Positions 1-20,000 of a DNA stretch of 20,000 nucleotides are shown here, piece after piece; the stretch's first letter is position 1; each line of letters begins with the position of its first letter. The stretch is from an uncultured virus (IMG/VR IMGVR_UViG_3300022602_000071). Taxonomy: Duplodnaviria > Heunggongvirae > Uroviricota > Caudoviricetes. The stretch is taken from IMG/VR virus record IMGVR_UViG_3300022602_000071; one strand, given 5' to 3'. The translations under genes and the position numbers were made by a program. The notes beneath the pieces are model-generated. The model made no database searches. It was not told where the DNA came from and saw nothing but the letters and a program-made list of their open reading frames with translations.

Positions 1-1
1 A

Positions 2-487
2 GGAGCACCACCAGCACCAGCAGCCCCTCCGCTAGCAGCACCAGCACCGGCAGCGCCACCGGTAGCAGAAAGTAAAGCAAAAGCTGGAATGATTAAAGCA
101 ATACACAATGCTAAAAAAGCTGGTGCAAAATTAGATACGAAAATTGATTTTGGCCACAAAGAAATGACTTTGCATGATTGCATTGAAGAGTGCGGTATGG
201 ATCCAAAAGATTTTGGTTTTGACAGCCATTCTGAAGAAAACGGAGTTCAACAAATACTTAAAAGCATTGCAGGATTTTGGAATAAAGAAGCTAAAAACTT
301 CACTATAGGTGGAACTCGTGCTAAAATTAGTGTGATAAAAGATTTCAAGAACGGAGATTTTGGCAATGCTACAGAAGAAGATCTTAAGCATGTAATACAA
401 CTTATAGATCGTGCTGATCCAAGTGAACAATACAATGAATCTGATGAATTATCAAGTATACTTAAAATAGCGGGAGTTAAAAAATGA
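2..487 (+). CDS. 3' part of a Pro/Ala-rich phage protein, probably virion/head-associated (5'-truncated by the window)
   Basis: The frame of ORF 89..487 is open back to position 2 (GAPPAPAAPPLAAPAPAAPPVAESKAKAGM...). Ends NESDELSSILKIAGVKK; the stop overlaps the next ATG (ATGA). Confidence 0.7.
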   Translation, partial: GAPPAPAAPPLAAPAPAAPPVAESKAKAGMIKAIHNAKKAGAKLDTKIDFGHKEMTLHDCIEECGMDPKDFGFDSHSEENGVQQILKSIAGFWNKEAKNFTIGGTRAKISVIKDFKNGDFGNATEEDLKHVIQLIDRADPSEQYNESDELSSILKIAGVKK

Positions 488-1293
488 AACGTATAGATGA
501 AAACCAATTAGCGGCTCGTGTTGCCGGACTAAGAGAAAAGATAGCCGAAATTGAAAGCCAACAAAACGAAGGCGTGTGGGACGCTATCAAAGGTGCTGGC
601 CAAAAAGTTGCCGGATGGATGGGTCAACATCCGATGGCAACAGCTGGAGGTGCAGCAGCCGCAGGCGCAGCAGGAACAGCAGCGGCTATGGGTGCTGGAG
701 GTAAACCAGCACCTACAGCTCCAAAGTCAGATCCGGCTGTTATGAAACAACAACAAGATTTAATTGCAAAAGGTGCAAAAATTAAAGCTGATGGTATTAT
801 GGGACCGGCTACACAAGCAGCTATTAAACAATTTGGCGGCGCAGGACCGGCACCTACTGGCACAACTGCACCAGCGGCAACACCCGCACCGTCTGCACCT
901 GCAGGAGATGCTGCGAAAAATCCAGTTGGCACTACAAATGCTTCAACCGCAATTCCGACAGGTGGTTTAGAAAATCCAGCTAATCAAGCAAAACCTACCC
1001 CTGCACCTGCGGCGGCACCTGCTGGCGCACCTGCAAATGTTACAGCACAAGGTTCTGAATTTGGAACAGATGCTACATTTGCCAAACCAGATGCTGCACC
1101 TGCAGCTGCACCAGCAAAAAGCGAAGCTGAAAAAGCTGACGATGCACAATATGCGGCAGCCGACGCTCAAAATCAAGCGAATGCGGTAAAAGCAACCCAA
1201 GAAATGCCAGCCGGGCCAGCAGCAATGGGCGAAAGTACTAGCTTCCGTAATGACGAATTGACTAGAATTGTTAATTTGGTACACTATCGTTGA
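484..1293 (+). CDS. Ala/Pro-rich protein with a peptidoglycan-binding (PG_binding_1-like) domain
   Basis: 269 aa. The segment DPAVMKQQQDLIAKGAKIKADGIMGPATQAAIKQF matches the V..LQ..L...G...DG.GP.T..A...F pattern, flanked by low-complexity linkers. Confidence 0.7.
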   Translation: MKRIDENQLAARVAGLREKIAEIESQQNEGVWDAIKGAGQKVAGWMGQHPMATAGGAAAAGAAGTAAAMGAGGKPAPTAPKSDPAVMKQQQDLIAKGAKIKADGIMGPATQAAIKQFGGAGPAPTGTTAPAATPAPSAPAGDAAKNPVGTTNASTAIPTGGLENPANQAKPTPAPAAAPAGAPANVTAQGSEFGTDATFAKPDAAPAAAPAKSEAEKADDAQYAAADAQNQANAVKATQEMPAGPAAMGESTSFRNDELTRIVNLVHYR

Positions 1294-1329
1294 TTGAGTA
1301 AACAACTCACATTTCCAGCAAGATTTCTC

Positions 1330-1358
1330 TTGCAAACATAAATAAAAGTGCGTATAAT
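1330..1358 (+). promoter_or_regulatory. Sigma70-type promoter for the SSB gene, with an ATAAATA late-like box in its spacer
   Basis: TTGCAA (1330-1335), 17-bp spacer, TATAAT (1353-1358); ATAAATA at 1338-1344. Confidence 0.7.
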
Positions 1359-1437
1359 AACTTATATGCACTTTTTGTTTTAGTAGGTACTAAAACATAC
1401 AGGCAAAAAAACTAAGGCTATTAATAGGAGAACAATT

Positions 1438-2415
1438 ATGGCAACATTAGCTGAAATACGGGCAAAACTAAAAGCATCTGAACAAAAAGGTTCAGGAGAA
1501 AGAACAGGCGGAGATAAATCAATTTATCCGTTCTGGAACTTAAAAGAAGGCGGAGAATCTACACTTAGATTTTTACCAGATGGTAACTCCGACAACACCT
1601 TTTTCTGGGTTGAGAGAGCAATGATCAAATTGCCTTTCTCAGGCATTAAAGGTGAATCCGAAAGCAAAAACATCACAGTACAAGTACCATGCGTTGAAAT
1701 GTATGGTGACACTTGCCCAATTTTATCAGAAGTGCGTGGTTGGTTTAAAGACCCTGCGTTGGAAGATATGGGTCGTAAGTACTGGAAAAAGCGTTCTTAC
1801 ATTTTCCAAGGTTTCGTTGTAGAAGACGGACTGGGTGAAAAGAGTGAAGAGCAACCAGAAAATCCAATTCGCCGTTTCATTATTGGACCTCAAATCTTTA
1901 CATCAATTCGTGCGGCATTAGTCGATCCAGAATTGGAAGATTTGCCAACTGACTATGTGCATGGTTTAGACTATCGCATGAAGAAAGGTAGCAAGGGCGG
2001 TTATGCTGACTACTCAACATCTAGTTGGGCACGACGCGAGCGTCCACTAAGCGATGCTGAAAATGCGGCTATTCAACAATATGGCTTGTTTAATTTAACT
2101 GATTTCTTACCTAAGAAGCCAGGCGAAGTTGAATTGAAAGTTATGAAAGAAATGTTTGAAGCAAGTGTTGATGGAGAACCGTATGACATGGATCGTTGGG
2201 GACAATATTTCAAACCAGCAGGTATGAGTCAAAATACTGGCGATCCTAACAAAGCAACTCCTAAAGCATCTGCTACAGTAGATGACATCGACGAAGATGA
2301 AGCACCAGCACCAGTAGCTAAGTCTGCTCCAGCACCAAAAGCTGAAGCAAGCGCCGGTGGCGATAGTCGTGCCCAAGATATCTTGGCAATGATTCGTAAT
2401 CGTCAAAAAGCATAA
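1438..2415 (+). CDS. Single-stranded DNA-binding protein, T4 gp32-like
   Basis: 325 aa; LRFLP, CPI and YWKKRSY motifs, Y-D-x-S type motif (YADYSTS), acidic/Ala-rich tail; SD AGGAGA; lies directly upstream of UvsX. Confidence 0.85.
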   Translation: MATLAEIRAKLKASEQKGSGERTGGDKSIYPFWNLKEGGESTLRFLPDGNSDNTFFWVERAMIKLPFSGIKGESESKNITVQVPCVEMYGDTCPILSEVRGWFKDPALEDMGRKYWKKRSYIFQGFVVEDGLGEKSEEQPENPIRRFIIGPQIFTSIRAALVDPELEDLPTDYVHGLDYRMKKGSKGGYADYSTSSWARRERPLSDAENAAIQQYGLFNLTDFLPKKPGEVELKVMKEMFEASVDGEPYDMDRWGQYFKPAGMSQNTGDPNKATPKASATVDDIDEDEAPAPVAKSAPAPKAEASAGGDSRAQDILAMIRNRQKA

Positions 2416-2423
2416 AGCACACG

Positions 2424-2467
2424 GCTCGGGCCACTGCAACTTAGTTGTACGCCCGGGTTATCTTTTT
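2424..2467 (+). terminator. Stem-loop with T-tract after the SSB gene (terminator or processing site)
   Basis: Outer stem GCTCGGGC/GCCCGGGT, inner stem TGCAAC-TTA-GTTGTA, followed by TATCTTTTT. Confidence 0.55.
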
Positions 2468-2481
2468 AGGAGAATTAATTT

Positions 2482-3537
2482 ATGGCCACAAAAGCCTTCG
2501 ATCTATCGAAATTTAGAAAGACCTTGACTAAGAGTATTGACGGTCTAGGTATTGGGTTTAACGACCCAACTGATTGGGTAAGCACAGGTAACTTTGCTTT
2601 GAACTATCTAATCAGTGGTGACTTTAACAAAGGTATTCCTTTGGGCAAGGTTACAGTATTTGCTGGCGAGTCGGGCGCTGGTAAGTCATATATTTGTTCT
2701 GGTAACATTGTTAAGAACGCACAAGAGCAAGGCATTTATGTTATTCTTGTAGACAGTGAAAATGCATTAGATGAAAAATGGTTACATGCATTAGGTGTAG
2801 ATACTAGTGAAGAAAAACTTCTCAAGTTGAACATGGCTATGATTGATGATGTGGCGAAAACAATCCACGAATTCATGACAGAATACAAAGCCATGGAACA
2901 ACGCCCTAAGGTATTGTTTGTTATAGACAGTTTGGGTATGTTGCTTACCCCTACTGATATTAATCAATTTGAAGCAGGCGACCTTAAAGGTGATATGGGT
3001 AGAAAGCCTAAAGCACTTACAGCGTTGGTTCGTAATTGTGTTAATATGTTTGGTAATTACAATGTAGGTATGGTTTGTACAAATCACACATACGCAAGCC
3101 AAGACATGTTCGATCCAGACGACAAGATTTCAGGCGGACAAGGATTTGTTTACGCAAGTTCTATTGTAGTTGCTATGAAGAAATTGAAGTTGAAAGAAGA
3201 CGAAGACGGTAACAAGGTTTCAGAAGTCAACGGTATTCGTGCCGCCTGTAAGATTATGAAAACTCGTTACGCAAAACCTTTTGAGACATTACAAATTAAG
3301 ATTCCATACGAAACAGGTATGAATCCTTATAGTGGGCTAGTTGACTTGTGCGAAAAAGCCGGCCTGCTAAAACAAGAAGGCAACAGACTAAAGTGGGTTG
3401 ATCCCGAGACAGGCGAGGAATTCAAATTCTACCGAAAAGAATGGAAAGATGATAAATTAGATATGTTAATGAGTAAATTTCATATCAAACCGTTAACAAC
3501 AACCATTCCAGAGGAGATAGAAGAGAATGTTGAATGA
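2482..3537 (+). CDS. uvsX: RecA-family recombinase (UvsX-like)
   Basis: 351 aa; Walker A GESGAGKS, VDSENA, FVIDSLG, NHTY and SGGQG motifs; SD AGGAGA. Confidence 0.93.
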   Translation: MATKAFDLSKFRKTLTKSIDGLGIGFNDPTDWVSTGNFALNYLISGDFNKGIPLGKVTVFAGESGAGKSYICSGNIVKNAQEQGIYVILVDSENALDEKWLHALGVDTSEEKLLKLNMAMIDDVAKTIHEFMTEYKAMEQRPKVLFVIDSLGMLLTPTDINQFEAGDLKGDMGRKPKALTALVRNCVNMFGNYNVGMVCTNHTYASQDMFDPDDKISGGQGFVYASSIVVAMKKLKLKEDEDGNKVSEVNGIRAACKIMKTRYAKPFETLQIKIPYETGMNPYSGLVDLCEKAGLLKQEGNRLKWVDPETGEEFKFYRKEWKDDKLDMLMSKFHIKPLTTTIPEEIEENVE

Positions 3538-3766
3538 AACGCAAGTAGGCGATATTTGGTTAAATTTTGTCGAGTACATCGATAAGAAACAATTGGAAAC
3601 TGTAGCAGAACGCTATGTTGATCTATTAGCAGATTTTGGAATATCCGATAAAGTATTCAAAGAAGCCTTAGGTGTAGATGAAACACTGGATCAAGCCATT
3701 GGGTATTATCTTAATGATGATGAAGATATCGAAGACGATGAAGATTACGGCGAGTTGGAGTTTTAA
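3527..3766 (+). CDS. Small acidic hypothetical phage protein
   Basis: 79 aa; overlaps the uvsX end and is coupled to the next gene (TAATG); Asp/Glu-rich tail. Confidence 0.75.
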   Translation: MLNETQVGDIWLNFVEYIDKKQLETVAERYVDLLADFGISDKVFKEALGVDETLDQAIGYYLNDDEDIEDDEDYGELEF

Positions 3767-4221
3767 TGGGTTGGTATTCTAAGGTTGCTAAAGATATAAG
3801 TAACATTCCTGATGCGGCTGATTTTTTTAATACAGAACTAATTGAAGCCAAAAAAGAATGTGTTATTGCAGGCAATGTTGAACGAGTTGCAGCAGCAATG
3901 CCTGGAGTCGTTGAACATCGATTCTCACAGTTACAAGAAATTGAAGCAATTTTAGAATATCTTAATATTGAACTTCGAAGATTAAAAAGTCAACATTTTC
4001 GAAAATATCTTGAAAATTATCAACGTGCATTAAGTAGCAAAGATTGTGAACGATATGTTGAAGGTGAAGCAGATGTAGTCGACTTTGAAAAGATTATTAA
4101 TGAATTTGCTTTGATCAGAAACAAATGGTTAGGTATTACTAAGGCACTAGATCAGAAACAATGGCAAATTACTAACATTGTAAAATTAAGAGTTGCCGGT
4201 ATGGAAGATGCAAGCGTGTAA
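3766..4221 (+). CDS. uvsY: Recombination mediator, UvsY-like
   Basis: 151 aa, predicted helical. Size, the Y-x-E-x-D region, the C-terminal KQWQITNIVKLRVAG, and the position between uvsX and uvsW are all consistent. Confidence 0.7.
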   Translation: MGWYSKVAKDISNIPDAADFFNTELIEAKKECVIAGNVERVAAAMPGVVEHRFSQLQEIEAILEYLNIELRRLKSQHFRKYLENYQRALSSKDCERYVEGEADVVDFEKIINEFALIRNKWLGITKALDQKQWQITNIVKLRVAGMEDASV

Positions 4222-4244
4222 TCAATTCGCCCAAAAGCAAGATC

Positions 4245-4277
4245 ATAGGCCTTAAATAATATAGGGCCTATTTTTTT
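4245..4277 (+). terminator. Rho-independent terminator
   Basis: ATAGGCCT...GGGCCTAT stem followed by a T-run. Confidence 0.7.
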
Positions 4278-4285
4278 CTAAGAGG

Positions 4286-4314
4286 TTGCTTTTTATTATC
4301 AGTTAATATATACT
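4286..4314 (+). promoter_or_regulatory. Sigma70-type promoter, probably giving a leaderless mRNA
   Basis: TTGCTT (4286-4291), 17 bp, TATACT (4309-4314); ATG at 4321 with no SD. Confidence 0.6.
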
Positions 4315-4320
4315 TACATT

Positions 4321-5505
4321 ATGACAACAATAGATAATTTATTAATAAAAATTGTGAATCATGCTTCACCGGCAATTGAAGAACAAATACCCCAGAGAGA
4401 TTCTAAAATACTTAGAAGTATTGCTAGTTCAATAAATTCACATATCTATATAACAGAAAATCAAAGTAAATTACTAATAAAAATACTTCGTGAACACGAA
4501 AACAAAATTACGGATTTTTCACAACAAATTCAATCAGCTTTGACTAATTTGTCGTGGGCCAAACCATTCAGGCGCATTGAACAAGTAAAAAAATTACAAA
4601 TTAAAAAAAACGAAGAGCATGAATCTATTCTTTGTATAGAAATAACTTTTTCTCATGAAATTCGTCAAATTTTAACAAATTTGTCAAAGTCTATTCCTGA
4701 CATGATAGCATATAACACAAAAAATTGGCAGTGCGAGCTGACTGAGAAAAATATTGTAACCTTATACGATACATTTGCTCCGTTGAATTTTGAAATTGAC
4801 GAAGATATAAAAAACTATTACACTACGATAAAATCTTGGTCAAAATCAGATATTGAAAATCAATTTTTGATTACAAACATAGAACATAAAAATTTTCAAA
4901 AGGCTATAACTGACGATCTAGGGTTGTCAACGACTATTAATCAAAATATTATTAATGATCGTAGTATGAGGTATCAATATCATCAAGATCCTAAAAATTT
5001 AGGAGAAGATTTAACTGAAAATATAGCCAACAGATCTAAACCACGAATATGGATTGATAAAAAACAACATACAATGACAGCTGTTGTAGCAAGCATTATT
5101 GAACTAAAAAGGTTGCCTTTATTGATTGTATTTGACACATTAGTCAATAACAAGTACTTAGAAAATCTCAAAATTTTGTCAAAATCTTTGGAAGAAAATG
5201 GAATTTTTGACGGCGTTGGAGTTTACTTTAGATTGCCGAACGATGAGATGGGCAAGCAGTTTAATACTTTTATCGCAGAAAAATCATATAACTATCAACT
5301 ATGCGATGATACCAATGTGGCATGTGTAATGAGTGGAAAATTACCAAAGTTTTTTTTAAGAAATGCTTGGAAACCAATGAGTGTGATTGCTCTAGATAGT
5401 CGAATGGGTATGCGTCACGGCAAAACTGCTGTATACTCTAATTGTTGTGATTTAATCATAGAATGGGCCGACGAACCTAGTACAATGGACATTAAATTAA
5501 AATGA
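4321..5505 (+). CDS. Hypothetical phage protein, translationally coupled to uvsW
   Basis: 394-aa ORF with ATGA overlap to the helicase; no motif recognised. Confidence 0.8.
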   Translation: MTTIDNLLIKIVNHASPAIEEQIPQRDSKILRSIASSINSHIYITENQSKLLIKILREHENKITDFSQQIQSALTNLSWAKPFRRIEQVKKLQIKKNEEHESILCIEITFSHEIRQILTNLSKSIPDMIAYNTKNWQCELTEKNIVTLYDTFAPLNFEIDEDIKNYYTTIKSWSKSDIENQFLITNIEHKNFQKAITDDLGLSTTINQNIINDRSMRYQYHQDPKNLGEDLTENIANRSKPRIWIDKKQHTMTAVVASIIELKRLPLLIVFDTLVNNKYLENLKILSKSLEENGIFDGVGVYFRLPNDEMGKQFNTFIAEKSYNYQLCDDTNVACVMSGKLPKFFLRNAWKPMSVIALDSRMGMRHGKTAVYSNCCDLIIEWADEPSTMDIKLK

Positions 5506-6968
5506 CAGTAAAATTAATCATTAGAGATGAAGTCAATATTAAGTTTGAAGGGCTAAGTTTAGAAGCCCGTAAAAAACTGTCTAATACTTTTAAGTATGTT
5601 GATCCAACAGCCAGATACCGCCCTGCTTACAAATTAGGTCGATGGGACGGAAAAGTCAGCATGTTTGGGCTAGGTGGTAATGGGTATCTCAGCCAACTAG
5701 AAAAATGTATACAAATACTATCCGATATGGATATTGATATTGACGAATTAGAAGATTTACGCACAACTAAGAAAATTTCTTTCGAACCGGTAACAGAAAC
5801 ATATTGGGCAGATCAAGGTAAAGTGTGGCCAAAAGGGCATCAACAAGAAGGCAAACCCATTATGTTGCGTGACTATCAAGTCGAAGCAATTAATAGATTT
5901 TTTGAAAACACACAGAGTCTTCAAGAAATTGCAACAGGCGCAGGTAAAACAATTACTACAGCAACACTAAGTCATTGTGCCGAAAAATACGGAAGAACTA
6001 TTACTATTGTTCCTAATAAAAGTCTTGTTGAACAAACAGAAGAAGATTTCATCAATGTAGGGTTAAATGTAGGCGTATACTATGGTGACCGAAAAGATTT
6101 AAACAAAACACATACAATTTGTACTTGGCAAAGTCTTAATATTTTAGATAAGAAAAGTAAAAATCACGAATACGATATTGTATCGTTAGCTGAATTTTTA
6201 GATGGTGTTAGAACTGTTATTGTGGATGAAGTTCATATGGCAAAGGCCGATGTACTTAAAAATTTACTCACACAAAACTTGTGTAACGCACCTATCCGCT
6301 GGGGTTTAACTGGTACCATTCCTAAAGGAGATTTCGAAGCAGAGCCTATTTTTGCTAGTCTTGGCCCAGTTGTCGGCGGAATTAAAGCACACGAACTACA
6401 AGAAATGGGTGTGCTATCGGCATGCCATGTTAATGTAATACAGATGATAGATTTACCAGAGTTCAAGACATATCAAGAAGAATTAAAGTATCTTGTTACT
6501 GAAGAAAACAGGATGATATATATCAGTAATTTAATTAAAAAAATATCACAATCAGGCAATACACTAGTTCTAGTTAATAGAATAGATTCAGGCAAATTTT
6601 TAGTAAATGAAATACCAGATTCAGTTTTTATATCAGGATCAGTTAAAACCACTGATAGAAAAGAAGAATATGATGAGATTAAAACAAGCGATAATAAAGT
6701 AATTGTTGCAACATTTGGTGTTGCAGCCGTGGGAATCAATATTCCCCGTATTTTTAATTTGATTTTATTGGAACCGGGAAAATCATTTGTTAGAGTTATA
6801 CAAAGTATAGGCAGAGGCATCCGTAAGGCAGAAGATAAAGATTTTGTACAAATCTGGGATTTAACCAGTACTTGTAAGTGGGCAAAACGCCACCTTACAG
6901 AAAGAAAGAAATTTTATAAGGAAGCCAAATATCCATTTACTTTAGATAAAGTGGATTGGTCTAAATAA
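5502..6968 (+). CDS. uvsW: SF2 DNA helicase, UvsW-like
   Basis: 488 aa; WDG motif, LRDYQ (Q motif), ATGAGKT, DEVH, GLTGT, GINIP, QSIGRGIR. Confidence 0.92.
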   Translation: MTVKLIIRDEVNIKFEGLSLEARKKLSNTFKYVDPTARYRPAYKLGRWDGKVSMFGLGGNGYLSQLEKCIQILSDMDIDIDELEDLRTTKKISFEPVTETYWADQGKVWPKGHQQEGKPIMLRDYQVEAINRFFENTQSLQEIATGAGKTITTATLSHCAEKYGRTITIVPNKSLVEQTEEDFINVGLNVGVYYGDRKDLNKTHTICTWQSLNILDKKSKNHEYDIVSLAEFLDGVRTVIVDEVHMAKADVLKNLLTQNLCNAPIRWGLTGTIPKGDFEAEPIFASLGPVVGGIKAHELQEMGVLSACHVNVIQMIDLPEFKTYQEELKYLVTEENRMIYISNLIKKISQSGNTLVLVNRIDSGKFLVNEIPDSVFISGSVKTTDRKEEYDEIKTSDNKVIVATFGVAAVGINIPRIFNLILLEPGKSFVRVIQSIGRGIRKAEDKDFVQIWDLTSTCKWAKRHLTERKKFYKEAKYPFTLDKVDWSK

Positions 6969-6974
6969 GGAATT

Positions 6975-7481
6975 ATGCAAATATTAACTTTAGATAATGT
7001 AATGTTCTCTTTGAACAATTTACCCGAGGAGGTGGACGAAAATACCAGATTCGCTGTATTAGACAATAGTAACCCTCAAGAACCCGATTTTTTCTTTATG
7101 CCATTAATATTTTTAGAAAGTTTTAATGCACCGGCAATTGTATTACAGATCGGTGACGATGAAGTTACTATGCCAATTGATTGGAGTATAGCTGTTGGAG
7201 ATAGTTCAAGTAGTTGTGATATTGAAATATTGCCGTTGACTAGCTTAAATGACCGAGGGTTTGAAGCCTTATGTTTTAATCCGCTGAGCAGTTTCAGGGT
7301 AGAATTTAAACCTATAAAAATATTGAATTTTTACAATGATGTCAAATGGTATTTTCCAAAAATGAAAAATGGTCAACTATTGGCTACTCCAACAAGAGCC
7401 GGGCATAAACCTGACTGTGTTTATTTTGTTAAAGAAATATCTCGACAAAACGAATTAATTCAATTGGATAAAATATTATGA
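6975..7481 (+). CDS. Hypothetical beta-rich protein (possible degenerate Hint-like fold)
   Basis: 168 aa with SD AAGGA. The fold suggestion is by pattern only. Confidence 0.75.
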   Translation: MQILTLDNVMFSLNNLPEEVDENTRFAVLDNSNPQEPDFFFMPLIFLESFNAPAIVLQIGDDEVTMPIDWSIAVGDSSSSCDIEILPLTSLNDRGFEALCFNPLSSFRVEFKPIKILNFYNDVKWYFPKMKNGQLLATPTRAGHKPDCVYFVKEISRQNELIQLDKIL

Positions 7482-8122
7482 GTTTAAAAATAGCCTACTT
7501 CCAACCAACTATAATTTGTATCGATAATGTGCCTCCTGTAGAATTCAGCAAGATTTATAACCTTGCAGATGCATTACATCAAAATGAAAATATAAATGAT
7601 GCAGGCGATCCATCGATCAGTATTCGAGGCGGACATCAAATACAAGTATATCCAAATGATAAAAATCTTGATGTAACATGGTTAATAAAATATATCGAAA
7701 CTATATGCCGCGGATATATGGAAATTGTGTCTCAACAGTCAGGCACAACGGATCTATCATTGTGCGATATTTTAGTAACTAGTATATGGACTATTAGGCA
7801 ATTTTCCGGAGATTATCAAGAAATGCATACACATCCTGCCGGAAGTTTAAGCGGAAATATCTATATTACCGCACCAGAATTGGCATTAAATAGCCAACCT
7901 AGTGACAGTCAAATTTTATTTAGATTGCCTTATACGCGAGATGTTAATCGTTTTGTTATGACAGATACTTGGAAATACGATCCTACACCTGGTACGGTAT
8001 TGGTATTTCCAAGCCATATTCCGCATACTGTTTATCCGTGGAAAGGTAATGGAAACAGAACTGTTATGGCGTTTGATGCAAGACTTGTGCCTAAAGAGGA
8101 AACTTTGAATGGGAACCCTTAA
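7478..8122 (+). CDS. Putative 2OG-Fe(II) oxygenase (phage HxH type)
   Basis: 214 aa; MHTHP..SLSGNIYI, VFPSHIPHTVYP and RTVMAFD motifs of the double-stranded beta-helix fold. Confidence 0.85.
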   Translation: MSLKIAYFQPTIICIDNVPPVEFSKIYNLADALHQNENINDAGDPSISIRGGHQIQVYPNDKNLDVTWLIKYIETICRGYMEIVSQQSGTTDLSLCDILVTSIWTIRQFSGDYQEMHTHPAGSLSGNIYITAPELALNSQPSDSQILFRLPYTRDVNRFVMTDTWKYDPTPGTVLVFPSHIPHTVYPWKGNGNRTVMAFDARLVPKEETLNGNP

Positions 8123-8399
8123 ACCTGGTGCTAAGTACATTTATGAAAAAGCAGATGGTGTAACCTATGCTAGAGAATTCGGGGACGCTAACAGAACTCC
8201 AATTGGGTGGGATTATGATCCTGTGAATGGACACAAACGTGATAGTAGAACTCCCGACGGGCGACCGCTACATGATTATCTAGCAGAAGCACAACTATGG
8301 GGTAACATTTGGCGAGAAGCGCAAACCAATCCCACTTTACAAAAAGCTCTAGATCGTGCTATAATGATATACAAACTAAGCAAAGAAAAATATGAGTGA
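8109..8399 (+). CDS. Hypothetical phage protein
   Basis: 96 aa, SD GAGGA, overlaps both neighbours; begins YIYEKADGVTYAREFG. Confidence 0.75.
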   Translation: MGTLKPGAKYIYEKADGVTYAREFGDANRTPIGWDYDPVNGHKRDSRTPDGRPLHDYLAEAQLWGNIWREAQTNPTLQKALDRAIMIYKLSKEKYE

Positions 8400-8871
8400 T
8401 AAAATCGAGCTAAAAGAAAAGATAGCATTTGTAGATTTAAATGTTCGTGCGGCGTGGGACGAAATGACCGCCGAACAACAAAAAAGTCTCAAAAAAGAAT
8501 TCTTTATTTTAAATCGATACATCAGTAGTGCAGAAGGACAATCAAGAGAAATTCAAGAACATTTTGTACTTACAGTTAACGAATATTTTAATAAAAATTG
8601 GAATGACTTGCAAAAACATCCTAAATTATTATGGTTGCTGCTGTGTATGTGTAGTTATAATGGAGAAAAAACATTTTACCATAACTGGCTTGGCACTAAG
8701 AAAAGGACAGGAACAGGCGGCAAAAAAATAAAGTTTCTAGAAGAAATTTATCCCAATCGTAAAAAAGAAGACCTAAAACTACTAGCCGAAATAAACACGG
8801 ATAAAGAAATTAAAGAATTAGCCCGTAAATATGGTATGGATGAATCTACTATTGCTGAAAAATTAAAATGA
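8392..8871 (+). CDS. Probable clamp-loader small subunit (T4 gp62-like)
   Basis: 159 aa; the FILNRYIS...VNEYFN...W..K...L..IY pattern resembles the gp62 family; replication-cluster context. Confidence 0.5.
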   Translation: MSDKIELKEKIAFVDLNVRAAWDEMTAEQQKSLKKEFFILNRYISSAEGQSREIQEHFVLTVNEYFNKNWNDLQKHPKLLWLLLCMCSYNGEKTFYHNWLGTKKRTGTGGKKIKFLEEIYPNRKKEDLKLLAEINTDKEIKELARKYGMDESTIAEKLK

Positions 8872-9563
8872 TGTCGTTAATTTCTCAACCTTATAGTTGT
8901 GGTCATTGTGGTAAAGTTTTCATGCAGGAAAAAACTTTATTTGTGCATGTTTGTGAACAGAAAAGACGACATATAGCAAAAAATGAAAAACATGTTGTAC
9001 TAGCATTTGATACTTTTCAAAGATTTTATAAGCGAGCACAACCTAATAGTAAGCAGGAAAAAACTTATGAAGATTTTTGTAAAAGCAGTTATTATAATGC
9101 TTTTGTTAAGTTTGGCAGCTTTGTCAGTAATGTTAATCCTCTCTACCCGGAAAAGTTTATCGACTATGTTGTTTGCTCCGGCGTCAAACTCGATCACTGG
9201 TGCAGAGACGAACTCTACATCCAATATGTCGTCGACCTTATCAAAAGAGAAACAGTCGAAACCGCACTCCAAAGATCGATCCAAACAATGATGTCCTGGG
9301 CGGATTTACACAATGCTCAATGGAATCATTATTTTTTATATGTTAGTCTAAGTCGTGCATGCTATGATATTAAAGATGGAAAAATAAGTCCTTGGCTAGT
9401 TTTAAATTCAGTTAATGGCAAATCGATGCTACAAAAATTCAGCGATGATCAATTAGGGCATATACAAAATATTATCGATCCCCAATTCTGGGTTAACAAG
9501 TTTAAAAAATTACCAGCAGATGTTCAATTAGTAAAAGATGTTGTTAAAGAGTCCAATATATAA
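8868..9563 (+). CDS. Hypothetical protein with an N-terminal zinc finger
   Basis: 231 aa; YSCGHCGKVFMQEKTLFVHVC is C-x2-C-x12-H-x-C with C2H2-like F and L positions; coupled at both ends. Confidence 0.75.
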   Translation: MMSLISQPYSCGHCGKVFMQEKTLFVHVCEQKRRHIAKNEKHVVLAFDTFQRFYKRAQPNSKQEKTYEDFCKSSYYNAFVKFGSFVSNVNPLYPEKFIDYVVCSGVKLDHWCRDELYIQYVVDLIKRETVETALQRSIQTMMSWADLHNAQWNHYFLYVSLSRACYDIKDGKISPWLVLNSVNGKSMLQKFSDDQLGHIQNIIDPQFWVNKFKKLPADVQLVKDVVKESNI

Positions 9564-10135
9564 TGCCAGATATTGATATTGATTTTGCCGATCGAACAAA
9601 GGCACTGAGTGTACTAAAACATATAGATGCATGTTTAGATAATACTTTTAAAAAGCATAATACCGGTATCTACTGTACTTCTATTCCTTATAATCCTATA
9701 ACTGGTATAAGTACTATAGATTACAAAACTGCCGAAGAACGCGGATATTTTAAGATTGATTTTTTAAATGTCAGCGTTTACGAAGGTGTTAAAAACCAAG
9801 AACATTTAAAACAATTATTGGAGACAGAACCATTATGGGACCTACTGGAACAAGACGAATTCACGAATCTTCTCTTTCACGTGAACGGACACGGGCGCGT
9901 GTTGAGGCAAATGAAACCGAAAAATATAGAACAGCTCGCGGCGTGTATAGCAATAATTCGTCCGGCAAAACGATATTTGCTAGGAAAGAGTTGGATAGAA
10001 GTATTCAAAGAAATATGGGACAAACCGACGACTGACGAATATTATTTTAAGAAAGCACATGCCATTGCTTATGCACATGTGATAGTTGTCCAGATGAATT
10101 TAATTTGCGAGCAAATTAATCACGAACATAGTTAA
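9563..10135 (+). CDS. Miniature DNA polymerase III alpha (DnaE, family C)-like protein
   Basis: 190 aa; PDIDIDF, KHNTGIY, GYFKIDFLNV, AIIRP and FKKAHAIAYA correspond in order to the DnaE motifs PDFDVDF, HAGG, KFDFLGL, ALxRP and FNKSHSAAY. Confidence 0.85.
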   Translation: MPDIDIDFADRTKALSVLKHIDACLDNTFKKHNTGIYCTSIPYNPITGISTIDYKTAEERGYFKIDFLNVSVYEGVKNQEHLKQLLETEPLWDLLEQDEFTNLLFHVNGHGRVLRQMKPKNIEQLAACIAIIRPAKRYLLGKSWIEVFKEIWDKPTTDEYYFKKAHAIAYAHVIVVQMNLICEQINHEHS

Positions 10136-10509
10136 CGAGAAGGTCTGCGTAGTAGTTGAACCGATTTGCGTTTAACTCTTTTAAGAGTTAAGTTCATTAA
10201 ATTTACTACCGGGCCTAAAATAACTCTAGTATCTTTACTGTTAAATGTTTTAATTGCATAGTTAAAAGGTTTAATTTCTTCACGACAAAATACATTGATA
10301 GGAAATTGTCTATTACTTTCCCACCACCATATTTCACCAATTTCTAAAAATGCTTTAGTTTCATCGGCTGTCTTTAGTGCATTAAGATCATAAAAACTAG
10401 TTACAAATTGATCTTGATTTATAATGATGCCGATATATTCGTTTTCACCGTAGTTCAACACACTAATAAACGGTAAATTTTGTTCTATATTGTCTCTTAA
10501 TTTTGCCAT
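10132..10509 (-). CDS. Hypothetical phage protein, oppositely oriented within the cluster
   Basis: The ORF track gives 10132..10548. The ATG at 10509 (MAKLRDN..., 125 aa) avoids overlap with the next gene. Contains WWWESNR and a basic C-terminus. Confidence 0.75.
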   Translation of the reverse strand: MAKLRDNIEQNLPFISVLNYGENEYIGIIINQDQFVTSFYDLNALKTADETKAFLEIGEIWWWESNRQFPINVFCREEIKPFNYAIKTFNSKDTRVILGPVVNLMNLTLKRVKRKSVQLLRRPSR

Positions 10510-10533
10510 AAATAGTATTAAAGGTCCTGCCAA

Positions 10534-11643
10534 ATGCAAAAAATTCAAAGTTATTTATATCCAAATAGGATAATAGTATTAGCCGATGTGGCAGGTTTCA
10601 CTGTGGAGAACAAAGTCGTGTATGCAAGAAATGTAAAAATATATAAAGGCGTTGACAATGTCATAGAATTTGACGTACAAAATGCCGATCAAAAACGTAT
10701 AGACTTAACTACTCTATCAAGTATCAAATTAAATATAATGGATGTTAGCGGTAACTCTTTAGAAAATAGCCCGTATTCTCCAATTTTATTAAGTACCGCA
10801 ACAGCTACCAATGCCACAGTAGTTGCTCCATACCCTGTGGGACAAACTACCACTACTACGATTACTATTCCTACATCACATGTTGTAGGAACATTTTTGC
10901 CTACATACCAACTTACAGGAACCAGTATCTCTGGACCAGTTATCATAAGTGGAGTCAGCTCAGATGTCGATAGTGCAACTACTACACTAACAGTTACATT
11001 TCCAAATCAAACAGTTACTGCAGCGTCAAATGTATCCATCAGTTGTATAGTTAAAGGATTGTTAAAAGCCACAATTCCCGCAATGGATTTACATGATTTA
11101 AATGAACAATATCTAACATACAGTTTAACAGCAATTGATCAGTTAGGTAATGATATTGTGCTATACACAAACAGTTATTTTGAAGCAACAGGCACCATTG
11201 AAGTTATTACCAATGCTATTCCCAAATATAGAAAAGAAATTATATACGATGAATTTGTCGGCGATATTAATTTTATGGGTAATGTTACGAATCATACAAG
11301 TGCAATTCCTTGCAAATTTTATGAAGCAGAAGCAACTCAATACATGAACTTTAAAGTCAACATGACCAATTTTATTGGAACAGTTTATGTTGAAGCAACA
11401 GAAGACATGACAGTGGCAGTTAGTTCATTTATGAATGCAACTCAACTACAATCATTTACATGTACAACACCGACTACTACAACTATTATATTTTCCAATG
11501 TTCCAGTAATCAATCCAACAACTGGAAACAGTTATAACTACATGCGCATCAGTTGGTTATACCCGGATGTTTGGCAATATGGCAGCCAACAAAACCCTGC
11601 ACTTACTTACGGAATGGTTAATACAGTTACCGTTTGTTCTTGA
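10534..11643 (+). CDS. Probable virion structural protein (Thr-rich, beta-sandwich/baseplate-like)
   Basis: 369 aa, Thr/Val/Asn-rich; N-terminal KIYKGVDNVIEFDVQNADQKRIDL; ATAAATA box at 10508-10514. Confidence 0.55.
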   Translation: MQKIQSYLYPNRIIVLADVAGFTVENKVVYARNVKIYKGVDNVIEFDVQNADQKRIDLTTLSSIKLNIMDVSGNSLENSPYSPILLSTATATNATVVAPYPVGQTTTTTITIPTSHVVGTFLPTYQLTGTSISGPVIISGVSSDVDSATTTLTVTFPNQTVTAASNVSISCIVKGLLKATIPAMDLHDLNEQYLTYSLTAIDQLGNDIVLYTNSYFEATGTIEVITNAIPKYRKEIIYDEFVGDINFMGNVTNHTSAIPCKFYEAEATQYMNFKVNMTNFIGTVYVEATEDMTVAVSSFMNATQLQSFTCTTPTTTTIIFSNVPVINPTTGNSYNYMRISWLYPDVWQYGSQQNPALTYGMVNTVTVCS

Positions 11644-11668
11644 TAACAGATAAGCATTCTGTTATAAT
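11640..11668 (+). promoter_or_regulatory. Sigma70-type promoter with extended -10, for primase
   Basis: TTGATA (11640-11645), 17 bp, TG-T-TATAAT (-10 at 11663-11668); ATG at 11674. Confidence 0.7.
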
Positions 11669-11673
11669 AAGAC

Positions 11674-12672
11674 ATGAGTCTAATAGCAGATACCTTATTA
11701 CAATACTTACCCGGAAAGCGTAAACATACACCAAGTGGTTGGATAGGTTTTAATGCTGTCTGCTGTGATGACAAACGCCAGCGAGGCGGATTTATTGTCA
11801 ATGGTGGAGATGCCGTAAGCTATCATTGTTTCAATTGCGGATTCAAATGTAGTTGGCAACCGGGCAGACATATAAGTCAAAAAATGAATAAGTTCATGCG
11901 GGATCTTAATATTCCCGATGATGTCATTGCCCAATTAAGATTAGAAGCATTAAGATTAGATGAAAATAACACTCAATCAATCCGATCCATAATCCCTAAG
12001 TTTGAACCTCGCGCACTACCACAAGAAGCCCGTAGTTTTGATGAATGGAAGACTTTTTTTCAACTCACAGATGAAAACTATAAAATTCCGGAATCTTTCA
12101 TAACTGTTGTAGACTATCTGACCAAACGAAAAATAGATTTAAACGCATATCCTTTTTATTATACAAATAAAATCGGATTTAACAATAGAATTATAATTCC
12201 TTTTCTTTACAAAGGAGAAATTGTTGGCTGGACGGCTCGAGCTGTTAAAGATGCCAGTCCTAAATATTTAAGTGAACAACAACCTGGATATGTGTTTAAT
12301 TTAGACAACCAACAAGATGACAGAGAATTCGTAATTGTTTGTGAAGGCCCGTTTGATGCGCTAAGTATTGACGGATGTGCATTACTCGGAGCAGAGATTA
12401 AAGACAGTCAAAATTGGTTATTAAAGCAACTAGGAAAAGAACTGATCCTAGTTCCAGATAGAGATCACGAAGGTCCTAAGACAGTAGAACGGGCTATAGA
12501 ACTAGGATGGAGTGTTAGCATGCCTGACTGGCCCGATGGTGTTAAAGATATAAATGATGCTGTAATTAAATTAGGAAAATTAGCAGCATTGTGGTTAATT
12601 GTAAATAGTAAAGAAGCTAACAATTTAAAAATACAATTGCGAGCAAAAAAATGGTTTAAGGATATAACATGA
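11674..12672 (+). CDS. DNA primase (T4 gp61-like; Zn-binding plus TOPRIM)
   Basis: 332 aa; NAVCC...YHCFNCG, RIIIPF...GWTAR, PKYL, CEGPFD, PDRDHEG, KDIND. Confidence 0.92.
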   Translation: MSLIADTLLQYLPGKRKHTPSGWIGFNAVCCDDKRQRGGFIVNGGDAVSYHCFNCGFKCSWQPGRHISQKMNKFMRDLNIPDDVIAQLRLEALRLDENNTQSIRSIIPKFEPRALPQEARSFDEWKTFFQLTDENYKIPESFITVVDYLTKRKIDLNAYPFYYTNKIGFNNRIIIPFLYKGEIVGWTARAVKDASPKYLSEQQPGYVFNLDNQQDDREFVIVCEGPFDALSIDGCALLGAEIKDSQNWLLKQLGKELILVPDRDHEGPKTVERAIELGWSVSMPDWPDGVKDINDAVIKLGKLAALWLIVNSKEANNLKIQLRAKKWFKDIT

Positions 12673-12782
12673 AAAAATTATTAAGATGGTTACTGACTCC
12701 ATATCGTAGATATAAAGAGAAAAAAGCATTTCAAGCTCGACTAGCTGAATTGCGCAAGCGTGATCCATTTATTTACAAATGA
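12669..12782 (+). CDS. 37-aa basic peptide coupled to the carbamoyltransferase (not in the ORF track)
   Basis: MKKLLRWLLTPYRRYKEKKAFQARLAELRKRDPFIYK*; ATGA overlaps at both ends exactly fill the gap between primase and carbamoyltransferase. Confidence 0.8.
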   Translation: MKKLLRWLLTPYRRYKEKKAFQARLAELRKRDPFIYK

Positions 12783-13723
12783 TAGCCTGGGGAATAAACG
12801 CTCTTAATCACGGCTCCAGCCTGGCTGTTTTTAAAGGCGGCAAATTGCAATCATTGGCTAATTGTCAAGCTGATGAACTAAATTCATCAGACATAACTCG
12901 TGCACTACATTATGGAGCGCCCGATAGGATCTATTGGTACGAACGCCCTTGGATTAAAAAAGCTAGACAGCTATATGCAGGACAATATTCCACAGTCTTC
13001 GACTTATCAAATCTACCAAAAAAATATTTAAAAACTATAAAGGTATCTTATGCTCCAGTTACTTATACTGCTCATCATGCTAGCCATGCTGCCGCTGGCT
13101 ATTATACAAGTCCATTCAATCACTGTGCAATTGTTGTTCTTGATGCGATCGGAGAATTTGAGTGTGCTACCATCTGGCAAGGACTACACGGTGAAATGAA
13201 GAAAGTGTGGAGCAGAAGTTATCCACATAGCCTTGGAATTTTTTATAGCGCATTTACTAAATTAATTAATCTTACTCCTATAAAAGATGAATATTTGTTA
13301 CAACAAATGAGCGATCAAGGAGACCCTAATAGATTTTATTTTGAAGTTAAATCTTATATGGATAGCGTTCTTAACATGCCAAAAAATTTGCATAGAGGAG
13401 TGACTGATTGGCCGTTACCTATAGATAACCTGCAGGATCAATGCGATATTGCCGCAGCTGTTCAAACAGTATTCGAAGATCAAGTCGGCCTGATAATGGA
13501 TACAGCTAGAAAGTTAACCGGTGCTAATAGTTTAGTCTACATGGGCGGTTGTGCTATGAACAGCAAGTGTAATCTAAAAGAAATGCCTAAATGGAAGTAT
13601 GTTTGGTCGTTGCCTAATCCCGGAGACCCCAGCAGCAGCATAGGTGCTGTACTGTACCACACTAAACAGAGAGTACGGGATTATAAGTGGGATCCCGTCA
13701 AACACCTTGAAATTCGCACATAA
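12779..13723 (+). CDS. Carbamoyltransferase (CmcH/NodU family), N-terminal Kae1-like domain only
   Basis: 314 aa; WGINALNHGSS, YERP, HHASHAAAGYYTSPF, VLDAIGE, PHSLGIFYSAFT, DIAAAVQ, GGCAMN, PGD.SSIGA. Confidence 0.88.
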   Translation: MIAWGINALNHGSSLAVFKGGKLQSLANCQADELNSSDITRALHYGAPDRIYWYERPWIKKARQLYAGQYSTVFDLSNLPKKYLKTIKVSYAPVTYTAHHASHAAAGYYTSPFNHCAIVVLDAIGEFECATIWQGLHGEMKKVWSRSYPHSLGIFYSAFTKLINLTPIKDEYLLQQMSDQGDPNRFYFEVKSYMDSVLNMPKNLHRGVTDWPLPIDNLQDQCDIAAAVQTVFEDQVGLIMDTARKLTGANSLVYMGGCAMNSKCNLKEMPKWKYVWSLPNPGDPSSSIGAVLYHTKQRVRDYKWDPVKHLEIRT

Positions 13724-13735
13724 TTAAAGTATAAT
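13707..13735 (+). promoter_or_regulatory. Sigma70-type promoter for the helicase
   Basis: TTGAAA (13707-13712), 17 bp, TATAAT (13730-13735); ATG at 13741. Confidence 0.7.
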
Positions 13736-13740
13736 AACAT

Positions 13741-15189
13741 ATGAATGATAAAAAAGAAAGAGTAAGACAAAATGTCGACTACGGTTACGATATTCAAAGA
13801 GTATATCTAGAAATGATGCTAGCAGATGCTGGCACATTTGTGCGTTGTCAAAGTATATTTGACAGCAGTCTATTTGACCGTAGACTACAAACGGCGGCAG
13901 AATTTTTGACAAAATATGTAACTGATAATAATGTATTACCCACTGTAGACATTATAAACGCTGCTACAGGCAGTGATCTAAAAGCGGCTACAGACCTCCG
14001 TGAAGAACATTACGAATGGTTGATGAATGATTTTGAAACATTCATCAAACACAAAGGACTGGAACGAGCTATTTTAGAAAGTGCTGACTTACTAGAAAAG
14101 GGCGAATACGGTCCTGTAGAAGAACGGATCAAGCAGGCTGTACAAGTGGGCTTACAACGAGACATGGGTACCGATTACTTTGCTGATCCCCGAGCTAGAC
14201 TGATGCGTATCAAGGATAAAAATGGACAAATCTCCACAGGATGGAAAGCCATCGACGATAAACTTTATGGCGGTTTTAATCGAGGCGAGCTCAATATTTG
14301 GGCTGGCGGATCTGGTGCTGGTAAGTCTTTGTTTCTTGCTAATCTTGGCGTTAACTACGCTCTTGCTGGACATAATGTTTTATATCTAACTCTTGAATTG
14401 AGTGAAGAGCTAGTAAGTCTGCGTGTGGATGCAATGGTAACTGGAATTCCTACAAGGGAGATTTTTAAACAGATTGACGATGTAGAAATGAAAGTCAAAA
14501 TGATTGGCAAGAAAAGCGGACAGTTCCAAGTCAAGTATATGCCTAGCGGTAAGACAGCCAATGATATTCGTGCTTACATGAAAGAGTATGAAATCAAGAT
14601 GGGTCGTAAGATTGATGTATTGCTGGTAGACTACATGGACTTGTTGTTACCCTTGAGCAAGCGTATCAGTGCTGAAAACCTGTTTGTCAAAGACAAATAT
14701 GTAAGTGAAGAATTGCGAAATCTAGCAGTAGAAAAGAACTGTGTATTTGTAACTGCTGCACAGTTGAATCGCGGGGCAGTTGAAGAAGTGGAATTTGACC
14801 ACAGTCATATTTCCGGAGGATTAAGCAAGATCCAAACAGCAGACAATGTGTTTGGTATCTTTACCAGTCGTGCTATGCGTGAGCGTGGACGATATCAGAT
14901 ACAGTTGATGAAGACCCGTAGTTCAAGTGGTGTCGGACAAAAGATTGATTTGGAATTTAATATTGATACACTGCGTATTTCAGACTTGGATGAAGAAGAC
15001 GGTTATGGAAACAGCTCAAGTCAAAGTGCAGGAGCAACACTGCTCAACAGTATTAAACAAAGACAAACTGTCAGTGCTACCACCGGAGAAATTATAGACG
15101 CAGGGGCGCCAGCACCAAAATTAAAAGCAGAAGTAGCCAGCACAAAATTAAGAGAGCTGTTGAATAACCTTCCTACCGACGATATTTAA
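13741..15189 (+). CDS. Replicative DNA helicase (DnaB/T4 gp41-like)
   Basis: 482 aa; ISTGWKAID, Walker A GGSGAGKS, YLTLEL, VDYMDL, AQLNR, TAD, MKTR. Confidence 0.93.
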   Translation: MNDKKERVRQNVDYGYDIQRVYLEMMLADAGTFVRCQSIFDSSLFDRRLQTAAEFLTKYVTDNNVLPTVDIINAATGSDLKAATDLREEHYEWLMNDFETFIKHKGLERAILESADLLEKGEYGPVEERIKQAVQVGLQRDMGTDYFADPRARLMRIKDKNGQISTGWKAIDDKLYGGFNRGELNIWAGGSGAGKSLFLANLGVNYALAGHNVLYLTLELSEELVSLRVDAMVTGIPTREIFKQIDDVEMKVKMIGKKSGQFQVKYMPSGKTANDIRAYMKEYEIKMGRKIDVLLVDYMDLLLPLSKRISAENLFVKDKYVSEELRNLAVEKNCVFVTAAQLNRGAVEEVEFDHSHISGGLSKIQTADNVFGIFTSRAMRERGRYQIQLMKTRSSSGVGQKIDLEFNIDTLRISDLDEEDGYGNSSSQSAGATLLNSIKQRQTVSATTGEIIDAGAPAPKLKAEVASTKLRELLNNLPTDDI

Positions 15190-15196
15190 TAAAATT

Positions 15197-15204
15197 TATA
15201 AATA
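15197..15204 (+). promoter_or_regulatory. T4-late-type promoter box TATAAATA
   Basis: Exact TATAAATA in the intergenic gap upstream of ORF 15229. Confidence 0.6.
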
Positions 15205-15228
15205 CGCTTATTATAAAGGTAGCGACTC

Positions 15229-15678
15229 ATGGAACTTCACAGAATTAGAGACATCACTGACCCCTTGGTAAGTTTAATCAAGGACGATCCTGTTAGACCG
15301 CATATTCCTCTCGAACAGCGAATCAACGAAGCTGCAGAAATTCTAATTTTGAAAGCGGGGGAAGAAATACTGGCGGCCACTTGCATGCAATGGCTAAATG
15401 AAGTTCCTGAAACTGAAGAAGATCTTATCAGTATGGGCAAGGACAAGAAGATAGCAGTATTTTACACAATCTGGAGTTATAGTCCGGGCGCCGGAGCCAC
15501 ATTACTACAGCAGGCAGCCAGTTGGTTAAAAAGTGAATTTAAAGATATCAAGGGCATAGTTACTCTCAGTCCTCAAACAGCCATGGCCAGAAGATTTCAT
15601 CTTAAAAACGGTGCTCGTATCCGTAAAGAAAATCTAAATTCAGTCAACTACGAATACTACTATAGAGAAGCTGAATAA
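15229..15678 (+). CDS. GNAT-like (acetyltransferase-fold) protein
   Basis: 149 aa; AVFYTIWSYSPGAGATLL resembles motif A and TLSP..AMARRFHLKNGA resembles motif B. Confidence 0.55.
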   Translation: MELHRIRDITDPLVSLIKDDPVRPHIPLEQRINEAAEILILKAGEEILAATCMQWLNEVPETEEDLISMGKDKKIAVFYTIWSYSPGAGATLLQQAASWLKSEFKDIKGIVTLSPQTAMARRFHLKNGARIRKENLNSVNYEYYYREAE

Positions 15679-15702
15679 CAGCCTGACTAGTTAAATACTA
15701 GT

Positions 15703-15957
15703 ATGGCCAAGAAGATCAGCAACTATTCGCCCTGCAATCACGATTTCCTATACACGGCTTCAGTCAATTGGCCTTACAATCAGTCAGTACAACTGGACTG
15801 GATCACAGGGATTGTTGAAATAGAATCTTGGTTACTGAACTATACCGGCCCCCAATACAGCAGATGGGCATGGAGTACAGCCCGCGAAGTGGATCAAATA
15901 GCCGTGGCTTTTCGCTACGACCCACACCGAACACTGTTTTTATTGGCCTGGAGCTGA
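15703..15957 (+). CDS. Small Trp-rich hypothetical phage protein
   Basis: 84 aa ending FLLAWS; TAAATA at 15692-15697. Confidence 0.65.
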   Translation: MAKKISNYSPCNHDFLYTASVNWPYNQSVQLDWITGIVEIESWLLNYTGPQYSRWAWSTAREVDQIAVAFRYDPHRTLFLLAWS

Positions 15958-16257
15958 AGCGTCTAAACTGGGCTCGGCTAGTTGGGGCAACTTGCCTGAG
16001 TGAAATGCCATACGCTCTGCAGCAGCTTTGGCTTCAATTGCCAATTCATCTGCGGCTTTACGGGCAGCTTCGGCAGCAGCTTCTGCATGAGCTTTGGTTT
16101 CTCTTGCTGTATCAATAGCCCGTTGCCTTGCGGCCAGTAGTGCAGCTTCCAATCGTTCAACTTCAGTATTGGCTATGACATTGGCCTGTTTGGCCCCTGA
16201 AAACAATTTGGCCACATCAGTATCGATTATGGTGTGTAGTTTATCTAATAGACCCAT
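15940..16257 (-). CDS. Ala-rich coiled-coil hypothetical protein
   Basis: 105 aa; SD AAGGAG; TATAAATA on the - strand at 16276-16283. Confidence 0.8.
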   Translation of the reverse strand: MGLLDKLHTIIDTDVAKLFSGAKQANVIANTEVERLEAALLAARQRAIDTARETKAHAEAAAEAARKAADELAIEAKAAAERMAFHSGKLPQLAEPSLDASAPGQ

Positions 16258-16313
16258 GATATTCTCCTTAGGCTGTATTTATATACGCAGTTAATACACC
16301 CAATAATTTTTGT

Positions 16314-16550
16314 TTAGCGCTGTTCATTGGGTCTAGGAGTGCGCAGTGCTCTACGCTGTTGCTCAACCACTAACCTGGTACAGTTTTCACGCTGAGTCAA
16401 ATTGGCCATGCTTTCACACAGTTTGATATCCAGCTTGGCCACAGCCAAACACAAATCCTGCTCACTACCGTGAAGTCTGGCACAATCGTTGATACTCTCA
16501 GCCGAACTGTGCAAGCTAATAACAGCTAGTATTACTAAAATGTAACGCAT
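16314..16550 (-). CDS. Small secreted Cys-containing protein
   Basis: 78 aa; signal-peptide-like N-terminus, four Cys; TAAATA 4 nt before the ATG. Confidence 0.7.
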   Translation of the reverse strand: MRYILVILAVISLHSSAESINDCARLHGSEQDLCLAVAKLDIKLCESMANLTQRENCTRLVVEQQRRALRTPRPNEQR

Positions 16551-16883
16551 AATGTATTTACTCTTACTAGTTTGTAACTGAAATCAGTAGTAACGCGGAG
16601 TAAATAATAGTATACTATAATTATTATGCTTAACACTATTATACTTGCCAATTAATCTCTTTCGCTCCTGATCAAGGCCTACATGTGTGCAAGTACACAT
16701 GCGACCAAGGTCCTAAAACCGTAATCAACGTGGTCAGCAACAACAGCAACTATATTTGCCAACGACAAATCACAGTTAACCGTTGGCTGCATAATCGTTA
16801 AAAATCAGTCTATTTCAAGCGTAATCATACTGTAATCTATAAATACTTGTACACAGAAACTGACTCTGTGAATTGGAGGTTTT

Positions 16884-16955
16884 ATGTATATGATTTCAGA
16901 ATACTTAGATCACAAGCCCCAAACAAAACTCATGCACAGTGAGAATCCACCATAA
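16884..16955 (+). CDS. Putative 23-aa peptide
   Basis: GGAGG SD (16875-16879), then MYMISEYLDHKPQTKLMHSENPP*; TATAAATA at 16838-16845. Confidence 0.4.
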   Translation: MYMISEYLDHKPQTKLMHSENPP

Positions 16956-17013
16956 GATAAGAGCTTGTACTCTTACTGCTAGACCACTACGCGGGACATG
17001 CCCGCACAAACCG

Positions 17014-17042
17014 GCTCTGATAATTCAGAGCTTTTCTTTTTT
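17014..17042 (+). terminator. Rho-independent terminator
   Basis: GCTCTGA-TAAT-TCAGAGC followed by TTTTCTTTTTT. Confidence 0.75.
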
Positions 17043-17053
17043 ATAAATACTCA

Positions 17054-17938
17054 ATGCGAGCGACAGAATTTATCACAGAATACAGTCAAGACATAACGGT
17101 GCAACGTTTAGGACCTGCACTGATACAGGCTGCAAAAAAAGATCGAACGACCTACAACATATTGGGTCGTATCAAGGACATGAAGAATCCGCCTGATGAA
17201 CGAACTCTAAGCCTGGCAGTAAGAATGTTTGCCGGAAGCGATCCCACGGACCATAATCAATATACAGAATGGTTGATTAGAACTTATATCAGAGAATGGA
17301 ACACGGGCTCGGGCACCAAGTTTGAAGATGTAAACAGCACAGTACAGGACCGTTTGGAAAAATTTTTCAAACTCAACAGAAGAAAAATAATTAAGGCCCC
17401 GGACAATGACATCAATAGATACAAAACCTTCAAAGAATTCATACAGGCAATAGATCAGATTCCCGATCCTGAACCCACTGAAAAGGAACGAGGTCGCGGT
17501 GCAGAAATTTACCGAGACGCCAATATACGAGTTATCGTGCCCGAAGATCAAGCGGCAGCCTGTTATTATGGACAGGGCACACAATGGTGCACGGCCGCTA
17601 CTAGAGGTAACAATCTGTTTAATGACTACAACGGCCGGGCTCCACTGTTTATAGTACTGCCACTCAAACCTCAGCATGTGGGAGAAAAATATCAACTGCA
17701 CTTTGTGTTTTCCGTGGGCAATCGACTAATTACCAGCGATGATGCTTATTATGATGCTGCTTATGAATACGGCGAGGATTACATAACTGACAACGCACAA
17801 ACGTCGCAATTCATGGACGAACATGATGATGCTGTATCACTGAAACAATTGCATGCTAGATTTGGTTCCAGTATGACTAATTTAGAACGTGCAATTATTG
17901 CCAAGTATCCCCAATTAGAATTTGCAATGAACCAATAG
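17054..17938 (+). CDS. Hypothetical late protein with a G-T-x-W-C-T (PcfJ-like) domain, possibly head-internal
   Basis: 294 aa; starts MRATEFITE; contains DPT..QYTEWL, DINRYK and AACYYGQGTQWCTAA...FNDY; TATAAATA at 17042-17049. Confidence 0.7.
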   Translation: MRATEFITEYSQDITVQRLGPALIQAAKKDRTTYNILGRIKDMKNPPDERTLSLAVRMFAGSDPTDHNQYTEWLIRTYIREWNTGSGTKFEDVNSTVQDRLEKFFKLNRRKIIKAPDNDINRYKTFKEFIQAIDQIPDPEPTEKERGRGAEIYRDANIRVIVPEDQAAACYYGQGTQWCTAATRGNNLFNDYNGRAPLFIVLPLKPQHVGEKYQLHFVFSVGNRLITSDDAYYDAAYEYGEDYITDNAQTSQFMDEHDDAVSLKQLHARFGSSMTNLERAIIAKYPQLEFAMNQ

Positions 17939-18109
17939 GTGAATCTCTATTCGAGCCGGAGGGCAGCGCAATTTTTTACGCGAAGCGGAAGCGAAAAACG
18001 CGAAATCCAGCGTTCTGCTTGTGGCACCGAACCGTAATCACTAGTAATCAATAGTAAAAAGACCGTAACAAGTATAGCATAACACCCCGGTAGGCTGTAT
18101 ACTACTAGT

Positions 18110-18403
18110 ATGAACTATACAAAACTATTCTTTATACTAGCACTTGCAGCCCAAGTGGCAGCGTGTGGAGGTGGTGATCAACCACAGGCAAATCAACGAA
18201 TCACGGCATGTGACAGTGGTGTGGTTGCAGTAATGGCTACTATGGCAGCTCCTGACCTAATGGGCATGGGAGAACCAGACACTACTACATACACAACAAG
18301 TGGGCAGAACCATGTGTTGATCTACGAATTCGTATTGGCTCGAACCACATACGAATTTGAGTACAACGCCAACTACTGTAGCTTGACCGTGACAACTCAT
18401 TAA
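18110..18403 (+). CDS. Putative lipoprotein
   Basis: 97 aa; MNYTKLFFILALAAQVAA-CGGG has a hydrophobic signal and lipobox VAAC; TATACT at 18098-18103. Confidence 0.7.
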   Translation: MNYTKLFFILALAAQVAACGGGDQPQANQRITACDSGVVAVMATMAAPDLMGMGEPDTTTYTTSGQNHVLIYEFVLARTTYEFEYNANYCSLTVTTH

Positions 18404-18552
18404 AGCTGCTGGCAGAAAAGGCACCTGCAGTATTGAAATTTCTGTGCGCAAAAAAAATTTGGCAAGTACTTGGAGATTTCCCCAAATAATTTTTGGGTTG
18501 GGATTTTGGTGTATGCGTGTATTATATAACTGGAAAGCGCTGTAAATATTCA

Positions 18553-18738
18553 ATGACCAAGACAGAATTAACGCTATGGCGACAGGCACAGTATCTAGCA
18601 TGGCGGGATTTGGCCTGCGATGAATCTAGATGGCCTGCGAATACTTATACGGCGGTCACTGTTAACTACTATACAAGACTGTTGAAAGAACACTGGCGGA
18701 TTCCAGCAGAAAAAGGTCAAACTGTAGGGAAAAAATAG
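18553..18738 (+). CDS. Small hypothetical protein (61 aa)
   Basis: In-frame ATG within track ORF 18493..18738, located 4 nt after TAAATA (18543-18548). Confidence 0.5.
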   Translation: MTKTELTLWRQAQYLAWRDLACDESRWPANTYTAVTVNYYTRLLKEHWRIPAEKGQTVGKK

Positions 18739-18889
18739 CCCGCGTAAAAAATTATAAAGAAGTACTTGAACTTTTTCGAGGTGGTTTTTACTTCGGTACC
18801 CATGCGCTGTTGCGCTATAGCAACAGTTTGCAAATATGCATGTCTCCCACTCCAGCCATTTCTTTTTTCATTAGACCGACCTCTCGACC

Positions 18890-18940
18890 AAAAAAAATCC
18901 TCTCACAACCGGGAGCGAATCGGATTTATGTGAGAGGATT
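18890..18940 (-). terminator. Terminator for the - strand transcript (12-bp stem plus T-tract)
   Basis: AATCCTCTCACA (18896-18907) and TGTGAGAGGATT (18929-18940) form a perfect inverted repeat; the A-run 18890-18897 is a U-tract on the - strand. Confidence 0.75.
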
Positions 18941-18992
18941 AGACTGTAGGAGCTGTCCCTCCTACTGGAGACTGGTTACCGGGAGCGAATCG
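18908..18992. repeat. 15-bp direct repeat ACCGGGAGCGAATCG, two copies
   Basis: Exact copies at 18908-18922 and 18978-18992, each enclosed by a different stem. Confidence 0.9.
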
Positions 18993-19018
18993 TTGGCCAG
19001 ACTGCTATGCAACAGCTC

Positions 19019-19900
19019 TTAGCGGCTGTTACGCATACAGGTCATGTCAGCTACAGCACGCCACTTGTCTGGGAAGCTGGCAGCTAAGTCCGCTATCTTA
19101 AGCACAGTACGCAGGCTCAGCTCGCGTAGTCTAGCAGTGTTATCAGTAACGAAGTTGACAACATCCGTCTTCTGCGCATCAGAGAGCTCATAGTGATCCA
19201 GCATGCCACACTCAGTTACTACCTGTCTAATGCGCAGGACCTTCTCACGCTCTGTGTCGATAGTAAGGTCCAAGTAGTGACAGCGTGACTCTAGTGCTTC
19301 CAAGTGATCACGCAACTTCTTGCTCTTCACGTGATCGAACTTGATATTGGTAATAAAGATAGCGCCGCCTTTGAACTCAAATGAGTCGGGCACGCCTTCT
19401 CTGCGCAACAATGAACTATCAGTGTTCCAGTGGATCATACGCTTGGCACTGGTGTCTAGTGCCGCTTTGAGAATGTTAAGACTCAAGTCATCCAGCAGGA
19501 TTGAATCACAGTCATCAAACACTAGAACATTCTTACGATCACTGTAGTGATAGAGCTTGCTGTATAGTCCAATGGCACTCATTGCGCCTTTGACCACTTC
19601 GTACTTCTTCAGCTTCTCGTCATTGGCCACTGTGGCGAACACATCATGCTTGCTGAGTACTTTCTCAACGCCAAAGCTCTTGCCAACACCTGGAGGGCCT
19701 GTTACGATCATAGCTTTGACTCGGCCGCCTTTCACAGCGCGGGTCATGTCATCTAAGATCTCAAAGCGATCGCGTAATCGATCCAGGATCTCGTCATCTG
19801 TCTCTGTAAGTATCTTGTTGACCTGTTCTACTTCGAGACTCTTTGTTGTGGGTTCTGATTGCAGTGCCATAAGCATTTTACTTGTAATTACTTTCGCCAT
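19019..19900 (-). CDS. Phage P-loop (AAA+-type) ATPase
   Basis: 293 aa; Walker A GPPGVGKS, Walker B VLVFDDCD, sensor IFITN, Arg finger ALESRC; SD AAGGAG. Confidence 0.88.
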   Translation of the reverse strand: MAKVITSKMLMALQSEPTTKSLEVEQVNKILTETDDEILDRLRDRFEILDDMTRAVKGGRVKAMIVTGPPGVGKSFGVEKVLSKHDVFATVANDEKLKKYEVVKGAMSAIGLYSKLYHYSDRKNVLVFDDCDSILLDDLSLNILKAALDTSAKRMIHWNTDSSLLRREGVPDSFEFKGGAIFITNIKFDHVKSKKLRDHLEALESRCHYLDLTIDTEREKVLRIRQVVTECGMLDHYELSDAQKTDVVNFVTDNTARLRELSLRTVLKIADLAASFPDKWRAVADMTCMRNSR

Positions 19901-19927
19901 TGTCGCTCCTTTGTATTTAAAGATTTA

Positions 19928-19956
19928 ATTATAACAGGGATTTGACTCCCTGTCAT
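19928..19956 (-). promoter_or_regulatory. Sigma70-type promoter with an inverted repeat over the spacer
   Basis: On the - strand: ATGACA, 17 bp, TG-T-TATAAT; ACAGGGA-N6-TCCCTGT at 19934-19953. Confidence 0.65.
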
Positions 19957-19962
19957 TCTCTA

Positions 19963-20000
19963 TTAGTCCAATCTACTGCCTGCATAAGCCTTCAAGCCCA
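19963..20000 (-). CDS. C-terminal end of an upstream gene (truncated by the window)
   Basis: The - strand reads ...GLKAYAGSRLD* with TAA at 19965-19963; only about 12 codons are visible. Confidence 0.45.
   Translation of the reverse strand, partial: GLKAYAGSRLD

Follow-up and report, generated by a model that had tools for sequence, protein, structure and literature searches.

Base-pairing small RNAs derived from bacterial 3′ untranslated regions (3′ UTRs) include CpxQ, DapZ, and SroC, while loop-driven antisense RNAs of plasmids and phages are represented by CopA/CopT, Sok/hok, RNAIII of pIP501, and the c4 RNA of phage P1 (Rfam family C4). In the case of P1 c4, a single transcript supplies both regulator and target, and the ribosome-binding site (RBS) is covered by two short blocks of complementarity. 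Lytic phages have few known regulatory RNAs, and we know of none for jumbo phages. YUNR motifs in antisense RNAs are presented as scaffolds for the first contact (PMC3834814). For phage T4, RegB is described as cutting GGAG/U in early initiation regions, and RegA as competing with ribosomes on ~30 mRNAs (PMC3014915). Finally, the PeSLs of T4-type phages are described as stem-loops without a conserved loop, placed just upstream of a sigma-70-like promoter, the 3′ end of the cassette carrying a Shine-Dalgarno and a start codon, and are proposed to serve as recombination substrates (PMC4122927).

We analyzed a 20-kb stretch of DNA (38.7% G+C; hereafter the window), a phage replication module encoding a RecA/UvsX-like protein, a ResIII/DEAD helicase, a Toprim primase, and a DnaB-like helicase. 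Its source is an uncultured freshwater jumbo phage with relatives of ~350 kb. Related IMG/VR contigs span 300-383 kb and are rated 83-100% complete, the cultured phages closest to it in protein similarity are two jumbo phages, Pseudomonas PA5oct and Agrobacterium Atu_ph07 (44-53% amino acids), and 22 sequencing runs labelled as freshwater metagenome (DNA) contain this stretch. The element under study is the 3′ UTR of an AAA-type ATPase gene (19019..19900, minus strand; 293 aa; phrog_1250, function unknown) with its ATG at 19900 and its stop codon at 19019-19021. This protein had no match to solved structures by sequence and nothing meaningful in NCBIfam, and its mRNA is apparently early and monocistronic. 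A conserved small ORF of 28 codons lies downstream (18717..18803, minus strand; tblastn matches in 14 related loci) and is oriented like the ATPase gene, so that the element sits between two same-direction genes. For comparison, we used the best 80 of 188 ATPase relatives in IMG/VR (71-87% amino-acid identity), which were chosen independently of the motif described below, and read two near-complete related genomes (G007 and G009) in full, with genes taken from a crude ORF caller.

The initial annotation had proposed a multi-hairpin element of ~130 nt directly 3′ of the ATPase gene, and three hairpins followed by a U8 tract indeed occupy 18890-19018 on the minus strand, the first and last sharing an invariant apical loop, AUUCGCUCC. 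The first (class A; 18969..19003) has an outer stem (18997-19003 / 18969-18975) of six pairs plus one U.U mismatch, enclosing an invariant 21-mer block, CCAACGAUUCGCUCCCGGUAA (18976-18996), with the apical loop at plus-strand positions 18982-18990. This stem had been reported as CTGG/CCAG and is longer than claimed (AGACTGG/CCAGACT, 18969-18975 / 18997-19003). Two of the three AGACT copies interpreted as a recurring linker are the arms of this same outer stem, and the linker does not recur in homologues, so that part of the description falls away. The middle hairpin, GUAGGAG-GGACAG-CUCCUAC (18946..18965, from sequence and fold), lacks the motif and corresponds to the annotated GTAGGAG/CTCCTAC stem. 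The last hairpin (class B; 18897..18939) is the terminator hairpin that had also been recognized: its predicted stem (18897-18907 / 18929-18939) comprises 11-12 bp, and it ends in the U8 tract (18890..18897; A8 on the plus strand). Its loop region reads UAAAUC-CGAUUCGCUCCCGG-U on the minus strand, in which an asymmetric linker, UAAAUC, is followed by an inner helix, CCG/CGG (18909-18911 / 18921-18923), closing the apical loop AUUCGCUCC (plus-strand GGAGCGAAT, 18912-18920).

With a GC-rich hairpin of 11-12 bp preceding U8 on the ATPase strand, class B has the make-up of an intrinsic terminator; our consensus scan, which takes only loops of 3-8 nt, did not list it, the loop region here measuring 21 nt. 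As the initial annotation had noticed, two different stems present the same 15-mer, ACCGGGAGCGAATCG, which occurs exactly twice in the window (18908-18922 and 18978-18992) for 0.14 copies expected, a count reached by 2 of 200 shuffled sequences; no third match with up to three mismatches was found in the window. By sequence, the loop also fits the pattern of a recognition loop of kissing-loop/U-turn antisense RNAs (~5-9 nt with 5′-YUNR), since AUUCGCUCC starts with UUCG (Y-U-N-R). Finally, the element lies 3′ of the stop codon and has its terminator in common with the ATPase mRNA, as do small RNAs derived from 3′ UTRs.

Comparison across homologous loci shows a single-copy, conserved, structured 3′-UTR element carrying two identical candidate anti-Shine-Dalgarno loops. 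Across the best 80 of 188 relatives, the motif core was found within 260 nt 3′ of the ATPase stop codon at all 80 loci and at least twice at 76 of them, with 66 distinct 3′ UTR sequences represented. In these same 80 loci, the 20.7 kb of 3′-UTR windows contain 152 copies of ATTCGCTCC, compared to one on the same strand and four on the opposite strand in the other 381 kb. A T6+ tract follows the last motif loop within 45 nt at 56 of the 80 loci, and many of the remaining loci have a separate third terminator hairpin further downstream. The place of the middle hairpin is taken in homologues by a hairpin of unrelated sequence, or by none.

Both motif hairpins combine a fixed loop with a variable stem. 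For class A, which adjoins the stop codon, 20 of 21 central positions are invariant among 27 distinct sequences (alignment A1), while compensatory changes are seen in all seven pairs of the outer stem, whose cells are paired in 97.9% of cases vs. 71% when shuffled and 23-38% when the partner is slid. Class B, which is usually the terminator and carries a conserved asymmetric linker, RUAANYC, yielded 45 distinct hairpins with 36 distinct 5′ arms, whose stems hold 430 Watson-Crick pairs out of 437 and include all four pair types at positions 1-10; these stems were scored with an ungapped stem finder, the MAFFT alignment (A2) being out of structural register. Over 117 unique hairpins, Watson-Crick pairing holds for 938 of 962 outer pairs, and the inner 3-bp helix that closes the 9-nt loop covaries as well (CCG/CGG 66, GUG/CAC 7, CGG/CCG 3, GCG/CGC 1). 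A class A covariance model recovered one full match each in the window (58.2 bits), G007, and G009, along with partial class B matches and the reverse strand of one late RBS. The initial proposal of conserved loops on divergent stems is thus borne out by comparison. In IMG/VR, the 15-mer is present at a minimum of 120 loci; among the matches listed, eight carry paired copies 44-102 bp apart, and six of these (spacing 61-80 bp) have the hairpin architecture of the window with different stems.

The minus strand was taken as the RNA because of the terminator and the gene order, which makes it the probable transcribed strand: the U tract lies 3′ of the last hairpin on the ATPase strand. G.U pairs in the outer stems also favor this strand, with 11 G.U cells vs. 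at most 5 unpaired for class A, 5 vs. 1 for class B, and 10 vs. 4 over the 117 hairpins. Folding energies are ambiguous on this point, slightly favoring the antisense strand, and were not counted as support. In the window, the minus strand folds at -45.9 kcal/mol (z -1.87) and the plus strand at -52.6 kcal/mol (z -3.72), and among 118 hairpin windows the antisense strand has a slight edge in stability (65 vs. 49, p 0.025) because the class A flanks can form three G.U pairs there. Two lake metatranscriptome runs yielded short contigs (151 and 167 nt) inside the ATPase ORF only (19253-19434), as well as a diverged piece at 19548-19687 and longer contigs that overlap partially, over 33-35 nt; none lies on the element, and these contigs show neither strand nor ends, so that they weigh neither way.

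We then considered the RBS of the ATPase gene itself, to which the loop core had been reported to be complementary. Its extended Shine-Dalgarno, GGAGCGA (19903..19909, minus strand), is the complement of the loop core UCGCUCC, as claimed, and is found as RBS in 1 of the 25 genes of the window, that of the ATPase alone. Judged from the window only, this match is weak: GGAGCGA occurs four times for 0.94 expected (3 of 200 shuffles reached four), and two of the four copies are the loops themselves. The match between loop and RBS becomes significant only through comparison with relatives. GGAGCG is the Shine-Dalgarno in 59 of the 61 distinct 5′ UTRs of ATPase genes (best 80 of 188 relatives), with A as the next base in 78%. 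Its distance to the ATG varies among homologues, and no position elsewhere in these 5′ UTRs exceeds 14% G. Upstream of it lies a sigma-70-like early promoter, ATGACA-17-TATAAT with TG (19928..19956, minus strand; 11 of 12 consensus matches), with a stem-loop between the two hexamers (19934-19953), and almost all ATPase homologues have a TGnTATAAT-like box ~30 nt 5′ of the ATG. In minimum-energy folds of the ATPase mRNA, the Shine-Dalgarno pairs with a motif loop ~1 kb away in 47 of 62 distinct full-length models; in the window, GGAGCGA is predicted to pair with the class A loop, and the GCCA beside this loop with UGGC from the start region. Such long-range minimum-energy pairs are weak evidence, being unreliable predictions.

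The ATPase site is a match of 6-8 nt, and ranks only 9th of 391 start regions in G007 and 13th of 437 in G009 by duplex energy. Counted genome-wide, the loop complement GGAGCGAA lies mostly in RBSs. G007 has nine copies for 5.1 expected, six of them sense-strand RBSs, one a loop, and two inside genes; G009 has 15 copies, of which 12 are located just before an ATG, two are loops, and one lies inside a gene without an ATG nearby. Eight of the 12 in G009 stand behind TATAAT early promoters, within 10.5 kb ending with the ATPase gene. In both near-complete relatives, a cluster of early promoter cassettes has GGAGCGAA as its predicted RBS. Duplication or recombination of cassettes could also preserve GGAGCGAA in them, in the way proposed for PeSLs (PMC4122927).

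Complementarity is strongest (11-15 nt) at late-gene RBSs elsewhere in the related genomes, and extends to the early cassette class as well. In each of the five near-complete genomes, one or two genes with a TAAATA box upstream hold an 11-15-nt complement of the loop, CCGGGAGCGAA(UCG), in their RBS region. The TAAATA box resembles the consensus of the T4 late promoter. The genes concerned encode the small membrane protein family phrog_18771 (G004, G009, G010), a CsgF-like family (PF10614; G004, G009), and DUF4337 (G007, and G008 by N-terminal sequence only), and a 9-nt complement precedes a holin-like gene of G007 with weak family matches (phrog_3427, E 2e-6; PF11351, below the cut-off). When all start regions were ranked by duplex energy against the class A loop, late genes came first, with top scores of -33.4 kcal/mol (z -7.1) in G007 and z -5.9 and -5.7 in G009. 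The IMG/VR matches listed for the exact 15-mer comprise 109 unique contexts: 61 are in hairpin loops, 24 are in the opposite orientation 0-8 nt before a start codon (17 with TAAATA within 35 nt), and 24 are neither, the latter looking mostly like chance occurrences in G+C-rich coding sequence. The 20-kb window itself yielded no long-complement target site, such sites being known from the genomes of relatives.

These comparisons show that the complementarity is conserved along with the structure, and the seed-like pattern of a 3′-UTR-derived small RNA is present, with invariant loops, variable stems, and complementary sites in five of five near-complete genomes. They also refine the original suggestion of a 3′ UTR-derived anti-Shine-Dalgarno RNA: the 3′ UTR position, the shared terminator, and the conserved complementarity to the ATPase RBS all stand, while the ATPase mRNA as sole or strongest match does not.

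Database searches point to an element distinct from those in current catalogs. No known Rfam family, C4 included, matched the window at the gathering threshold, and at E <=10 the region 18740-19060 produced only a chance lncRNA match (E 1.8). No tRNA or tmRNA was found in the window. Against GenBank phages, blastn with the region returned no match, and the class A hairpin only an 18-nt chance match in a Vibrio phage; the motif, searched at up to two mismatches in PA5oct and Atu_ph07, was absent save for one 2-mismatch match in Atu_ph07. Among the matches listed in a full-text literature search, the motif strings appeared in unrelated subjects only, none on phages. A tRNA T-loop, the 16S rRNA 3′ end (GAUCACCUCC), and a stretch of 16S helix 24 may each resemble the loop; these likenesses were judged post hoc and set aside. 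Candidate protein partners were searched by profile in five related genomes: CsrA was absent (control positive in three reference genomes), as was Hfq (with a positive control), and the RegA and RegB profiles were silent, as were their positive controls. On this comparative sequence evidence, the element is a candidate for a new family of RNA motifs in uncultured jumbo phages of freshwater.

We propose, with about an even chance of being right, that the element is an anti-Shine-Dalgarno 3′-UTR RNA which pairs with these RBSs, in cis and/or in trans, to time translation. Each 9-nt loop AUUCGCUCC, displayed on its short covarying inner helix, would act as an anti-Shine-Dalgarno and base-pair with an extended Shine-Dalgarno serving as an "address", GGAGCGAA. 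Two groups of mRNAs would carry this address: the ATPase mRNA itself and the neighboring early promoter cassettes, through 6-8 nt, and a handful of late mRNAs that encode small membrane or secreted proteins, through a longer form, CCGGGAGCGAAUC(G), of 11-15 nt. Pairing would occlude the RBS and perhaps trigger cleavage. For the weak early matches, that of its own mRNA included, the outcome may be self-limitation or 5′-3′ closure, such that early transcripts would damp their own class and selected late proteins would be held back until late mRNA outnumbers the early RNA. The transcribed strand, pairing in vivo, the direction of its effect, and action in cis or in trans are inferred parts of this model.

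A more ambitious version, which we put forward tentatively and regard as doubtful, is an RNA-only timing device. All transcripts from the early cluster would have a two-headed anti-Shine-Dalgarno RNA at their end, and this RNA would read the 8-15-nt address of a regulon made of early cassettes and a few late envelope/lysis genes (phrog_18771, CsgF-like, DUF4337, holin-like). The early RNA would thereby set a threshold of late mRNA above which these membrane proteins would be made.

Several other explanations would account for part of these observations. One is that a phage or host protein binds the AUUCGCUCC loop and its flanks, for mRNA stabilization, termination control, or localization, and that the complementarity to RBSs is incidental. 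The invariance of class A over 20 of 21 nt would fit such a binder well, as it extends to flanks (CCAA, YAA) that RBSs do not consistently match, and so would the conserved class B linker RUAANYC and the presence of two identical loops, which suit a dimeric protein. Nonetheless, we consider this unlikely, given that it leaves unexplained both the exact complement that serves as RBS of at least ten genes, in opposite orientation and at a fixed distance from the start codon, and the fixed GGAGCG of the ATPase 5′ UTR; moreover, profiles of Hfq, CsrA, RegA, and RegB were silent in the five genomes, RegA and RegB lacking a positive control. The complementarity could also serve in cis only, with the 3′ UTR folding back on its own 5′ UTR either to stabilize the mRNA or to damp ATPase translation constitutively, and with no targets in trans, which would resemble the fold-back inhibition of hok mRNA. 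Three observations would be expected from such an arrangement: Shine-Dalgarno/motif-loop pairs in 47 of the 62 mRNA models, the extra UGGC/GCCA pairing in the window, and GGAGCG in 59 of 61 5′ UTRs. Yet a match of 6-8 nt requires neither an invariant block of 15-21 nt nor two loops, the 11-15-nt sites of late genes, conserved by gene family across genomes, are left without explanation, and the long-range pairs themselves are unreliable; we judge a role restricted to cis to be quite improbable.

The same double-stranded sequence occurs in loop and RBS contexts, as would be the case for an element acting at the DNA level, either as a 15-bp protein site or as a PeSL-like recombination cassette functioning in either orientation. 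The layout upstream of the ATPase gene, with its stem-loop, sigma-70-like promoter, and conserved Shine-Dalgarno, resembles the PeSLs as described (PMC4122927). This explanation is very unlikely in our view, since the stems covary around a fixed loop, indicative of a single-stranded fold, while recombination would homogenize the stems too, and since orientation strictly tracks function, sense copies lying 0-8 nt before start codons and antisense copies inside hairpins. Even further from the evidence is the alternative raised in the initial annotation, in which the plus strand is functional and its GGGAG loops are a decoy for CsrA/RsmA-like proteins or, in a variant considered here, for 30S subunits. 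The better fold of the plus strand in the window (z -3.72 vs. -1.87), and its slightly better fold over the 118 hairpin windows, would agree with this idea, but there are only two such loops, neither of them of the A(N)GGA form, no U tract follows the hairpins on that strand, no promoter-like site was found at 18739-18890, outer-stem G.U counts favor the minus strand, no Rfam Csr/Rsm family matched, and no CsrA was found in the five related genomes. The proposed sponge is thus not upheld, and we give a plus-strand function a minimal probability. Equally remote is an ordinary terminator with mRNA-stabilizing hairpins and no sequence-specific role: a GC-rich stem followed by U8 is a canonical intrinsic terminator, but a loop of 9-21 nt would not be expected to stay unchanged while stems turn over across 66 distinct 3′ UTRs.

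If the anti-Shine-Dalgarno pairing is real, the virus would mark a regulon by extending its Shine-Dalgarno sequences and read this mark with the tail of an early mRNA, a compact hypothesis for both early shut-off and the timing of envelope/lysis proteins. The timing device, if true, would be an RNA-based functional counterpart of T4 RegA/RegB and possibly a lysis clock. The element would also add an RNA family to existing catalogs, and may offer a portable, orthogonal pair of RBS and repressor RNA.

Among known systems, the element recalls the 3′-UTR-derived small RNAs of bacteria, with which it shares the 3′ UTR position, a terminator common with the mRNA, a short seed more conserved than its surroundings, and predicted targets that are RBSs, many of them of envelope proteins. 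It differs from these in being phage-encoded, in presenting two identical seeds in apical loops rather than one single-stranded stretch, in having a seed inside the terminator loop, and in being complementary to the Shine-Dalgarno of its own mRNA. The recognition sequence in hairpin loops, the YUNR-type UUCG start, and the RBS as target are features of loop-driven antisense RNAs, but the element is not encoded opposite its targets and would instead address unlinked genes via a shared extended Shine-Dalgarno; no Rfam family, that of C4 among them, matched it in sequence or by model. CsrB/RsmZ-type sponges have many GGA loops and a terminator, whereas only two GGA loops occur here, on a strand without terminator. 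The early genes clustered around the ATPase gene, in G007 and G009 as well, each have their own stem-loop, sigma-70-like promoter, and conserved Shine-Dalgarno, a layout that resembles the one described for PeSLs. The 3′-UTR element departs from PeSLs in being a conserved loop on variable stems, antisense to the Shine-Dalgarno of the cassettes, and in the window no sigma-70-like promoter follows it, unlike the PeSL-like layout upstream of the ATPase gene. In its proposed logic, the system would come close to T4 RegA/RegB as they are described, i.e., a class-wide post-transcriptional grip on early mRNAs via their initiation regions (PMC3014915). RegA and RegB are proteins, whereas the proposed reader here would be an RNA, and its mark an 8-nt extended Shine-Dalgarno.

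The heptamer TAAATAC, which we take to resemble the T4 late promoter TATAAATA, is not enriched overall in the window (7 copies observed vs. 5.45 expected). Yet six of the seven copies are sense-oriented and precede an ORF start by 3-24 nt: those at 15199-15205, 15692-15698, and 17044-17050, and on the minus strand those at 16275-16281, 16554-16560, and 19913-19919. Three stand just 3-4 nt ahead of the ATG, without a Shine-Dalgarno sequence, an arrangement that suggests late mRNAs with a very short leader or none.

Related jumbo phages encode homologues of curli secretion components, including a CsgF-like protein (PF10614) on two contigs (L125:1516-3015 on G004 and L246:3036-3515 on G009). On G004 the next gene specifies a CsgG-like protein (PF03783, E 7e-47), and a late-promoter-like box precedes this gene pair. 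On a third contig, G007, a gene (292654-293556, minus) for a secreted, extremely Asn/Thr-rich repeat protein of at least 300 aa is preceded by a TAAATAC box; its ribosome-binding site reads GGAGCGAAgcc. Within the window, a gene for a carbamoyltransferase N-terminus-like protein (12779-13723, plus; PF02543, E 3e-25) is flanked by a primase and a DnaB-like helicase, odd company for a replication module. A 97-aa ORF with a lipoprotein-like signal sequence (…AAQVAACGG; 18110-18403, plus) is convergent with the ATPase unit and kept in three related loci.

About 90 nt beyond the ATPase terminator, on the same strand, lies a 28-codon ORF, MGTEVKTTSKKFKYFFIIFYAGYFFPTV (18717-18803, minus), with tblastn matches in 14 related loci. 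It lacks a Shine-Dalgarno sequence, and a 7-bp hairpin (CTGTTGC/GCAACAG, ~18806-18826) that recurs in relatives is found just upstream. A conserved GGGG..CAT(A/G)(T/C)AAA-like block, also upstream, may be its promoter. In the 3' UTR element of related loci, some of the middle hairpins between the two motif hairpins (L167, L152, L161, and others) contain GCCAAC-AA-GGCAAC. These look like the class-A hairpin, the motif hairpin near the ATPase stop, minus its GAUUCGCUCCC core, and are possibly a decayed third copy of it.

Every early gene near the ATPase has a stem-loop of its own, along with a separate TGnTATAAT promoter and a ribosome-binding site reading GGAGCGAA, with such cassettes at 19928-19956 (minus) in the window, 1.4-8.5 kb in G007, and 87.6-98.1 kb in G009. 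In the window cassette, the stem-loop (19934-19953) sits between the -35 and -10 hexamers. The early-gene units around the ATPase form a repeated cassette, like the PeSL elements of T4-type phages.
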